A stretch of DNA of 64,000 bases, taken from positions 32,001-96,000 of the IMG/VR virus record IMGVR_UViG_3300026549_000045; one strand, 5' to 3'. The notes under the pieces were generated by a model. That model was not told where the DNA came from, did no database searches, and saw only the letters and a list, made by a program, of their open reading frames with translations. Position numbers and translations under genes: made by a program. This stretch comes from a virus (lineage: Duplodnaviria > Caudoviricetes). Shown piece after piece: positions 1 through 64,000 of this stretch (positions are counted from its first letter, which is position 1; every line of letters starts with the position of its first letter).

Positions 1-64
1 GGACTTGCATAACCTCTGGACCAAGATGAATACATTGTGTGAGAAACTGTAAAGCCGAACGGCA

Positions 65-631
65 ATGAACGAGACATCAAAACAACTGACGGCCCTGATG
101 GCTGCGATACATGCGGCGTATCAGAAGGGCGAATTTGCACCGCCTGAGTGTGAGGAAGACTGTGGCTTTGGGAGACAAGGGATGCTTTGGGTGCATGAGA
201 TAGACAAAAATCAGGGTGTGAGCATCGACCTTTACGACCTCTTCGATGACGGACTGCCAGAGTTGGAGGGCATGGAGTTCGACAGCATGTGTCCGGCTGA
301 CGGCAAACCCATCAGACAGAAGGCATACTGCATCAGTTACAACCCCGAATGGGAGGAACACCCAGTGCTGGTGCTCTGCAACGATGCAAGTGCTACTGAG
401 TTTGATGATAGCTTCGATCTGACACTGGAGTACGTGCCGGAAGAGGTGCAACAGCGCATTTATGACTGGATAAAGAATCTGTGGCATCCTGTAGCCAACG
501 TGTACCGGCTTGTGCTACGAGCACCAGACGGCAGGGAGCAGCGCACATTGGCCTGGTTTCCGACGGAAGAGGTGAAGAAGCAATACTATGACAAAGCCCA
601 CAAACGTGGACTGGTGGTAGAGGAAGTGTGA
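65..631 (+). CDS. Hypothetical protein
   Basis: 188-aa ORF with normal composition, converges on the repressor gene. Confidence 0.7.
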   Translation: MNETSKQLTALMAAIHAAYQKGEFAPPECEEDCGFGRQGMLWVHEIDKNQGVSIDLYDLFDDGLPELEGMEFDSMCPADGKPIRQKAYCISYNPEWEEHPVLVLCNDASATEFDDSFDLTLEYVPEEVQQRIYDWIKNLWHPVANVYRLVLRAPDGREQRTLAWFPTEEVKKQYYDKAHKRGLVVEEV

Positions 632-714
632 CCATTTTCGTAACCTCACGAAAATGATACGACGCACACATATATAATATATACGCGCGAGGGCTGCAAT
701 GGTCCTTGCGCGTT

Positions 715-1473
715 TTAAATCTTGTCTGGCCCCGGCTCTGTAGCCATGCCATCAGTGGTGCCGAAATACTGATTGAACTGTACTTCCATGCGGTTGTGCC
801 TTTCAAGCAAAGCATTGTGCCGTTGAAGCAGATCCTTGTATTTGGCTGTGATGTCTGCGACGGTAGCGTTCAGTCCGTTGAGCCTTTTTGTCAGGGCAGC
901 AACCTCTGCGCGGACGGCTTCGTTGTTGCCCGCTTGTGGCGCGACAGGCACGGCAGGTTTGCGCCCTTTGCCCTTGCTGCACTCTCGGTTCTCGTCAATG
1001 AGAAACTTAAACGGAGAGATGTTGAAGTAGCTGCAAGTATGAAGAAAGTCCGTTACCTTAAAACGTCGGCGCAGGGTGAAACGCTCGTGTGGTTTCTGTG
1101 AGCTGGCTTCCATAGCCACGGCCACATCTTTCCAGTAGATGCGCCCTTCGCCGTCGCCGAAAGTCTGCTCAACAGCTTGTGTGTTCCACTCGATAGGATG
1201 CCAGTAGTCGAGTGGGATAGTAGCGTCTTCACGATTAGGGATGACGAAATTGTTGTTCTCTGCCACAAAATAATATACTGGCATACGCAAAGAGTTGCAC
1301 AATTTTATCAGTATTTGCACCGATACAACAATTTCGTTTGTCGTATATCGGCTTAGTACCTGCTGTCTTAGTCCGCAACGGCGGGCAATTTCCGTGCCTG
1401 TGATGTCTAAAACATCTGATAGACTGCTGAATAGCGTCGTGTTGAATTTCCATCTGTCCATACCATTTGTCAT
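715..1473 (-). CDS. XRE-family HTH repressor-like protein with C-terminal coiled coil
   Basis: ITGTEIARRCGLRQQVLSRY...LIKLCNSLRMP HTH; second HTH-like segment; divergent from the early operon. Confidence 0.7.
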   Translation of the reverse strand: MTNGMDRWKFNTTLFSSLSDVLDITGTEIARRCGLRQQVLSRYTTNEIVVSVQILIKLCNSLRMPVYYFVAENNNFVIPNREDATIPLDYWHPIEWNTQAVEQTFGDGEGRIYWKDVAVAMEASSQKPHERFTLRRRFKVTDFLHTCSYFNISPFKFLIDENRECSKGKGRKPAVPVAPQAGNNEAVRAEVAALTKRLNGLNATVADITAKYKDLLQRHNALLERHNRMEVQFNQYFGTTDGMATEPGPDKI

Positions 1474-1525
1474 GCTTGCTTTAAAATTTTAACATTCACT
1501 TTTGGATAATTTTTCACCAATTCTG

Positions 1526-1567
1526 TTTGTTATTTCACAGAAAAGTTGTACCTTTGCCGCAAAGTTA
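1526..1567. promoter_or_regulatory. Overlapping divergent Bacteroidetes sigma-A promoters (genetic switch)
   Basis: + strand TTTG (1526-1529)-N19-TACCTTTG (1549-1556); - strand TAACTTTG (1567-1560); match the TAnnTTTG consensus. Confidence 0.7.
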
Positions 1568-1584
1568 CAACAATTTCGTGAAAT

Positions 1585-2034
1585 ATGAACGAAAATAAAG
1601 AGAAATTATCACTACGCATTAAACGTTATCTGAAGAACCTGGTGAAGGCTTTTTGTAGTCGCGATCCCTACCGTGAGGAGTTGGAAGAGACGAAGGAAAA
1701 GCTGGAGAAGTCTGCAGAGAATATGACGGCCATGCAGGACCAGTTGTACTCTGCGCTCGACAAGTGGAACGAGGTGGTGAAGACGTCGGAAGATCTGAGT
1801 AGTCAGGTTGAGAGTTGCGAGAAGTTGATTGAAAACCTGCGTGAACGTATCAACGAGAAGGACGAAGAACTGAAACAGCAGGGCAACGACTTCCGTGAGC
1901 GTATGGAGCGGATGAAAGGCGACTACCAGAAGCGATTGGACGAGTACAATAAGCTGGTGGACTTCATCCGTTCCAACAAGAATGTTCCCTACGAAATCGG
2001 TGTCATCATCGACAAACTGACCGAAAGAAGATAG
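1585..2034 (+). CDS. Coiled-coil hypothetical protein
   Basis: 149 aa, E/K-rich heptads, first gene after the promoter. Confidence 0.75.
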   Translation: MNENKEKLSLRIKRYLKNLVKAFCSRDPYREELEETKEKLEKSAENMTAMQDQLYSALDKWNEVVKTSEDLSSQVESCEKLIENLRERINEKDEELKQQGNDFRERMERMKGDYQKRLDEYNKLVDFIRSNKNVPYEIGVIIDKLTERR

Positions 2035-2047
2035 GAGGAGGAAAGCA

Positions 2048-2323
2048 ATGGATATAGGACAGGCAATCAAGGAACTTCGCACCAAGCGCGGCATGACCCA
2101 GGAGCAGCTTGCCGATAGCGTCGGCATGAGCATCAACGCTATCAGTTCATGGGAACTCGGCAAGACGATACCGCCAAAGGCGACCATCGAGAAGTTGTGT
2201 CGTGCGTTTGGCATACCTGTTTCGTACATGCTGCTGGCGGCTATCGACGAGCAGGATATCCCAGAAGAAAAGCGCGTGCTGTACCGTGCGCTTTTAGAGC
2301 CGCTGAAAAATGAGTTGTTGTAG
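2048..2323 (+). CDS. XRE-family HTH regulator (Cro-like)
   Basis: IGQAIKELRTKRGMTQEQLADSVGMSINAISSWELGKTIP; GGAGG upstream. Confidence 0.9.
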   Translation: MDIGQAIKELRTKRGMTQEQLADSVGMSINAISSWELGKTIPPKATIEKLCRAFGIPVSYMLLAAIDEQDIPEEKRVLYRALLEPLKNELL

Positions 2324-2335
2324 AAACAGTGATCA

Positions 2336-5300
2336 GTGAACGACGCTAACCTGAAGATATTGAATGGCATTCCTCTCGTGGAAGTGATGCGAGGATGGGG
2401 ATATGTACCGGTGCGCGAGGCGAGAAACGGCGCAACGGCATCGTATATCTGTCCTTGGCATGACGACCACCATCCATCGCTGGTGGTGGATAAGCAGTTG
2501 CGTGACGGTGCCGCCGACTTAGGCTTTAAGTGCTTCGCCTGCAAGCAGGAGGGGTACGGGGCCATACAGTTGGCTGCACGGCTCATGGGAGAGCCTGCCG
2601 GACAGTTATCAAACGGGGTGCTGAATCAGGTGATTCACGAATTGCTGACCCGTTGCAGCGTGGAGTTGGAGCCTGAAGAGGGCGACAAGCCGTGGCGCGA
2701 TAACCTCCGCATAAAAGTAGTTGGCTGGGACGAGTTCAAGCGTGATGAACCGCAATACCAGGACTGGACGGGCGACCAGCCCATCTTTGAGACTGGCGAG
2801 TGGACAGAGGAAGGACTACGCGCGCTGGGCTTGAAGGTGGAGGTGGCCACAAGGCGTGCGAAGAAGACCGACATACCCGCCGACGCGACGGGAACAACGG
2901 CAGAGGTGCGCATGGGCGACCTGCTGACACAGTTTGATCCCGACAGTGGCGAACCGTTGTATCGTTGCTCGTTCGGCAAGGACTTTTATCGTGGTCCGCA
3001 AAAGGCAGAGACCCGTACCATAGCCGCATGGGGCGAAGAGGTTGGGCGCGTGTTTGGCGTGACACCCATCAAACGTTTCTGCAAGCGCGATACACCGAAG
3101 CAGGGTGGGGCAGTGGTTCTGGTGGTGAATGCCACAAAGAACTACCCGATGTTTATCTTCCGCTATCGTTGGGGAATCAAGAAATACGAGCCGAAAGCCG
3201 GTTATGGCAGTACGAAGTGGACGTGGTGGGATGTGAAGGAGGATGCCGACCTGGACCACCAGTGGTATGCAGACGCTGCGCTGACCGAAGCGCTGGAAGG
3301 ATGCGTGCCACAGCAGGACGACCGCCATAAGTACGATGCTATGACTGACAAGGACGGCAAGCCGACAGGTAAGGTGAAGTTCCACCGTGTCGTGCTATGC
3401 TCTGGTCCAAGGGATGCGATAGCCGTTTATGCTCATAGCAATGCGCACGTCGTATGGCTTCACAGCGAGCAGGCCGGTTTCGACCATAAGGGCGGCAATG
3501 TCAGGCCGAACCGATGGCTCAGGGCTTTTCTGAGGAAGTTGCAGGGCATCACCATAGATGGCGGTCTTTACGTCTGCTACGATGAAGATGCGACGGGACT
3601 GGCTGCCAGCCAGGCGATAGCCCTGAACAGTCCGAACATTCATTGGCTCAGACTCCCCAAGGAACTGACGGAGATAGCCATTGGCAAGGAGGGCAAGCAC
3701 CTGAAGGATGTGACGGACTTTGTGACGCGCTTTCAGGAGGTAGAGGGCAGGATGCCTGCAGAGGTACAGCACGACGACCCCGTTGAGTGGTTCGATAATG
3801 CGCTGTTTGACACGCCCACCTGTCAGTTCTGGCAGTGGGAGAGTGAGCGTAAGGATGCCGACGGCACGGGCCGTGCAAGGTATAAGTTCGACCTAAGAAA
3901 CACGCCCGTATTCCTCAGAGCAAGAGGCATGGTGCGCCGCGTGATGCAGCAGGGCAAGACATCGTTCTCGCGCTTCTTCATCATGGGCAATGACAATACA
4001 TACACCGAGGCGTTCCCCGGTGAGAAGGGAAGCAACAAACTTGTGGCACAGGCCCGAGACCTGATGGCTGAATGGCTGCGTGCGCACAAGGAATTTAACG
4101 ATGAGAAGGGTGCGCTCAGTCGTGCCATCTGTTCGGCCAAGTTGGAACAGGGCACGTTGGAGAGCATCGAGACAATGGACTTCGACGAGAAAAGCTATGG
4201 TGAGGACTTCGATCATTTCTTCTTTGACAACACCGCTGTAAAGGTAACGAAAGACGGTATGGAACTGGTGCCATACAGTCGCATGAAGTGGTGGACCAAT
4301 ACAGAGGCGATACTTAACGGCACGTTTACGATGCAGAAGCAGGCGTGGCGTGTGGTGCTTAATCCGATGTATGCCCCTGAATTGGAGAAGCACGAGGAAA
4401 TCATGCGGACGGCACAGACATCCGACGAGCGCGCACAGGAGAACATGCGCTGGGATTCGTGGGCTTCGCTTTGGAAGTACCGCCTCATTATGGATAAGCC
4501 GCTTGATGAAATGCCGATGCACTTCCGTTTCCTCTACAACACATCCCGCATCTTCTGGGAAAAGGAGTCGGACAATACGGAGTTGAGCAAGACGGAGAAG
4601 CAGGTGCAGGATATGTACTTCATTGCCATGTTACATGCCATCGGATCGGCATTGGTGCGCCACCGTTCAGCCAACAGGCAGCAGTTCCTTCATATAACCG
4701 ATAACGGCACACGCCGCGAGGACCTGGCAAGTGGCGGTACTGGTAAGACAGCCATTCTCGAACTCTTAGGACTGATGCGCCGTGTGCTGAAAGTTGACGG
4801 CAAGGCTTTGGAGGGTGGTAACATCACGCTGACACAGGAACTGGATAAGATTGTGCCTGGTCTGCAGAACATTGTCGCCATTGACGAACTGCCACAAGGC
4901 TTTTCGCCCAAGACGCTCTATAACTATACGTTGTCGCTGACCTCGCGCGGCCTGTATCGTAGTAGTGTCGTGCTCGAAGGCGATGACCTGCCGAAGTTTG
5001 TCGTGGCATCCAACGAACAGTTGGATCTCAGTTCAGATTCAACCTCACGCCGTACCTATCAGGTGCTGGTCTCTGACTGGTATCATCCGAGAAGCATGGA
5101 CGGCAGCCGTCCGGCACATACGCCTGCAGATGACTTCCGTAAGGAGTACGGCATTAAGGAGGTAGCACGCAATCTGCCACCTGCATTGCTCAACGAGGCC
5201 CGTAATTTCCTGCTGGGATGTGTGCAGTTGTTCTTCCAATTCCCTGACGAGACTATCAGACCGCCACGTGACAGCCGTGCGTTGTTGCGTCAGGCTCTGG

Positions 5301-5800
5301 CAGCATCGAAGGACGAGCAGTTTACCCGTTGGATAGCAGGTTTCCTTTTGGATAAGCGTCACATTGGAGAGCCTATCGCCCAGCGTGAACTCGCTATCTC
5401 ATTGCTTGACTACTGTGGCATCACCGTAGGCGAGAAGACTATCAAGAGTGCATACAAGCGCATTCGTGACAATATGGACGATTACATCAGGACGAGTATC
5501 TATGTGGTTGACCCGCCTGTTGTATTGTCAACACCGACTGACCGCGAAAACGGCTTCCGTCGCTGCGCTGCATGGCAGCATCCAAAGGCCAGTGACGGCT
5601 ATAGCATCGCCACCGACTCTGACGGCAACCGTCTGCCAAGGGAGTTGGTGAAGAAAGCACCATACCCAAGGGTATATTACTTCTATCGCAAATCCAGGGT
5701 GCCACGCCACTTTTTTGACGAAGCGCACGTTGGAGATATGGACTACGTGCAGGGCGCCAGCGACATCGACCCGGAGACACAATCGAAAAGTGAGGACTAA
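2336..5800 (+). CDS. Primase-helicase (CHC2 Zn finger + TOPRIM-like + SF3-type P-loop)
   Basis: CPWHDDHHPS...CFAC; LCSGPRD, CYDED, KDVTDF; Walker A GGTGKT, Walker B IVAIDE, motif C VVASN. Confidence 0.85.
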   Translation: MNDANLKILNGIPLVEVMRGWGYVPVREARNGATASYICPWHDDHHPSLVVDKQLRDGAADLGFKCFACKQEGYGAIQLAARLMGEPAGQLSNGVLNQVIHELLTRCSVELEPEEGDKPWRDNLRIKVVGWDEFKRDEPQYQDWTGDQPIFETGEWTEEGLRALGLKVEVATRRAKKTDIPADATGTTAEVRMGDLLTQFDPDSGEPLYRCSFGKDFYRGPQKAETRTIAAWGEEVGRVFGVTPIKRFCKRDTPKQGGAVVLVVNATKNYPMFIFRYRWGIKKYEPKAGYGSTKWTWWDVKEDADLDHQWYADAALTEALEGCVPQQDDRHKYDAMTDKDGKPTGKVKFHRVVLCSGPRDAIAVYAHSNAHVVWLHSEQAGFDHKGGNVRPNRWLRAFLRKLQGITIDGGLYVCYDEDATGLAASQAIALNSPNIHWLRLPKELTEIAIGKEGKHLKDVTDFVTRFQEVEGRMPAEVQHDDPVEWFDNALFDTPTCQFWQWESERKDADGTGRARYKFDLRNTPVFLRARGMVRRVMQQGKTSFSRFFIMGNDNTYTEAFPGEKGSNKLVAQARDLMAEWLRAHKEFNDEKGALSRAICSAKLEQGTLESIETMDFDEKSYGEDFDHFFFDNTAVKVTKDGMELVPYSRMKWWTNTEAILNGTFTMQKQAWRVVLNPMYAPELEKHEEIMRTAQTSDERAQENMRWDSWASLWKYRLIMDKPLDEMPMHFRFLYNTSRIFWEKESDNTELSKTEKQVQDMYFIAMLHAIGSALVRHRSANRQQFLHITDNGTRREDLASGGTGKTAILELLGLMRRVLKVDGKALEGGNITLTQELDKIVPGLQNIVAIDELPQGFSPKTLYNYTLSLTSRGLYRSSVVLEGDDLPKFVVASNEQLDLSSDSTSRRTYQVLVSDWYHPRSMDGSRPAHTPADDFRKEYGIKEVARNLPPALLNEARNFLLGCVQLFFQFPDETIRPPRDSRALLRQALAASKDEQFTRWIAGFLLDKRHIGEPIAQRELAISLLDYCGITVGEKTIKSAYKRIRDNMDDYIRTSIYVVDPPVVLSTPTDRENGFRRCAAWQHPKASDGYSIATDSDGNRLPRELVKKAPYPRVYYFYRKSRVPRHFFDEAHVGDMDYVQGASDIDPETQSKSED

Positions 5801-5806
5801 GGCATT

Positions 5807-6214
5807 ATGAAGAAACGTCGTTCTGTTACCGTCATCCTCCGTTCCTGTCTGACTGGCAAGGTCGTGTGGATATACAGAGGTCCTTCGCAGGAGGCTGCAA
5901 GGAAAGCATACTTCCGTGCTTGCAAGAAAGAGATAGAGCATGTTCGCAGCTGGGCTGAACGTATGGCTCAACGCACAGCCTCCATTACACGGCTGCTGAC
6001 GAATTGCCTGGCCGACAAGCCCATTGACGCAGAGCTGACACCAGAACAGCAGGAAGCCGCCAAGGAACTGCAAGCCATCAGCAAAAAGCAGTTGGAGTGT
6101 CACAGCGAGTTTTATGATCACATCATGGAAGAGCGCCGCCGCCGGGAAGAAGACCGTGAGATACGCCGCAAGATGCGTGAAAATGTTGCCAAAAAAGAAG
6201 TCGAAGAAAAATAA
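5807..6214 (+). CDS. Hypothetical protein
   Basis: 135 aa, tightly packed in operon. Confidence 0.7.
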   Translation: MKKRRSVTVILRSCLTGKVVWIYRGPSQEAARKAYFRACKKEIEHVRSWAERMAQRTASITRLLTNCLADKPIDAELTPEQQEAAKELQAISKKQLECHSEFYDHIMEERRRREEDREIRRKMRENVAKKEVEEK

Positions 6215-6226
6215 CAAATAATAATT

Positions 6227-6844
6227 ATGATAAATAAAGAGTCAGGTCAGGACGTGGAGTCCATCGAATACGGCATCGACAGCGAGGCCATACGACAGCA
6301 GGCAGAAGCAAACCTGCAGAACGGCAACCGCGAGTACCGCAAGCTGAAACAAGAGCTTGACGGGCTTGACTTCAGGCGTGACTTCGTGAAGATCAACCTT
6401 GTGAAGACGAAGATGAAGCACATGGTAAACGTGGAGACCAACCGCCTGTGGATGCTGGAAATGGAAAAGCGCAAGAGCGTGAAAGACCTCAGCGACCTGC
6501 TCCTGAAGAAAGACCGTGCCGAATATGAACACTTCCAGGAACTGATGGCCGGACTGTCGCTGTTGCTTGACATGACGGACAACATATTCTTCGATATCAA
6601 TAAGCTGCTGAACCGTAACAACATCGGCATTGAGATGAACAACTTCCCAGAACTGAAGGCTGCAAAGAAGACTGTGCAGGATATGGCAATCAAGGAGCAG
6701 TACGGGATGGCACGCTACAAGGAAGACCTATGGAACGACGAGTCAGAGCGCATATACAAGTACCTGCTTGAGCGCTGCGCCACCTACCGTCGTAAGGTTG
6801 ACCGCATAGAGTCAAAGATGAAGAAAACTGAAAATAAAGGATAG
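6227..6844 (+). CDS. Hypothetical helical protein
   Basis: 205 aa, operon packing. Confidence 0.75.
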   Translation: MINKESGQDVESIEYGIDSEAIRQQAEANLQNGNREYRKLKQELDGLDFRRDFVKINLVKTKMKHMVNVETNRLWMLEMEKRKSVKDLSDLLLKKDRAEYEHFQELMAGLSLLLDMTDNIFFDINKLLNRNNIGIEMNNFPELKAAKKTVQDMAIKEQYGMARYKEDLWNDESERIYKYLLERCATYRRKVDRIESKMKKTENKG

Positions 6845-6851
6845 AGACGAT

Positions 6852-7538
6852 ATGAAACATCTGGATATTACAATAGACTTTGAGACCTGCGCCATGACAG
6901 CCAACGCGGCTGTGATGCAGGTTGCAATGGTGCCTTGGCTGAGAGACAACGATGCAGACCCATTCTCGTTTGACGATATGGATATATATGAAGGTTGCGT
7001 GGATCTGAGGACATGCGTGGTGGATGGCTTTGACTTTGACCCAGAGACTATCAAGTGGTGGTCAGAGAGAAACCTAAAGGCAAAGGAGGCGGTGACGAAG
7101 GGAGAACCGAAAGCTGTTGACGACGTGTTGATTGGCATGCTGAACTACATCCGCGAACTCAAAGAGAAGCATGCGCTGACAAGCATCTTTGTATGGTGTC
7201 AGGGCATGGACTTTGACATTGCGATACTGAGGAACCTGTGTCGTAAGTATGGCGTGAAACTTGAAGAGAACATACCGCACACGTCGTTCAGGGATTGCCG
7301 CACGGTGATACTGGAAGCTGCACTGATAGAGGCCAGTCGCAGTCTGAACGGAAAGAGTACACGTGCTAACGGCATCATACTGCCCGAGCAGATACTTGCA
7401 GGCAGCTACGATGTTTACAAGATGTTTGATCCCCTGCCAGAACGCTATTCTGCAGGAAGCGAGGCTCACGACGCACTCTACGATGCCTTGCGCTCAAGTT
7501 GGAACACCTGGCAGGCACTGAAATGGTTGAACGCTTAA
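6852..7538 (+). CDS. DEDDh 3'-5' exonuclease (Rv2179c/DUF5051-like)
   Basis: IDFET, WCQGMDFD, RDCRT, HDALYD motifs. Confidence 0.8.
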   Translation: MKHLDITIDFETCAMTANAAVMQVAMVPWLRDNDADPFSFDDMDIYEGCVDLRTCVVDGFDFDPETIKWWSERNLKAKEAVTKGEPKAVDDVLIGMLNYIRELKEKHALTSIFVWCQGMDFDIAILRNLCRKYGVKLEENIPHTSFRDCRTVILEAALIEASRSLNGKSTRANGIILPEQILAGSYDVYKMFDPLPERYSAGSEAHDALYDALRSSWNTWQALKWLNA

Positions 7539-7551
7539 CAAAAGGAAACGA

Positions 7552-7989
7552 ATGATGAACAATACTATATACATCAGCGGGCCTATCAGCGACCCGACTA
7601 CGAGCCAGCCGAGGACTGGATGGCAGAAGGAATTTCTGGAGGCCGAGGCGAAGTTGCGCCGGATGGGCTTTTCAGTAATGAACCCGGTTGACATTGCGCG
7701 TGATGTGGAGGAAGCCTTCAGGCAGGAGCCAACACGTGCGGACTATATTCTGGCTTGTTTGGAGCGGATGAAAGTGGCACAAGAGACAGGCATACTGCAC
7801 GGCGTGTACCTTATCGGTGATATCGACGCATGCAAAGATTCGCATGGTGTACAGATGGAACTTCACTTGGCAGAGATATTGGGCATCCCGGTATTTGCAG
7901 AGTTCCGCGCTGACAATGAGATATGGACTGACAGTTTCTATCTGAAGTCGGAAAGAACTATAGAAGGGCTGCTGGAAGATAAAGCGTAA
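7552..7989 (+). CDS. DUF4406 / nucleoside deoxyribosyltransferase-like protein
   Basis: IYISGPIS...F.EAE..L...GFSVMNP...SHGVQME. Confidence 0.7.
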   Translation: MMNNTIYISGPISDPTTSQPRTGWQKEFLEAEAKLRRMGFSVMNPVDIARDVEEAFRQEPTRADYILACLERMKVAQETGILHGVYLIGDIDACKDSHGVQMELHLAEILGIPVFAEFRADNEIWTDSFYLKSERTIEGLLEDKA

Positions 7990-8010
7990 TATTCACTATA
8001 AGATATAAAG

Positions 8011-9018
8011 ATGATGGCAACCCCAGTTCTACCCTCTCTCCCACACTCTTGGAGCGAACTGACATGGCAGCAGCTGTGCCAGTGCTGGAGTGTAAAGATG
8101 CGCTACGGTGGCAACGCTGATGTTGCACGGGTGGCTGCATTGCTTACACTATGCCATCTTGACGAGGTAGACAGTACCACGATCCGTACCAATTCGGGAG
8201 AGACGTTGTACAGGCTTCGTGATACAGACGGATGCCTGTGGACGGTGACAGCCCGCGAGGCGGCACATCTGGCAAAGGTAGCACTGCCTTGGTTTGATTT
8301 CCCTTATGGTGATACTGGTGATAAAGAGGAGACGGACGATGATGGTAATATCATCAGGGAACACCGGGAGGGTGTCAGCGGTTATGTCTGTCCTGAATGG
8401 AAAGACGCCATGATTCTGCCGCAAGATACCTTGAAGACAGGTGGTCATTATTATGCTCTGCCGCAGGTGGCCTGCAACAATATCACTTGGCAGCAGTATC
8501 GCTCGTTACAATCCATAGCTCCACAACTCTTTCAAGAGGATGTCAGCGAAGAGCAGGCCAAGATGCTGCAGGCGCAATTCATGGCACATTGCCTTGTTCC
8601 CCGATCGCGGTCCTTGCTTGATAGCAACGGCAAGACCATCAAGATACGTCCGCACTATGTCTATGAGTACGATGCAGACCAGGCAGAAGGACAGGTGAAG
8701 TATTGGCAGAAGCGTTTGGAACAGGAGGACGCCATCATCCTGTTCCATATCTGCTTCCAAGTATATCAGACGGCGCTGAGCTACTATGCGAAGTCGTATC
8801 CTGAACTCTTTGATGACTCGGGCAAGAAAGACCCCTTACGTGATGCGCTGACCGGAGAGGTGGGCACCATCAACACCATTATGAAGTATGCCGGTTATGC
8901 AGAACAGCAGCAGGTGTATGACAGCAACCTTCCCTTTGTGTTAGACATTCTGAATACAATGACTAAGGAAGCTCGGGAGATTGAGAGGATGAATAGTAAA
9001 ATCAAAAATAAGAACTGA
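8011..9018 (+). CDS. Hypothetical phage protein
   Basis: 335 aa, LPHSWSELTWQQ N-terminus. Confidence 0.75.
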   Translation: MMATPVLPSLPHSWSELTWQQLCQCWSVKMRYGGNADVARVAALLTLCHLDEVDSTTIRTNSGETLYRLRDTDGCLWTVTAREAAHLAKVALPWFDFPYGDTGDKEETDDDGNIIREHREGVSGYVCPEWKDAMILPQDTLKTGGHYYALPQVACNNITWQQYRSLQSIAPQLFQEDVSEEQAKMLQAQFMAHCLVPRSRSLLDSNGKTIKIRPHYVYEYDADQAEGQVKYWQKRLEQEDAIILFHICFQVYQTALSYYAKSYPELFDDSGKKDPLRDALTGEVGTINTIMKYAGYAEQQQVYDSNLPFVLDILNTMTKEAREIERMNSKIKNKN

Positions 9019-9024
9019 TAAGGT

Positions 9025-10179
9025 ATGAAAGCAGATTACATTTACTTTGGCGACGCTGGCATGACCAGCACCAGTGCCAACCATGCGGCGAACATGGCGA
9101 AAGAGAGTGTGAGACACCTGATGGACGAACTGGCAGGTGTGAGTTTCTATGGTACTACGGTGAGCCTATTGAGCAGCGGTGCAGGCGCCAAGCAGAGCAA
9201 GGTCGGCAACACGGCTGAGCAGCTTGACGGCACATATGACAAGCTGAAAACCATCGGCGAGGCCCATGCGCTGATAGCCTGGCTGCGTGAAGCCATCAAG
9301 GCCCGTGAGCGACTGTTGGCAGAGGTGAAGAACATGACGCTGGCAGGGTATTGCAAGACGGTGTTAGGCGGTGTTGAAGTGCCAAAGGCAGACACGAACA
9401 TCGTGGACTGGATGAAGGAGAAGGGTTATACCAAGCCAGACATCAACGGTGAGTTTCCTGATGTGGAGCATAAGCGTATCATTGGCATACCGGTTGCCCC
9501 ATTGGAATTGTTCTGCAAGAAGTTCGGACTGAAGATGCCCGATGCGGTGAAGAAGCAGGAGCCGATGACAGTCGATGACTATATGGCCGGACTGAGTGTA
9601 AAGGATCGTAACCGCATGTTGTTGTTGGAAGCCAAAGCCGCCGTGATTGGCAAGTTCATCCATGAGGATGGAAAACTCGACAAGGAGCGTAAGTCGCTGC
9701 GTGAGGTGCTGTCGCATCCCGTCGGAACACATGGCGAGGGACAGAACATGCTCCTATACCAGTTTGAGCCCACAGTGACGCAGGAGTATGTTGATGGTAT
9801 GTTCTTCCGTCTGGCTGCAGAGCATCGTGCCCTACAGGCAGAGTTGAACGGTATGCTGGCCGAGCGTGACCGTACCATCGAGGCCGACAAGCAGGCTAAG
9901 GCAGCAGAGTTTCAGAAGGCATCTGCAGACTTCTCGCGTGAAATGAGTGTGTTGCAGGATAAGTTGTCGGCATATCTCGTGGAAGAGCAGAGCAAGCTGA
10001 GCAAGATGCAGGACGAATACAATGCCTGGTCTATGGACCAGAAGAACCGCCATCAGGAGTTGTGCGCAAACATGGAGACATGGAAGCTGGCAGAAGCCAA
10101 GCGTATTGCTGGGCTGGGCATCATCATCCCGAACGAGTTGCGTGACATCTATGAGTGGGTGAACGGACTGGGTAAATAG
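9025..10179 (+). CDS. Coiled-coil phage protein directly upstream of the structured RNA
   Basis: 384 aa, GMTSTSANHAANMAKE start, long helical C-terminus. Confidence 0.8.
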   Translation: MKADYIYFGDAGMTSTSANHAANMAKESVRHLMDELAGVSFYGTTVSLLSSGAGAKQSKVGNTAEQLDGTYDKLKTIGEAHALIAWLREAIKARERLLAEVKNMTLAGYCKTVLGGVEVPKADTNIVDWMKEKGYTKPDINGEFPDVEHKRIIGIPVAPLELFCKKFGLKMPDAVKKQEPMTVDDYMAGLSVKDRNRMLLLEAKAAVIGKFIHEDGKLDKERKSLREVLSHPVGTHGEGQNMLLYQFEPTVTQEYVDGMFFRLAAEHRALQAELNGMLAERDRTIEADKQAKAAEFQKASADFSREMSVLQDKLSAYLVEEQSKLSKMQDEYNAWSMDQKNRHQELCANMETWKLAEAKRIAGLGIIIPNELRDIYEWVNGLGK

Positions 10180-10204
10180 TCCATTGGATTTCTTTGACTT
10201 ATTG

Positions 10205-10641
10205 AGACACAGGTAGCCGCAGACTGAATGGATTTCCTGCGAAACTGCGGCGCACCGACAGCGGAGGGTGGTCTTGTTTATAGCACGTGCCAACATTTAC
10301 GGGCTATCGGCAAGTATCAAAAGACAGTTCAGAAGGTCGCGGGTTCGATTCCCGCCTTGCGTGCTAAGCAAGTAGTTCAGCTGGTTAGAACGTTTGAAGG
10401 TTGCAAAAGTTTGCAGGTTCGAGCCCTGCCCCGTCTTGGACGGGTGGCGGAAGTGGTAGACGCGGGTCTTTTTGGTAGATCTACTTATCGCAAAACAAAA
10501 AATGACGTTGCCGCACGACACTCATACGGAGAGGCCGTCGCCTCCCGAGAAGGATCTTGCTCTTGCTGAGTGTGGCAATGGTTCTTGCTTTTGTTCATGC
10601 CTTTGTCGCTGAAATCATCTGCCGTCGCCGGGCCTGTGTCT
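10205..10641 (+). ncRNA. Large structured RNA with two circularly permuted tRNA-like modules
   Basis: Closing stem AGACACAGG/CCTGTGTCT; T-arms GCGGG-TTCGATT-CCCGC and GCAGG-TTCGAGC-CCTGC, each followed by a loop-closed acceptor stem and then a D-arm. Confidence 0.7.
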
Positions 10642-10682
10642 TTTCATAGAATACGAATATTGACAAATACAAAGCTACAATT

Positions 10683-11549
10683 ATGTCAAATACAACTTCA
10701 GACTTAAAACCTATAAAGGGTAAGTGTATCTACACAACCAAAGGTGCCGCACGAGAGTATGGCCGTATAGGCTGTAACTTCTTCAAGGGATGCCCGCATG
10801 AGTGTGAATACTGCTACCTTAAACGTGGTGCGCCATCGGCAGAACTGGGTGGTAATACTGCTGTGCTGAAGAAATGTCTTGTCAACGAAGACAAGGCACT
10901 TGAGATATTCTGCAAGGAGGCACGGAAGCATATTGAAGTGCTTAAAAAGTATGGTGTATTCTTATCGTTCTCAACAGACCCGATGCTGACGGAGACCAGA
11001 GACCTGACGTTCTCTGCCATCAACTTCTGCATCAGTAATGACATCCATGTGAAGGTGCTTACCAAAAATGCGGATTTCATTCTCTACGACCGAATGAAAA
11101 ACCTGTGTGGCTCTACTGTAGCCAGGGACTATGTGGAGTTTGGCTTTACGTTGACAGGGCGTGACGATATGGAACCCAAGGCTTCATCAAACCACGACCG
11201 CATCGAGGCTATGAGGCTGTTGTATCAGCGTGGATTCAAGACTTTTGCCAGTATTGAGCCGGTCATCGACTGGACGCACTCAAAGATGGTTATAGACCTT
11301 TCGCTTGACTGCTGCAACCATTACAAGATCGGGCTTCGCTCTGGTGTGAAGAAAGACTATTATTCCGTATTGCGAAGCGGCATGGCCATTCAGGAAATGG
11401 TGGAGAAGATCGTGGCAGCAGGACGTACAGTCTACCTGAAGGAGAGCACCCGTGCCTTATTGCGCAGATGCTATATAGAAGAAGAGAGTGAGCGCATATT
11501 GAGTAAGACGCTTGACATTGACGGCAATCCATACAAAACAATTAAATAA
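10683..11549 (+). CDS. Radical SAM protein (SplB-like phage family)
   Basis: GCPHECEYCY CxxxCxxC; SFSTDP; ASIEPV. Confidence 0.85.
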   Translation: MSNTTSDLKPIKGKCIYTTKGAAREYGRIGCNFFKGCPHECEYCYLKRGAPSAELGGNTAVLKKCLVNEDKALEIFCKEARKHIEVLKKYGVFLSFSTDPMLTETRDLTFSAINFCISNDIHVKVLTKNADFILYDRMKNLCGSTVARDYVEFGFTLTGRDDMEPKASSNHDRIEAMRLLYQRGFKTFASIEPVIDWTHSKMVIDLSLDCCNHYKIGLRSGVKKDYYSVLRSGMAIQEMVEKIVAAGRTVYLKESTRALLRRCYIEEESERILSKTLDIDGNPYKTIK

Positions 11550-11556
11550 AAAAAGT

Positions 11557-12267
11557 ATGCAAGACCAAAGATATGACCAGCTCCGCGAGATTCTGGGAGC
11601 GAATGCCGAAAAGGGCATTGACGAAAGATTCAAAGAACTGTTGCGTAATAATGAACGTGACTTTGATGAAATGATGGAGGTACAGCGTGATTTGGAACCT
11701 AAGTACGTCATTGTGAAGGAAGGTGAGCTGTACAGGTTCCGTGCCAGGTACGTAGACATGCACCGCACGTTGCTCTCGCAGAACGAGATACGCCAGCGTC
11801 TGTGTGACGGTGGTGGTTTCTGGGGCGTTGACGGCGAGAAGCGGCTGGTGACGCTCTATGACAGCAGCTCTGACTTCGGATTTCCAAAGCATATTGAGGA
11901 AGCTATCCACATGGACGGATGGCACCTGCTGGAGATACTTGGCCGGGTGTGTGACAAAAAAGGTGGACTGGTTGACCTCTCGGGTTATCAGATCTCCTAT
12001 ATGGACCGTCAGCATGAGCGTCACTATGTGGACTATCTGAGCAAGGAGGAAGCCGAGGTACTGGAGTACGGCACAAAAGTACAACCTCGTGACATCCGCG
12101 ATAACGACAATCCCGAAGCAGTTGAGCGCATGAAACGACTGTCACGCGAGGACTACGAGAGATTCGGTCGTTGTACGAACTATACACCTCCCAGCACTGT
12201 GAACAAGAAGAAGCGCAAGGCAAAGAACCGTCAGCAGAAGCAGTCACGTAAACGTTCAAGAAGATGA
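11557..12267 (+). CDS. Hypothetical protein, possible Janus/PHPT1-like domain
   Basis: H...CDGGGF...VTLYDSSSDFG; start moved to ATG 11557. Confidence 0.65.
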   Translation: MQDQRYDQLREILGANAEKGIDERFKELLRNNERDFDEMMEVQRDLEPKYVIVKEGELYRFRARYVDMHRTLLSQNEIRQRLCDGGGFWGVDGEKRLVTLYDSSSDFGFPKHIEEAIHMDGWHLLEILGRVCDKKGGLVDLSGYQISYMDRQHERHYVDYLSKEEAEVLEYGTKVQPRDIRDNDNPEAVERMKRLSREDYERFGRCTNYTPPSTVNKKKRKAKNRQQKQSRKRSRR

Positions 12268-12375
12268 ATGACTATATAGAAAGAGCAGTTGCAGACATTG
12301 CACGGAAATGCCATGTCAAGCAAGATGAAGTCTGGGTAGCAATGAAAGAATTGTCAAATTTAAAATGTAAAAACA

Positions 12376-13125
12376 ATGGATAAAGCTCAGGAATTAAAGA
12401 TGCAACTCTTGAAAGAGTTTGGCATTATTGACGAAAAGAAAAGCGTGGACTTCTGCCGTGAAGCCTACAAGTTCCTAACCGAAGGTGAGCAGAATGATAC
12501 ACCTTCAGCCGCTCCGGCAGTATCCAGTGAAGAAGCCATTGCCGTAGATATGGGCCTTCCGTCAGGCACGCTATGGTGTGACCGTAATGTGGGTGCAAAA
12601 TCCCCCGAAGACTACGGTGCTTTCTTCTCTTGGGGCAATACCGATCCGCATTATCCAAACCGTGACAATATGGACTGGGGCGATGATGACGATGGCTTTG
12701 ACTATAGCTTTGACAGCGATACCTATGAAAAGACAGCGGGTTACAAACTGGAAGATAACATTGATATGGCCCATGATGCAGCCCGTGTCAATATGGGTGA
12801 ACCCTGGCAGATGCCTACGGAAGAACAGATTAAGGAGCTATTTGATAATTGCGACTGGGTGCGTAAAACCATCAATGGCGTCAACGGCTATCTGGTTACT
12901 TCTAAGATTAACGGTAACGTTATTTTCTTCCGTGCTTCCGGCGGCGGCTACGGGGCGACGTGGAACAATCGCGGTGCCATCGGTTACTACTGGTCATCGT
13001 CTTGGTACTCTGCCCGCAACGCTCGGAACTTGTTCTTCTTCTCTGATGGTGTGTACCCGCAGTACACGGGCGATCGGTTCGACGGTTTTGCGGTTCGTCC
13101 GGTCCAGTTATCTCACCAGAAATAA
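12376..13125 (+). CDS. DGR target protein 2 (remote), C-type-lectin-fold variable protein
   Basis: VDMGLPSGTLW...WQMPT...GYYWSSS...GFAVRPV; 3' end is a VR matching the TR at 62404. Confidence 0.9.
   Translation: MDKAQELKMQLLKEFGIIDEKKSVDFCREAYKFLTEGEQNDTPSAAPAVSSEEAIAVDMGLPSGTLWCDRNVGAKSPEDYGAFFSWGNTDPHYPNRDNMDWGDDDDGFDYSFDSDTYEKTAGYKLEDNIDMAHDAARVNMGEPWQMPTEEQIKELFDNCDWVRKTINGVNGYLVTSKINGNVIFFRASGGGYGATWNNRGAIGYYWSSSWYSARNARNLFFFSDGVYPQYTGDRFDGFAVRPVQLSHQK
12922..13107 (+). repeat. DGR variable region VR2
   Basis: 186-bp ungapped match to TR; 18 differences at TR adenines plus one C>G near the 5' edge. Confidence 0.95.
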
Positions 13126-13140
13126 ACCATAAGTCAGGGA

Positions 13141-13178
13141 CAGCCACCAGCCGCTCCACCAAGAGCGGCACAAGGCTG
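13141..13178 (+). other. GC-rich hairpin downstream of VR2
   Basis: CAGCC..GCCGCTC-CACCAA-GAGCGGC..GGCTG. Confidence 0.7.
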
Positions 13179-13220
13179 GAACTGATAAACAAGTCACAAA
13201 CCTACAAATAGCGTAAGACA

Positions 13221-13889
13221 ATGGCAAGAATGGCACGAAGAGAGCGAGGCGTGTATGCTTTCCTGCAGAAGCCGTCAGAAATGCGACTGATGCCGGCTAA
13301 GTTCCGTTTGCTGATGGAGCAAGGTCGCGTGGCAGAAGCCATGCAGCCTGTGAACGATGCACTGGAACTGCTGGGTTACGGTAACTACATGCCAGACTAC
13401 CGCATCTTCTATGCCGACTTGTCGCCACAAGCCTCGCATCGTATGGACGAGAAGGAGCGCTGTTGTAGGCGTAATCCCTGGCTTGGCGAGTACATTGAGA
13501 ACTTTACTTCCACTCGCTTGCTCCGTAAGGCAGAGCGTGTCGCTGAGCACTTTGGCATGGAATATATCAAAGAAAAGTTCTGCCCTGTCTGCTGGGGTCG
13601 TCCGCAGTGTGTCAGCGAGAAGGAGATGGTGGATAAGATCGGATACATCGCCTCGCAGTCAGGTTCGGAACTCAGGCCGTCGATACAGCTTTACAATATT
13701 GCCGTTACTGACGAGTCGTACCGGCTGTATCACATGTCTATGCCTGTTGTATGGATGCGATACTCCTATCTTCGGCGTTTCCGTTCAGGGCAGGACATTA
13801 TCAACGTCTACCGCATGATGAAGGGTTCAGAGAAAGTTTACGACATCCCTCTGTTTCCATACCAGGGAGTGCCTGACTTTATGATATAA
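13221..13889 (+). CDS. Hypothetical protein
   Basis: 222 aa. Confidence 0.7.
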   Translation: MARMARRERGVYAFLQKPSEMRLMPAKFRLLMEQGRVAEAMQPVNDALELLGYGNYMPDYRIFYADLSPQASHRMDEKERCCRRNPWLGEYIENFTSTRLLRKAERVAEHFGMEYIKEKFCPVCWGRPQCVSEKEMVDKIGYIASQSGSELRPSIQLYNIAVTDESYRLYHMSMPVVWMRYSYLRRFRSGQDIINVYRMMKGSEKVYDIPLFPYQGVPDFMI

Positions 13890-13914
13890 GATTTAACCAA
13901 AACAAAATGTAATT

Positions 13915-15630
13915 ATGGCAGGACTACACGACATCGACAAAAAGGACTGGGAGAGGCTGTTGAAAGACAACGGATTCCAATTCGAGCGGGCGGGTAAGCA
14001 CCATATCTGGAAGCATGAGGACGGCAGGATTATACCTGTGCCTATGGGTCCTAAGATAAGTGCTCCTGTAGCCCGCAGGATGGTGAAGGAGAACAAGCTG
14101 GAGGGTGCCCCCTTCGGATGGAGCGACCTGTGGAAGAACGCCGATGCAAAGGCTCAGGCTATTGAGCAGCAGCGCAAGGAAGAAGAGGAGCGCCGCCTGC
14201 AGGAAAAGGCAGAGCGAGAAGCCAAGGAGCGTGAGGCAGAAGAGCGTCGCCAGAAGGAGGCCGAGCGTCTGAGGAAAAGAGCCGAGGATGCCCGCCGTGA
14301 GAAGGAACAGCGTCAGATAGCAGCTGATGCCGCCAACCGCGAAGCATTGGAGAAAGCCAAGGCTGCACTTGCGGATACTGACGAACAGCAGCCTACAGCA
14401 TCGACAATCCCCACCACTACACCTGTGGCAAAAGCAGCACCAGTTGCCAAGCCTACTGAAACATCAAGCAATTTAACCCCTAAAGCAGTGATTTATATGA
14501 ACGAAAAAAGATTGGAGAACTTCCACGAATACCTCTGTGCGGTCGTGGACTACTATCACAAGAACGGCAAGATCCTAAAGAATTTCTCTTTCCTTGCCAA
14601 GCAGTACAGGGTGAAAGGTATCACCCAAGAAATCTTTAAGAAATACAAGTTGGGCGACCTGAAACCCGGAGAGAAACCCTCACGCAAGCTGTCGGACACC
14701 ATCCGTTTGGAAATGGCCGAGCAGGACATGAAGGCCAGAGAACAGATGCTGGCAGCCTACCAGAAGTCGCAGGACGAAAAGGAGGCCGAACAGCAGCAGG
14801 AGCCTGAGCACGAGCAGACACTGGAGGAACGTATCGACACCTTCGAGGCACGCTTTGACCTGCTTGGCCCTATGTTCGCACAAATAAGCAGTCAGCTGGC
14901 CGAAAGCTACAAGAAGAATTTCGGTCCTCACGCCGACGATTTGCTGGGTAAGGACACATGGCAGGTGCGTCTTTCTCCAGAGCCTTATCTGAACGAGTGG
15001 GCAAACAATGTGGAGTTTGACCTGACAAGGATTGTGTTTGACAATGCCGAACCCGAAGAGGTGAAGATGCTGTTGCCAAAGTGGAACGACAAGATTCTCC
15101 ATGCCTACCTGACGTGGCTCTATGGCGGCAAGGACGGTACGCAGATTAAGCTGGACTTCGACGAGCGCGGCAAGGCTGACTCACAGAACGATGCTCTGAT
15201 AGACCTGTTGCGCGACCAGGGCTTGCTCGACCAGATGATGTTTGTGAAGATAGAGTCGTGGAAAGGCAATGCCCATTGTGTAGCCGTCTATAAGGATGCA
15301 CCCGACATTCTGATGGTCATTGGTGAGGGCGCAACGGACTTCTACACCGTAGCCGATGATATCTGGTACTCTTATTGTGGCGATACGGTACTCTGTCCAG
15401 AGCGTAACTTCAGCTTCGGTGGCTGGGGAACACGTAGCATGGTAGGCTTCTGCCTGCGCCAGATGCTCTCTGAGGATAATCACAAGGCAGCCTTGAAGGA
15501 GCAGCAGAATGTGAGCAAGCAGATGCACGGCAAGCTGATGGACGACATCAATAACTACCGCGACATCTGGCAGATGTATCACGACGACTTCAACAAGCAG
15601 CAGCGTAAGAACATGGTTGATTTTGGATAA
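13915..15630 (+). CDS. Multidomain protein with N-terminal HicA-like domain and coiled coil
   Basis: WERLLKDNGFQFERAGKHHIWKHEDGRIIPVP, then E/R/K coil and P/T linker. Confidence 0.7.
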   Translation: MAGLHDIDKKDWERLLKDNGFQFERAGKHHIWKHEDGRIIPVPMGPKISAPVARRMVKENKLEGAPFGWSDLWKNADAKAQAIEQQRKEEEERRLQEKAEREAKEREAEERRQKEAERLRKRAEDARREKEQRQIAADAANREALEKAKAALADTDEQQPTASTIPTTTPVAKAAPVAKPTETSSNLTPKAVIYMNEKRLENFHEYLCAVVDYYHKNGKILKNFSFLAKQYRVKGITQEIFKKYKLGDLKPGEKPSRKLSDTIRLEMAEQDMKAREQMLAAYQKSQDEKEAEQQQEPEHEQTLEERIDTFEARFDLLGPMFAQISSQLAESYKKNFGPHADDLLGKDTWQVRLSPEPYLNEWANNVEFDLTRIVFDNAEPEEVKMLLPKWNDKILHAYLTWLYGGKDGTQIKLDFDERGKADSQNDALIDLLRDQGLLDQMMFVKIESWKGNAHCVAVYKDAPDILMVIGEGATDFYTVADDIWYSYCGDTVLCPERNFSFGGWGTRSMVGFCLRQMLSEDNHKAALKEQQNVSKQMHGKLMDDINNYRDIWQMYHDDFNKQQRKNMVDFG

Positions 15631-15642
15631 AGGAGTACGGCT

Positions 15643-16401
15643 ATGGGAGGATTGAAGAAATTCGTGTTGCAGGGTATGCAAACAGATGTAGAGACCATCG
15701 AGGCGAGGGTGAAGCGCTTGAAGAGCGCCATCCTCCCCGGTGTGATACATACTTCGCTCGACCTGTACTATAACGACCTGAAGGGCGAGAGCGAGGCTTA
15801 TACCGCCCGACTGGAACTATGGCAGGAAGATACCGTCAGCTATCGCACCATACATGCCCGCTGTGGTTCTTTCGATGAAGCGCTGAAGAAGATACAGGAG
15901 TACGAGGCATGTCTGATTGCAGGTAAGAAGACGGATGGTTTTGAGGTTTATAATGGTAAGAAACGTTACGAGGAAGAACTCAGCGACGAGCCAGATACGA
16001 ACGGCCCCTTCGAGACAAGGGCTGAGTTTACCACATGGACGGATGTACTGAACAAGCACATGAGATCCGACAAGAATGGAGAAATCAGCGACGAACCGCG
16101 TACTGTCGCCGAACTGCCTCGTCTGAGTCACGGCATGGCGGTAGTGGTGCCTATCCCCCAAAAGGACGGAAAGATTCGCTGGTACATCGACTGGTTTGAC
16201 TATGCCATTTATAAAAAGGACACAAAGGATGTCTGTTTCGTCTGCATCCACGACGAGCACGATGGAATCTTTCCGCTTGATCCATACATCAGCCATGCCC
16301 TTAATGTAGGACACCCGGTACCACAAGCCTATACGCTGTGGTTGAAGAAGACCATCGGTGACATCAAGGCTACATTAAAAAATAATAAGGAGTATAGATA
16401 A
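15643..16401 (+). CDS. Hypothetical protein
   Basis: 252 aa, AAGGAG upstream. Confidence 0.75.
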   Translation: MGGLKKFVLQGMQTDVETIEARVKRLKSAILPGVIHTSLDLYYNDLKGESEAYTARLELWQEDTVSYRTIHARCGSFDEALKKIQEYEACLIAGKKTDGFEVYNGKKRYEEELSDEPDTNGPFETRAEFTTWTDVLNKHMRSDKNGEISDEPRTVAELPRLSHGMAVVVPIPQKDGKIRWYIDWFDYAIYKKDTKDVCFVCIHDEHDGIFPLDPYISHALNVGHPVPQAYTLWLKKTIGDIKATLKNNKEYR

Positions 16402-16418
16402 ACATTAAAAGAAAAATT

Positions 16419-16976
16419 ATGGAACAGAACAAGATTCAAGAAGCTGCCAGACAGTTGGCAGAACGCAGTAAGAACCCTGTAGGCAACAAGTCAGAAGGAC
16501 GCAAGGGTTGTCTCGTAGTAATAGACGGCAAGCCACCCGTGGGCGACAATACCACGCTGATGCTATATACTGTAAAATTCCGTGCCGTTGACGAGAAGAA
16601 GCCTACCGCCTATTTCTCACTTGAAGAGTCAAACCAGCAGGTGGTCAATCGGCTCATTGCCATTATTACTGGCATTGACCTACAGAAGATAACCGACGGC
16701 ACGCTGAGCGAGGACGAGTGGCTGCTGCTGGACGAGAAACTGCCTATGCTGATAGATGCTCCGCTCTACATCGACGACACCCCTGCCCTATCGTTGGCCA
16801 ACCTGAAGCGTCGCGTGACAAACCTCGCAAAAGACAACGGCGTGCGCCTGGTGGTAGTGAACCATCTGAACGAGCTGACCGACGACGGAACGCCTACCAA
16901 TGCTCACCGTATCGAGGCCAACCTGAAATCTATTGCCGAAGAGCTGGGTATCACCATTATTGCTGTACAGGACTAA
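16419..16976 (+). CDS. Degenerate DnaB C-terminal-domain protein
   Basis: AYFSLE, PLYIDDTPALS, VRLVVVNHL, LKSIAEELGITIIAV; Walker motifs altered. Confidence 0.8.
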   Translation: MEQNKIQEAARQLAERSKNPVGNKSEGRKGCLVVIDGKPPVGDNTTLMLYTVKFRAVDEKKPTAYFSLEESNQQVVNRLIAIITGIDLQKITDGTLSEDEWLLLDEKLPMLIDAPLYIDDTPALSLANLKRRVTNLAKDNGVRLVVVNHLNELTDDGTPTNAHRIEANLKSIAEELGITIIAVQD

Positions 16977-16982
16977 TACATT

Positions 16983-17444
16983 ATGACCGAACAACAATTC
17001 CTGCAGCAAGTGTGGCGCCCATACGACAGTATTACCACCGACACGGGCATCAAGGGTCGCGTACAAAATGTATGCTTCCCTACCCGCTCGGTGCGGATCA
17101 AGATGCCAGACGGCCTGCCTGAGTGGTTCCGTTGTGAACAGATTGTTACCCATACTTCTGCCAGCGGTGAGACTACAGACCTTGATATCATCAGGGAGCA
17201 GCAGCAAATCATTAAGAACCTCGAAGCGCAGAACGCCCGTATATCAGAGGCAAAGCGCAATACAGAGGAGAAGCTGCATGAGGTGCGACAGAAACTTGAA
17301 GAGCGGATGCGTACTCCCGTAACCGCTGACCTGTTGAAGCAACTCAATGTCATCCTAAACCTGGTTCGCGAGAAGAAAGCAAGAGCCGAGAAACTGGAGG
17401 ACTGTATGGAGCAAGTGAGTGAGTTCTTAGAGAAAATGAAATAA
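16983..17444 (+). CDS. Hypothetical protein with coiled coil
   Basis: 153 aa. Confidence 0.7.
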   Translation: MTEQQFLQQVWRPYDSITTDTGIKGRVQNVCFPTRSVRIKMPDGLPEWFRCEQIVTHTSASGETTDLDIIREQQQIIKNLEAQNARISEAKRNTEEKLHEVRQKLEERMRTPVTADLLKQLNVILNLVREKKARAEKLEDCMEQVSEFLEKMK

Positions 17445-17452
17445 GACGAATT

Positions 17453-18037
17453 ATGATAGAGATACCGAAATATTCCATTGGAACCTTTAATCCGAATGCG
17501 CTGGAAGATAACCGTCGCACGGATTTCACACGCCGCATACCAACGGGCCTTTCAGACAAGCAGATGGCACGCGACTCAAAGATTGCCATGCAGATTATCC
17601 GTGCAGCAGAAGGCGGTACCGACGGTGGTGGAGAACAGCGTGTACTTGATTTGTTCTTCCGCAAGGCAAAGTTGCTGAGCAACCCACGCTATTGGGAGTT
17701 GATGCGCACGGTGTGGGTAGCCGCTGGTTCTACTGAGACGGCACAGAAGTTCCGAACACTGATGAAGTCTGGTCGTCCCTGCCGCTCATGGTTTATGACA
17801 CCAGAGGATGCAGAAGCGCTCGACAAGATGGAGTTTCCGATTACCGTCTGGCGGGCCTACGATGCTGTGCGCTACCCGATGCTGGACCCCGGCATATCAT
17901 GGACGCTTGACCGAGAGTGGTGCGAAGGATATGCCAAGAGCAAAGGACGTATCGTCAAACAGCGTGAGGTTTACCGCGATGAGGTCTTTGCCTACATCAC
18001 CCGTCGCAGTGAGGAAGAGATTATTATCCTGGACTAA
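17453..18037 (+). CDS. Hypothetical protein, possible R-S-E ADP-ribosyltransferase fold
   Basis: ITVWRA...GISWT...SEEEII. Confidence 0.55.
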   Translation: MIEIPKYSIGTFNPNALEDNRRTDFTRRIPTGLSDKQMARDSKIAMQIIRAAEGGTDGGGEQRVLDLFFRKAKLLSNPRYWELMRTVWVAAGSTETAQKFRTLMKSGRPCRSWFMTPEDAEALDKMEFPITVWRAYDAVRYPMLDPGISWTLDREWCEGYAKSKGRIVKQREVYRDEVFAYITRRSEEEIIILD

Positions 18038-18052
18038 TTCAAAACCAAAAAC

Positions 18053-18298
18053 ATGGGAGTAAAAATAAGTAAAGCTGCAAAAATGGGGGGGGGTAAATCT
18101 CCATTTGCTGGCAACGGCTTATCACGCACGGCGATGCTGTTCAAAATAGCACTGGTAGCAGGCCACAAACTGACCGTGACAGAGATGAATAAATTCAAGG
18201 ATGTAAATCCACGGAGTCTTGAACAAGTGTACAACGAAGTGGTGCGCGTCGGCGATCCAGGCAATGCACTTTTCGCACTGAAACTAATTTTAAAGTAA
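18053..18298 (+). CDS. Small hypothetical protein containing a G9 tract
   Basis: 81 aa; nine Gs at 18085-18093. Confidence 0.6.
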   Translation: MGVKISKAAKMGGGKSPFAGNGLSRTAMLFKIALVAGHKLTVTEMNKFKDVNPRSLEQVYNEVVRVGDPGNALFALKLILK

Positions 18299-18490
18299 CT
18301 ATATTATGACAAAAGAAACAAAATCAGGTATGACAGGCGACATTAACATTCCAGAAATCTGGTATTCGTAAGGAAATAGGGGCGGGAGTAAGAACTCGGA
18401 TAATGGCCCGAGTGGGTTTTTGTTTTTCTTTGACCCAGCCAGCGCCGTTCCTGTCCCTTATATTTATAAAACATTAACAGATAACAAGAT

Positions 18491-19192
18491 ATGCAGAAGA
18501 TAATGTTTGAGCACCGCAGATTCGGGTTGGAACAGGCGGTGATAGACAGACTGAAAGGAATGACGCGGCGCACGGCAAAGTTGCCAGATGGACTTGAACC
18601 AAGCGACGTGTGGAATCCTGTAATGGGAATTGACAGCAAAGGCAGGGTGTATTTTACGGTGGACTGCATAGACGGTAAGCAACGCGACCTGTACCCACGA
18701 TACCAGATAGGCGAAGAAGTTGCTGTGGCGCAGAGCTATCTCGACATCAAGGGACGTAAGAAGCTCTTCGACCCAAAAGACTGGTGGGAGATAGAAGCAG
18801 CGCATAACAAGCCAATGCACGCCATCAAGGGAGTCGATAATAAAATGTATGTCAAAGCCGACCTGATGCCCCACCGCATCAAGATTACGAACATCAAGCT
18901 GGAGCGGATGCAGGACATATCGGACGAGGACTGCCGCAAGGAAGGTATCATCTATGTGAAGTGGCGACAATATCCAGAGCCGTTCAGTGATCGCTATGTT
19001 GACCACGACCTGTGGACGCTTCCTAAATACGAGCAGCAATTTACCGACGCATGGTCGGACGATGACCCTGACGCATGGGCTGCCGAAAGTCCAAAAACCG
19101 CCTTCACCGTGCTTATTCGCAAGATGTGTGGAAAGAAAGCATGGGACTCGAATCCTTGGGTATTCGTGTATCAATTTGAACTGATTAAATAA
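18491..19192 (+). CDS. ASCH/PUA-like phage protein
   Basis: KGMTRR, IKITNIKLERMQDISDEDCRKEGI, WDSNPWVFVYQF. Confidence 0.75.
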   Translation: MQKIMFEHRRFGLEQAVIDRLKGMTRRTAKLPDGLEPSDVWNPVMGIDSKGRVYFTVDCIDGKQRDLYPRYQIGEEVAVAQSYLDIKGRKKLFDPKDWWEIEAAHNKPMHAIKGVDNKMYVKADLMPHRIKITNIKLERMQDISDEDCRKEGIIYVKWRQYPEPFSDRYVDHDLWTLPKYEQQFTDAWSDDDPDAWAAESPKTAFTVLIRKMCGKKAWDSNPWVFVYQFELIK

Positions 19193-19212
19193 TAATTTAA
19201 AGCTACAACATT

Positions 19213-19353
19213 ATGAAGACAAACGAAATTATTGAAAAGAAAGTCATCGCCCTGCACAAAGAGGGTTGGCAAGTACCTAACATCGCCAGCATTGCCCGTG
19301 TAAAACCAGACGTGGTAAAGCAGATATTGAGAGAGAAGAACCTGCTGATGTAA
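19213..19353 (+). CDS. 46-aa HTH-like protein (not in ORF track)
   Basis: MKTNEIIEKKVIALHKEGWQVPNIASIARVKPDVVKQILREKNLLM, preceded by the AAAGCTACAACATT leader. Confidence 0.65.
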   Translation: MKTNEIIEKKVIALHKEGWQVPNIASIARVKPDVVKQILREKNLLM

Positions 19354-19361
19354 TACAGGCT

Positions 19362-19868
19362 ATGGCAAAACATGGATTAACAGTAGCAAAGGCTACTAAG
19401 GAAGAGTTCAAGCGTGTTTGGGATTGGCTTCATACAATGGAGGCGCTGTTTGACGGGCGCGGCATGTTCAGCACAGAAGAAGATTGGCGTGAGTGGGATG
19501 ACGATGAGCCTGCAAAGAAACAGCTGCTGCAGATAGAAAAGGAAGTTATCGAAAGCGATGGTGCTATGTGGGATGGAAAGGCTGATAACGATCGCGTGCT
19601 TTTCCTGTGGATGAAGCGGTCTTTTCTGAAAGCGAATAAATCAGGGAGTATAGGGCGCATACTCTTCGATTGTGAGACACTGATAGAGAATGCCTGCGAC
19701 CCGAAGTTGGACTATTTGGAGTTTAAACCCAGCATAATGTATGCTGAACGTAACGCTTTGGAGAAGGTAAATAAAATCATTAGCCGTGGCGAACTGAAAG
19801 GGCGGAACCCGCAGAAGATAATTGCATCCATCAAGAAACTGATCGAGAAATCAAAAAAGGAGGATTGA
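19362..19868 (+). CDS. Hypothetical protein
   Basis: 168 aa, operon packing. Confidence 0.7.
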   Translation: MAKHGLTVAKATKEEFKRVWDWLHTMEALFDGRGMFSTEEDWREWDDDEPAKKQLLQIEKEVIESDGAMWDGKADNDRVLFLWMKRSFLKANKSGSIGRILFDCETLIENACDPKLDYLEFKPSIMYAERNALEKVNKIISRGELKGRNPQKIIASIKKLIEKSKKED

Positions 19869-19871
19869 ACA

Positions 19872-20294
19872 ATGGCAAATGAAGTAGTTTGTAACTCGTT
19901 TCACGATACGCTGAATTGTGGTATGCGTGAAATTCATAAAATTGAGTTGGCAGCCATCGAAGATATCTTGCGCCATCATATCGAGAATCCAATAGAAGGA
20001 GAACTGACACGTGAGAAAGTAAAACGTGCTGGAGTCCGTTGTATAGTGTACGACGCTGACATGAACGGAGAGTATATGCCGGATATGAAATGGGAGGATG
20101 GCAACTTGAAATTAGAGATCACGAGTCCGCTACTTGGTATAGCACAGGGTGAATGGCTGATTGGACGTAACGGCATCCGTCGCAGGTTGACAGAGAAAGA
20201 AGAGGCATACCTGTCAAGACTGGAGCAGGAAGAATGGATGGAAGAAATGGGATTAAACAAGAATAGAGAACTGAGCAATGAAACCGATACTTGA
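19872..20294 (+). CDS. Hypothetical protein
   Basis: 140 aa, AGGAGG upstream. Confidence 0.7.
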   Translation: MANEVVCNSFHDTLNCGMREIHKIELAAIEDILRHHIENPIEGELTREKVKRAGVRCIVYDADMNGEYMPDMKWEDGNLKLEITSPLLGIAQGEWLIGRNGIRRRLTEKEEAYLSRLEQEEWMEEMGLNKNRELSNETDT

Positions 20295-20784
20295 TGCCTG
20301 TTGCGGCGGTAAGATGTTCTACTTCGACAAGGACGATCCACGTGTATTGTTCCAAGATGTTCGCTGCATTGAAACGAAGTTGAAGGACAGAGGGAAACTC
20401 AGAACTTTCTCTGTTAGCCCAGATGTGCAGGCCGACTTTACGTCTATGCCGCATGCCGACAATATGTTTCGTATGGTCGTTTTTGACCCCCCCCATTTGA
20501 AATACACGGGCTCAAAGAAGGAGGCTCAGAACTGGCAGATGGTGAAGTACGGTTGGTTGCCTGCTCATGGCTGGAAGGATATCTTGCGTAAGGGATTCGC
20601 TGAGTGCTTTCGTGTATTACAGCCAGGTGGCTTCCTTATCTTTAAGTGGAACGAGACAGACATCAAAGTCTCTGAGGTGTTGGAATTGACAGAACATAAG
20701 CCAATCTTCGGTCATATCAGCGGCAAACGTGCCAACACCCATTGGATATGTTTTATGAAACCAGAAGAAAGTATTGACAAATAA
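20278..20784 (+). CDS. SAM-dependent (probable DNA amino-) methyltransferase
   Basis: ILDACCGGKMF, VVFDPPH, ECFRVLQPGG.LIFKWNE. Confidence 0.8.
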   Translation: MKPILDACCGGKMFYFDKDDPRVLFQDVRCIETKLKDRGKLRTFSVSPDVQADFTSMPHADNMFRMVVFDPPHLKYTGSKKEAQNWQMVKYGWLPAHGWKDILRKGFAECFRVLQPGGFLIFKWNETDIKVSEVLELTEHKPIFGHISGKRANTHWICFMKPEESIDK

Positions 20785-20793
20785 ATAACGACT

Positions 20794-21162
20794 ATGCAGA
20801 CATTACAGATTATCACTACGCTAATGAGCATCATGTGTTATGGCGCGATGACATTTTTAGCCAGTTTTGCTTTCGTCAGGCTCCGCAGGCTAAGCAATGA
20901 GGTTGGCAGACTTCACCACGATGTACATACAACGCTGTGCATCACGATGGGCGAGCACATCCGCAACAACGTTGATGAACTGAACAATATGAAGGAACGC
21001 CTTGAAGAGCTGCTGGAAGATGAGCGCTTTGAGGATGCCGGAAGGTTGAAGAAAATCATCGAACATCAGGAACATCTGATAGAACAGTCAATAGCCAGAT
21101 TCAAAAATGTTTTTGGTGAGGATGCCGTGAGAGTTGAGATGACGAAGTTTAGAGTGAATTAA
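20794..21162 (+). CDS. Membrane-anchored protein with UVR (UvrB/C)-like coil
   Basis: N-terminal hydrophobic helix; LEELLEDERFEDAGRLKKII. Confidence 0.65.
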   Translation: MQTLQIITTLMSIMCYGAMTFLASFAFVRLRRLSNEVGRLHHDVHTTLCITMGEHIRNNVDELNNMKERLEELLEDERFEDAGRLKKIIEHQEHLIEQSIARFKNVFGEDAVRVEMTKFRVN

Positions 21163-21172
21163 GTTTGAAACT

Positions 21173-21655
21173 ATGGCAAAAGAATATGTAAACCATCCTG
21201 CACATTACAATCAGCATCCTGCTGGTATTGAATGTATCGACATCATCAGACATTATACCTGTGATATCGCTAATGCTATCAAATATCTGTGGAGAGCTGG
21301 GCTAAAACCTGAAATGGGGAAACAGGATGCAGAGAAAGAGATAGAAGATTTGCACAAGGCCCTATGGTATATCACGGACTATATGACAATGTGCGCAACA
21401 CTTGGCAGACAGCACCGATACTTGGGGTGCGCTGCCAGTGTGGTACTACTTCGACTGACCGGACATGGCATTGACGATGTTGTCAATGGCTACGAGGAGA
21501 ATGTGGCCACCGCAATGAGTGGACTGCTACGTATTGGTATTATCAGCGAAAATACTGTCTATGCTGTTATGGAATGGGAGTTTTGGATTGATAAAGCTCA
21601 GAAAGCCATCATACAGCGTATTGACGATATTGAGGAGCAAATGAATGAGGGCTGA
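21173..21655 (+). CDS. DUF3310 (SaV-like) protein
   Basis: VNHPAHY...IECID...NAIKYLWRAGLK...EDLHKALWY. Confidence 0.8.
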   Translation: MAKEYVNHPAHYNQHPAGIECIDIIRHYTCDIANAIKYLWRAGLKPEMGKQDAEKEIEDLHKALWYITDYMTMCATLGRQHRYLGCAASVVLLRLTGHGIDDVVNGYEENVATAMSGLLRIGIISENTVYAVMEWEFWIDKAQKAIIQRIDDIEEQMNEG

Positions 21656-22094
21656 ACGTATGGACGACAACTGGAAAGAACTGCCTGCAGACAAGTCGCT
21701 TATGTCTCAGCAAGAAGGTGAGCATGTACCCATTGGGAATATCATTGTCACCAGTGAGATTGACGAGAAGTTGAGAGCTGCTGCAGATGCCTATCTGAAA
21801 GAGCAACTCCCAGACTGTAAGATAAAACGCTGGATTGACGACGTGGTACTGGAACGACTGAAGGAACAGGAGAACTGGCCAAAGGGTACGGAGGTGATTA
21901 TCTACTGCCATAACGAGGATCGTGATGCGATAAAGGCCGAGGTGGAGTGCAAGGGATATAAGATTGCGGGCTATGTGTCTTGCAACGAAGACTGGTTTCT
22001 CGCTGATGCTATCAAGAAAGGACAATATGTGATGACGAAGAAGGAGGTTGTCCAATGGAATCCCAATCCAAGCACCCTCATTACGCTCGTATGA
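21645..22094 (+). CDS. Hypothetical protein
   Basis: 149 aa. Confidence 0.65.
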   Translation: MRAERMDDNWKELPADKSLMSQQEGEHVPIGNIIVTSEIDEKLRAAADAYLKEQLPDCKIKRWIDDVVLERLKEQENWPKGTEVIIYCHNEDRDAIKAEVECKGYKIAGYVSCNEDWFLADAIKKGQYVMTKKEVVQWNPNPSTLITLV

Positions 22095-22164
22095 ACTTTT
22101 GAAAACAAAAATAAAGAAGGACTGAATATGATTAATAAGAATAACAAATAAAAGCTACAACATT

Positions 22165-22527
22165 ATGACAAAAAATGATTTCAAGAAACTGGTGCCTGAC
22201 GTAATGTGTCAGGACTTGGTAGTAACGACTGACAACCCTGCAACATTGAGCGAAAAGGCTCGTAACGTGGCCGACATGATGGAGACGGGTCTGATAGCAT
22301 ACGACTTTACTGGAACTGCAAAGGGCTACCGTCTGAAAGTGTTCACCAGTTATGCCTTTAAGACGTTTCTCGACGCATTGAAGCCAGGTGAAAAGGTGAC
22401 TAATGCGCGTGGCCGTGAGTTCACTATTGAGAGTGAGCCTTATGTTGAAAACCTCAGAATGTGTGTCCGTGCCAATGGAGACTCATGGTTTTGTGATACA
22501 ATTTACGATAAAGATAAGGAGTATTAG
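22165..22527 (+). CDS. Hypothetical protein
   Basis: 120 aa with the shared AAAGCTACAACATT leader. Confidence 0.7.
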   Translation: MTKNDFKKLVPDVMCQDLVVTTDNPATLSEKARNVADMMETGLIAYDFTGTAKGYRLKVFTSYAFKTFLDALKPGEKVTNARGREFTIESEPYVENLRMCVRANGDSWFCDTIYDKDKEY

Positions 22528-22529
22528 TT

Positions 22530-22853
22530 ATGGCTTACGGAGTATGTAAAGTATGTGGATGCACAGACAAAGATCCGTGTCACAATCCTGAACACGGTAA
22601 CTGTTGGTGGGTAGACGACACGCATGAGTTATGTAGCCATTGTGCAGACCCTGAGATTGCGAACCATCCTGCCACCCAGCATCGTATTAACAGTAATGGA
22701 TTCGACCCATACCCAGGTATTGAACGTAAAGACCTTGCATCATTGGGATGTCCATACCCCGATGATGATGGTGAGATGTGTTCTGAATGTTCTCATTATA
22801 ACTCCTCCAGTGTTTTTACGGGAGAGTGTGATTTAGGAATTAAAATAGTATGA
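22530..22853 (+). CDS. Cys-rich putative zinc-binding protein
   Basis: CKVCGCTDKDPC...CWWVD...LCSHC. Confidence 0.7.
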   Translation: MAYGVCKVCGCTDKDPCHNPEHGNCWWVDDTHELCSHCADPEIANHPATQHRINSNGFDPYPGIERKDLASLGCPYPDDDGEMCSECSHYNSSSVFTGECDLGIKIV

Positions 22854-22875
22854 TGAAAAATAAAGGCATAACATT

Positions 22876-23604
22876 ATGAGACTGAAACACATTACATTTA
22901 CCGGCATTGATGCAAAGACTGACATCAAGTCTCTACAGGAGATTCAGAAAGAGTATCCTATAGCAGAGTTCGGAGTGTTGACAAGTTACCACTGGTACGA
23001 GAATGGAAATCGCTATCCCGACTTGCGAGAAATGAAGCCTTGGCTGAAATACCACGGGCTGAACCTTGCGCTGCACCTGTGTGGCTCGGCGGCCCACGAT
23101 GCTGCCTATGGGAGTTATGACGATATCCACTTCCTGACCTATGGCATGTATCCTTACTTCCAGCGCATACAACTGAACATTGCCAACCGCAGCGACAACC
23201 CGAAGCAGGTGGCAGCTGCTGACTACGGACAGGAAATCATTGTGCAACAGCGCGACATCGAAAGCCTGACACTCTTCAATGATACGTTGGAGAAGTGGAA
23301 GCCTTATCTTGGCGATGTGTCGGTATTGCTCGACGCATCGGGCGGTCAGGGTATCGACACACCCATCAAGGTGTTGCCGAATGCAGGAAAGCCGTTCAAG
23401 GTTGGCTATGCCGGAGGCTTCAATCCCGAAAACGTAGCCGACAAGCTACACTATCTGCTGACCAACGACGAGGTGGGTGACTTCTGGATTGATATGGAGA
23501 GCGGTGTACGCACAGATGACTGGTTTGATCTGGACAAAGTGAGACGTGTGCTTGCTATTTGCAACGAAGTGATTAGAGACTTACACATTGAGGAAGACGT
23601 ATGA
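22876..23604 (+). CDS. TrpF/PRAI-like TIM-barrel protein
   Basis: LLDASGGQG, VGYAGGFNPENV, WIDMESGVR. Confidence 0.7.
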   Translation: MRLKHITFTGIDAKTDIKSLQEIQKEYPIAEFGVLTSYHWYENGNRYPDLREMKPWLKYHGLNLALHLCGSAAHDAAYGSYDDIHFLTYGMYPYFQRIQLNIANRSDNPKQVAAADYGQEIIVQQRDIESLTLFNDTLEKWKPYLGDVSVLLDASGGQGIDTPIKVLPNAGKPFKVGYAGGFNPENVADKLHYLLTNDEVGDFWIDMESGVRTDDWFDLDKVRRVLAICNEVIRDLHIEEDV

Positions 23605-24071
23605 TTCTGCACAGATTTATGTCGAAGCGTGAGTACGATGCGTTGATGGCTGGTAAGCAGTTGGTGAATACCATCGACCACGGAGCACAAGGCGAGAGAT
23701 CAAGCAGCATAGGCTTCTGCTTTTTCCCGGAAGAACCAAGCGAGGCAATCCACTGGTTGTCGTTCATAGTTGATGCAGACTTTTGTGTCACAATGGAGAT
23801 ACCAGGTCATTTGGTTACGGCATCGAAGGGACGCTATCGTGATGTGGAAAAAGATAAAGGTAACGGATTGTTTGACGAGCCGCCGATGCTATGGCGAACG
23901 GAATACTGCGCTACGGAGTATAGTCTTCAACAGGTGCAAGTGCTTCACGTTACCGAAGAATACCGACTTTACGGTCGCATACCTGAGAACGCATCATTCT
24001 GGGAGCGCATCGAGCGCTGCAGACTGATTGGAGAAATGGAGAATAAACGTAGAAAGAACTGCAATGGATAA
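23601..24071 (+). CDS. Hypothetical protein
   Basis: 156 aa, ATGA overlap with upstream stop. Confidence 0.7.
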   Translation: MILHRFMSKREYDALMAGKQLVNTIDHGAQGERSSSIGFCFFPEEPSEAIHWLSFIVDADFCVTMEIPGHLVTASKGRYRDVEKDKGNGLFDEPPMLWRTEYCATEYSLQQVQVLHVTEEYRLYGRIPENASFWERIERCRLIGEMENKRRKNCNG

Positions 24072-24549
24072 ACGACAACAGCATAACAAGGTAGTATCGT
24101 CCGACGAGTGGTACACGCCACGGTGGATCATTGACGAACTGGGACCATTCGACCTTGACCCATGCTCGCCAATAGTAAAGCCCTACGAGATAGCACCCGT
24201 GTCGTACACCAAGGAGGACAACGGTCTGGCGAACGACTGGCACGGCACGGTATGGATGAATCCGCCGTATAGCCGCGTGCTACTGCGAGCTTTCTGCGAG
24301 AAGATGGCCGAGCACAATGACGGCATCGCCCTGCTGGTGAACCGCCAGGACAACCTGCTATGGCAGGAAGTCATCTTCCCAACCGCAAAGTCGATGATAT
24401 TCATGCGGCACCGTGTGAAATTCATCCATCCGGAAGGTAGAAGCTCGTCACCATTCACAGGGAGCTGTCTCGTGGCGTGTGGCGACAAATGTGACCGCCG
24501 ATTGCGTGAGAGTAAGATTGAAGGAAAGTATGTGGTATTAAACAGATAA
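24064..24549 (+). CDS. Phage Dam-type N6-adenine DNA methyltransferase
   Basis: SDEWYTP, FDLDPC, VWMNPPYS; start moved to ATG 24064. Confidence 0.85.
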   Translation: MDKRQQHNKVVSSDEWYTPRWIIDELGPFDLDPCSPIVKPYEIAPVSYTKEDNGLANDWHGTVWMNPPYSRVLLRAFCEKMAEHNDGIALLVNRQDNLLWQEVIFPTAKSMIFMRHRVKFIHPEGRSSSPFTGSCLVACGDKCDRRLRESKIEGKYVVLNR

Positions 24550-24555
24550 CAAATT

Positions 24556-24861
24556 ATGAAAAAAGCAATGTTTTACATCCTGTCAGCATTGACACTGATG
24601 TTTCTCGGCTTGAAGTTGGCCGACAAGATTGATTGGAGTTGGTGGTGGGTATTCTCGCCAGTATGGGTTCCAGTAGTGGCTTATGTTTTTATGACGGTGG
24701 CAAGCCAGTGCTACCTGATATATCAGTATAAGCACAACGAGCATTTCCGTAAAATCATGGACGACTATAGGGCAGTTAGAAAGCAATCGAAAACGACCCT
24801 TGCCGACAGATTGAAGGAGATGAAGGAGCAAAGAGCAAAGTTTGGAAACAAGGCGGATTGA
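24556..24861 (+). CDS. Small membrane protein
   Basis: LKLADKIDWSWWWVFSPVW, two hydrophobic segments. Confidence 0.7.
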   Translation: MKKAMFYILSALTLMFLGLKLADKIDWSWWWVFSPVWVPVVAYVFMTVASQCYLIYQYKHNEHFRKIMDDYRAVRKQSKTTLADRLKEMKEQRAKFGNKAD

Positions 24862-24863
24862 CT

Positions 24864-25097
24864 ATGACAGGTATTATAGTAATTCTGACTTCATATTTCA
24901 CAGTCTCCCTGTTTGCATTCTTTGGTATATGGAAGGAACTGGAAAATGACTATGACCGCTTCTGGGAACTGCCGAGAGCCGGCAGGATTCTTTGTCGGAC
25001 GTTTGCTATTCTGTTCTGGCCGATATACGTTATTCCATGTGCGGTGCAGTTGATATACATTCTTATGAGACGATTTTACGAATCATTTACTGAATAA
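24864..25097 (+). CDS. Small membrane protein
   Basis: Two hydrophobic helices, FWP motif. Confidence 0.6.
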   Translation: MTGIIVILTSYFTVSLFAFFGIWKELENDYDRFWELPRAGRILCRTFAILFWPIYVIPCAVQLIYILMRRFYESFTE

Positions 25098-25105
25098 GAA
25101 AAACT

Positions 25106-26716
25106 ATGAACAAGATCGAACTACTTTACATTGACCTCTTCTGCGGTGCTGGCGGTACATCAAGCGGTGTAGAGTATGCCCGCGTGGACGGCAAAAAGTG
25201 CGCCGAGGTCATAGCGTGCGTGAATCACGACAAGAATGCAATTCTTTCGCACCAGGCCAACCATCCGCACACGCTCCACTTTACCGAAGATATACGGACG
25301 CTGGAGTTGAGCCCAATGGTTGAGCACCTGCAGAAGATGAAAAAGAAGTACCCCAAGGCAAAGGTCGTACTGTGGGCCTCATTGGAATGTACGAACTTCT
25401 CAAAGGCAAAGGGAGGTCAGCCACGAGATGCTGACAGCCGCACATTGGCAGAGCATCTGTTTCGATACATTGAAGCCATTGATCCAGACTATATCCAGAT
25501 TGAGAACGTGGAGGAATTTATGTGCTGGGGAGCCTTGGATGAAAACGGCAAGCCTGTAAGCAAGGACCAAGGCAGCGACTATATGCGGTGGGTGAAGAAT
25601 GTTTGCAACTATGGTTACGATTTTGATTGGCGCATCCTGAATGCAGCAGACTTCGGAGCTTACACAAGCCGCAAGCGTTTCTTTGGGCAGTTTGCCCGTA
25701 AGGGTCTTCCTATTGCCTTCCCCATTCAGACATTTGCAAAGAATGGTGATGACGGTGGTATGTTCAAGATGTATAGCAAGTGGCGTGCTGTTCGTGACGT
25801 GCTTGACCTTGATGATGATGGCACAAGCATCTTTACTAAAAAGAAGCCGCTGTGTGAGAAGACACTGGAGCGCATCTATGCCGGGCTTGTAAAGTTTGTG
25901 GCGGGTGGCAAGAAGCAGCATGAAGCGTGGATCCTGAAGTACAACTCCATGAACAAGGACAATCATCACAATGCTCCATCGCTTGACGAGCCGTGTCCTA
26001 CGGTAGCTTGCCAGAATCGCCTTGGACTTGTAAAGTGCCAGTTCCTCTCGAAGCAGTTCAGTGGTGACCCGTCCGGCAAGAACATCGACATTGAACAGCC
26101 GGCAGGCACCGTCACCTGCAAGGACCACCATGCTTTTGTCACTGCATATTACGGCAACGGATTTAACAGTAGCATCGACGAGCCGTCTCCAACAATCACC
26201 ACTAAGGACAGAATTTCTCTGGTTTCGACAAAGTTTGTGGCTAACGAGTACAGTGGTGGCGGTCAGATATCTGACATCAACGACCCTTGCCCTGCTGTGC
26301 TGACCACACCAAAGCAGAAGATAGTATCGGCGCAGTATCTGATGAACCCCTATTCGTTCAAGAGCGACGGCGGCAGCATCGACAAGCCGTGCTTTACACT
26401 CATAGCCCGCATGGATAAGATGCCGCCATATCTGATTACTACCAAAGAAGGAGTCGTTGGTATTGCCATCTATGAGACGGACAGTCCTTGGACTCGCAAG
26501 GTGAAAGAGTTTATGGCCATGTACGGTATTGTGGATATCTGCATGCGTATGCTGAAAATTGACGAACTGAAACGCATCATGGGATTTCCGTCAGATTATG
26601 TGCTTGTCGGTACCCAGGCTGAGCAGAAGAAATATATAGGTAATGCTGTCGAGGTAAACATGAGTCGCGTACTATGCGAGGCTCTTTGCAAGAAACTTAA
26701 AAACATGGAGATATAA
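25106..26716 (+). CDS. C5-cytosine DNA methyltransferase
   Basis: IDLFCGAGG, ASLECTNFS, IENVEE, SRKRFF, RIMGFP, IGNAV. Confidence 0.92.
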   Translation: MNKIELLYIDLFCGAGGTSSGVEYARVDGKKCAEVIACVNHDKNAILSHQANHPHTLHFTEDIRTLELSPMVEHLQKMKKKYPKAKVVLWASLECTNFSKAKGGQPRDADSRTLAEHLFRYIEAIDPDYIQIENVEEFMCWGALDENGKPVSKDQGSDYMRWVKNVCNYGYDFDWRILNAADFGAYTSRKRFFGQFARKGLPIAFPIQTFAKNGDDGGMFKMYSKWRAVRDVLDLDDDGTSIFTKKKPLCEKTLERIYAGLVKFVAGGKKQHEAWILKYNSMNKDNHHNAPSLDEPCPTVACQNRLGLVKCQFLSKQFSGDPSGKNIDIEQPAGTVTCKDHHAFVTAYYGNGFNSSIDEPSPTITTKDRISLVSTKFVANEYSGGGQISDINDPCPAVLTTPKQKIVSAQYLMNPYSFKSDGGSIDKPCFTLIARMDKMPPYLITTKEGVVGIAIYETDSPWTRKVKEFMAMYGIVDICMRMLKIDELKRIMGFPSDYVLVGTQAEQKKYIGNAVEVNMSRVLCEALCKKLKNMEI

Positions 26717-26718
26717 TT

Positions 26719-27360
26719 ATGATGAAACTATTTAAACGAATCCTTGACTTCTTCAACATCCATCCTGATAAGAACCAGCGATGGACGCTATCAACAGTAT
26801 TTGTCGTCGGTTTGCTCTATACATACGTGCAGCCGGCCATCACTAAGGCGTGGGTGTCAGAGCTTCCTGCAGAGTGGATAGCCTTTCAGTCGCTGGCCTA
26901 TTCCATTTGCGGTTTGCTCATCGGCATGATCTGGAAAGGATGGGTTCGCCGCAAGGCTATTCAGTGGTTTACCATCCTCTGCATCATTGAGTCGGCGGCA
27001 GGCTTCTTTGTAGGTATGTGGCTCAGCTTTGTGGAGTACAATGTGTGGGTGTTGGCTATCGCCTGCCTGTTGTACGGTACGCTTATTTCGGAGTTTGTCG
27101 GCAAGTGTCTGATGACATTCCGTCCGAAGTTGTGGAACGAGCATGAGCGCGAGGTGTACGACAATAACAACGACGTGGTGTGTGGCATCTACTGTATTGT
27201 TGGCTATGCCTGTTCGTTGCTGTTCATGCCGTCGCTTCAGGTCGCCATGTTCGTATGGGGTCTTACGTGTGCTCTTGATAATATCGGATGGCTTGTGGTG
27301 TACCATAAGAACCGCGACAAGTTCAGGGAGATAGAGAACGAAACAACCAAAGAGAAGTGA
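26719..27360 (+). CDS. Polytopic membrane protein
   Basis: About six hydrophobic segments in 213 aa. Confidence 0.75.
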   Translation: MMKLFKRILDFFNIHPDKNQRWTLSTVFVVGLLYTYVQPAITKAWVSELPAEWIAFQSLAYSICGLLIGMIWKGWVRRKAIQWFTILCIIESAAGFFVGMWLSFVEYNVWVLAIACLLYGTLISEFVGKCLMTFRPKLWNEHEREVYDNNNDVVCGIYCIVGYACSLLFMPSLQVAMFVWGLTCALDNIGWLVVYHKNRDKFREIENETTKEK

Positions 27361-27361
27361 T

Positions 27362-27610
27362 ATGGGTCTGAATGAGAAAATGCTGCCTTTAGGCAAGACG
27401 AAGCAACACCGTACAGGTGACTGGCTCTACACTATGGAAGTGGTCGGCTGGAACGAGAAACTGAAATGCAACGTGTGGGCCGAGAAGTCGAAGAAATATT
27501 CTCCTGTTCCTCGTGTTAATACCTACCAGCTCGTTGAAGCCATGAAGGAGTCTGAAGACTGGGAGCATACAAGAAATATGGCAAAACGTATTCATAACGC
27601 AGCGAAGTAA
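27362..27610 (+). CDS. Hypothetical protein
   Basis: 82 aa, operon packing. Confidence 0.6.
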   Translation: MGLNEKMLPLGKTKQHRTGDWLYTMEVVGWNEKLKCNVWAEKSKKYSPVPRVNTYQLVEAMKESEDWEHTRNMAKRIHNAAK

Positions 27611-27625
27611 TAAAAACAAACGATT

Positions 27626-28150
27626 ATGCTGGTAAAACGAGAATTTCACAATATTGAGTGCGACTGTTGCGGACAGTTGCTTGATGAAGAAACGTGGTGG
27701 GATGATCAGGACGCGCTCACGACAACTATACTCCCTGAGTGCGGATGGATTGAGTGTGAGGGTGGTCGCCACTATTGCGACGAGTGCTGGACGCGCGACG
27801 ATGACGACAACATCGTGACTAAGGACGGGCGCAAGTGGGATGATTACGACCATAAGGAAATCAAGTCGTACCGCATGAACTATCTCGATCTGAGCGACGA
27901 CATGACGCTGACGCAGTTCCGCATGGAGCTGATAAAGGGCAAGGCGCTTTGCAATTCGATGGTCGGCACGCTCTACAAAGGTATGCTCATTGATGACCTC
28001 GCCGTCGGCAAGGAATGGTTTGAGAAACTGCTCACCGCCCGCAAGGGTACAGCAGAGTTCGACTGTTACTACACGTTCATGTCGCATGGCATCTTCCGCC
28101 TGGCGCAGAACGATGCTTACGAAAGAATGTATAACCACAACAAACAATAG
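27626..28150 (+). CDS. Putative zinc-finger protein
   Basis: CDCCG...HYCDEC. Confidence 0.65.
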   Translation: MLVKREFHNIECDCCGQLLDEETWWDDQDALTTTILPECGWIECEGGRHYCDECWTRDDDDNIVTKDGRKWDDYDHKEIKSYRMNYLDLSDDMTLTQFRMELIKGKALCNSMVGTLYKGMLIDDLAVGKEWFEKLLTARKGTAEFDCYYTFMSHGIFRLAQNDAYERMYNHNKQ

Positions 28151-28258
28151 ACAAATGAAGGAACTAATTAGAAGATTGGGTCAATATATCAATAATCATC
28201 ATGACCTAATAGTAGAAGCAATTTATTATAAACTTTGCGAAATTTATTATAAATAATT

Positions 28259-28561
28259 ATGGCAGAATGGCATTGGCATTATACTGACGAGGAACTGCCA
28301 GCGATAACGAGCGGAGACGGGACGAGCGACTACGTGCTTGCGTTCCCAGGTAGCGGATGTCTGCCGAAGGTGGTGAAATACTCCGACGGAAGCTATACAA
28401 AGCGCGGCTGGTGGACAACCGATTCCCGCCACCTCTCAATGCGGGAGTGTGGTCGCTATCGTTCGCGGCAGAGATTCCCCTTCTGGGCGAACATCGAGCA
28501 GCCGACATTCGAGAAACTATTGGAACAAGAAAAAGTAAATAACGACTATGCGAGAGATTAA
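28259..28561 (+). CDS. Hypothetical protein
   Basis: 100 aa. Confidence 0.6.
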   Translation: MAEWHWHYTDEELPAITSGDGTSDYVLAFPGSGCLPKVVKYSDGSYTKRGWWTTDSRHLSMRECGRYRSRQRFPFWANIEQPTFEKLLEQEKVNNDYARD

Positions 28562-28925
28562 ATTCAGAGCGAAAGACATTGCAAGCAACAAGTGGTTGTT
28601 TGGTGACCTTCGCCACCACAAGGACGATGTTTGCATCTTCGATCAAGGAGGCACGAAGGGTGAACAAGTGAAACGTGAGACCGTCGGTCAGTTCACAGGA
28701 CTGCGCGACATCAACGGCAAGGACATCTACGAGGGTGACATCCTCGATGTGAGCTATGCCGACGAGGAGAGTTATCTGGAGGTGCGCTTCGTTCGCGGCG
28801 TGTTCGCCTTCCTGTGGAACGGCGACCTCGACGACGAGTTCCCCTGCAACGCTCCCACCCATGAATGGGCTAAGGTTATCGGCAACATCTACGACAATCC
28901 TGAACTATTAAACAAGGAGGACTGA
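28548..28925 (+). CDS. YopX-family protein
   Basis: MREIKFRA, TVGQFTGLRDINGKDIYEGDIL, VIGNIYDNPELL. Confidence 0.92.
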   Translation: MREIKFRAKDIASNKWLFGDLRHHKDDVCIFDQGGTKGEQVKRETVGQFTGLRDINGKDIYEGDILDVSYADEESYLEVRFVRGVFAFLWNGDLDDEFPCNAPTHEWAKVIGNIYDNPELLNKED

Positions 28926-28928
28926 ATT

Positions 28929-29264
28929 ATGGCACAGATGAATGACAACGACATTGTAAATCTGCTGAAAGACCGCACGAGGCTGGAGCAGTACTTACTT
29001 GACATGATAACGTCAAGCGATAAGTTCAGTGAGAACCTGCCGCAGCTGCGCGACAAGGGGTGGAGCGAGAAGGGAATGCTTGACAAGGTGCTGGAGATTT
29101 CGTCCATCCAGTCGCAGCAGATTAAGCACCTGGCACTGATAGCTCTACTGTTGGTACACTCCAAGGAATTCGACTCGATTATCGCCCACACGATGATGGA
29201 GATGGGGCGCGGTCAGGAGGCTCTGCAGGAGATGTTGCGAAGAAAAATGAATAGAGGGTATTAA
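28929..29264 (+). CDS. Hypothetical protein
   Basis: 111 aa, AAGGAGG upstream. Confidence 0.7.
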   Translation: MAQMNDNDIVNLLKDRTRLEQYLLDMITSSDKFSENLPQLRDKGWSEKGMLDKVLEISSIQSQQIKHLALIALLLVHSKEFDSIIAHTMMEMGRGQEALQEMLRRKMNRGY

Positions 29265-29279
29265 GATGGAGGGCTGACT

Positions 29280-29837
29280 ATGGACGATTATCGGTTTATC
29301 GACACCAAAAAGTTTCGGGAGTGGATTAAGCGGTGCAAGTGCATCGAGCGCTACGAATGGTATAAGCGCGACCTGCGGCGCAAGCGTCCCAACCGCAAGA
29401 AAGGGCGCGACCTATACCACGGCATACAGGCCTACCGTCGGCGCGTCGGTCAGCATGAAGACAGACTGTACTTCCGTGGTGTGGCTGAGATGTACGACAA
29501 GCTACGCATAAAGGTCATCCGCCAGCATCCCGAACTGGCCGAGAAGATTCCAGACCTCTATATACGATTCCTCAGTCTGCGCTTCCCGCATCACGAGTTC
29601 GAGGCACAGCTCTACGCTAAGCCGAAGTCGCTAACCGAGTCGATAATGGACAGGTTCTACCACGACCTCAAAGACATGCGGATAAAGGTGTCGCCAATAA
29701 TGGCCGGGGAGTTAGCCAGGACGTTCGACGGCAAGGACGCGGTATTGGATCGGGTGAAAGAAGTAGAACCTACGGACGCGATAGTATCGTTTGCTTTGGC
29801 GATGTTAAGAGACGAAGAAAAGAGTAGTAACAAATAA
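29280..29837 (+). CDS. Hypothetical basic protein
   Basis: 185 aa. Confidence 0.65.
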   Translation: MDDYRFIDTKKFREWIKRCKCIERYEWYKRDLRRKRPNRKKGRDLYHGIQAYRRRVGQHEDRLYFRGVAEMYDKLRIKVIRQHPELAEKIPDLYIRFLSLRFPHHEFEAQLYAKPKSLTESIMDRFYHDLKDMRIKVSPIMAGELARTFDGKDAVLDRVKEVEPTDAIVSFALAMLRDEEKSSNK

Positions 29838-29849
29838 TGCTTTGGCGAT

Positions 29850-30221
29850 ATGAACAGAGAAGAAATGATTAACAAGATGGCCAATGCCATCAAGAAGATG
29901 AAGGAAGAGACCAACAAGGGAGTAATCAAAGACCACATGATCAACTCCGTAATAAATTGGAAAACGGGAAAGGAAACAGGACAAGGCGCTGTACTGACCT
30001 GTGGTACGAAGTTCGAGTACACCGAGGAAGTGCTGGACCATTGGAAAGAACAACTCGGAGCTGACGAGTTTCGCATCAAGGTGAGCGGTACACGGCTGTA
30101 TATCACGTTTATTGCCTATTACGAAGAGGATAAGCGCGAGGCCGACAGAAAGAAACTGATTCGGGCCATCAACGGTGAACTTGCTAAAGACGGCTTGCAC
30201 ATACCAATCAAGGAGGACTGA
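29850..30221 (+). CDS. Hypothetical protein
   Basis: 123 aa. Confidence 0.7.
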   Translation: MNREEMINKMANAIKKMKEETNKGVIKDHMINSVINWKTGKETGQGAVLTCGTKFEYTEEVLDHWKEQLGADEFRIKVSGTRLYITFIAYYEEDKREADRKKLIRAINGELAKDGLHIPIKED

Positions 30222-30223
30222 CT

Positions 30224-30583
30224 ATGAAAGTATGTCTGATTGGCTACATCGACAACACGCCTGAGAATAAGCAGATGCTCGATACCTACGAACTGCGAAA
30301 CGACTTCTGGGCTGAGAACTTCAAGTTTCGTCGCCGTGACGGTAAGAAGGTGACGGAGGACGAATTAAAACAAGTGTCTGCATGGATCGACCGAGAGATT
30401 GTGAAGAAGCACCGCACGAACTGGCTCAGCGAGAAGAACCCTGAGTACATCGACGTGACCGATCCAGCTGTCATCAAGAAATACTATTCGTGGATGACCG
30501 ATGAGGAAATACAAGAACGACTGGAGGCGGAGCGGCGACAGAAAAAGTTTGAAGATTTAAGAAATAAAATTTTAGCGATATGA
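30224..30583 (+). CDS. Hypothetical protein
   Basis: 119 aa, AAGGAGG upstream. Confidence 0.7.
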   Translation: MKVCLIGYIDNTPENKQMLDTYELRNDFWAENFKFRRRDGKKVTEDELKQVSAWIDREIVKKHRTNWLSEKNPEYIDVTDPAVIKKYYSWMTDEEIQERLEAERRQKKFEDLRNKILAI

Positions 30584-31335
30584 GAACAATACAGATTTCA
30601 GAAGAGGACTACGAGTTCTTGAAGGACTTGCAGCATGAGTTGAACACTCAGACAAACGACGGCAATGCCGATCCCGTTTATTGGGGAGTGATGGAACACA
30701 GGATGGAGCCTGCGCCAGAAGGTTGCGGCGATGCTATCATCTACATGGGCGACGGAGCCACGATGACTACCGAGGAAGCCGTGGAGTACATCAATGAGAA
30801 TATTGCTGACTACAGCGAGGACGTGCAAGATGAATGGAAGGAAAAGGACGACTTCGACCGCAGCGACATGCCTACGGTTGTCGATTTCCTTCACGACACG
30901 ATGCAACTATATGAGTGCCGCATCGTATGGGAGGAGGAGAAAGACTTCATCAGCCGAGAGACGGGAGCCTTCATCACCAAGCGGGCTTGCAAGGAGTACA
31001 TCGAGAAATGCCACTACAACCACTCGAAGCCGCACACCTACGCCATGACCGCCTATCGTAACTACGAACTTGGGCGACTGCTGAAGATACTGCGCAATGG
31101 GTTGGACTTTACACCAGCCACGGATAGCATCTGGCACTCTATCGACGAGAAGGCCGACAGCAGCAAGTTCGTGGTGCTCTACGATGTGGAAGGCGGATAC
31201 ATGAGTCCCGCAAGCAGATGTATTCTCGGTTTCGATTCAATGTTCATCAATGCAATGAACAAGAAATACGGGGCCAATTACACGATGTGGGCTTACATGG
31301 ACGACTTGGCACCAAAGAAGGAGGCAGACGTATGA
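30580..31335 (+). CDS. Hypothetical phage protein
   Basis: 251 aa, ATGA overlap. Confidence 0.75.
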   Translation: MRTIQISEEDYEFLKDLQHELNTQTNDGNADPVYWGVMEHRMEPAPEGCGDAIIYMGDGATMTTEEAVEYINENIADYSEDVQDEWKEKDDFDRSDMPTVVDFLHDTMQLYECRIVWEEEKDFISRETGAFITKRACKEYIEKCHYNHSKPHTYAMTAYRNYELGRLLKILRNGLDFTPATDSIWHSIDEKADSSKFVVLYDVEGGYMSPASRCILGFDSMFINAMNKKYGANYTMWAYMDDLAPKKEADV

Positions 31336-31580
31336 AAACGGAACTGACTTGTGAGATACTGGAGCGTAACGGTTTTGTGCATAGCCTGGAGACGAAATCG
31401 CTGACGATTACGCATAAGCTGCACTATCAGCAAGAGTCGGTACGCATCCTTGCCTGCTTCGACTACTTCAATGACAAGTGGATGATATACGCACTGTCAT
31501 TCTTGGGTTATGCTCGCACGGTGCAAGACATGAACAAGTTGTTGAAACGAAATAATATTGATAAGGAGATAAAGGCATGA
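31332..31580 (+). CDS. Hypothetical protein
   Basis: Start moved to ATG 31332 (AGGAGG upstream, ATGA overlap). Confidence 0.6.
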   Translation: MKTELTCEILERNGFVHSLETKSLTITHKLHYQQESVRILACFDYFNDKWMIYALSFLGYARTVQDMNKLLKRNNIDKEIKA

Positions 31581-31795
31581 CGAGATACACAGTTTTTCTA
31601 CTACAGCAGGCATATCCCGACCAAATCGAGATATTGAAACATAAGCAAGATGACGGCATTTATATCGAGTGCTGGCTGCTCAACGAGGACAAGACTCCGC
31701 ACATGATGTTGTTTGATGGCGGTCCGTTCCAGAATGAACTTGCGATAGATAATACTATTGACAAGCTATTGAAGATTAAACTTGAAGAGAACTGA
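31577..31795 (+). CDS. Hypothetical protein
   Basis: 72 aa, ATGA overlap. Confidence 0.6.
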   Translation: MTRYTVFLLQQAYPDQIEILKHKQDDGIYIECWLLNEDKTPHMMLFDGGPFQNELAIDNTIDKLLKIKLEEN

Positions 31796-31797
31796 TT

Positions 31798-32214
31798 ATG
31801 ACAAAGGAAGAGTTAGAGAAGATTGGGACCTCGATGACGAAGGAGCAAATCATTGAGCGTGCGAAGACGCTGCGACCAGTGGCTGAGTTTAGGAGAGTTG
31901 GCGGCATGATGTTCTGGGTGGATGGTGGCAGGATTCATACGTGGTCCTATACATGGGATTTGAAACGCCTGAAGCCGACGGGATTTCTGCGAGAGTTGGG
32001 ACGCATCAAGACGTACCATAACGGCACCCGCTTTTTCTTCAAGCCGTCGGTTGATGAGTGTGTCTGTCAGTGTCCTTATCCAGAGGCAACGGCCTTTATG
32101 ATAGCGCCATGCAGCGCATCCTACGACTATGAACTTGACTACTGGGAGGCTGAGACAATTTACTATGCTGGAACCATGCCAGACGATATCAAGAACAGAG
32201 AAATTGAATGGTGA
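31798..32214 (+). CDS. Hypothetical protein
   Basis: 138 aa. Confidence 0.7.
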   Translation: MTKEELEKIGTSMTKEQIIERAKTLRPVAEFRRVGGMMFWVDGGRIHTWSYTWDLKRLKPTGFLRELGRIKTYHNGTRFFFKPSVDECVCQCPYPEATAFMIAPCSASYDYELDYWEAETIYYAGTMPDDIKNREIEW

Positions 32215-32216
32215 AT

Positions 32217-32594
32217 ATGGCAAAATTTGTATATTGCAACTTCAACCCCAAACAGCTACACACCAACGACTGCCTGGTAAGAGCACTGGCTTATTTCTTT
32301 GGCGTGTCATGGCGCAAGGCTTTCCTTGACATCATCGAGTGGTGCGCAGACCGTGGCTGGGTCGATTGGAACTACCGCAGCAAGTATAACGTTTATCTCG
32401 CTGAGCGTGGCTTTGAGCGCCACAAGACTCCCGAACGTGGTATGACCGTCGGCAGGTTCTGTGATGAGTTTGCCGAGGAAGGGAAGGTTTATATGGTGCA
32501 GGTCAAGCGACACATGACCATTGTTCACAACAAGGAAATCAACGACACCTGGGATTGTTCCGACAGAATTGTGGAATATTACTGGGTTAGATAA
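32217..32594 (+). CDS. Conserved phage protein, possible papain-like Cys/His/Asp fold
   Basis: NDCLVRAL...RHMTIV...INDTWDC. Confidence 0.65.
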   Translation: MAKFVYCNFNPKQLHTNDCLVRALAYFFGVSWRKAFLDIIEWCADRGWVDWNYRSKYNVYLAERGFERHKTPERGMTVGRFCDEFAEEGKVYMVQVKRHMTIVHNKEINDTWDCSDRIVEYYWVR

Positions 32595-32672
32595 TAGAGA
32601 ATACAAACTATCAAATACGCTAAGATATGAAAGCAATATTGTGTAGATAATTTGATGAAGGAGGATTAACGT

Positions 32673-33320
32673 ATGGAAAACGAAAGATATCTACTGAACC
32701 TGTATGTGCATCCAGAGAGCGAATACCGCCAGAACATACAGGAGCCGTTCAGACAGGACGGCAGGATTTGCGCCACCGACGGACGTATGCTGATACGCAT
32801 TGCCGAAGGACTGTGCGAGGAAGAGTACACCGACATGCCTAACGGACTGAAGCCGGTGAATACCAGTAAAGTCATCCCGCAGAAGAACATGTGCGAGACG
32901 GTCACGGCGCTGATGCTTAGCAAGGCATTAGAGAAGGCTCCCGAGGAGAAGGAACGCAACTGCCCTGAGTGCAACGGCAGCGGTAAGGTGGATTACGAAT
33001 ACCGCGACCGTCATTACGATAGGCATACAATGGAGGGAGAATGCCCAGAGTGTGAAGGCACAGGCGAAGTTGGCGATTATACGCCCATCAAGTACCAGTT
33101 CACGCTTCACGGATACCCTCTGTCCTACAATCACCTGAAGATGCTGCTACGCACGATGGCCTATCTGAAGACCGACAACCTGCGACTGCGCCACATTCAG
33201 AAAGGCGAAGGTGACTCGCAGCAGTTGCTCTTCGATGTTGAAGATAAGGATATCGAAATCCTTGCTATGCCACAGCTGAGAGACGAGGAGTTGAAAGAGA
33301 TTAAAATAACCGTTAAGTAG
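32673..33320 (+). CDS. Protein with DnaJ-type CxxCxGxG zinc finger
   Basis: CPECNGSG and CPECEGTG; CATDGRMLI. Confidence 0.75.
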   Translation: MENERYLLNLYVHPESEYRQNIQEPFRQDGRICATDGRMLIRIAEGLCEEEYTDMPNGLKPVNTSKVIPQKNMCETVTALMLSKALEKAPEEKERNCPECNGSGKVDYEYRDRHYDRHTMEGECPECEGTGEVGDYTPIKYQFTLHGYPLSYNHLKMLLRTMAYLKTDNLRLRHIQKGEGDSQQLLFDVEDKDIEILAMPQLRDEELKEIKITVK

Positions 33321-33329
33321 GACTGACGT

Positions 33330-34121
33330 ATGCTGATAAAACTGACAAGCAAATGCTCGATGATGTGTCCGCACTGTATGGAGGATGCACAGGTGACGGG
33401 GACAATGATGACGCTCGAAACGTTCAAGCAGGCCGTAAAGTTCGGCACGTACATCGGTAACGCCCATTTCGCGCTGTCTGGCGGTGAGCCGACGGAGAAC
33501 GAGCATATCACCGAAATGTGTGAATGGCTTGACCTCGCCACGGGCTGCAACTTCACCATTGTGTCAAACGGCACCTGGCTAAAGGACGAGAGGAAGCGGC
33601 AGCGTGTAGAGTGGATAAGCCGACTGCGCAGCTACATAGGTATGCAGGTATATACCAACAAGCAGTGGTACAAGGACTACGACTACGTGGTGAACCACAA
33701 GCATGAATACGAGCGGTATAACAAGGTCATCGTTGACATAGATACCCACATCTTTATGCAAGACCTCGGACGTGCCAAGACCAATCCAGAGGCGCAGAAG
33801 GAGGTTGACGCAAACCCGCACTTCATGTCGTGCCTGAACACCGTACTGACAGCCATTCAGGTACCAGACCCGCAGGAGTTCGGAATCACGATGATGATGC
33901 ACCGCCAGTTCTGTAAACCGTCGGTCGATTGCGAGGGCAACGTCCACATGTCGGAGAGTCGCCTGTGCCCGTCTGTCGGAAACGTCAATACCGACAGCTT
34001 CGCAGACATCTGGCAGCATATGCGCGAGTTCCGTCCGTGCGGTCACTGCAAGCAGTATCGTAAGTTCATGGAAAGTCCACGCGCCGACATTGCTGCAGCA
34101 AGGGAGGCGATGGGATTGTAG
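33330..34121 (+). CDS. Radical SAM protein with C-terminal Cys cluster (SPASM/twitch-like)
   Basis: CSMMCPHC, LSGGEP, SNG; FC...C...LC...CGHC. Confidence 0.85.
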   Translation: MLIKLTSKCSMMCPHCMEDAQVTGTMMTLETFKQAVKFGTYIGNAHFALSGGEPTENEHITEMCEWLDLATGCNFTIVSNGTWLKDERKRQRVEWISRLRSYIGMQVYTNKQWYKDYDYVVNHKHEYERYNKVIVDIDTHIFMQDLGRAKTNPEAQKEVDANPHFMSCLNTVLTAIQVPDPQEFGITMMMHRQFCKPSVDCEGNVHMSESRLCPSVGNVNTDSFADIWQHMREFRPCGHCKQYRKFMESPRADIAAAREAMGL

Positions 34122-34140
34122 AAACAAATATAGAAGTGTT

Positions 34141-34442
34141 ATGACAGAACAAGAAATCAAAAAGAAGTTTGACGAGGTGCAGGAAATCCTGGACTCGATG
34201 CAGGGTGCTGGTGCAACGTGTATGTTCATCGGGCACGAGGGAAACCACTTTGTCATCAGTGGCAGCCCTACGAACATTTCGGCGCAGATTGTTTTTGCAA
34301 TGATGCGCTACCTATTGTCAAGGATATCATCAAGACGTGTGCTGAGCGCTTTGACGAACTTAACGAAGAGTGTGGCGCCGGTGTGAGGGATATCAAAATG
34401 GATCATTTGATTGAAAAGAACTCAGGTAATAAAGGAAATTGA
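34141..34442 (+). pseudogene. Frameshifted hypothetical gene
   Basis: MTEQEIKK...AMMRY continues as PIVKDIIK...GNKGN in another frame; one C apparently missing at 34311-34312. Confidence 0.65.
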
Positions 34443-34444
34443 AT

Positions 34445-35161
34445 ATGACAAACAAAGAAATTATCAACGCATTCCCAGAATGCAGCAGAATCAAGAAGGC
34501 CGACATGGCCGAGTGTGTAAACCGCGTGTTTGATGAAGTGAAGTTCTATAACGAGGTGGGCGACTTCCTGATGAAGCACTGCGAGACGTTGTGGCCGCAG
34601 CCGACGAACTGGCGCATAGACCGCACCGACTTCGACATCTGGTGCAACTACTTCTATGGCAACTACGAGACGAAGGACTTCCGCTTCCGTGATTGGAGAA
34701 CGAGTATCGAGCATGAGTTTGTCACCCGCCACGGTCAACACCGTACCTATGACGAAGCCTGTCAGGTGGCAGCCGACGAGTGGGCGAGGATGATATTCGG
34801 CAGACACATTCAGGACAATGGCGACAAGTCGTCGGATGGTGTGTTTGGCAATATGCTCGCCACGATTGTCAAGGACAGGTGTTGCTCTGGCTACGGTCAG
34901 GATGTCATAGACCGCTTCCGTGAGGCTATCAAGCAGCACTACCTCGGCCACTGCATCTACGAGAGCAAGGAGCACGGCAGTTACCGCGACATTCCAGACT
35001 GCGACTACCATCCGTCTCCATCGCTGCGCAAGGCACTCAGCGACGCTGGATGCAAGGACGATGACATCAGCTATATGTGTCCATGCAAGACCTGCATTAT
35101 CATCGACGAGGTTGACAACTCCGTCTGCATCCGTGGCTATCAGACAGCGAGGTATATGTAA
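34445..35161 (+). CDS. Hypothetical protein
   Basis: 238 aa from ATG 34445. Confidence 0.7.
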   Translation: MTNKEIINAFPECSRIKKADMAECVNRVFDEVKFYNEVGDFLMKHCETLWPQPTNWRIDRTDFDIWCNYFYGNYETKDFRFRDWRTSIEHEFVTRHGQHRTYDEACQVAADEWARMIFGRHIQDNGDKSSDGVFGNMLATIVKDRCCSGYGQDVIDRFREAIKQHYLGHCIYESKEHGSYRDIPDCDYHPSPSLRKALSDAGCKDDDISYMCPCKTCIIIDEVDNSVCIRGYQTARYM

Positions 35162-35178
35162 AATTGGAGGCAAGACGG

Positions 35179-35919
35179 ATGACGAGTGAAGTGTTTAATG
35201 TGGACTGTATGGAGTATATGCGCGGTATTCCTGACAAGGCGTTCGACCTGGTGTTGGGCGACCCGCCGTATGGACTCTATGCCAGCAAGCCGAAGAAGAA
35301 AACCGATGCGGTGAAGCAGAAGAACGGTCGCGTGCTGACGGCCAGGTGTAACGACTACGGCAAGAAGAACTGGGACGCGAAGATACCGCCGCAGACGTTC
35401 TTCGACGAGTTGCGCCGCATCAGCCGACATCAGATAATCTTCGGTGCCAACTATTTCGGACTGCAGGGCGGCATGATTGTCTGGGATAAGATCAACGGTG
35501 ACAGCGACCAGATGGGATGTGAGATAGCCTACCAATCGTTCAATACTCGCACGGACATCGTTCACTTCATGTGGAACGGTATGATGCAGGGCATATACTG
35601 TGGCCGCGATGCGGGCAAGGCAATGGTTCAGCAGGGTAATAAGACCCAGAACGAGAAACGTATCCATCCGACGCAGAAGCCCGTTGCGCTATATGCCTGG
35701 CTGCTGAGAGAATATGCCAAGAATGGCTGGCGCATCTTCGACCCGATGATGGGCAGTCAGTCAAGTCGTATCGCCGCCTATAAGACCGGCTTCGACTTCG
35801 TGGGTTGCGAGATAGACAGGGAGTATTTCGACACAGGTTGTGAGCGATTCGATGCGGAGTGTCTGAACCGTACAAAGATACCCACAGGCCAGATTGTCGA
35901 GCAACTGTCACTATTTTGA
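35179..35919 (+). CDS. Beta-class N6A/N4C DNA methyltransferase
   Basis: DPPY, IHPTQKPV, FDPMMGSQS, GCEID. Confidence 0.9.
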   Translation: MTSEVFNVDCMEYMRGIPDKAFDLVLGDPPYGLYASKPKKKTDAVKQKNGRVLTARCNDYGKKNWDAKIPPQTFFDELRRISRHQIIFGANYFGLQGGMIVWDKINGDSDQMGCEIAYQSFNTRTDIVHFMWNGMMQGIYCGRDAGKAMVQQGNKTQNEKRIHPTQKPVALYAWLLREYAKNGWRIFDPMMGSQSSRIAAYKTGFDFVGCEIDREYFDTGCERFDAECLNRTKIPTGQIVEQLSLF

Positions 35920-35975
35920 AAATAAAGAAAGAGTAGCCAAGCTGCTCAATAGTATTAACAATAAAAGTATCATTT

Positions 35976-36452
35976 ATGCAAAACTTAGACGAAATGGCCG
36001 AGAAGTACATTCAGGCCGTAGAGAAACAGAAGAGAGTTGAGAACGCAGACTTTGACGGCAAGTTTACACGCGGCGACATGGAGACCTGCTGCGTCTATGG
36101 CGCACAGGAGGCAATGGTGCTGCACGAGGGCGAGACCGGCACGTTCGGCCAGGCCATCGGCTCGCTGAAGCACGGCTTTCTCGTAGCCCGCGAGGGCTGG
36201 AACGGCAAGGGCATGTTCCTCTTCCTGCGTCCTTGGGACTCGCTGAAGGACGAGTTTATCATCGACACCGTGAAGTCGCTTCCCTTCAACTTCAAGGAGT
36301 GGGTCAAGGCGCATCCCAACGAATCGGGTGAGCGATTCTTTACCCAGTACATCTGCATGAAGGCTGCCGACGGCTCCGTTGTCAACGGTTGGAATGCAAC
36401 GCAGGTTGACATGCTATCCGAGGACTGGGTGTTGGTGAATCCCAACGAGTAA
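35976..36452 (+). CDS. DUF2829 / Tad2-like anti-defence sponge protein
   Basis: FGQAI..LK.G..VAREGWNGKGMFLFL...GWNATQVDMLSEDW. Confidence 0.8.
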   Translation: MQNLDEMAEKYIQAVEKQKRVENADFDGKFTRGDMETCCVYGAQEAMVLHEGETGTFGQAIGSLKHGFLVAREGWNGKGMFLFLRPWDSLKDEFIIDTVKSLPFNFKEWVKAHPNESGERFFTQYICMKAADGSVVNGWNATQVDMLSEDWVLVNPNE

Positions 36453-36515
36453 GCCCACACACCGCCACCGACCCCGCAGGGCTGTCACGGCCTTGCGGGA
36501 GATTGGAAAGCGAAC

Positions 36516-36541
36516 CACGAATTTCACGAATTTCACGAATT
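36516..36541. repeat. Short tandem repeat (CACGAATTT)x~3
   Basis: CACGAATTT CACGAATTT CACGAATT, intergenic, after a GC hairpin. Confidence 0.8.
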
Positions 36542-36559
36542 ATTAAAAGGAATACGATT

Positions 36560-37090
36560 ATGAACGACATTGAATTATTGAAGCGCGACATTTCCGCACG
36601 ACTGCCCTTCGGTGTGTATTGCGAGATGGGCAACAAGAAATCGAAAATCGAGGAAACGCTGCACACTGGCGGTCTTGACATGCTGCTTGATGACAGGTGG
36701 ACGGTGAAGCCTTACCTGTTCCGCATGAGCGACATTACGACGGAAATAACGCTGCGCGGCAAGAAGGTGAAGATGATTGACCGCATCCTCGACATTCTGA
36801 ACCTCGACGGCTACTGCGGTATATACACATCGTGGGAGCATGACACGGACGACCTAAAGTTTATCATTGTGAAGACTTGGGGCGAACCGACGTACCGACT
36901 CGACCTTGAAAGTCTTATCGTGTATAAGTACGGCGAGTATGGGAAGATAGAGCCGACATCGTGGACGTACTACCTGAGCATCTACAATCTGCTGCTGGAG
37001 AATTTCTTCGACGTGAACGGGCTGGTACCAAAAGGGCTGGCCTACGCAGTGAACAACAATAATAATCCGTATAAGACCAAGGAGGACTGA
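36560..37090 (+). CDS. Hypothetical phage protein
   Basis: ELLKRDISARLPFGV; start moved to ATG 36560. Confidence 0.7.
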   Translation: MNDIELLKRDISARLPFGVYCEMGNKKSKIEETLHTGGLDMLLDDRWTVKPYLFRMSDITTEITLRGKKVKMIDRILDILNLDGYCGIYTSWEHDTDDLKFIIVKTWGEPTYRLDLESLIVYKYGEYGKIEPTSWTYYLSIYNLLLENFFDVNGLVPKGLAYAVNNNNNPYKTKED

Positions 37091-37092
37091 CT

Positions 37093-37950
37093 ATGAACTG
37101 GTATATCAACAGTTGCGACGGCATATACAATTCCTTCGATGTGCATTTCACGTCGGAGTGCGACAACCGTTGCAAGCATTGCATCGACGCAAAGTACGAC
37201 GGCAAGGGTATCAAGAAACCTGATGCCCATGCCATCGCCAAGACAATCATCGACAATCAGAAGGGCTTCGAGGACGTGTTGTTCCTCGGTGGCGAGCCGT
37301 GCCTGCATCTGCCGGAACTCTGCGACTGCATCCGTATGATCAAGCAGGAGACGTGGCTAAAATGCTATGTCACCACGTCGGCACCAGCTATCTGCCATAG
37401 GCTATACCCGAAGTTCGTGGAACTACTGGAGATAGCTGACGGTGTGAATATCTCGGTGCAGCACTACCGTGAGGATGTGGCCGACAAGATACGCGGCACA
37501 CGCTCTACTTACGACCGCCAGGCATTCTATGCCTCGTTGCCGTATAAGCGGAAGATACGCATCCATTTGAACATCGTGCGTCCTTACCTCTGCGAAAAGA
37601 ATGACATACTGGAGTGCCTGGGCCACTACGACTATATGGGCTTCCCTGTCATCAAACTCTCGGAGTTGCAGCGTGCATCGGACAGCTACGCATCGTTCGA
37701 GCAGATTATGGATGTAAAGCTCCCGTCACCATACGCTCACGGCTGTCAGACGTGGTTTAATATGCGAAAGTTCATTGCCGACTACCAAGGCCGTCTGCTG
37801 CTGAAACGCTCGTGCTTCCTGAACGAAGAATCATGCAAGGCCAGTCTGATGGACGGTGTGAAGGTGATACGCAAATGTTTTGTGAAACCAAAGCCACAGC
37901 ACTACGCAGTGGTATATGAAGATGGCTCACTCAGCAATGGGTGGTTATAG
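37093..37950 (+). CDS. Radical SAM protein
   Basis: CDNRCKHC, FLGGEP, VNIS. Confidence 0.85.
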   Translation: MNWYINSCDGIYNSFDVHFTSECDNRCKHCIDAKYDGKGIKKPDAHAIAKTIIDNQKGFEDVLFLGGEPCLHLPELCDCIRMIKQETWLKCYVTTSAPAICHRLYPKFVELLEIADGVNISVQHYREDVADKIRGTRSTYDRQAFYASLPYKRKIRIHLNIVRPYLCEKNDILECLGHYDYMGFPVIKLSELQRASDSYASFEQIMDVKLPSPYAHGCQTWFNMRKFIADYQGRLLLKRSCFLNEESCKASLMDGVKVIRKCFVKPKPQHYAVVYEDGSLSNGWL

Positions 37951-37974
37951 TATAAACCAAATAACAACAAGATT

Positions 37975-38163
37975 ATGTGGACAAAGTTTTTGAGAAACCT
38001 GATGGCGCAGAACGCGCTGAAGATGAGCCACTGCTCCAGCGGTGGCGGGTATGACGGCGGTTGTCACTGCTCTCATAGTGGCGAAACACTCTATCGCAAA
38101 GTAGGCTATGGCCATTGCGCCACCTACGAGCCAGTCAATCATGGTGTCGGACATTGCGGATAG
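37975..38163 (+). CDS. His-Cys/Gly-rich peptide, candidate RiPP precursor
   Basis: 62 aa with four HC motifs, ends GHCG; 24 bp after the radical SAM stop. Confidence 0.6.
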   Translation: MWTKFLRNLMAQNALKMSHCSSGGGYDGGCHCSHSGETLYRKVGYGHCATYEPVNHGVGHCG

Positions 38164-38175
38164 GAGGACCGACGA

Positions 38176-38391
38176 ATGAACTGCACATGCGCCAACTGCC
38201 TGAATGCCTATAATTCGCCCTACCACGAACTGCCCCAATGCTACAACAAAGATTGGTTGTATCAGGGACAGGATGCGGACTGCTCAGTACGCCCGGACGA
38301 ATCGTGTGGCACATGGCAGCGTCGCGGCGAGAATCAGCCGCCCGTGAAATTTCCACGGGCGGTGCAACTGGAATTATTCAAGGAATTATAA
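38176..38391 (+). CDS. Small Cys-rich protein
   Basis: CTCANC...QLELF; AGGAGG upstream. Confidence 0.6.
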   Translation: MNCTCANCLNAYNSPYHELPQCYNKDWLYQGQDADCSVRPDESCGTWQRRGENQPPVKFPRAVQLELFKEL

Positions 38392-38399
38392 AAACGATT

Positions 38400-38771
38400 A
38401 TGGAAATTACAAAAGACAATTTGCACCAGGCGATAGCAGCGCTTCGCCAGTGCGCAAAGGAGAACGAAAACAGAAACACCGACACAGGTGCTATCCGTGT
38501 AAGCGACCTTTGCAACGATGTGGCCAATTATCTGGAGAGTCAGAAAGATACGGAGAAGAATCTTATCAACAGCATTTGGCACAAGTACGATGATAAACCC
38601 GGCAATAAGCACCCCTACCCCGTCATCAATCCAGATACGCAGGAAATGGCTTTTGCTTACTACTTTTGTGGATGGCAGTTTGATAGAGATTACAACCCGG
38701 GCAGAAATATGCTTTGGCTTGACATTGAGAGAATTTTACCCAATGAGCCGACGTGTGAAGGAAAGATGTAA
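38400..38771 (+). CDS. Hypothetical protein
   Basis: Start moved to ATG 38400. Confidence 0.65.
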   Translation: MEITKDNLHQAIAALRQCAKENENRNTDTGAIRVSDLCNDVANYLESQKDTEKNLINSIWHKYDDKPGNKHPYPVINPDTQEMAFAYYFCGWQFDRDYNPGRNMLWLDIERILPNEPTCEGKM

Positions 38772-38787
38772 ACAATAGTTTTGAACA

Positions 38788-38940
38788 ATGAAGAATTATT
38801 TACAGCAACGCTTCTTGCGCAACAACCATCCGAAGTACCACAAGTACATGGACGAATGGATAAGCGGAGTAACGCCCGACCAGATGCGATACTTTGCCGA
38901 AGAGAAAAAGAGAATCGAACAGAATGTAAAACTGAATTAA
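38788..38940 (+). CDS. 50-aa hypothetical protein (not in ORF track)
   Basis: MKNYLQQRFLRNNHPKYHKYMDEWISGVTPDQMRYFAEEKKRIEQNVKLN fills the gap exactly. Confidence 0.6.
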   Translation: MKNYLQQRFLRNNHPKYHKYMDEWISGVTPDQMRYFAEEKKRIEQNVKLN

Positions 38941-38948
38941 AACGAATT

Positions 38949-39389
38949 ATGGAAGAAGAACAGAAGATCAAGTATTGCTTCGGGCTTAGCCAGGAGCGTT
39001 GCGGCACGGACACGTTTGACACGATAGACGAGCTGCTGAAGTATGCTGAGGATTGTTACAAGAATCCTGATGGCGATTATTGGGATGAAGATATGAACGA
39101 CTACACAGACGTTATCTTCATAGGCATTGCCTGCGAGGTAGAGCCGAAGGACGTTGCGCCATCGCTGGATTGGATTGCCGACAGCATGACGGACACGTTC
39201 TACTCTGAGCATCCGATTGACGATGACCAAGACGTACAAATTAACAACCGCAAGGAGGCTGAGAAGGCATGGGAAGAGTTCGTTACGAAATATTTCGAGC
39301 TGCCTTGCTCGATTACGGCTACGTGGATTGGCACGTATGACATCAAAGAGCACAAGTGGCTTGAGCGTTACGACCAAGAGAAAGCATAG
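38949..39389 (+). CDS. Acidic hypothetical protein
   Basis: Start moved to ATG 38949. Confidence 0.7.
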   Translation: MEEEQKIKYCFGLSQERCGTDTFDTIDELLKYAEDCYKNPDGDYWDEDMNDYTDVIFIGIACEVEPKDVAPSLDWIADSMTDTFYSEHPIDDDQDVQINNRKEAEKAWEEFVTKYFELPCSITATWIGTYDIKEHKWLERYDQEKA

Positions 39390-39392
39390 CCT

Positions 39393-40304
39393 ATGGGAGT
39401 CATGAGACAGCAGGGCATGAAGAAAGAGGAGTTGACTGAACTGTCAATACAGAAGCGACTCAACCACTTCTTTGCCACATATAAATACAAAGCAGACGGG
39501 CTGTATGTATTCTCGTGGGAAAGCGACAAGCTCATTTGGACGCGAAGCGGATACATCTACGAGTTTGAGATCAAGATAAGCCGCTCCGACTTTAAGAACG
39601 ATTTCAAGCATAAGAAAGAAAAGCATATTGTACTCGGTCAGGACTACACGGGCGAGAAGTTTATGCCGTCGTTCTTCCAACATTATGAGTTGAACAAGGA
39701 GAGTTATGCAAAGCAAGGCAAGACTCTTGATGACGTGAAACGCGGAGCCAAAGGCAGTGACCTGTGTTGCAATCACCGACGTCCCAACTATTTCTACTAT
39801 GCCGTGCCGACTGGTATGATAGAGCCCGACGAGGTGCCGCCATACGCAGGGCTGATATACATCGACAGCGAGTATCACTATGTGGCGCAGTCGTTCCGCA
39901 TCGTCAAGGAGGCTCCGTGCCTACACAAAACGAAGTACAAAGATGCAGAACTAAACCTTGGCGAGAAGTTCTATTACAACTGGCAGACCGCACTTCGCAA
40001 CCTGCACGACGCATGCAAGAGGGCTGAGACTGCAGAGGGAAAGCTGCAGCGAGAGTTGAACCGCCAGCACCACGACCGCACTTGGGAGGACCTTGAGCGA
40101 GACTTGGAATACAACAAGGAGCGTAGCGACAGATACAGCCGTTTATACTACGAATATCAGCACAATGCCCTCATCGACCGTCAGGAGATACGACTGTTGC
40201 GCCGTGAACTATTGAAGCTCCAACCCGATTTTGACTACAAGGCTATCGAGCAGGAGGCTGAGCGATATCACGGCAAGCGTCATACGCTCGAAGAACTGAC
40301 ATGA
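39393..40304 (+). CDS. PD-(D/E)xK nuclease-like protein (MmcB-like)
   Basis: WESD...YEFEIKISRSDFKND...NYFYYAVP...AGLI. Confidence 0.7.
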   Translation: MGVMRQQGMKKEELTELSIQKRLNHFFATYKYKADGLYVFSWESDKLIWTRSGYIYEFEIKISRSDFKNDFKHKKEKHIVLGQDYTGEKFMPSFFQHYELNKESYAKQGKTLDDVKRGAKGSDLCCNHRRPNYFYYAVPTGMIEPDEVPPYAGLIYIDSEYHYVAQSFRIVKEAPCLHKTKYKDAELNLGEKFYYNWQTALRNLHDACKRAETAEGKLQRELNRQHHDRTWEDLERDLEYNKERSDRYSRLYYEYQHNALIDRQEIRLLRRELLKLQPDFDYKAIEQEAERYHGKRHTLEELT

Positions 40305-40354
40305 CAGACAAAAAATAGATAACCCTATTTATAAACCCTTTAAACATTACAACA

Positions 40355-40828
40355 ATGAGAACAAAAACAGCAATTTGGTTTGAGTGCAAGATCCGCTATG
40401 AGAAAGTCATGGAAGACGGATTGCAGAAGAAAGTGACTGAACAGTATGTCGTTGACGCATTGTCGTTCGGCGATGCAGAGAACCGCATCGTGGAAGAGAT
40501 GTCGAGCTACATCAGCGGCGAGTTTGAAGTAAAGGACGTGAAGATGGCCACCTACAAGGAGGTGTTCTTCTGTGATGATGCAGATGCCGACAAGTGGTTT
40601 AAGGCAAAGCTCCAGTTTATCACCATCGACGAGAAGACCGAGAAGGAGAAACGCTCCACCGTTTACTACCTGGTACAGGCCGCTTCGTTCGACGGAGCCG
40701 TCAAGAACATCAACGACGTGATGAACGGCACGATGATTGACTACAACAAGTCGAACATCAGCGAGACGAAGATCATGGATGTGTTTGAGTACACTAAGAA
40801 GGAGTCTGATGGTGAAGACAAAGATTGA
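40355..40828 (+). CDS. DUF4494-family protein
   Basis: WFECKIRYEKVMEDGLQKKVTEQYVVDALSF...ISETKIMDVF. Confidence 0.85.
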   Translation: MRTKTAIWFECKIRYEKVMEDGLQKKVTEQYVVDALSFGDAENRIVEEMSSYISGEFEVKDVKMATYKEVFFCDDADADKWFKAKLQFITIDEKTEKEKRSTVYYLVQAASFDGAVKNINDVMNGTMIDYNKSNISETKIMDVFEYTKKESDGEDKD

Positions 40829-41126
40829 GTTCAAACAATTTCACGACGCTTACGGCAAGGCTTACGGAGAGAAAATCGACCGTATAGCCGCCGAGCGTGC
40901 GTGGAAACGACTCAACGACCACGACCGCCGTGCTGCCATTGCCGGCATTGCCGCCTATCGTGACTACTGCCGTAGCAAGGGCATTGCCATGAAGTACCCC
41001 AGCGGCTACCTGAACCTGCATAGATGGGAGATTGAAGAGGTGGATAATGGCGTAAGCCAAAAGACTACCGGAACAAAAACGGAACATTCTGATCCAGATG
41101 CCCTTGCGGATATGGACGAATGGTAG
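40809..41126 (+). CDS. Small helical protein resembling phage replication-protein C-terminal domains
   Basis: FKQFHDAYGK...AERAWKRL...KYPSGYLN..RWE. Confidence 0.6.
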   Translation: MVKTKIEFKQFHDAYGKAYGEKIDRIAAERAWKRLNDHDRRAAIAGIAAYRDYCRSKGIAMKYPSGYLNLHRWEIEEVDNGVSQKTTGTKTEHSDPDALADMDEW

Positions 41127-41134
41127 TAACTTTG
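41099..41134 (+). promoter_or_regulatory. Promoter motif copy 1
   Basis: TGCCCTTG-N20-TAACTTTG. Confidence 0.65.
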
Positions 41135-41162
41135 CAATGTATCACTAAAATCAATAACGACA

Positions 41163-41579
41163 ATGGCGAAACATAAAGACCTGCAGCCGTGGCTCGATTA
41201 TTTCGATATGCTGCACACTTACGAAGAGAACGGCTTCCTGCTGATGAAGCCTGATGAACACGAGGCTTATGTCACACAGCCTGCACTCTATACGCTGTCG
41301 GCGCGAGCTGCACGTATAGCCGTCACGCCCGACAATGCCGAACTGTTGCAACAGCAGTTGGCCAGCGACATGCCTGTCATCCTGCGTCGCCTGCGCGCTT
41401 ACGCCGGGTGGAAGAGTACGCAGGGTAGCGGCTATCTCGGTCAGCCGTTCTCGCTGCACATGATGATGCCTGACGCACCTTACGATCCGATATGTACTTT
41501 CCTGATGACACGCCGTCGCCATTGGTGGTGGCCGTGGCGAAAAATGGACTGCATCGAGATTATTCCTTACAATGATTAG
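41163..41579 (+). CDS. Hypothetical protein
   Basis: 138 aa, downstream of the promoter motif. Confidence 0.7.
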   Translation: MAKHKDLQPWLDYFDMLHTYEENGFLLMKPDEHEAYVTQPALYTLSARAARIAVTPDNAELLQQQLASDMPVILRRLRAYAGWKSTQGSGYLGQPFSLHMMMPDAPYDPICTFLMTRRRHWWWPWRKMDCIEIIPYND

Positions 41580-41582
41580 AAA

Positions 41583-41921
41583 ATGGAAGACAGTAGACAG
41601 TTTTATCAGGTCATTCACGACCACTACAACCTTCGCACCTCCGACCATCTGGAGCATGGCTATGAGGAAGAAAGCGAATACCGAAAGGCATTGCGTCTGC
41701 TGGTTGGGCGATGGCGCGACCGTATTGGCGAAGCTATCGACGAGCGTCACGAGTTCCTACTCCTACGCTTCCATGATACGCCAGGTGGCGTACCCGACGA
41801 AGCATGGTTGCCGCGTCTGGTGCTGAAATCTGTTCCGGTTCCCGACTACATGCTTGAAGAAGAGTCCAGTTCTTCAGACAGCATCAATGAAGAACTTGAT
41901 AAAGCCTTCGGTTTCGATTGA
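41583..41921 (+). CDS. Hypothetical protein
   Basis: 112 aa, last + strand gene before the terminator. Confidence 0.7.
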   Translation: MEDSRQFYQVIHDHYNLRTSDHLEHGYEEESEYRKALRLLVGRWRDRIGEAIDERHEFLLLRFHDTPGGVPDEAWLPRLVLKSVPVPDYMLEEESSSSDSINEELDKAFGFD

Positions 41922-41935
41922 AGGCCCTACCCTAC

Positions 41936-41970
41936 AAAAAAGACCGCTATCCCTCTCGGACAGCGGTCTT
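41936..41970 (-). terminator. Intrinsic terminator between convergent operons
   Basis: Minus strand GACCGCTGTCC-GAGAG-GGATAGCGGTC followed by T6. Confidence 0.8.
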
Positions 41971-42076
41971 CTCTTTAATAACTAAAAACCTAAAACTATA
42001 AATATTACTACTAACCTAAAACAATTTCTGTAATGTCGCCACATCACTTGCCAATGAAAAACACTTCTATTATCAA

Positions 42077-42454
42077 CTATTCATTACTTACATTCTCCTT
42101 ATCTTCGATGCTTGGCTGCTCTGTTTCCACGTCGCTCATGTTTGGCTGACGTGCGTCGCGGTCAAGCGTCATATTTCCCTGCAATACCTTTCCTGGGTCA
42201 ATCTCCTTGTAGCCACCGGCTACCGTCAGCTTGCAGACAATAATCATGCCAAAGGGCACTGCGAGCAACAGCGGATAGATGTCCGTCCACCACTCATGCG
42301 GAATGGCTCCACCTATCACCATGATCTGATTAACGCCGAATGCCGTCACCATGATACAGGCACACAGCACCACCAGCTGCCGAAAGAAGCGGGGCATCTT
42401 TCCTACCCAGCGTCCTTTCAGTTCGCTACTCTGTCGTTTTATTGTTTCTCCCAT
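42077..42454 (-). CDS. Putative holin
   Basis: RW..KMPRFFR followed by two transmembrane helices. Confidence 0.55.
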   Translation of the reverse strand: MGETIKRQSSELKGRWVGKMPRFFRQLVVLCACIMVTAFGVNQIMVIGGAIPHEWWTDIYPLLLAVPFGMIIVCKLTVAGGYKEIDPGKVLQGNMTLDRDARQPNMSDVETEQPSIEDKENVSNE

Positions 42455-42459
42455 AGTCG

Positions 42460-42870
42460 TTACTTCTTCTTTCTGATTTTAATTCCTTCGTCGTAAGCCT
42501 CTATCGTACTGTTCAGAGCCTTTACGTCAGACGATAATTCACCTATATACTTTACCATCTCCAGTTTGAAGTCTGTGAGGAGTTTCACTATTTCGTCCTG
42601 TTTCTTGGAGTGGCTGTCCTGTCGGGTATGGATTTTCTCAATGTCCTTACTGATGTTGTCAATGTCCTTGGCTACATTCTCCTGCAAGTGACGGATAGAC
42701 TTTTCCACGTCCTCTTTGTCCTGCTTGACGTCATCCTGCAAATCCGTGAGGGCTTTTTCCAATACCAGAACCCTTGATTTCAGTGAGTATCCTTCGCGCA
42801 ACAGCCATCCTATAGCTGCCAACGCTGCAGACAGCAAGATTTTCCAAATATCTGTAAAGATTTGATCCAT
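42460..42870 (-). CDS. Membrane-anchored coiled-coil protein (lysis module)
   Basis: One N-terminal TM helix plus heptads. Confidence 0.7.
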   Translation of the reverse strand: MDQIFTDIWKILLSAALAAIGWLLREGYSLKSRVLVLEKALTDLQDDVKQDKEDVEKSIRHLQENVAKDIDNISKDIEKIHTRQDSHSKKQDEIVKLLTDFKLEMVKYIGELSSDVKALNSTIEAYDEGIKIRKKK

Positions 42871-42901
42871 TTCTACTTTTTGTCGTTATATCGTTCTACT
42901 G

Positions 42902-42937
42902 CAAATATACCCATATATGTCTGCTGCGTCAAGGGCA
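42902..42937 (-). promoter_or_regulatory. Promoter motif copy 2
   Basis: TGCCCTTG-N20-TATATTTG on minus strand. Confidence 0.7.
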
Positions 42938-42938
42938 T

Positions 42939-44027
42939 TTAGCCTTCAAGCGCCAACGTTACCGTGAAATCCACATGTGGCATCTGCTGTTTTGTCTTGT
43001 CGTATATGTCGATGCTTTTCTTCGATGCCTCTACGATGACCGGCACATAGCGGCCCTTGTAGAGCATCCACCACTGCTTGGCCATCAGGAACTCCAGCGT
43101 CCACCATTCGGCCCAGTCGCGCGTCTGATACCCAGACGACATTCCCCAGCTTCTTCTTCCTCCACTTGCTATTGCCATGAGCGAACGTTCTGGCTTGAAC
43201 GTCGGACGTCCTGCGTGGGCGTACTGCTGTGTCTCCACCGTGATGTTCATATCCTCCTTCATCATTCCGCTACAGGTCTCTATGGCTCCGCGACGGTTCA
43301 CGAACAGGAAGTCAACATACGGACGGTAGTCACGCAACACAATGGGTGCATGGGCCGACTGTCCGTCTTCAGCCGTAATGGCTTTCGATGGGTAAAACAG
43401 CGAGCGCGTTGCACCCTCCTGTACATCTACCCACGATGTGATGCTGTCCTCTCCTACCAGCTCAGGTGAACTGGTTGGCTTCGTGCTGGCATCGCCATTA
43501 CGCAGATTCGTATGTTCCAGATGCGACACATCGGCATCTTCCTTGTTTGCGATCAGCGAACGCTCCATCTCCGTCATTCCTCCCAACAGGCACTTACCTC
43601 CAGGAATCAGCTTATTGCCATTGTCGTCTGTGCATTGCGTCGAGGTAAACACGCCTCCGTCGTCGCTCGAAAGGTATTCGGTGAATATCTCCAGCGTGTA
43701 CGAACGCATAGCACGCGACTGTTCCTTGGCCGCTACGCTGGTAGCGGTCGTAGCCGCCTGCGCCTTGCCTACTTCATCCGTATAGTCGTAATCGCTCCAT
43801 ATAGCCCGAAGTGCCGACTGGATATTAAACTCTATGCTCGACTGTCTGCCCGTGTCCTGATGGAAGTCGCCCACACGTTTACCGCCATAGTTCACGTACA
43901 CCCTGACGATGTTAAACGGTGAACTGGCTGGCCATTGGAGTCCACTGATATTGATGATGACGGGAGCATCGGCAAAGTACGTCTTGCCGTTGCCGAACAT
44001 CCCTGATACTGTTACTATGTTTGCCAT
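42939..44027 (-). CDS. Putative virion/tail protein
   Basis: 362 aa beta-rich; FLFVNRRGAIET, SSGY motifs; context. Confidence 0.65.
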   Translation of the reverse strand: MANIVTVSGMFGNGKTYFADAPVIINISGLQWPASSPFNIVRVYVNYGGKRVGDFHQDTGRQSSIEFNIQSALRAIWSDYDYTDEVGKAQAATTATSVAAKEQSRAMRSYTLEIFTEYLSSDDGGVFTSTQCTDDNGNKLIPGGKCLLGGMTEMERSLIANKEDADVSHLEHTNLRNGDASTKPTSSPELVGEDSITSWVDVQEGATRSLFYPSKAITAEDGQSAHAPIVLRDYRPYVDFLFVNRRGAIETCSGMMKEDMNITVETQQYAHAGRPTFKPERSLMAIASGGRRSWGMSSGYQTRDWAEWWTLEFLMAKQWWMLYKGRYVPVIVEASKKSIDIYDKTKQQMPHVDFTVTLALEG

Positions 44028-44036
44028 AACTTGAAA

Positions 44037-47000
44037 CTAAATATACATAATCTCCATTGTCACATTCCCCAGTCCTGTTTTGTTGTTAACGGAGTACTGC
44101 ATCTTGCGGATATATCCCGTGATGTCGCCGATAGTCACCTTCTTGGTCTTGTCGATGGCCAGCAACTGTGCCAGTTCCATGCGCACCGTGCGGTTGGCTA
44201 TGCGGGCGTTTCTGATCCAGAAACTGTACTCCTTGTAGAACTGGTCTATCAGTCCACGACCACGCAGATTCGGATTGCTGATTTCCAGATAGCGGCGGTT
44301 GGTGGCGCTCTCTGGCTGCTTCGGGTCAAAGTACGGATTCAGTTTCTCGGCACGCAGTTTCAGCGAGAAGCGTCCGTCCGTAACACCCAGTCCGTTGTCA
44401 AGATCACGCTCTGTAGCATAGCCGTAATAGACGGCTCTCAGATAGGCGAGGTCGCTCCAGTTCGGTGGGTTGACGGCATAGATGAGTCGCAGGTTATCGT
44501 GGTTCACAAGGTCAAACTGGTATTGGTTCCACAAGTTGAGAATGTATTCTTTCAGTTCTTCTCTGGTGTAAACCGACGGTCCCATATACGAACGGGTGGA
44601 AGATGCAGCTATCGGAGTGGCATAGACATTCACGTATCCTTCAGATGGAGAGTTGATGACCAGCTTGTAGTAATAATACTTGGCTTGTCGTGTCAGGTCG
44701 CCGCTGACCTCCCATCCTGCGTTGGCAAGTTCCTGCACCGTTACCGGCCATCTTGGGTCAAGTATGGTATTGGCCGTGTCAGGATAGCGCGAACGGATTT
44801 CATACTCCGCTTCTGCTGCAGAATCAACATGTATCGTTCCGTTGTAATCCCACTCGTTACCGTAGTTGTCGCAGGTGTCCGGGTGAGCAGAAACATTGCT
44901 GCCAGGCATCACTTCCCACGTATCGTTTCCTTCTCCATCGTCCGGGTCAGCCGTATATTCCACGTGCATATCGCTGCCACTGCCGCGCATAATGCCCAGC
45001 GTCAGACCCCAGTCTTTTGTCTCGATGGGTGTCACGCCATCGTCGTTAGGCTCGAAGTTGTCCTGCAGGTATAGGCGGTAGCCCTCGTTGATGTGGCCGT
45101 CAATATTGAAACTTACGGGCCAATTGATGTAAAAAGAATCATAGTATTTATAGTCATGACCGCCTTCTCCGTCGTAACCGTCTCTTTCTAACAAGACTCT
45201 ACTTGTAAGATTGATGTTCAGTCCGTTTCTCCTTGCAAACATATCCGATGCAATGGCAAATTCACCAGGCTTTACGATGCCGTCTTCCGACGTCATCTTA
45301 GACTCGGAACTCGGGCCGTGTTTGGCATACAAATCGTCAACATTGTACCTTGCATCCGAATCGTTGTATGACTTGATGTTTGGCTGACCTTCCTTTGGCA
45401 GATCTTCCAAGTCGGGACGGCGTGGCCGCATGGAGGCATCGACAAACAAGGCGTATCGCTGCTCCTCAGATTCTCCGTCGCGCTGCTTCTCAAAGTTAAC
45501 GTCGTTCATGATCGCTGGAGCAAAGCCAACCTGAATGGTCTCAATCGTTTCCTCCTCGCCCGTGCAATTGCCATCCTCTGCATCCATGTATCCTGCGTAC
45601 TCGAAGAGCGACGGATGCAATTCGTCGTATCGCTTTGCGTCTTTGTCAACCTTGATTCCAAATGCGTCGCCTGTCTTCGGGTCAACATAACAGGTCTTGT
45701 CGAACGCAGACACCTTGTGGATCAGACTGCCGTAGTCGGCATTCAGATTCCAATGCGAATAGTCGTGTTTGTCGCTGTCGTCAACCCATATTTCCTTCTT
45801 GTGTGGAAGTTTGTCGGCAAATCCCTTATAGTAGAATGTCGTGTCTTCGCTATCTCCGTATGTCATGCGGAAACCGCGAATACAATTCTCCAGCTTCCCC
45901 TCAGAAATAATCTCGCACTCGATATTCTGTACATCATCGCTACGGAAGATGTTACGCAGTAGCACAATGCGAACGCGCTGATAGTCGTCGCTAAACAGGA
46001 AGCGAACGCCGAAGCCACTCTCTATAGCCTTGATAACCTCGCTGATGTCCGCATTGGGGAAACATTCGCTGGTGGCAATGGCATCGTGCAGGTAGCGGTT
46101 TCTGGCCAACGACTTATTCCCGTTATATCCGTCGTAGTATGCCCTGACAGAATCGCTCATACCTGCTACCTCTTTCACTTTGACTATAATTCGCTCAATT
46201 TGAAGGCTTTCTATTTTCCTGTCTATTGCTGTAACATCTTCTGGTGCGACGTCATAATGGTCGTATGAAGGTTTTCCAACGGTAATTCCGTAACTTGTAA
46301 AACCACAGTCTTCAGGCTTTGTTATTTTCTGAGGGCCATTGAATCTCTTGCCATCCTTTTCACCGAAATATTCAGGAACCAAGTCACCACCGCTTCCGAA
46401 CTGATACTTACCGAGCGACCCGTCGTATTTGTTCGGATTACGCAAATAATTCGGCTCTTTATAGGCACATTTAGTGTTGACAAAGAACAGTCGGCGAAGG
46501 TCTTCAACGTCCATCATCTGATTCTCGACGATATGAATACCAAGGTGCTTCATCAGTGATTTGAGCCAATAGATGACGAAGAAATTAGGTGCAGAGTTTA
46601 CGCGGTTGGCAGGCATCACGTCATAGCCGCGTTGCGCTTCCGGCTCGCTGGCGTAATCGTTATAGGTGCTTCCGTCCTGGTTCTTTTTTAAGTAGCCGGA
46701 CTTCTGATAGCAGAGGGCAATATTGCAGTACGGATGTGCATCGTCGTATGGTGTGTCGGTGTTCAGACAGTTTATCTCTTCGTCGTTGACACCCGTCTTC
46801 CAGTTGTCGAACTTTCCTTTTGGAAATACCATTCGCGGATATTGCTGAACAGAATTGCCGTCTTCTTCACCGTCAAACGAGAATGGCGTCAACTCTGGAT
46901 CTTCATCGCCAATCTCTACGGCATGAACCGTATGCGTAACGACCGATGGGTACGATGTGCTTCCGTCTGAGAATACAGCAGAAGCTGTGAGCTTCAGATT

Positions 47001-47444
47001 GGTACATGCCCAGCGTTTACGCCACAAGGCCACGCCAATTCTCACGTCGCTCATCATCGGTACCTGGTTTGCCTTGGCACCCTCTATCATCTCGTCGAAA
47101 GTTTTCTGACCGCTCTCAAAGCCCACGTCCACATTACCCTTTGCATCCACTTCCACCTCGTCGTCCAGTTTCAGATAGCCATAGTAGAGAGCCACCTCCT
47201 CTACCCACAAACGCGCCCGGCGCTTGTTGATCTGCTCATGCAGACGGCTGCCGTGCATGTCGCCTGCCGTGCCGAAGATGTGGGCATTGGCGCGGACGTT
47301 CAGCGTAAACGAATGACTCCACACGTCACCGCTGGCGAAGACTTCGCTTGTATCGGTAATCGTGATGCTGGCGTCCTCCGGCAGCCAGGCAAACTTACTG
47401 CCTGTGCCTTCGAGGTCGAAGATTTCAAGTCTGAGATGTTCCAT
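44037..47444 (-). CDS. Large putative tail/baseplate protein
   Basis: 1135 aa; LPEDASITI...WSHSFTL N-terminus; context. Confidence 0.7.
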   Translation of the reverse strand: MEHLRLEIFDLEGTGSKFAWLPEDASITITDTSEVFASGDVWSHSFTLNVRANAHIFGTAGDMHGSRLHEQINKRRARLWVEEVALYYGYLKLDDEVEVDAKGNVDVGFESGQKTFDEMIEGAKANQVPMMSDVRIGVALWRKRWACTNLKLTASAVFSDGSTSYPSVVTHTVHAVEIGDEDPELTPFSFDGEEDGNSVQQYPRMVFPKGKFDNWKTGVNDEEINCLNTDTPYDDAHPYCNIALCYQKSGYLKKNQDGSTYNDYASEPEAQRGYDVMPANRVNSAPNFFVIYWLKSLMKHLGIHIVENQMMDVEDLRRLFFVNTKCAYKEPNYLRNPNKYDGSLGKYQFGSGGDLVPEYFGEKDGKRFNGPQKITKPEDCGFTSYGITVGKPSYDHYDVAPEDVTAIDRKIESLQIERIIVKVKEVAGMSDSVRAYYDGYNGNKSLARNRYLHDAIATSECFPNADISEVIKAIESGFGVRFLFSDDYQRVRIVLLRNIFRSDDVQNIECEIISEGKLENCIRGFRMTYGDSEDTTFYYKGFADKLPHKKEIWVDDSDKHDYSHWNLNADYGSLIHKVSAFDKTCYVDPKTGDAFGIKVDKDAKRYDELHPSLFEYAGYMDAEDGNCTGEEETIETIQVGFAPAIMNDVNFEKQRDGESEEQRYALFVDASMRPRRPDLEDLPKEGQPNIKSYNDSDARYNVDDLYAKHGPSSESKMTSEDGIVKPGEFAIASDMFARRNGLNINLTSRVLLERDGYDGEGGHDYKYYDSFYINWPVSFNIDGHINEGYRLYLQDNFEPNDDGVTPIETKDWGLTLGIMRGSGSDMHVEYTADPDDGEGNDTWEVMPGSNVSAHPDTCDNYGNEWDYNGTIHVDSAAEAEYEIRSRYPDTANTILDPRWPVTVQELANAGWEVSGDLTRQAKYYYYKLVINSPSEGYVNVYATPIAASSTRSYMGPSVYTREELKEYILNLWNQYQFDLVNHDNLRLIYAVNPPNWSDLAYLRAVYYGYATERDLDNGLGVTDGRFSLKLRAEKLNPYFDPKQPESATNRRYLEISNPNLRGRGLIDQFYKEYSFWIRNARIANRTVRMELAQLLAIDKTKKVTIGDITGYIRKMQYSVNNKTGLGNVTMEIMYI

Positions 47445-47462
47445 ATTTACATTTATTTTCCT

Positions 47463-47552
47463 CCAATATCGTCATTCCGCACACAAAAGTCAAGGGCAAA
47501 TGGCATCGGTTCAGGTTGCCCTTGACTTTCTTTCGCCTATATAGTATATTGC
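47463..47552. promoter_or_regulatory. Back-to-back promoter motif copies 3 and 4
   Basis: Inverted repeat AAAGTCAAGGGCAA/TTGCCCTTGACTTT; each TGCCCTTG lies N20 from GATATTGG (-) or TATATTGC (+). Confidence 0.7.
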
Positions 47553-47567
47553 GGGAAAAACAAAGAT

Positions 47568-50500
47568 ATGCCCCGCACCTCTGTCGTACACTACATAGCA
47601 CCGTCTGCCATTAGCATTACGCCGAACGCCAACAGTTCGGCTAACGACCTTGCTGTCTTTGTGGCCCGTGGTGCGAAAATCAAGGTGTACAGTCAGGGTA
47701 TTGCTGAATTGGGCTGGGAAGACGGCACCTTTCAGGAATGGACGCTTCGTGGACGTAACCGTCGTTTGGTCGACAACACGAAGCCCTACACCATCTATGC
47801 CCGACTGCCGAAATCGAATAAGAAGAACGGCTATCTGGTGTTTGCACCGAAAGACCGTCGCGATGAAGGTTGGCAGGATAGGTACTGCTACGTGACACAA
47901 AACGGCCTGTCGCCACAGTATGTCAGCGGCAAAGGCGGTGCCAGCGTGAGGGACAACACAAACTGGTGGATCAAGCTGGGCGAGGTCAGCCTGCCTGAGA
48001 ATAACCAGCGTACCGTTACGCTCGACACGGGTATTCTGGGCACCGACCAGTACAACAACGACTGGAACCTGAACCCTGACGAATTGCCGCTGCGCATCGA
48101 ACTCGACTGTAGCATCGACGGCAAGGATGCGGGTAACCGCCCCTACGTGGAATGGGGACAGGAGCTGATTATGCGCGCCCGTCTTGTGGAAGGCTGGACC
48201 GACACCGATGTGGCCCGCTTCGACCACTGGGAGATTCGCCGTAATACCGGCGACGATACCGACGATGCCCGCTGGAACGCGCTTGACCGTTCGACAGGAT
48301 TCGGTCGCAACGGCAACATCGCCCTGAGTCATGCCCGTGGTGCGGGCGACGATTTCAACGGTGCGGTATCAACCACCTTTACCATCATTGCAATGGGTAC
48401 GACCGACGAAGGCAGTTCTTCTTCGTCGGATTCGTCGTCTTCATCCTCATCTTCATCATCAAGCAGCAGCAACGACGGCCTTGTGCCTATAGCTGCCACC
48501 ACCCTGAACGTCATGGCCGAGACGGTGGAGCAGTATGCGCTGGAACTTTCTACCAGTGTCGCCTCATACGACCCGACCACAGACGTATATAGCCCCATCG
48601 ACGGCATCAAGGTCTGCATCCGTGCCACCGACCAGAAGGGCAACGTGTTCAAGTTGACACGCGGACAGATGGAGAGTGCCGCCCTGGCCGTGCAGTATGC
48701 GCTGGCCGACAGCGAGGCTTGGACTACGATGGAGTTCAGGGGGGCTGCAACCGAATTGGCTGAGTCTGTGCTTGACATTCGCGTGTTCTACGCCCATCAG
48801 AATGTCAACATGCGCATCGTGAAGGTAGTGCCAAACAGCGATTCCGACAGTTCGTCAAGCAGCAGCTCAGACAGCAGTTCAACATTGGTTGAACTCTACC
48901 GCACGCCCATCGCCTTTGTCCGCAATGGTGAGGATAGCCGTGAGCGAGAATGGATCTACCTGCGCTCTGAAGGTCCGCTGACATTCGGCGAAGACCCCGA
49001 GGGCCACCTGCTGCCCGCCCTGATAAGTGGTGGTGAGGTTGAACCGGCTGGTGCAGCCACCGGTCTTGACACCAACAAACAGCAGGACGGCTGGGTGCCC
49101 GAGGGCTGGTGGGACGAGATGCAGGGCACCGACGATACCTACCATTACGAGTATGGTGCCTACCGCGACTGGATACGCAACGAGGCTTCCGACAACTCTT
49201 CATCGAGTGACAGCAGCTCATCGGACAGCGAGCATTCCGGCGGTCATTGGGGCGAGTTCACCACACCGCGCATCTGGAGCTACTATGCCGAGGATGCCGT
49301 CACCTATCGCTGCCGATGGACGCTCAACGGCGTAGAGGTGTTCCAGCTGAAGGCCGCCTACAGCGGAGCCTTCCGTGGTACGCTGCCGTTGGTGGCCACA
49401 CTGATGAAGCGTGTGGGTAACAACCCAGAGCAGCAGGTAATGGCTACCTCTTCCATCGTCACCGTCAACTTCGACGGACTGTCTGCCGAGTCGCAGCCGT
49501 CACCCTACAACGTCACCAATCCGCAGTTCACCATAGGCAGCGGTGAAGGACAGCATCCTGAGTTCGTTCCGTTCCTTAGCAATGTCGCCCTGAGCGCCAT
49601 CCACATCACCTTCAACGTCGGAGGCGAACCACATGCGTTCAGCATCCCCGTCATCCGCGAGGCCGACGAAGATTCGGTAAAGGACACCATCGACCAGTAC
49701 GGTTCGACGCTGTTCCTCTCCAAGCTCCACGATGACATTGCTGCCGGAAAGATAACCTTCCAGGATATCGCCATGTTCCTGCAGGGGTTGAAGATTGGCG
49801 GTGCCAGCAGCCTTTACGGCATTACTGGCAGCGGCAATGCCTCCTTTGCGCAGATTGTCTTCGACACAATCCTGAAATCGTTTGGTGCCAACCCGAGCTT
49901 CATCGGCGGCAACGGCATCCACATGGATGCGTCCACCGGCCATATCGCCACCGACTCGCTCGATGTGCGCGGCTGGATGCGCATCATGGAGCTGATTATC
50001 AACCGCCTGCAGCTGATGGAAAGCGACTACTCGTTTACCGAGGGCGCTACCACCGAGCACTTCGACATAGACCCCAGCGGCAACCACATGACCGTCACCG
50101 TGCATAAGGAGCACGACAACGACTACCTGCCGTTCTATCCTGGCGACATCCTGTATGCCAAGATCAACGACCTGCTTCCAGCAGGACAGGTGCCAGACGG
50201 TCATACCGCCACAGAACACGGCTCGTACTACACCGTGTGGGTCCGCGTGCTGAGCACCAACATGAACGACAATACGATGGTCATCGTGCCTTACCTCGGA
50301 CGCAATGCCGAAGGGCCGATAGTGCCGGGTGCCGTAAACTTCACGCCGCAGGGAATGGGCATCAGTGGGGCAGGCGCACCCGCAGGCAGCGATTTCTACA
50401 CCTCCTACAACGAGGCACTGCAAGCCGAGTATGCACTATACCCAGACGGCTACGACAAGGCCATCACATTTACACGACACGGCAACGTGGCCGACGGCAT

Positions 50501-51560
50501 CGACCCCGCAACGGGACTGCCATCTGCCAGCATACTGTCTTCGCAGAAGAACCGCCAGCAGGCATGGGTACTGTCTACCACCGACAAGCGTCTGACATTC
50601 TTTTGGAACGTTGACAAGCCAATCGTCGATGAAGACAACTACGCCCTGTGTCTGGGCATACTGCCACAGCTCAGCTGCCTGCCTTACGACTCGAACGGAA
50701 ATCCCGTATGGAACGTAGACATGCCGTCGTTGTTCGTCAACACAATCTTCTACAGCCACATGCACCGCATCAACTGGCCTGCCAAGGTGGTAAAGGAAGA
50801 CCGTGGCCAATGGACGGCTACGCCAAAGGCAACCTATACTGGCGTGACGGGAACGCGGACACCGGACGGCACGCTCGACAGTGCCATAGCTACAGCACTC
50901 GGCTGGACGGGCACGTCGCCACTCTCGTTTACAGAGGGTCAGGAGATTGACGAGCCCTATCACTTCAAGGCCATCACCCGCAACCGCTGGATCAGCATGC
51001 GCCTATCAGCCGCCCATAACAGCCTCTCAGACGCCACCCTCTACAAGAAGATGACGAAGGAGTGGACTGAGGAAAACGACCTGGAGACCAGTCGCGTGTG
51101 GAACTACGGCATCCTTTGGGAATGCACGGTTGACGGCACATCGCAGGAGCCGTGCTGGGGATGTGCCAACTGGCAGGCCATAGGCGGACAGACGCTATAC
51201 GTTGGCGAGATTACAACACCTAACGGACGTGTGTTCCGTAACGGTGACGTCAATACGGTGCTTTCAATGCACGTATGGTACGGACAGGAGGAGATAACCG
51301 ACCGCATTACGCAACTCCAGAACTTCTCGGAAGTATGGAAACGCTATACAGGCTATGATGCCGTTAACGACGAGTTTATACAGCAGAGCGAAGACCTGTC
51401 GTGGTTGCCGACCTCTGCTGGTGCAGGAAAGATCAAGTTGGTACGTGGAGACATGGGTAGCGGATGGATGATTACCTACCGTCAGGCACGCATCGGCTGT
51501 ACTGTCTCGTTCCCTGTTGCAGGACAGGTGATAAATATGCCGGCAGACTATGTGTTCTAA
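47568..51560 (+). CDS. Large tail protein with Ser-rich linkers
   Basis: 1330 aa; FLSKLHDDIAAGKITF, D.L.VRG...ELIINRL; three poly-Ser tracts. Confidence 0.75.
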   Translation: MPRTSVVHYIAPSAISITPNANSSANDLAVFVARGAKIKVYSQGIAELGWEDGTFQEWTLRGRNRRLVDNTKPYTIYARLPKSNKKNGYLVFAPKDRRDEGWQDRYCYVTQNGLSPQYVSGKGGASVRDNTNWWIKLGEVSLPENNQRTVTLDTGILGTDQYNNDWNLNPDELPLRIELDCSIDGKDAGNRPYVEWGQELIMRARLVEGWTDTDVARFDHWEIRRNTGDDTDDARWNALDRSTGFGRNGNIALSHARGAGDDFNGAVSTTFTIIAMGTTDEGSSSSSDSSSSSSSSSSSSSNDGLVPIAATTLNVMAETVEQYALELSTSVASYDPTTDVYSPIDGIKVCIRATDQKGNVFKLTRGQMESAALAVQYALADSEAWTTMEFRGAATELAESVLDIRVFYAHQNVNMRIVKVVPNSDSDSSSSSSSDSSSTLVELYRTPIAFVRNGEDSREREWIYLRSEGPLTFGEDPEGHLLPALISGGEVEPAGAATGLDTNKQQDGWVPEGWWDEMQGTDDTYHYEYGAYRDWIRNEASDNSSSSDSSSSDSEHSGGHWGEFTTPRIWSYYAEDAVTYRCRWTLNGVEVFQLKAAYSGAFRGTLPLVATLMKRVGNNPEQQVMATSSIVTVNFDGLSAESQPSPYNVTNPQFTIGSGEGQHPEFVPFLSNVALSAIHITFNVGGEPHAFSIPVIREADEDSVKDTIDQYGSTLFLSKLHDDIAAGKITFQDIAMFLQGLKIGGASSLYGITGSGNASFAQIVFDTILKSFGANPSFIGGNGIHMDASTGHIATDSLDVRGWMRIMELIINRLQLMESDYSFTEGATTEHFDIDPSGNHMTVTVHKEHDNDYLPFYPGDILYAKINDLLPAGQVPDGHTATEHGSYYTVWVRVLSTNMNDNTMVIVPYLGRNAEGPIVPGAVNFTPQGMGISGAGAPAGSDFYTSYNEALQAEYALYPDGYDKAITFTRHGNVADGIDPATGLPSASILSSQKNRQQAWVLSTTDKRLTFFWNVDKPIVDEDNYALCLGILPQLSCLPYDSNGNPVWNVDMPSLFVNTIFYSHMHRINWPAKVVKEDRGQWTATPKATYTGVTGTRTPDGTLDSAIATALGWTGTSPLSFTEGQEIDEPYHFKAITRNRWISMRLSAAHNSLSDATLYKKMTKEWTEENDLETSRVWNYGILWECTVDGTSQEPCWGCANWQAIGGQTLYVGEITTPNGRVFRNGDVNTVLSMHVWYGQEEITDRITQLQNFSEVWKRYTGYDAVNDEFIQQSEDLSWLPTSAGAGKIKLVRGDMGSGWMITYRQARIGCTVSFPVAGQVINMPADYVF

Positions 51561-51585
51561 TTGAGGATTTAAAACTGAAGATAAG

Positions 51586-52992
51586 ATGATTAGAAGTAAG
51601 ACCAACACAAGCGAACAGACGTTTGATGCGTTTTCGCTGAACAAGGAGATAACCATATTGGGCGGTTCTCCAAGGCAGATGTTCTACACCAACGAACAGA
51701 CCTATGAGGACGACCGTCGCTATGTGCCTTGCATTCTCGGTGGCTATGTATTTGTGAATGACCCTTCCGAATTGATGACAGGCGAGCAGGAGCTGACCGA
51801 CATTGAGTGGTACACACAGATGCCTATCGAGGGCGACTATAACACAGGGCGTATCGTCAACCCTTCACAGTCGGTACTTGACGATGTGGACGTGTACGAC
51901 GAGAATACAGGAGAACTTACCCACGAGGCCGCATGGCGATCCGTTGACTACCTGATTAGCGATGGAAGCAATTCTCCGTGGTGTGCCGACGTGCCTGCAA
52001 AGTGTCTCATTGTCCGTAAGAACGTTCCGCAACTCACGTCATTGCCTATCTATGGCGTGCTGAAATTCCTTAATCAGCACACTGGATTGACCATGCGCGC
52101 AATATGCAGCAAGGACTTCACAACCGAGTGCTACAATACCGATGTGGTGACGATGCGTGGTAACTGCGGCGACGAACTGATGCTTAATCCGCTGTCATTC
52201 ACCGATACAATACCAAGTGGTAAGACCATTCTTGACATACCCTGGACGCGCGTCGTCGGCGCACAGCTGCAGGGTGGAGAGGGTGATGTGGCCGACAACA
52301 AGGCTTGTTACGTGTGGCTGATAGAGGAAAGCAATACCACTATAGCACCTACTGGATGGCGAGAGCTGAACGAGCTGGAGAAGAAAGCCATGAGCATTAC
52401 AGGCGAGCACACCAAGGCACTGTCGCTCGATACACGACTTATCAGAGGCTCTATTGCCTTACGCTGCTATGGATGCCGTCGTGAGGCGGGTGCTGCATGG
52501 TTCAGTCCGTTGACCGATGAAAGCAGCCCGTTCTATCAGGTACGCCTGACAATGGCCGTACCAGGCAGCACGCCAACCTCAAAGCGCAAGCCGAAAGGCG
52601 ATGCAACTACCGCGCAAGAGGAACTGATGTCGCAGGGGATCTTTGACGCCAAGCCTGTACAGGTAACGGGTAATCACCAGACTACCGCTATGAATATTCC
52701 CGTACACTACGATATGGAACTTCGCTATAACGGCAAGCCCGTACCGGCAAACAAGCGTTCGCTTTACATCTTCCACTGGTATGGCAAGAACCTGAAGACA
52801 GGTGCCGAGGTGTTCTTTGGTTGTGGACCAACGCTCGACTTCATTCCAAACCAGTGGGGCTTTACGTTCCCTGACGGCTTTGCTGTATGGGGAAACGTGG
52901 CCGTGCTGACATCCTTCGGTGTGGTGGTTGACGGAACCAGCTATGTGAACGATAGCGACGGAAAACTGGTCATTAGTGGCATCTTTGAGTAA
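51586..52992 (+). CDS. Putative structural protein
   Basis: 468 aa in tail operon. Confidence 0.7.
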   Translation: MIRSKTNTSEQTFDAFSLNKEITILGGSPRQMFYTNEQTYEDDRRYVPCILGGYVFVNDPSELMTGEQELTDIEWYTQMPIEGDYNTGRIVNPSQSVLDDVDVYDENTGELTHEAAWRSVDYLISDGSNSPWCADVPAKCLIVRKNVPQLTSLPIYGVLKFLNQHTGLTMRAICSKDFTTECYNTDVVTMRGNCGDELMLNPLSFTDTIPSGKTILDIPWTRVVGAQLQGGEGDVADNKACYVWLIEESNTTIAPTGWRELNELEKKAMSITGEHTKALSLDTRLIRGSIALRCYGCRREAGAAWFSPLTDESSPFYQVRLTMAVPGSTPTSKRKPKGDATTAQEELMSQGIFDAKPVQVTGNHQTTAMNIPVHYDMELRYNGKPVPANKRSLYIFHWYGKNLKTGAEVFFGCGPTLDFIPNQWGFTFPDGFAVWGNVAVLTSFGVVVDGTSYVNDSDGKLVISGIFE

Positions 52993-53013
52993 CTCAATTA
53001 AAAACGCAGATAT

Positions 53014-53211
53014 ATGTACATTCTTATCGACAGAAAACGATTGCCAAAAGGCAGACATTACGAGCTGATGCCAGACGGACGTGCTATCGTCAGCGGTCGC
53101 GAGGCTCGCATGATGGGTACACTCTCAGGTGTAACCGTAGTAATGAACACGGCAGAGTTGGAGCAGATGCGCCGCCAAGCCAAGAGTAATAATCAAAACA
53201 AGGAGGAGTAA
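53014..53211 (+). CDS. Small hypothetical protein
   Basis: 65 aa, operon packing. Confidence 0.65.
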   Translation: MYILIDRKRLPKGRHYELMPDGRAIVSGREARMMGTLSGVTVVMNTAELEQMRRQAKSNNQNKEE

Positions 53212-53214
53212 CGT

Positions 53215-54456
53215 ATGAATCAGATCAATGGAGGTATCGTCGTTTCAGGTACGATTGACGGTACGACAGTAGTCTACGATGTATTGGCGGTACAAGCTGA
53301 TGGAACACCAACCACGCTTACCCAGTATTATGACGACGCGAAGGTACTGCCTGACTGGCATGAGATATACACCCACGGAACGGCTGCCGACAAGGCTACG
53401 CTCCCGCGTATCATCATCCGTGCCTTTGACACTACTACAGGTGCCGACGTAACAGGGACTATCAATATCACTGGCGTTCACTATGGATTCACAATGGACA
53501 ACGACAATCTGGTTACGTTCGATGCCGACGGCATATCACAGGCTCCTATAGCCGGACTGTTGAAACGCGATACGTTCAACTACAACGGCAAGACCATCCC
53601 CTGTATCATGGTCATCGGAAACCCAGCAGACCCATCGTTCAACAATCCTGATGACGACCGTATATCGTTTGACGGTACAGTAGTGAGCGGTGGCGGTCAG
53701 ATGAGTTTTCACAGCATCGGAAAGGATGTACAGATTCGTCCTATCGTCGATGCCAATGCTGGATATTCGGTAGAGATGCACGTGCCGCTGAATGTGCCGA
53801 AGTATATTATGACCAACGGAAATAATGTCATCCTGAGCACGCAGCGCATCGGCAAGCTGTACTACAACGGCGCTCCCGTTAGTGCTGCAGACATGACAGG
53901 CTATGTATTCAAGTTCTACGACATCACGGGACCGACGGAGGTGGAGCTGAAGAACAGCGACACCGATATCACGATCGGCCAGAGCCTCGTATCAGGCGAC
54001 CTGATTACCATCGGGCCGGAAGCCGTTGACTGCATGCTGACCTTGCGTTGTCGCGTGTTCGATAATACGGGCAAGGAGTTAGCCAGCGGTACCAGTGCTG
54101 TCTATGACCTGTCAGACCCCTACTCGCTCAAGTGGATTGTTGCCGACAGTGCCGCCGGTGCAAACGGCGTGGAATATACCGGGCTGGAGCCTCGTGTCAA
54201 TCTGCGTAGTGGCCAGACCAAGTATTTCATCCCGAAGATTGTCACGGAGAAGGGAGAGATTCCAACAGCGGTAACGTGGACATTCAATGCCGACAATGCC
54301 AATACCGGCGATACGATTACTGGTTTGCCAGGCGTGCCTTCTACATCAGGACAGAGCAGCTGCTCATTGAGTTATAGTGATGTCGTATTGACCGATCCAA
54401 GCGGCAATAAGACACACCGCCCCGTAAAGTTGCACGCCCAGTCGTCGGAGTTCTAA
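53215..54456 (+). CDS. Putative structural protein (Ig-like beta domains)
   Basis: 413 aa, T/G/D-rich; N-terminus GGIVVSGTIDGT resembles the next gene's. Confidence 0.7.
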   Translation: MNQINGGIVVSGTIDGTTVVYDVLAVQADGTPTTLTQYYDDAKVLPDWHEIYTHGTAADKATLPRIIIRAFDTTTGADVTGTINITGVHYGFTMDNDNLVTFDADGISQAPIAGLLKRDTFNYNGKTIPCIMVIGNPADPSFNNPDDDRISFDGTVVSGGGQMSFHSIGKDVQIRPIVDANAGYSVEMHVPLNVPKYIMTNGNNVILSTQRIGKLYYNGAPVSAADMTGYVFKFYDITGPTEVELKNSDTDITIGQSLVSGDLITIGPEAVDCMLTLRCRVFDNTGKELASGTSAVYDLSDPYSLKWIVADSAAGANGVEYTGLEPRVNLRSGQTKYFIPKIVTEKGEIPTAVTWTFNADNANTGDTITGLPGVPSTSGQSSCSLSYSDVVLTDPSGNKTHRPVKLHAQSSEF

Positions 54457-54474
54457 CAAATAATCTAAAAGTAT

Positions 54475-57400
54475 ATGAGAACATCAGGAGCTATAGTCTG
54501 TAGTGGTGTCATAGATGGTACGAGTATAGTGTCTGCTAATGTGTTTTTTGCACTTTCCAATTCAAGCACAAATACACCAGCTGACACGGCATTTACGTAT
54601 GATAACTTTCCACCGCTTAACGCAGGAAACTATGTCTGGCAGGCTACGAAGATTACGGACTCGGACGGTAAGACATCACTGACTGGTAAGATGTGTCTTG
54701 GTCCTACGACTGACTTTTTGTCTGGTACTGAGGTCTATGCCATCAGCACCAGCAACAGCACGGCTCCTGCGGAGAATACGACAAACTGGAAGACCACCTA
54801 CGAGAAGACAAAGGGCTACTATCTCTGGACGGCTACCCGCGTGCAGTACACCAACGGAAACTACGCATATCTGAACAAGAAATGCGTGGGATATTGGGGA
54901 GAAGACGGAAACGGCATACAGAGCGTTGCCCGCACCTATGCCCGCAGCAAGAATAGCACAAGCACCAACGACACGACGGCTCCAAGCAACATTGACACGT
55001 CAATAGGTACAAACGGATGGGCTTCCTCAAGCCCGTCCGTTACCGAGACATATCCTTATCTCTGGGTGAAGGAGGTGGTGACATACACCAAGTCGGAAGC
55101 CACCACCAAGTACTACTGCATAGGTGCGCGAGGTGCCAACGGTGTTGATGCGCAAGATATCGAGTGGGTATATATCCGCACGAAGACAAATGTTGCGCCG
55201 GTCATCAGTGGAGATGGTGGCAGCAGCCCATATACAGACCATAACAGCAAAACGTACACTTCCGACGATCATCTGCCAAAGGTGGTGGCAGGCTCTGGAG
55301 GTTCACTCGACGACATTGAAGATGGCAACAGTGGCAGCAGCAGTAAGAAGTACGAATGTACCGACGATCCGAAAGGCGTTGACTCCACATGGAAGTTCGA
55401 GTGGGAAATCAAGCGTGAGAAGGGTGCTGCAGATGCCAACGGCCATCGTGCATGGCAGGCTTACAGCGGAACCATGACCCTGCATAACAGGTATGTGAAG
55501 GACATTACATCTGCAAACGTATGGTATGCACTTGCGGACTCTGGAACTGCAAAACCAGACAACGATGCGTTCACGCTTGATGCCTTCCCGACAACACTCA
55601 ATGCAGGTAAGTATATATGGGAGGCCACGAAAGTAACCTATTCAGACGGCACTTCTGAGTTCACGGCAAAGATGTGTCTTGGTCCTACGACTGACTTCTT
55701 GTCTGGTACTGAGGTGTATGCCATCAGCACCAGCAACAGCACGGCTCCTGCGGAGAATACGACAAACTGGAAGACCACCTACGAGAAGACAAAGGGCTAC
55801 TATCTCTGGACGGCTACCCGCGTGCAGTACACAAACGGAAGCTACGCATATCTGAACAAGAAATGCGTGGGATATTGGGGAGAAGACGGTGACAATGCAA
55901 AATACATCTATCTTCGAGGTACGGGCCTAAACAACAATGCTGATAGATTATTGAATATAACTTCTAATTCCAACCATTTTGAAACCTATAAGAATAGCCG
56001 TGGGCTTGTTGTAGCAAGAATCAACAGAAGTACTCTCGCCGTATCTGGAATTACTTGGTTTGATGTCTACGGTGGTACGTCGGAAGGAACCGAATCAATA
56101 GCTAACACAAAGACTGCTCGCGCAAAGTTCATCACTTACTTAACAAACACATCAATAGATTATTTCCTCGCCGTTACGTCCTACGATGCTATAGGTATTA
56201 CCGATGCAATGATTGCAAAACTGAAAGAGTTCGGTCTTGGTTCATTGGAACATACTGTAGATGATGACGACCACGGTTATAGAAACCCATTTGCATTCCT
56301 TGGTTACAAAGGGTTGCAACAAGGATATGCCCTTTATCAATTGCAAGGCACAGAGGATAATGCCCCATACGCAGAAGTGATGGCTTATGTTGCCAATGGC
56401 GTATTTATGTCTTCAAAAGATGGAGATAATGCGCCTTACGATGTCGTAACCTACGGACGCAGTAAGAGTCGTGAATCGTATGGATCCAACTATCTTGATA
56501 CCAGCTATGGGACTGACGGATGGGGTAGTACAGCTCCGTCCGCAACATCTACATATCCATATATCTGGGAACGAAGACAGTCGTATGATAAAGACCGCGA
56601 ATTGCAAAATACTTCATACATTTGTTTGACAGGTGCGTCAGGTCCGACAGGCCAAGGTAAGATGGGACGTTTTCTCTGGTATGCCGGCCTGTTGAGTGAG
56701 GTGGGCGGTACGACATTTACAGTCGATGACTATCAAGCGCCTTACGTGAATATCGGCACGGAGGACGAACCGCACTGCTACGCATACGTTGGCAGTAACG
56801 GCAGTAACATCTCATATCCCAGCAGCGCCAGTAGCTACACTCTTTCGAACGGATGGGATGATATGACAACCGAGTTCAAGTATCTTATTGCAAAAGCCAT
56901 TTTCAGTAACTATGCTCAACTGGGAGGCTTTATTGTGAATAAAGATTATTTCCTCTCGCAATATGGTACGCTCATAGCACCAGGAGGTTCAGAGATTACG
57001 ATAAATGCTTCAAATGTAAAAACGAAATATAATCTACCACAATATATTCTTTACGGTAACAATCGGGATGGAGGTAGAATTATTCGTAAGATTTCATTCA
57101 CCGTATCGTCAACAACTGTTATTGGTATTTCGGCTGTTGCCAGCAGCGAAGAAGATTATGATATCGGTGCCGTTGGAGTCCTTGATAGTACAGCATTACA
57201 AGGTACTTCACAGTCAGATATTCGGAATGGTGCTAACTGCCTGACTGTTAATGGTACGAAAATGTATGTCAGTGGTACACAAAAGAAAAGTGTTCAGGTG
57301 ACTGTTAATGCTGGAACTCACTTTTTTTACATTGCCTATGCTAAAGATGGGTCGTCTAAAGACGGTGATGACAATGCCATTTTTACATTCTGGGGTGCAA

Positions 57401-58599
57401 CATTTACAGTAGAGGATGTCAGTGCGTCAGAGGATATGACATCATCAGTCATCATAAAGTCTGTTGTACCATACGCATGGTTTGATCCTTCCGACCCCGT
57501 TGCAGATAATGCCCCAATAACTGGTTATAAATTCAGGCCGACCAAGTGCATCAATGCACTGACCGGTGAGGAATGGAATGCAAGCGGTAATGTTCATACT
57601 AAGCCAAATGGGGATGTGATATTAAAGAGACTTGTACAATTTGGCTCTGCTGTCATTTCAGGAGATTGGCTGATTTCTGTTCACGGTAAAATAAATGATG
57701 TGTTTTATGGCGGTGCCATTGAGAGTCCTGAAAACTATAATGGTTATCCTGCTTACACATATTTCGACCCATCTACACCGCAAGGATATATGGGTTACGG
57801 AACGAACGCTGACGCATCAAGCTTTGACAACAATTCTTACTCATCAAGTAATGCTGTAAAAATAGACTCTTTCTATCTGTCTCCTGGAAGAAAACACTTT
57901 GTGGTAAGTGGTGATTGTATCTCTGGGAATATGTTTGCGGCACTCTTTAAGGGAGGATCGAAGGTTGCTGGTACTGAGGTGAAGTTCACTGCCAATGATA
58001 ATTCAGACAAATCTTTTATAGTGAACATTGAAGGCGGGAACTATGAACTTCGCGCTTATACAGACGGAGGAATGCCATGCAATATTAACGTATTATCCAA
58101 GTACACTTTTGCACCAAACTATTGTTTGGATTTGAAACGAGGCATAGCCTATCAGACAACAGGCGTAATTAGTGGATTCCTGAGAAAGGCGCCAACAAAC
58201 ATCACAACGAGCAATATCAACCAATACAAACGTGATGACATCAAAAACGCAACAGTTCTCGATTTTGACAAGTGTGGCTCGTTTATACGCCTGTACCCGG
58301 GCACATCGACGTATTTCGCTCTGCCACTTCTGAGTTCGGCGTTAAAAGACAGGTACACCCTCATCCAAAAAGATCAGATTCGAGGATTTGTAGGTACGAA
58401 GATTATTTTACACAATCGCTCTAACAGTTCTTGCAGCATTGTCATCAGATACACAAAATATGGCACAGGAGTAAATCAAGAAACATACACTCTTTATAAC
58501 GGCAACTGTGCTGAATTGGAATGCTACATGGATAGAGATGAAAATGATGGTACAGAGATAATATGCTGGAAAGTAAACAAAACAGCAGAGCCTGTATAA
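54475..58599 (+). CDS. Tail fibre / receptor-binding protein
   Basis: 1374 aa; repeated Y(L/V/I)W..T...Y modules, internal duplication, ILEI-like segment. Confidence 0.8.
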   Translation: MRTSGAIVCSGVIDGTSIVSANVFFALSNSSTNTPADTAFTYDNFPPLNAGNYVWQATKITDSDGKTSLTGKMCLGPTTDFLSGTEVYAISTSNSTAPAENTTNWKTTYEKTKGYYLWTATRVQYTNGNYAYLNKKCVGYWGEDGNGIQSVARTYARSKNSTSTNDTTAPSNIDTSIGTNGWASSSPSVTETYPYLWVKEVVTYTKSEATTKYYCIGARGANGVDAQDIEWVYIRTKTNVAPVISGDGGSSPYTDHNSKTYTSDDHLPKVVAGSGGSLDDIEDGNSGSSSKKYECTDDPKGVDSTWKFEWEIKREKGAADANGHRAWQAYSGTMTLHNRYVKDITSANVWYALADSGTAKPDNDAFTLDAFPTTLNAGKYIWEATKVTYSDGTSEFTAKMCLGPTTDFLSGTEVYAISTSNSTAPAENTTNWKTTYEKTKGYYLWTATRVQYTNGSYAYLNKKCVGYWGEDGDNAKYIYLRGTGLNNNADRLLNITSNSNHFETYKNSRGLVVARINRSTLAVSGITWFDVYGGTSEGTESIANTKTARAKFITYLTNTSIDYFLAVTSYDAIGITDAMIAKLKEFGLGSLEHTVDDDDHGYRNPFAFLGYKGLQQGYALYQLQGTEDNAPYAEVMAYVANGVFMSSKDGDNAPYDVVTYGRSKSRESYGSNYLDTSYGTDGWGSTAPSATSTYPYIWERRQSYDKDRELQNTSYICLTGASGPTGQGKMGRFLWYAGLLSEVGGTTFTVDDYQAPYVNIGTEDEPHCYAYVGSNGSNISYPSSASSYTLSNGWDDMTTEFKYLIAKAIFSNYAQLGGFIVNKDYFLSQYGTLIAPGGSEITINASNVKTKYNLPQYILYGNNRDGGRIIRKISFTVSSTTVIGISAVASSEEDYDIGAVGVLDSTALQGTSQSDIRNGANCLTVNGTKMYVSGTQKKSVQVTVNAGTHFFYIAYAKDGSSKDGDDNAIFTFWGATFTVEDVSASEDMTSSVIIKSVVPYAWFDPSDPVADNAPITGYKFRPTKCINALTGEEWNASGNVHTKPNGDVILKRLVQFGSAVISGDWLISVHGKINDVFYGGAIESPENYNGYPAYTYFDPSTPQGYMGYGTNADASSFDNNSYSSSNAVKIDSFYLSPGRKHFVVSGDCISGNMFAALFKGGSKVAGTEVKFTANDNSDKSFIVNIEGGNYELRAYTDGGMPCNINVLSKYTFAPNYCLDLKRGIAYQTTGVISGFLRKAPTNITTSNINQYKRDDIKNATVLDFDKCGSFIRLYPGTSTYFALPLLSSALKDRYTLIQKDQIRGFVGTKIILHNRSNSSCSIVIRYTKYGTGVNQETYTLYNGNCAELECYMDRDENDGTEIICWKVNKTAEPV
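54688..54908 (+). repeat. 221-bp direct repeat, copy 1
   Basis: Matches 55669-55889 with 4 mismatches. Confidence 0.95.
55669..55889 (+). repeat. 221-bp direct repeat, copy 2
   Basis: Matches 54688-54908; offset 981 bp (in frame). Confidence 0.95.
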
Positions 58600-58613
58600 T
58601 GAGATGGCTAAAA

Positions 58614-58649
58614 TGCCCTTGACTTTTCCTGTCTCATTCCTTATCTTTC
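58614..58649 (+). promoter_or_regulatory. Promoter motif copy 5
   Basis: TGCCCTTG-N20-TATCTTTC. Confidence 0.7.
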
Positions 58650-58679
58650 GGCATAGAAACTGATTAAACGAAAACAGAC

Positions 58680-59132
58680 ATGGCAAAATTATCATTCAAC
58701 TATGACGGGCAGAGCTATGTATCTGACGTCTTCTCGGGAGGAAAGGTTGTGCAGCTGACTTTCCCAATAGAGAGAACCAAAGTGCTTTATCTGGAGACGC
58801 GCCTTGGCGTTGGCCTTCCTTGGAATGTCGCCGACAGCCGTATTCTGGAAAAGCAGATGGTGGTCAACGTTCCTGTGGGCGGCAGCGGACAGGAATACCG
58901 TATGAACTGCATCGCAGAGCCTGCATCGGCAGAGATTGTTACCGACCAGTCTGGCAGCGGTGGCGGTGCCGGCGGAGATATCACGCCAGGTGTTCCCATT
59001 CCAGAGAATACGGTGAACAGTGCATCCATTCAGGATCACAGCATCAAAATGGAAGACATCGACCCGGACATCGTGACCACACCCGCCGAAGCGCGTCAGA
59101 TGGTGGCCGACGCCATTGCCGCCAACACATAA
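58680..59132 (+). CDS. Hypothetical virion-associated protein
   Basis: 150 aa, Gly linker, NTVNSASIQDHSI motif. Confidence 0.7.
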   Translation: MAKLSFNYDGQSYVSDVFSGGKVVQLTFPIERTKVLYLETRLGVGLPWNVADSRILEKQMVVNVPVGGSGQEYRMNCIAEPASAEIVTDQSGSGGGAGGDITPGVPIPENTVNSASIQDHSIKMEDIDPDIVTTPAEARQMVADAIAANT

Positions 59133-59198
59133 ACAGAATGAGGATAAAACTCAGATATAGTTCACATTTATTAACCCCTTTAAAAAGTATTTCGCTTT

Positions 59199-59837
59199 AT
59201 GACAAAAGACGAGCTTTTATTGAAGTTGGTTGCCACCGAGTCATTGGAGGCCGCCATCAATGACATCATCGCGTATGTCAAGCAGAACCGTACAGCCATC
59301 GACGCTAACATCAGTACCGTCAACGGCAAAGTAACAACTCTTATCGGCAGCGATACTGCAAAGAGCGTCCGCACCATCGCTAACGAGGAACTGGCTGCAC
59401 AGCTGATTCCTGCTAATGCCAAGGAGGCCCTCGACACCTTGCAGGAGATTGCTGCATGGATCCAGAGCCACCCAGACGATGCCTCTGCCATGAACACGGC
59501 CATCACCAACCTGCAGAACCTCATTGGTACTCTCCCACAGGACACTGAGGAGACCACCGTCGTGGCTTGGGTAACAGCAGAACTGGCCGCCCTCGCTAAT
59601 CAGATCAGTGGCAAGAACGTCTCTGCATCTGGTGAGACCGGCAACGATGCCCTCGTAACGGCTTCTGCCTCTAACAATGCCGTTACCGTTGGTTCTACCA
59701 CAAAGCTGCAGAACGCCGTGGCTGCTGCTGAGTCGGCTGTTCAGCCAGAAGATCTCGGTCTGCTGACCGTATCAGAGGCACAGGCTCTCGTAGCCGCTGC
59801 CATCGCTGATTCTTCCAGCTCGAACTCCAGCAACTAA
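59199..59837 (+). CDS. Fibre-like helical virion protein
   Basis: ALDTLQEIAAWI motif, Ala-rich coil. Confidence 0.7.
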   Translation: MTKDELLLKLVATESLEAAINDIIAYVKQNRTAIDANISTVNGKVTTLIGSDTAKSVRTIANEELAAQLIPANAKEALDTLQEIAAWIQSHPDDASAMNTAITNLQNLIGTLPQDTEETTVVAWVTAELAALANQISGKNVSASGETGNDALVTASASNNAVTVGSTTKLQNAVAAAESAVQPEDLGLLTVSEAQALVAAAIADSSSSNSSN

Positions 59838-59852
59838 TTGCGCTCTCTGTGT

Positions 59853-59902
59853 GCCTGCGGAGGAGTGACGCTCCTCGGGGTGTTTTCTCCGCAGGCTCCT
59901 TT
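59853..59902 (+). terminator. Hairpin / possible terminator or processing site
   Basis: GCCTGCGGAG...CTCCGCAGGC followed by TCCTTT. Confidence 0.5.
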
Positions 59903-59942
59903 ACTGTCAATTCATAAAGCGAAAACAGATTCTGATTAGATT

Positions 59943-60479
59943 ATGGCAAACGATAACAATAGCGTTTTAACACCGATGCAGTGGCTCAAGCAGAACCTGC
60001 AACTGGTGTTGCGCGAGTTCTGGAGCAGCATCACGGCTGTCTTCGCTACCAAACAGCAGGTGACAGAAGGCCTTGCAACAAAAGCACCGCTAAGTGCGGC
60101 CCTCTACCCCGTGGACGTCAACACGCTCACGCCAACGAGCACATTCGTCGCCAATGCCATCATCGGCATCAACGGCGTCATCTACCGCGCTAAGCAGGCC
60201 ACGAGTCACTTTCCCGTGCCACTCGTCATAGACAACAATGCGTTTGTGATTCAGGTCGTCGACGGCAAGATTGTCTTCTCAGTCAGCAGCAACACCATTC
60301 ATCAGGACTGGGAGCAGTGGACTGACGCAGCCATTGAATACTGGAAGGCGCAACTCGACGCCCGCGTGTCGGCGCTGGAGAACAAGACCATCACCTACAA
60401 CAACAAGACGTATACGGTCAACGAACTGCTGACGGCTGTGGCCCAACTCATGGAGCGTACCGTCGTTATCAACGGATAG
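59943..60479 (+). CDS. Hypothetical fibre-associated protein
   Basis: 178 aa. Confidence 0.7.
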   Translation: MANDNNSVLTPMQWLKQNLQLVLREFWSSITAVFATKQQVTEGLATKAPLSAALYPVDVNTLTPTSTFVANAIIGINGVIYRAKQATSHFPVPLVIDNNAFVIQVVDGKIVFSVSSNTIHQDWEQWTDAAIEYWKAQLDARVSALENKTITYNNKTYTVNELLTAVAQLMERTVVING

Positions 60480-60539
60480 TTCCGCACCATCACTAAGTGA
60501 CATCATCATTTTTTTCACAAATAAAGTAATAACAAAAGT

Positions 60540-61424
60540 ATGGAAACAAGTCTTTTTTCACAGTCGCTGAAAAACGCGCAAGCTGCGCTGACGACACAAG
60601 AAAAGGTTTTGAAAACCCAGCAGGTCATGCTCTTCGGACAGGACGGAGCGCCTAACGGCAAGTGTCCCCTCACGACGAAGGCCATTATTGACCTGAAGAC
60701 AGGAAAATCTCTCGAAGACATCCTGGAATACAACAAGCCTTACGTAGACACCGACCTCTACGTGGATATGGGTCTGCCAAGCGGCGTACTCTGGGCTAAA
60801 AAAAACATCGACATCACACAGCAGAACGGCTTTGCCGCATCTGAGTTCCAGTATGAGTGTTCCTTCTGTTCGTGGGGTAATACGGACATGTACAACCCCA
60901 ACGCACAGAACTCGTTCGCTGGCGTGTATAACTGGGGTGGCGTGAACGAAAACGAGCCCTACTACGAGGGCCAGCCCTACGGCTCTACTCCAGGTGCTGC
61001 CCTGGCCGCCGACTTCGGTCCGTCGTTTGACGCAGCACGCCGTCACCTCGGCGCACCCTGGCGCATGCCGTCTACGGAAGAGTACAAAGAACTGTTCGAC
61101 AACTGTGACTTCATAGATGCCGACGGTAACATAGTGTCCGCATCTACCAGTGTGGCTGGTACGGCAGCCGATAAGCGCATCACGATGAACGGCATCGTCG
61201 GTCTTCGCCTTAGAAGCAAGATTAACGGCAACGTTATTTTCTTCCCTGCTTCCGGCAGCGGCTACGGGACGACGTGGGGCTATCGCGGTGCCAGCGGTTA
61301 CTACTGGTCATCGTCTTGGGGCTCTGCCCGCTACGCTCGGAACTTGAACTTCTACTCTGATGGTGTGAACCCGCAGAACTCGCTCAATCGGTACAACGGT
61401 TTTGCGGTTCGTCCGGTCCAGTAA
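60540..61424 (+). CDS. DGR target protein 1 (adjacent), C-type-lectin-fold variable protein
   Basis: VDMGLPSGVLWA...WRMPS...GYYWSSS...GFAVRPVQ; VR ends at the stop codon. Confidence 0.92.
   Translation: METSLFSQSLKNAQAALTTQEKVLKTQQVMLFGQDGAPNGKCPLTTKAIIDLKTGKSLEDILEYNKPYVDTDLYVDMGLPSGVLWAKKNIDITQQNGFAASEFQYECSFCSWGNTDMYNPNAQNSFAGVYNWGGVNENEPYYEGQPYGSTPGAALAADFGPSFDAARRHLGAPWRMPSTEEYKELFDNCDFIDADGNIVSASTSVAGTAADKRITMNGIVGLRLRSKINGNVIFFPASGSGYGTTWGYRGASGYYWSSSWGSARYARNLNFYSDGVNPQNSLNRYNGFAVRPVQ
61236..61421 (+). repeat. DGR variable region VR1
   Basis: 186-bp ungapped match to TR; all 14 differences at TR adenines. Confidence 0.97.
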
Positions 61425-61473
61425 TACTTCTGGCCAGAACCAAACCCACCCTGAAGAGTTCGCGCTCGCGACA

Positions 61474-61510
61474 CTGCTGCACAGCCGCCACCCAGGCGGC
61501 TTAGCAGCAG
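61474..61510 (+). other. GC-rich hairpin downstream of VR1
   Basis: CTGCTGC-AC-AGCCGCC-ACCCA-GGCGGCT-TA-GCAGCAG. Confidence 0.75.
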
Positions 61511-61563
61511 GGGTGCGGGTGAGGACTCGGCAGAGAAATCAACCCAAGTGTTAATATATATAA

Positions 61564-62223
61564 ATGAAACGAGAAATGGCCCAAGAACAAAAGAAAGGAT
61601 TTACCAATCAGGAAATCCAAGCCATCGAAGCCGAAAGACAAGATGTAAAGACTTGGAATGTCATTCACCTGTTGAAAGACGGGAACTACTGGCACGCTAA
61701 CGAGTGGAGTGGCTGGCTCGTGGCCGTGATCATCACGGACGAGATGAAGCGCCGATATCCGCAGGAGGAACGTGTGCCACCGACGCCTGTCAAGAAGTTC
61801 GCCAAGAACATCAACGGAGAGTACATCTTCGTGGGTTTTCAGGAGAAGTCACTTGACAAGTATATTCCGAAGGAATTGCAGATTGACTTTAAGGCTGTTG
61901 ACAACCTTCGCATCGACGTGACTGTTGAACTGTCTGCAGATCTGGGTGAACTCAGCTATGAGCGGCTGTTTGCGATGTATAAGGAATGGAAGGACAATAC
62001 TCCCCTGGCGAAAGAAAAGGGAGAGAAAGGCAACGTAGGCAACAATCCGCCATTCAAGGGTGGCGACGGAACCCTGCCATTCGACAATCCTGCCATCGTG
62101 CCGTCGGTAATGTCTGTCGCCACGCGGATATTGTCATTCCCGCTTCATAAGCGCACACCGATGCAGGCTCACGAGTTTATCGCCGAGCTGCAGCAGGAGA
62201 TGCTTGGGTGTATGAGTAAGTAA
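61564..62223 (+). CDS. DGR accessory protein, MutS-like (MSL)
   Basis: Lies between VR and TR; IHLLKDGNYWHANEWSGWL and YIFVGF resemble MutS domain I; C-terminal TPMQAHEFIAELQ. Confidence 0.65.
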   Translation: MKREMAQEQKKGFTNQEIQAIEAERQDVKTWNVIHLLKDGNYWHANEWSGWLVAVIITDEMKRRYPQEERVPPTPVKKFAKNINGEYIFVGFQEKSLDKYIPKELQIDFKAVDNLRIDVTVELSADLGELSYERLFAMYKEWKDNTPLAKEKGEKGNVGNNPPFKGGDGTLPFDNPAIVPSVMSVATRILSFPLHKRTPMQAHEFIAELQQEMLGCMSK

Positions 62224-62403
62224 ACAAATTGTATAACCTACGGAACAAGAAAAGAGAGCCGATAAAGGATGGTCCAGAAGTATAACATAGGTCACCCGTC
62301 ATGCGTTGCTGAGAGGCCGTGTGAAAAAGCAAAGATACAGCTTGGTCTTGCCTACTGTGGCAACCCCTTGCTGCAGTCGTATAAGGAGGTGACCGAATCT
62401 GCG

Positions 62404-62589
62404 ATTTTCTTCCCTGCTTCCGGCAACGGCAACGGGACGACGTGGAACAATCGCGGTGCCAACGGTAACTACTGGTCATCGTCTTGGAACTCTGCCCGCA
62501 ACGCTCGGAACTTGAACTTCAACTCTGATGGTGTGAACCCGCAGAACACGAACAATCGGTACAACGGTTTTGCGGTTCGTCCGGTCCAG
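62404..62589 (+). repeat. DGR template repeat (TR)
   Basis: 62 codons with 14 AAC + 2 AAT; holds A at every variable position of VR1 and all but one of VR2. Confidence 0.97.
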
Positions 62590-62665
62590 CTATCACTGCG
62601 TCTCTCCTTTGCTCTCTTCTTCTTGTTCTGTCTATTGTGCTGCTGCAAGGCAGCCCCTCTAATCA

Positions 62666-63916
62666 GTGACGCTGAACTATCAGATGTTGCTGCGCGATCT
62701 GTACGTAGCATTTGCAAGTGCTGCAAAGCACAAGGGAAAGATGTCGTATGTGCAACGGTTCATGGAATCAATGAAAACGAACCTGGCATGTATGGCACTG
62801 GTGCTGATACTGCGTGTCTACGTTCCGCTTCCGTCGAAGTGCTTCATCGTATTCAAGCCCAAGCAGAGGGAGGTGTTTGCCGCCCAGTTCCCAGACCGTG
62901 TTGTGCATCACCTGTACTTCAACATGACGCACCTGCTCTACGAGGCCACGTTTATACGCGACTCGTATTCGTGCATACAGGGACGTGGCACACTCGACGG
63001 CATACTGCGACTGTCGCAACACATCCGTCAATGCAGCCTGAACTACACCAGGGAGTGCTATATCCTGAAGCTCGACATACGCGGCTACTTTATGCACATA
63101 GACCGTCGGCGTCTGCTCAGTATCTGCCTGTCTACGCTCGACCGTATGGCGACGCACCGCATCACGAAGGAGGCAGCAGCGCAATATGGGCTGCCGGTGA
63201 ACGACCCGCCACGATGGAAGGACGTGATAGACATGGACTTTGTGAAATGGCTGACGGAGGTGATTGCCCTGCTCGACCCGAAGACCTCTTGCGAGAGAGC
63301 CATGCCTATGTCGGCATGGAACGGGCTCGACGCTGCCAAGTCGCTCTTCTGTACCAAGGAAGGCTGCGGACTGCCGATCGGCAATCTGACATCGCAATTG
63401 TTCAGCAATGTCTACCTGAATGTGCTCGACCAGTTCTGCAAGCGCGTATTGGGCTGTCAGCACTATGGCCGCTATGTGGACGACTTCTACATCGTGAGTT
63501 GCGACCGCAAGTGGCTGCTGTCTCTGGTACCGCGCATCAGGGAGTTCCTGAAGGAGGAGCTTGGTCTGGACCTGCACATGGGAAAGGTAAGGCTGTGCCG
63601 TGCAAGTCATGGAGTGGAGTTTCTGGGAGCCTATATCAAGCCGTACCGCATCTATGTATCGAAAGATACTTTGGAGCGCATACAGCAGAATTTGAAAGAA
63701 CTGGACTTCTCAGACCCGGAAAAGGTGCAGAAGACGGTCAACTCATACCTTGGCATCATGTCGCAGACTGCCAGCTACAATCTTCGCAGGAAGCTGTTCT
63801 TCCGTCCGGAGTTCCTGAGTATTGCGCCCTTCGACAAGAAAATGACCAAGATGGAGAAACCAACGGGCAACCGGCCTCCTGCACGATACAGGCGAAAAAG
63901 GATTAAGACGAAATAA
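62666..63916 (+). CDS. DGR reverse transcriptase
   Basis: PKQREV, DRVVHH, KLDIRGYF, GLPIGNLTSQ, YGRYVDDF, VEFLG; start GTG 62666 or ATG 62684. Confidence 0.96.
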   Translation: MTLNYQMLLRDLYVAFASAAKHKGKMSYVQRFMESMKTNLACMALVLILRVYVPLPSKCFIVFKPKQREVFAAQFPDRVVHHLYFNMTHLLYEATFIRDSYSCIQGRGTLDGILRLSQHIRQCSLNYTRECYILKLDIRGYFMHIDRRRLLSICLSTLDRMATHRITKEAAAQYGLPVNDPPRWKDVIDMDFVKWLTEVIALLDPKTSCERAMPMSAWNGLDAAKSLFCTKEGCGLPIGNLTSQLFSNVYLNVLDQFCKRVLGCQHYGRYVDDFYIVSCDRKWLLSLVPRIREFLKEELGLDLHMGKVRLCRASHGVEFLGAYIKPYRIYVSKDTLERIQQNLKELDFSDPEKVQKTVNSYLGIMSQTASYNLRRKLFFRPEFLSIAPFDKKMTKMEKPTGNRPPARYRRKRIKTK

Positions 63917-63948
63917 ATTATCATTAACATTTTTAAAACAACAGCATT

Positions 63949-64000
63949 ATGAAGAAAATTCAAGGTACATTGAGCGACTTCGCGTACTTCAAGGAAGAAG
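63949..64000 (+). CDS. Partial ORF at window edge
   Basis: MKKIQGTLSDFAYFKEE..., A-rich leader. Confidence 0.55.
   Translation, partial: MKKIQGTLSDFAYFKEE

What the first reader, a model, noticed from the sequence alone, without database searches (positions are those of the whole stretch)
10205..10641. ~440-nt RNA with two tandem circularly permuted tRNA-like (Y-RNA-like) modules
Module 1: variable AGGTC, T-arm 10339-10355, acceptor hairpin CTTGC-GTGCTAA-GCAAG (10356-10372), TA, D-arm GTTC-AGCTGGTTA-GAAC, closed by TTCAGA/TTTGAA where the anticodon stem would be. Module 2: T-arm 10413-10429, acceptor hairpin CCCGTC-TTG-GACGGG, TG, Leu/Ser-type D-arm GCG-GAAGTGGTAGA-CGC. The order is T-acceptor-D, not D-anticodon-T. 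The Levitt pair fits only the permuted reading (G15-C48 in module 1, A15-U48 in module 2). Nested outer stems enclose both: TATCAAAAGAC/GTCTTTTTGGTA, CGTGC-CAAC/GTTG-CC-GCACG, GATTTC/GAAATC, AGACACAGG/CCTGTGTCT. Known: bacterial YrlA Y RNAs have this permuted topology and usually sit beside Ro60; no Ro60 is recognisable here. Inference: a phage tRNA-mimic RNA, possibly a decoy for anticodon nucleases or tRNA-sensing defences, or a scaffold.
Basis: partly seen in the sequence, partly recalled or inferred. Interest (0 to 1): 0.85.

Follow-up and report, generated by a model that had tools for sequence, protein, structure and literature searches.

The report
Phage RNA carrying two tRNA look-alikes
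A rumen phage encodes a conserved folded RNA of about 435 bases that carries two rearranged, unchargeable tRNA look-alikes and always follows one unknown protein gene; this pairing is absent from RNA catalogues and shows no link to Ro60, the protein that normally partners such RNAs.

Summary
The core observation holds. Window 10206-10640 (+) is a non-coding structured RNA with two tRNA-like modules in the order T arm, sealed acceptor hairpin, D arm. Both are strongly supported by compensatory changes in about 10 diverged homologues. Module 2 is followed by its own local anticodon-like hairpin, not a long-range stem.

The RNA is not a Ro60/YrlA system. No TROVE gene occurs in this complete phage, in five related phage records, or in 60 of 61 likely host-family genomes. 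The Rsr-binding motif is absent, and the Rfam YrlA scores are 37.9 and 27 bits against a threshold of 69.

It always sits right after a 384-aa helical protein of no known family. That protein family (915 clusters) is followed in Bacteroidales phages and prophages by a homologous RNA with phased six-base repeats. Only the 384-aa clade carries the two modules, and their order is swapped in half of its lineages.

My best reading is a Ro60-independent RNA-protein particle that displays tRNA mimics. Its function is untested.

This scan has already noted the same RNA on other DNA (the relative that has rtcB downstream). It has also noted similar twin-mimic RNAs next to DUF7873 genes. I found no paper or Rfam family describing it.

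The parts
9025..10179 (+). Gene for the 384-aa helical protein (p384), the candidate protein partner of the RNA
   Evidence: A homologue lies directly upstream of the RNA in every locus that extends far enough to show it. The family has 915 clusters and no Pfam, PHROG or NCBIfam match. The model of a 295-aa member has pLDDT 94.5 and no solved fold match.
10206..10640 (+). The whole structured RNA, from the 5' strand of closing stem P1 to its 3' strand
   Evidence: It is conserved end to end in about 10 diverged homologues. No ORF is conserved. Frequent G-U pairs fix the + strand.
10206..10213 (+). P1, 5' strand (pairs with 10633-10640)
   Evidence: 98.8% paired, with two pairs changed on both sides.
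10216..10251 (+). P1a hairpin: a 7-bp stem with a conserved loop whose ends are kept across the wide family
   Evidence: 100% paired, with one compensatory pair. The same hairpin design is seen in distant loci.
10255..10264 (+). P2, 5' strand (pairs with 10622-10631)
   Evidence: 79% paired, with five pairs changed on both sides.
10273..10314 (+). Lineage-specific extra hairpin, found only in the window lineage and L005
   Evidence: Absent or reduced to a mini-hairpin in other lineages.
10329..10397 (+). Module 1, a YrlA-type permuted tRNA mimic: closing stem, 5-nt variable stretch, T arm, sealed acceptor hairpin, U8-A9, D arm, closing stem
   Evidence: YrlA model 37.9 bits, E 1e-6. 93.2% paired, 13 covarying pairs, 0/500 shuffles. 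G15-C48, G18-G19 and the T-loop are invariant.
10412..10481 (+). Module 2, a tRNA permuted at the variable loop: N48, T arm, sealed acceptor hairpin, U8-G9, 3-bp class-II D arm, then a local anticodon-like stem-loop (10465-10481)
   Evidence: YrlA model 27 bits. 96.8% paired, 14 covarying pairs, 0/500 shuffles. The 7-nt loop has U33 and R37 with a variable triplet. The Levitt pair covaries in L026.
10506..10580 (+). 3' domain helix P4 (10506-10516 with 10570-10580), enclosing hairpin P5 (10528-10546) and the first repeat tract
   Evidence: P4 is 97.2% paired in the clade. It is 96.7% paired with all 11 pairs covarying in 47 family members.
10553..10611 (+). Two tracts of six-base phased pyrimidine-rich repeats ending in UG (10553-10569 and 10580-10611), on either side of the P4 3' strand
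   Evidence: There are 7 TG-TG pairs at lag 6 against 0-2 at other lags, and 0 of 2000 shuffles reach this. The repeats are the most conserved columns of the wide family.
10622..10640 (+). 3' strands of P2 and P1

Best explanation
The stretch encodes a non-coding RNA of about 435 nt. It is probably made with, or just after, the upstream p384 message.

A scaffold is shared with a large, uncatalogued RNA family of Bacteroidales phages and prophages. It consists of closing stems P1 and P2, the P1a hairpin, and a 3' domain with helix P4 and two tracts of six-base phased repeats. In this clade the scaffold carries two independently folding tRNA mimics in its variable centre. Both have a sealed acceptor end, so they cannot be charged.

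I think the RNA works as a particle with the p384 protein. The protein, predicted to be at least a dimer, would hold the phased repeats. The two modules would present tRNA elbows and one anticodon-like loop to tRNA-recognising factors of the host, such as modification enzymes, RNase P, tRNA-cutting nucleases or sensors. Ro60 plays no part.

Shown: the RNA's architecture, its conservation, its strict linkage to the gene, and the absence of Ro60.
Inferred: protein binding, transcription and processing, and what the mimics engage.
For: - Structure: modules and scaffold helices covary well beyond the shuffled and slid controls.
- tRNA likeness: YrlA-model hits. U8, A14, R15-Y48, G18-G19 and the T-loop are kept.
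- Modularity: the module order is 1-2 in the window, L003, L005, L011, L024 and L089-L091, and 2-1 in L004, L018, L019, L025, L026 and L092.
- Linkage: a p384 homologue lies directly upstream in every locus that extends far enough to show it. In 55 distant viral loci the gene is followed by a 244-1424 nt gap (mostly 290-660 nt) before the next ATG-started ORF of 60 aa or more. A model of the 3' domain finds a match there, on the same strand, in 43 of 55 at E<=1 and about 40 at E<=0.01. It also does so in 29 of 80 bacterial-genome loci at E<=0.01.
- Protein: a confident model with no known fold. A two-copy prediction passed with score 0.49 against a best control of 0.00. That mark was reached by 20 of 30 proteins solved as pairs of one chain and by 1 of 23 solved as single chains. 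The runs agree in at least 92% of contacts, and partner pLDDT is at least 86. My own alignment was used, so these counts hold only roughly.
- No Ro60.
- tRNA association of the wider family: in 16 of 35 distant loci a tRNA gene starts 8-10 nt after the RNA, and 14 of these are an odd tRNA with a 6-nt anticodon loop.
Against: - There is no transcript, end-mapping, binding or modification datum of any kind.
- Gene-RNA linkage is synteny only, and could equally mean a cis-acting 3' UTR.
- The modules occur in one clade only. The co-occurrence of the longer 384-aa protein with the modules therefore rests on a single evolutionary event.
- The 3'-domain model missed about a quarter of viral loci and most genome loci. 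This may reflect low sensitivity of a model built from nine close sequences, or real absence.
- A later check elsewhere in this scan priced a similar 'protein latches onto this RNA' claim, made for DUF7873 loci, at only 22 in 100.
Confidence: 0.55

Rival explanations
1. It is a cis-acting part of the p384 transcript. On this reading it is a structured 3' UTR and processing platform. Its tRNA-like modules serve as RNase P / RNase Z cleavage marks or exonuclease blocks, stabilising or releasing the mRNA and neighbouring tRNAs. It would have no trans-acting role.
For: - The RNA begins 8-35 nt after the stop codon, with little room for a promoter in the wide family.
- Genuine tRNAs follow within 8-10 nt in 16 of 35 distant loci.
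- The sealed acceptor stems reach 7-8 bp in several lineages. M. smegmatis YrlA, with a 7-bp stem, is cut by RNase P and receives CCA (PMC4201824).
Against: - A scaffold of about 300 nt with an 11-bp covarying helix and phased repeats is conserved across proteins only about 30% identical. That is far more than a processing mark needs.
- In L089-L091 a hairpin separates the stop codon from a conserved box just before P1, which hints at a separate start.
- The tertiary-contact nucleotides and the anticodon-like loop shape are under selection.
Confidence: 0.2
2. It is a true YrlA-class Y RNA that works with a Ro60 (Rsr) protein of the host or with a very divergent phage Ro60.
For: The best Rfam matches are to YrlA. 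Module 1 has exactly the YrlA topology. In relative L005 the RNA is followed by rtcB, as in the Salmonella rsr-yrlBA-rtcBA operon (PMC4201824).
Against: - No TROVE gene in this complete phage or in 5 related records, and no DUF2828 (that model's control rang in none of the 14 reference genomes, so this negative is weak).
- No TROVE gene in the 5 Bacteroidales assemblies that carry the locus.
- TROVE occurs in only 1 of 61 genomes of the likely host family.
- The 5' motif thought to be involved in Rsr recognition is absent.
- Scores are about half the family threshold.
- rtcB is present in only one lineage and is absent from this genome.
Confidence: 0.05
3. The modules are ordinary or decaying tandem tRNA genes, or a precursor from which a working tRNA is cut out. 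That tRNA would be built from the D arm and anticodon arm of one module plus the T arm of the next.
For: Rfam's tRNA model scores 32.1 bits (threshold 29) across 10372-10430. In relatives with the swapped order, ARAGORN calls a 91-95 nt 'tRNA' from the D and anticodon arms of module 2 plus the T arm of module 1.
Against: - The Rfam match lacks the acceptor stem (model positions 7-64). Its 'anticodon stem' exists only in the window lineage.
- ARAGORN finds nothing in the window or in any same-order relative.
- The called acceptor stems are imperfect, use different registers, and are missing in L025. The competing local hairpins are about 95% paired and covary.
- The 'anticodon' differs between close relatives, unlike orthologous tRNA genes.
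Confidence: 0.05

Closest known systems
YrlA (Y RNA-like A, Rfam RF02553) with bacterial and mycobacteriophage Ro60/Rsr (Chen et al. 2014, PMC4201824)
   Same: The tRNA-like domain has the order T arm, sealed acceptor-like hairpin, D arm, and in module 1 it is closed by a stem where the anticodon stem would be. The elbow nucleotides are conserved. One relative has rtcB next door.
   Different: - Two modules are embedded in a scaffold of about 435 nt, against one module in about 110 nt.
- Module 2 keeps a local anticodon-like arm.
- There is no Rsr-binding motif and no Ro60 gene nearby, in the phage or, with one exception in 61, in likely hosts.
- The neighbouring gene is a different, unknown protein.
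- Scores are below the family threshold.
GOLLD and ROOL, large ornate RNAs of phages and prophages that often lie next to tRNA genes (Weinberg et al. 2017, PMC5737381; cryo-EM preprint 10.1101/2024.12.08.627333)
   Same: A large, intricately folded phage or prophage RNA of unknown function, sited among tRNA genes. This comparison rests on my own knowledge of these families plus the titles and abstracts.
   Different: No Rfam match to either family at E up to 10. This RNA is strictly tied to one protein gene. Its hosts are Bacteroidales.
Circularly permuted tRNA genes of red and green algae (PMC3978253), and two-piece permuted tmRNA
   Same: The 3' half (T arm and acceptor strand) lies before the 5' half (acceptor strand and D arm).
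   Different: Those are processed into working, chargeable molecules. Here the acceptor ends are sealed by short loops with no consistent CCA, and the modules stay inside a larger RNA.
Twin tRNA-mimic RNAs following DUF7873 genes. This is known only from earlier AI notes of this scan (e1-2703945, e1-5984156 and others), not from a paper.
   Same: By those notes: a gene of unknown function followed at once by a 330-460 nt RNA with two back-to-front tRNA look-alikes and six-base repeats, no Ro60, found in phages and bacteria.
   Different: The p384 family does not match Pfam's DUF7873 model in any of 149 members. Those mimics are described as lacking an anticodon loop, whereas module 2 here has one. 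I could not test homology of the RNAs.

Membership tests
YrlA (RF02553) | tRNA-like domain: T arm, acceptor-like stem-loop, D arm, in that order | tested here: met
   Partial model matches to both modules, with covariation of every helix.
YrlA (RF02553) | Score at or above Rfam's gathering threshold of 69 bits | tested here: not met
   37.9 and 27.0 bits. The best score in relatives is 36.3 bits.
YrlA (RF02553) | 5' motif GNCGAAN0-1G, which Chen et al. consider likely to be involved in Rsr recognition (PMC4201824) | tested here: not met
   No occurrence in 10191-10650.
YrlA (RF02553) | Encoded within about 4 kb of a Ro60/TROVE gene, the criterion used by Chen et al. | tested here: not met
   No TROVE in the complete 135-kb genome or in 5 related phage records, and no DUF2828 (that model's control rang in none of the 14 reference genomes, so this negative is weak).
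tRNA (RF00005) | Cloverleaf with an acceptor stem formed by the 5' and 3' ends | tested here: not met
   The Rfam match covers model positions 7-64 only and joins the D arm of module 1 to the T arm of module 2. The flanking strands do not pair in any register. ARAGORN finds no gene.
ROOL / GOLLD / other Rfam 15 large RNAs | Match to the family covariance model | tested here: not met
   No such match in the window at gathering scores, in 10100-10750 at E up to 10, or in 11 distant family loci at E up to 1.
DUF7873-associated twin tRNA-mimic RNA (this scan's notes) | The neighbouring protein matches Pfam DUF7873 | tested here: not met
   No DUF7873 hit for p384 or for any of 149 family members at E up to 1-10. 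Remote homology by profile-profile comparison was not tested.
DUF7873-associated twin tRNA-mimic RNA (this scan's notes) | The RNA is homologous to those RNAs | not testable with these tools

The most novel reading that the evidence does not exclude
The p384 dimer and this RNA form a Ro60-independent particle whose module 2 offers a bait anticodon loop to host tRNA-cutting nucleases or tRNA-sensing defence proteins. The loop keeps the U-turn shape (U33, purine 37), but its triplet has been replaced in nearly every lineage, and the modules have been shuffled, because of an arms race with those host factors. The wider family does the same job with an appended odd tRNA instead of embedded mimics.
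Probability: 0.12. Interest if true: 0.9.

Novelty: new variant of a known kind. Interest (0 to 1): 0.72.

Why it matters
tRNA mimicry by Y-like RNAs has been tied to Ro60. Here the same permuted tRNA design, doubled and with one mimic keeping an anticodon-like loop, is built into a much larger RNA. That RNA travels with a different, very widespread protein of unknown fold, in phages and prophages of Bacteroidales, the dominant gut and rumen bacteria.

If the pair is a particle, it is an undescribed RNA-protein machine present in hundreds of phage lineages. It would also give a direct way to ask what tRNA mimics are for: which host tRNA-binding factors they capture, and whether phages use them against tRNA-targeting defences. 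The module swap and the variable loop give natural mutants for such tests.

Tried and rejected
- blastn of the region against 50,697 GenBank phages gave no match.
- The first DNA pattern scan returned two chance matches, L006 and L007.
- Homologues of the downstream radical-SAM gene in L001 and L002 have no RNA upstream, so that gene is not the partner.
- Coding potential was rejected: the 113-aa ORF is not conserved.
- ARAGORN's tRNA calls in swapped-order relatives were judged chimeric.
- Fold searches with both protein models found only generic helical matches. Foldseek against PDB gave no E<=0.001, and VIA-align wide gave a best Z of 7.6.
- The ESM Atlas gave no usable hit.
- PHROGs, Pfam and NCBIfam gave nothing for p384.
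- I could not obtain the Pfam accession of DUF7873. One guess was wrong, and no paper holds the name.
- The sigma-70 promoter and terminator scan gave nothing above chance. It found only a weak hairpin over the p384 stop codon, and Bacteroidota promoters are not covered by that tool.

Full report
**What is there**

The window is part of a 135,134-bp virus record rated complete. Between a 384-aa gene (9025-10179) and a radical-SAM gene (10683-11549) lies a stretch with no conserved ORF. The 113-aa frame across it is lost even in near-identical relatives.

ARAGORN finds no tRNA in the window or the genome. The genome's only two T-arm-like elements both lie here. At relaxed thresholds Rfam gives three matches:
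- YrlA at 10331-10399 (37.9 bits, E 1e-6).
- YrlA at 10411-10463 (27 bits, E 1.4e-3).
- tRNA at 10372-10430 (32.1 bits). This one lacks the acceptor stem and simply joins the D arm of the first unit to the T arm of the second.

**Homologues**

Protein-anchored and pattern scans recovered about ten distinct variants of the RNA from rumen viral contigs, metagenomes and Bacteroidales assemblies. They are L003, L004, L005, L011, L018, L019, L024, L025, L026 and L089-L092, plus near-identical copies L014, L020 and L021. Wherever the contig extends far enough, the RNA follows a homologue of the 384-aa protein at 57-99% identity. The downstream gene varies: radical SAM, RtcB in L005, tRNA-Arg in L011 and L024, and others.

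**The two modules**

Module 1 (10329-10397) consists of a 5-bp closing stem, a 5-nt variable stretch ending in C48, the T arm, a sealed acceptor hairpin, U8-A9 and a canonical D arm, then returns to the closing stem. On ten sequences it is 93.2% paired. Thirteen pairs are changed on both sides, including four of the five closing-stem pairs. No shuffle of 500 reaches this, and slid partners give 36-51%. L091 adds further compensatory changes in the T, D and closing stems.

Module 2 (10412-10481) consists of U48, the T arm, a sealed acceptor hairpin, U8-G9 and a 3-bp class-II type D arm. It then has a local 5-bp hairpin with a 7-nt loop. On eleven sequences it is 96.8% paired with 14 covarying pairs, 0 of 500 shuffles, and slid partners at 35-47%. 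In effect, module 2 is a tRNA opened in the variable loop.

- Its 7-nt loop has U at position 33 and a purine at 37 in ten of the eleven aligned sequences (L003, whose hairpin is weak, is the exception). The middle triplet differs in almost every lineage.
- The elbow nucleotides are kept in both modules.
- The Levitt pair is G15-C48 in module 1. In module 2 it is A15-U48, switching to G15-C48 in L026.
- G-U pairs are common in these helices, which fixes the + strand.

**Module order**

The order is 1-2 in the window, L003, L005, L011, L024 and L089-L091. It is 2-1 in L004, L018, L019, L025, L026 and L092. The modules are therefore self-contained units placed in a variable centre.

In the 2-1 relatives ARAGORN calls a 91-95 nt 'tRNA' made of the D and anticodon arms of module 2 and the T arm of module 1. 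Its acceptor stems are imperfect, use different registers and fail in L025, whereas the competing local hairpins covary. I read these calls as chimeras.

**The scaffold**

Comparative folding gives five helices:
- P1: 10206-10213 with 10633-10640
- P1a hairpin: 10216-10251
- P2: 10255-10264 with 10622-10631
- P4: 10506-10516 with 10570-10580
- P5 hairpin: 10528-10546

Together they are 91.9% paired with 17 covarying pairs, 0 of 500 shuffles, and slid partners at 27-47%.

Two single-stranded tracts on either side of the P4 3' strand carry six-base phased pyrimidine-rich repeats ending in UG. There are 7 TG-TG pairs at lag 6 against 0-2 at other lags, and 0 of 2000 shuffles reach this.

**A much wider family**

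A profile of the 384-aa protein finds 915 clusters at 50% identity, most of about 295 aa. All are unnamed and none matches Pfam, PHROGs or NCBIfam.
- In 55 distant viral loci (about 25-34% protein identity; many contigs of 90-170 kb) the gene is followed by a 244-1424 nt gap (mostly 290-660 nt) before the next ATG-started ORF of 60 aa or more.
- By eye the gap has the same design: a closing stem, a P1a-like hairpin and phased repeats.
- A covariance model of the window clade's 3' domain matches on the same strand at the expected place in 43 of 55 viral loci at E<=1, about 40 of them at E<=0.01. It also matches in 29 of 80 loci from bacterial assemblies at E<=0.01.
- On 47 such sequences P4 is 96.7% paired and all 11 pairs covary. 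This alignment was fitted to the model, so it leans towards the structure.
- The repeats are the most conserved columns.
- Rfam has no family for these RNAs.

The carriers are almost all Bacteroidales, including Prevotella, rumen Bacteroidaceae, Muribaculaceae and Porphyromonadaceae. Some copies sit on complete chromosomes, so some are prophages.

Models of the two modules find them only in the 384-aa clade. Elsewhere they hit only junctions of real tandem tRNAs.

Many distant loci lie among tRNA genes, often with a tmRNA gene as well. In 16 of 35 a tRNA gene starts 8-10 nt after the RNA. In 14 of these it is an unusual tRNA with a perfect acceptor stem, an encoded CCA and a 6-nt anticodon loop. 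Some form of tRNA or tRNA mimic thus seems to go with this RNA family generally.

**Not a Ro60 system**

- TROVE is absent from this genome, from five related phage records and from five Bacteroidales assemblies that carry the locus. It occurs in 1 of 61 genomes of the likely host family.
- DUF2828 is absent (that model's control rang in none of the 14 reference genomes, so this negative is weak).
- The 5' motif that Chen et al. link to Rsr binding is absent.
- RtcB follows the RNA in L005 only and is absent from this genome.

**The protein**

With eight sequences the 384-aa model is mediocre (pLDDT 71). With 149 sequences a 295-aa member folds confidently (pLDDT 94.5, pTM 0.89) into a helical bundle with small sheets. 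No solved structure resembles it beyond generic helices.

A two-copy prediction passed:
- Score 0.49, best control 0.00.
- That mark was reached by 20 of 30 proteins solved as pairs of one chain and by 1 of 23 solved as single chains.
- The runs agree in at least 92% of contacts, and partner pLDDT is at least 86.
- My own alignment was used, so these counts are rough.

This supports, but does not show, a symmetric dimer. The 384-aa clade differs from the 295-aa forms by an insert and a longer terminal helix. That it is also the clade with the modules is suggestive, but it rests on one evolutionary event.

**Reading**

The best-supported account is a Ro60-independent RNA-protein pair. An oligomeric protein would hold the phased repeats of a conserved scaffold RNA, which in this clade displays two tRNA mimics. 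The main rival is a purely cis-acting UTR or processing platform.

What the mimics engage is unknown. Chen et al. showed that YrlA is modified by TruB and DusA, and that a YrlA with a 7-bp acceptor stem is cut by RNase P and receives CCA (PMC4201824). The same could be tried here.

**Known or new**

I found no paper or Rfam family for the RNA. A catalogue of 10,006 anonymous viral RNA candidates (PMC10690425) might include part of it, but I could not check.

This scan has noted the same RNA in the L005 phage (e1-5757046, e1-5757062). It has also noted, many times, similar twin-mimic RNAs after DUF7873 genes. The p384 family does not match that Pfam model, and whether the RNAs are homologous is open.

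Noticed in passing
window 10188-10205, and the same place in L003, L004, L005, L011, L089-L091: A conserved box of about 16 nt with a TTTGA core lies directly before P1 in the whole 384-aa clade. In L089-L091 a hairpin separates it from the p384 stop codon. It may be a Bacteroidota-type promoter element or a processing signal.
   Followed up: partly
L042:3658-3727, and the same place in L034, L047, L048, L050, L052, L053, L056-L058, L060, L061, L072, L082: An unusual tRNA gene starts 9-10 nt after the RNA in a gut-phage clade. It has a perfect 7-bp acceptor stem, an encoded CCA and a 6-nt anticodon loop, and ARAGORN cannot name its anticodon. In L054 and L055 its anticodon arm carries an insert.
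   Followed up: partly
L042:1677-2058 and many sister loci: A phage-encoded tmRNA (62.6 bits, above Rfam's threshold), usually with one or two tRNA-Arg genes upstream of it, precedes the p295 gene. The gene-RNA pair sits in an RNA-gene island.
   Followed up: no
L005:4642-5865: An RtcB RNA ligase gene (Pfam E 7e-62) starts 20 nt after the RNA in this one relative. This echoes the Salmonella rsr-yrlBA-rtcBA operon.
   Followed up: partly
window 10683-11549; L026:1305-2075: A radical-SAM protein follows the RNA here and in L026, and one lies upstream in L004 and L018. The window's copy weakly resembles the PA0069 and spore-photoproduct-lyase families.
   Followed up: partly
window 6852-7538 and 7552-7989: An Rv2179c-like 3'-5' exoribonuclease and a nucleoside 2-deoxyribosyltransferase-like protein lie two and three genes upstream of p384.
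   Followed up: no
window 13915-15630: A 571-aa protein has an N-terminal HicA-toxin domain fused to a large unknown region.
   Followed up: no
L059:1091-1165 and 713-771: Sub-threshold matches to a twister-P1 ribozyme (44.8 bits, threshold 67) and a type I hammerhead (26.3 bits, threshold 34) lie upstream of the p295 gene.
   Followed up: no
window 10216-10251 versus L004, L018, L019: The P1a 3' strand and a copy of the same pentamer inside the loop change together (C to U) in the L004 lineage. This could mean alternative pairing of the 5' strand with either copy.
   Followed up: no

Follow-up and report, generated by a model that had tools for sequence, protein, structure and literature searches.

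The window analysed here, a stretch of 64,000 nt, corresponds to bases 32001-96000 of a 135,134-bp IMG/VR virus record (hereafter G000). It encodes a single DGR with two target genes, one beside the cassette (T1) and one about 49 kb from the reverse transcriptase (T2), and the DGR repeat is present in exactly three copies across the 135,134-bp genome, namely the template repeat (TR) and the variable repeats VR1 and VR2. The main features, in window positions, are as follows:

12376-13125, plus strand: T2, the second DGR target gene (249 aa), with helices at residues 3-15 and 21-35, a disordered linker at 37-51 and a probable lectin-like domain at about 52-246
12922-13107, plus strand: VR2, covering residues 183-244 of T2
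60540-61424, plus strand: T1, the cassette-proximal target (294 aa), which closes a row of fibre-like genes
61236-61421, plus strand: VR1, inside the T1 ORF
61564-62223, plus strand: accessory gene in the Avd position (219 aa), a position kept in five other phage loci
62404-62589, plus strand: TR, with 42 adenines in 186 nt and 25 codons with A at position 1 or 2
62666-63916, plus strand: DGR reverse transcriptase (RT; 416 aa; RVT_1, E = 3.7e-14), with IGNLTSQ and YVDD motifs in its translation

The RT thus encoded in VR2's own genome bears the DGR-type signature ([LIV]GxxxSQ and YxDD), and the 219-aa protein in the Avd position had no family match in Pfam, PHROG or NCBIfam. VR2 aligns with TR over 186 nt without gaps, and 18 of the 19 mismatches fall at TR adenines (11 A>T and 7 A>G), which reproduces exactly the coordinates and counts of the original prediction. 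Given the share of adenine in TR (42/186), the binomial probability of at least 18 of 19 differences at A is 3.5e-11. Non-adenine TR positions are kept in VR2 at 143 of 144 sites, the lone exception being a C>G change at TR 62414 that results in P186R in T2. All 19 changes occupy codon positions 1 or 2 of the ORF at 12376-13125, and VR2 sits at the C-terminal end of the protein. VR1 differs from TR exclusively at adenines (14/14) and in a pattern unlike that of VR2, bearing out the proposal that one TR and one RT have diversified the two targets independently.

T2 and T1 share 47% identity over 223 residues of the lectin-like part (E = 1e-62) and have unrelated N-termini, in agreement with the paralogy and the different N-terminus that had been claimed for T2. 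With a maximum 19-residue Kyte-Doolittle hydropathy of 0.62, T2 has neither a signal peptide, as had also been predicted, nor a transmembrane segment. The AlphaFold model (pLDDT 69.6, and <50 over most of the VR) shows a mixed C-terminal domain after the linker, which was compared with the lectin-fold families FISUMP (TIGR02145), Lcl_C (PF07603) and DUF8237 (PF26707). A Foldseek search of the PDB with the model found no structure at E <= 0.001, and VIA-align with residues 52-246 gave weak Z scores to TaqVP (4.2) and TvpA (4.0), which are DGR variable proteins, and to Lcl-C (3.8). Searches of T2 against Pfam and NCBIfam returned nothing above the cut-off, the best hit being Fib_succ_major (E = 0.079), and no homology to tail proteins was found, the single PHROG match being a family of unknown function (E = 1e-4). 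Relatives of T2 matched Lcl_C at E = 4e-4, below the cut-off, and their precomputed matches to DUF8237 were weak. Residues 52-246, approximately, are therefore graded as a probable rather than a proven C-type-lectin-like domain, because of the null Foldseek result and the weak VIA-align, Pfam and DUF8237 matches. A profile search of T2 against the PDB produced fascin matches only (E >= 0.08), which were rejected as spurious, and a tblastn search of INPHARED recovered only Lak megaphages (31.6% identity). The N-terminal domain (~35 aa, helical, with the motif DFCREAYKF) is nearly invariant within the T2 family; searched for on its own among proteins of 136-436 residues, it was found solely ahead of lectin-type domains, and therefore it gives no clue to function.

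The three repeats share a GC-rich 3' end, and both VRs depart from TR past the last shared base. The elements around the ends of the two VRs are the following:

13082-13107, plus strand: GC-rich 3' end of VR2, lying 3' of the last differing adenine site (13081) and the same in TR and VR1
13150-13169, plus strand: GC-rich hairpin 42 nt past VR2, with a 7-bp stem and the loop CACCAA and without a T tract
61483-61501, plus strand: GC-rich hairpin 61 nt past VR1, with a 7-bp stem and the loop ACCCA

We infer that the segment at 13082-13107 may act as an IMH-like homing segment, and the hairpin at 13150-13169 is proposed, by analogy, to be a target-recognition hairpin or cruciform. In BPP-1, a hairpin downstream of VR is required for homing, its loop is sequence-dependent and its consensus is a 4-nt GRNA loop at 4-34 bp from VR (PMC3240598); avd-TR-brt functions in trans (PMC3240598, PMC5758913). 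Across the loci compared, 10 of the 14 VR copies and none of the seven TRs are followed, after 26-61 nt, by a perfect GC-rich stem of 6-8 bp, the TR flanks having been used as the control because the stems were picked as the best perfect ones; four of the 14 VR copies have no perfect stem. The stems vary in sequence yet stay complementary (GCCGCTC/GAGCGGC, GCCGTTC/GAACGGC, CGCCCTC/GAGGGCG), the loops are mostly of 5-6 nt with CACAA the commonest (5/10), and no T tract follows the hairpins. Four loci in which T2 lies apart from the DGR have a TR of their own each, and a hairpin follows VR2 in all four; VR1 was examined in two of these four loci and has a perfect stem in one. The VR hairpin of these phages looks like a variant of the BPP-1 element, with CACAA-like loops of 5-6 nt at 26-61 nt instead of the 4-nt GRNA loop at 4-34 bp, although the downstream hairpins could instead be terminators.

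T2 is one of a series of closely spaced replication and DNA-modification genes that all run in the same direction, so that its placement in the replication/accessory region by the original prediction holds. Its neighbours encode a primase-like protein, an exonuclease, a nucleoside deoxyribosyltransferase, a radical SAM protein, a HicA-domain protein and a DnaB-like protein, with a C5 methylase further on. Three features bear on this neighbourhood and its expression:

10683-11549, plus strand: radical SAM protein, weakly PA0069-like or spore-photoproduct-lyase-like
12264-12383, plus strand: micro-ORF of 39 codons, overlapping both the upstream gene at its stop (ATGA) and T2 at its start (ATGGATAA)
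58614-58623, plus strand: 10-mer motif TGCCCTTGAC at the head of the operon ending in T1, 66 nt upstream of a gene start

Radical SAM homologues were found at three other T2-carrying loci (L103, L104 and L110). The micro-ORF was missed by gene callers, and its DNA is identical in two ENA contigs (L019 and L020); its overlaps on both sides suggest that T2 may be translationally coupled to the early operon. Neither a sigma-70-like promoter nor a T-tract terminator adjoins T2 on its strand. Exact copies of TGCCCTTGAC occur at 42928 (minus), 47489 (minus), 47517 (plus) and 58614 (plus), in the structural region only and each close to a gene end, and the copies at 47489 and 47517 form a divergent pair between genes. 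This placement is consistent with TGCCCTTGAC being a phage-specific promoter. The motif, which heads structural operons, has no copy near T2.

The 134,182-bp relative G005 carries T1, TR and RT and has no T2, so T2 is evidently dispensable for the virion in that phage. The absence extends over about 11.7 kb from T2 onward (G000 44.4-56 kb), for which G005 has no counterpart, and this T2-led stretch looks like a variable accessory island. The replication/early module of G005 is inverted relative to that of G000. Also absent from G005 is the second gene downstream of T2 (13915-15630, plus strand), which follows an intervening 222-aa gene and encodes a 571-aa protein with an N-terminal HicA-toxin-like domain (Pfam E = 3.2e-8) and then a long charged region.

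A protein search with T2 recovered 660 relatives, and full-length orthologues of 51-68% identity are carried by smaller phages, whose contigs measure 39-81 kb. At least four other lineages (G003, L021/L106, L103 and L110) have a T2 orthologue that matches a diverged TR of its own genome (87.5-92% identity); differences were counted at the G003 locus only, where all 15 fall at adenines. The RT lies 5-9 kb from T2 and on the other strand in L021/L106, L103, L110 and G003, and the TR of G003 is 7 kb from its T2 orthologue, on the opposite strand. T2 comes after a DNA methylase and an SNF2 helicase in L021 and L103, and T2-family genes are found within replication/modification modules in at least five lineages. 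The MAG behind L023 has a T2 homologue and no TR copy. G000 has few proteins in common with the smaller T2 phages: besides the lectin family of T1 and T2, these are mainly the RT, the products of the Avd-position gene and of the post-RT genes, the C5 methylase and the radical SAM protein. In a scaffold tree built from the target genes without the VR, T2 of G000 groups with T2 of L106 and L103, the T1 genes of G000, G005 and L021 form one clade (100/100), and T1 of G003 falls on the T2 side. A recent duplication of T1 within the genome as the origin of T2 was ruled out, as the T2 scaffold groups with the T2 of other phages. At one further locus (L168:2332-3030, plus strand), a 232-aa protein combines the T2 N-domain (58% identity over residues 1-55) with a different, DUF1566/Lcl_C-like C-terminal domain; as judged by eye from their translations, the flanking ORFs are family A DNA polymerase-like and DnaN-like sliding clamp proteins.

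Our best explanation is that VR2 is an active target in trans and that T2 is an early, non-virion binder, and we put the probability of this reading as a whole at about 55%. In this scheme, the RT (62666-63916) would copy the TR RNA into adenine-mutagenised cDNA, which would replace VR1 or VR2 in trans. The GC-rich 3' end common to the repeats would direct homing, together with the downstream GC-rich, CACAA-type hairpin that is absent after TRs. T2 would be made with the early genes as a hypervariable binding protein that is not part of the virion, its N-domain docking to a constant partner and its variable face tracking a changing ligand. In several Bacteroidales-type phages, the T2 family resides in the replication/DNA-modification module and the T1 paralogue family with the tail fibre genes. 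The analysis itself establishes VR2 as a target, its activity across populations, the conserved design and the genomic context; the homing mechanism and the expression timing, cellular location and ligand of T2 are the parts of this scheme that we infer.

For the non-virion role itself, the chances are about even. It is favoured because of the replication/modification context, the lack of TGCCCTTGAC, the lack of export signals, the T2-free G005 and the coupled micro-ORF. Several general considerations count against it: the structural genes of large phages can be scattered, which makes the position of a gene poorly informative; the characterised phage DGR targets are almost all receptor-binding proteins; and lectin-like FISUMP/Lcl_C domains are usually extracellular in action. 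An intracellular T2, or an action on host defence or regulatory proteins as the original prediction envisaged, is plausible, its whole basis being gene position and the absent export signals. The most specific version, in which the T2 family is an early intracellular DGR-programmed binder with the N-domain docked to a constant phage or host partner and the lectin face neutralising fast-evolving host defence proteins, seems rather unlikely. On that version, T2 would be an adaptive counter-defence arm parallel to the diversification of the tail adhesin. Should T2 prove to work within the cell, counter-defence would join adsorption among the functions of phage DGRs.

Somewhat less doubtful than that specific version, and still the lesser possibility beside the non-virion reading as a whole, is that T2 is associated with the virion, as an accessory adhesin or a second receptor-binding protein, its N-domain docking to the particle and its gene simply happening to lie apart from the structural module; both proteins diversified by the DGR would then serve host recognition. 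The targets of phage DGRs are typically tail proteins (PMC8144416, PMC12636319), and gut phage DGRs that diversify two lectin-domain proteins, both predicted to be binding proteins, were described by Baykov et al. 2023 (PMC10743442). T2 and T1 are built on the same lectin-like scaffold (47% identity), the conserved N-domain of T2 could serve as a docking module, and the T2-family gene of L104 occupies the canonical target-Avd-TR-RT position, which would speak for an adhesin and against a non-virion role. Against an adhesin stand the recurrence of T2-family genes in replication/modification modules in at least five lineages, the lack of a T2 in the 134-kb relative and the absence of the structural-operon motif TGCCCTTGAC near T2. 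Moreover, none of the proteins common to G000 and the smaller T2 phages was recognised as a tail, baseplate or capsid protein that could be a shared docking partner.

Whichever of these roles T2 has, VR2 is almost certainly a genuine and active non-adjacent target, in trans, of the phage's single DGR, as judged from its variation among related sequences. The orthologue set comprised 39 full-length 249-aa proteins that came from other metagenomes and had identities of 82% or more; the contigs that encode them reach 133 kb. Mean column entropy was 1.99 bits at the 25 VR codons whose first or second position is templated by a TR adenine, compared with 0.27 bits at the remaining VR codons and 0.087 bits over T2 residues 1-182; since these orthologues are cluster representatives at 90% identity and were picked as different, the amount of diversity is inflated and its location is not. 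Up to 10 residue types were found per A-templated site. An independent 132.6-kb ENA contig (L019) has the same gene order, with flanks of VR2 that are 99-100% identical to those of G000, and its VR2 differs from the G000 TR at 20 sites, 19 of which are adenines. The entropy at the A codons and the adenine differences of this contig indicate that VR2 has been diversified across populations, at adenine-templated codons, contrary to the invariance that the original prediction had named as evidence against itself.

It is accordingly very improbable that VR2 is a relic, diversified earlier or copied from VR1 or TR by recombination and no longer a DGR substrate. The single non-adenine difference (C>G at TR 62414) could be read as decay, and decayed TR-VR pairs are known from some crAss-like phages (PMC12386605). 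P186R is nevertheless private to G000, with P at this residue in 35 of the 39 orthologues, and the near-identical orthologues differ at exactly the adenine-templated codons; the other 143 of 144 non-adenine positions of TR are unchanged in VR2, and the hairpin downstream of VR2 is intact.

Still less credible is that the 49-kb gap is an assembly artefact, a chimeric join of two elements through the VR1, TR and VR2 repeats, a risk that the original prediction had itself raised: assemblers do break at DGR repeats, yet the gene order on either side of T2 recurs in two other assemblies, T2 variants of other samples lie on contigs of 128-133 kb, G005 shares 71 ORFs with G000 that span 5.9 kb to 135 kb and include the early region, the structural genes and the DGR (RT 74% identical), and CheckV rates the G000 record as 100% complete. 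That T2 and the DGR lie on one molecule is thus argued from the genome-wide collinearity with G005 and from contig sizes. As to the breaks themselves, exact look-up of the Avd-position protein returned contigs of 1.2-1.8 kb, below the VR1-to-TR interval, and the single contig with the exact RT stops 106 nt upstream of the RT (loci among L197-L200), which shows that DGR repeats fragment short-read assemblies.

The kind of arrangement described here is already known from two earlier studies, and its novelty had been overstated in the original prediction. Wu et al. 2018 listed numerous phage-associated DGRs that pair an adjacent target with a non-adjacent one, the distance to the RT being <50 kb in nearly all cases, and took A-to-N-only differences to TR as the criterion for targets (PMC5758913). 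Their survey did not look at the function or context of the distant targets, whereas the protein family, the context and a cis hairpin are described here. Benler et al. 2021 found that the DGR of Quimbyvirus ('Quimbyviridae') has one structural target and one in a defence-related island; this second C-type-lectin target is encoded a long way from the structural module, its neighbours being nuclease, methyltransferase and repair genes, and was proposed to be non-structural and to take part in phage-host conflict (PMC8008677). VR2 likewise lies outside the structural module and among DNA-modification genes, a likeness of layout, and the ~73-81-kb T2 phages L021 and L103 have a Quimbyvirus-like layout together with a similar size. 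Unlike Quimbyvirus, G000 is 135 kb in size, its T2 is 49 kb from TR on the same strand, and its RT is one ORF, compared with three overlapping frames in Quimbyvirus.

With BPP-1 and its target Mtd, the system shares adenine-specific TR-to-VR copying, a C-terminal VR in a lectin-type protein, a GC-rich 3' end and a hairpin found only after VR (PMC3240598). BPP-1 differs in having a single adjacent target, at the tail fibre tip, where G000 has two targets, and the 219-aa accessory protein of G000 is unlike that of BPP-1 in lacking an Avd family match. In the tentaclins, the lectin domain is N-terminal and Ig domains come after it, and a role in receptor binding has been proposed for them (PMC10743442), whereas T2 has a helical N-domain and a C-terminal lectin-like domain and is encoded among replication genes. 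Roux et al. 2021 noted that their own pipeline misses remote targets (PMC8144416). New in this work are the member itself and the definition of its family, together with the repeated occurrence of that family in replication modules, a consensus for the hairpin and the finding that a close relative lacks T2. The T2 family is definable by a helical N-domain joined to a lectin-like domain, a design that recurs in several phage lineages, and the locus, with many natural variants known from contigs of 110-133 kb, offers a clean and abundant case for the question of which roles phage DGRs have beyond switching tail-fibre specificity.

Two minor observations concern the surroundings of the RT. A 545-codon open frame (62269-63906, plus strand) overlaps the RT gene out of frame and includes TR in a target-like frame, and a comparable long frame overlaps the RT in L009 (34.5% identity); rather than being a gene, it probably results from the conservation and composition of the RT. 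Directly 3' of the RT, two genes encode proteins of 190 and 180 aa (63949-64000 onward in the window, G000 95949-97063). They also adjoin the RT in the smaller phages G003, L021, L103 and L110, and they may be part of an extended DGR module.
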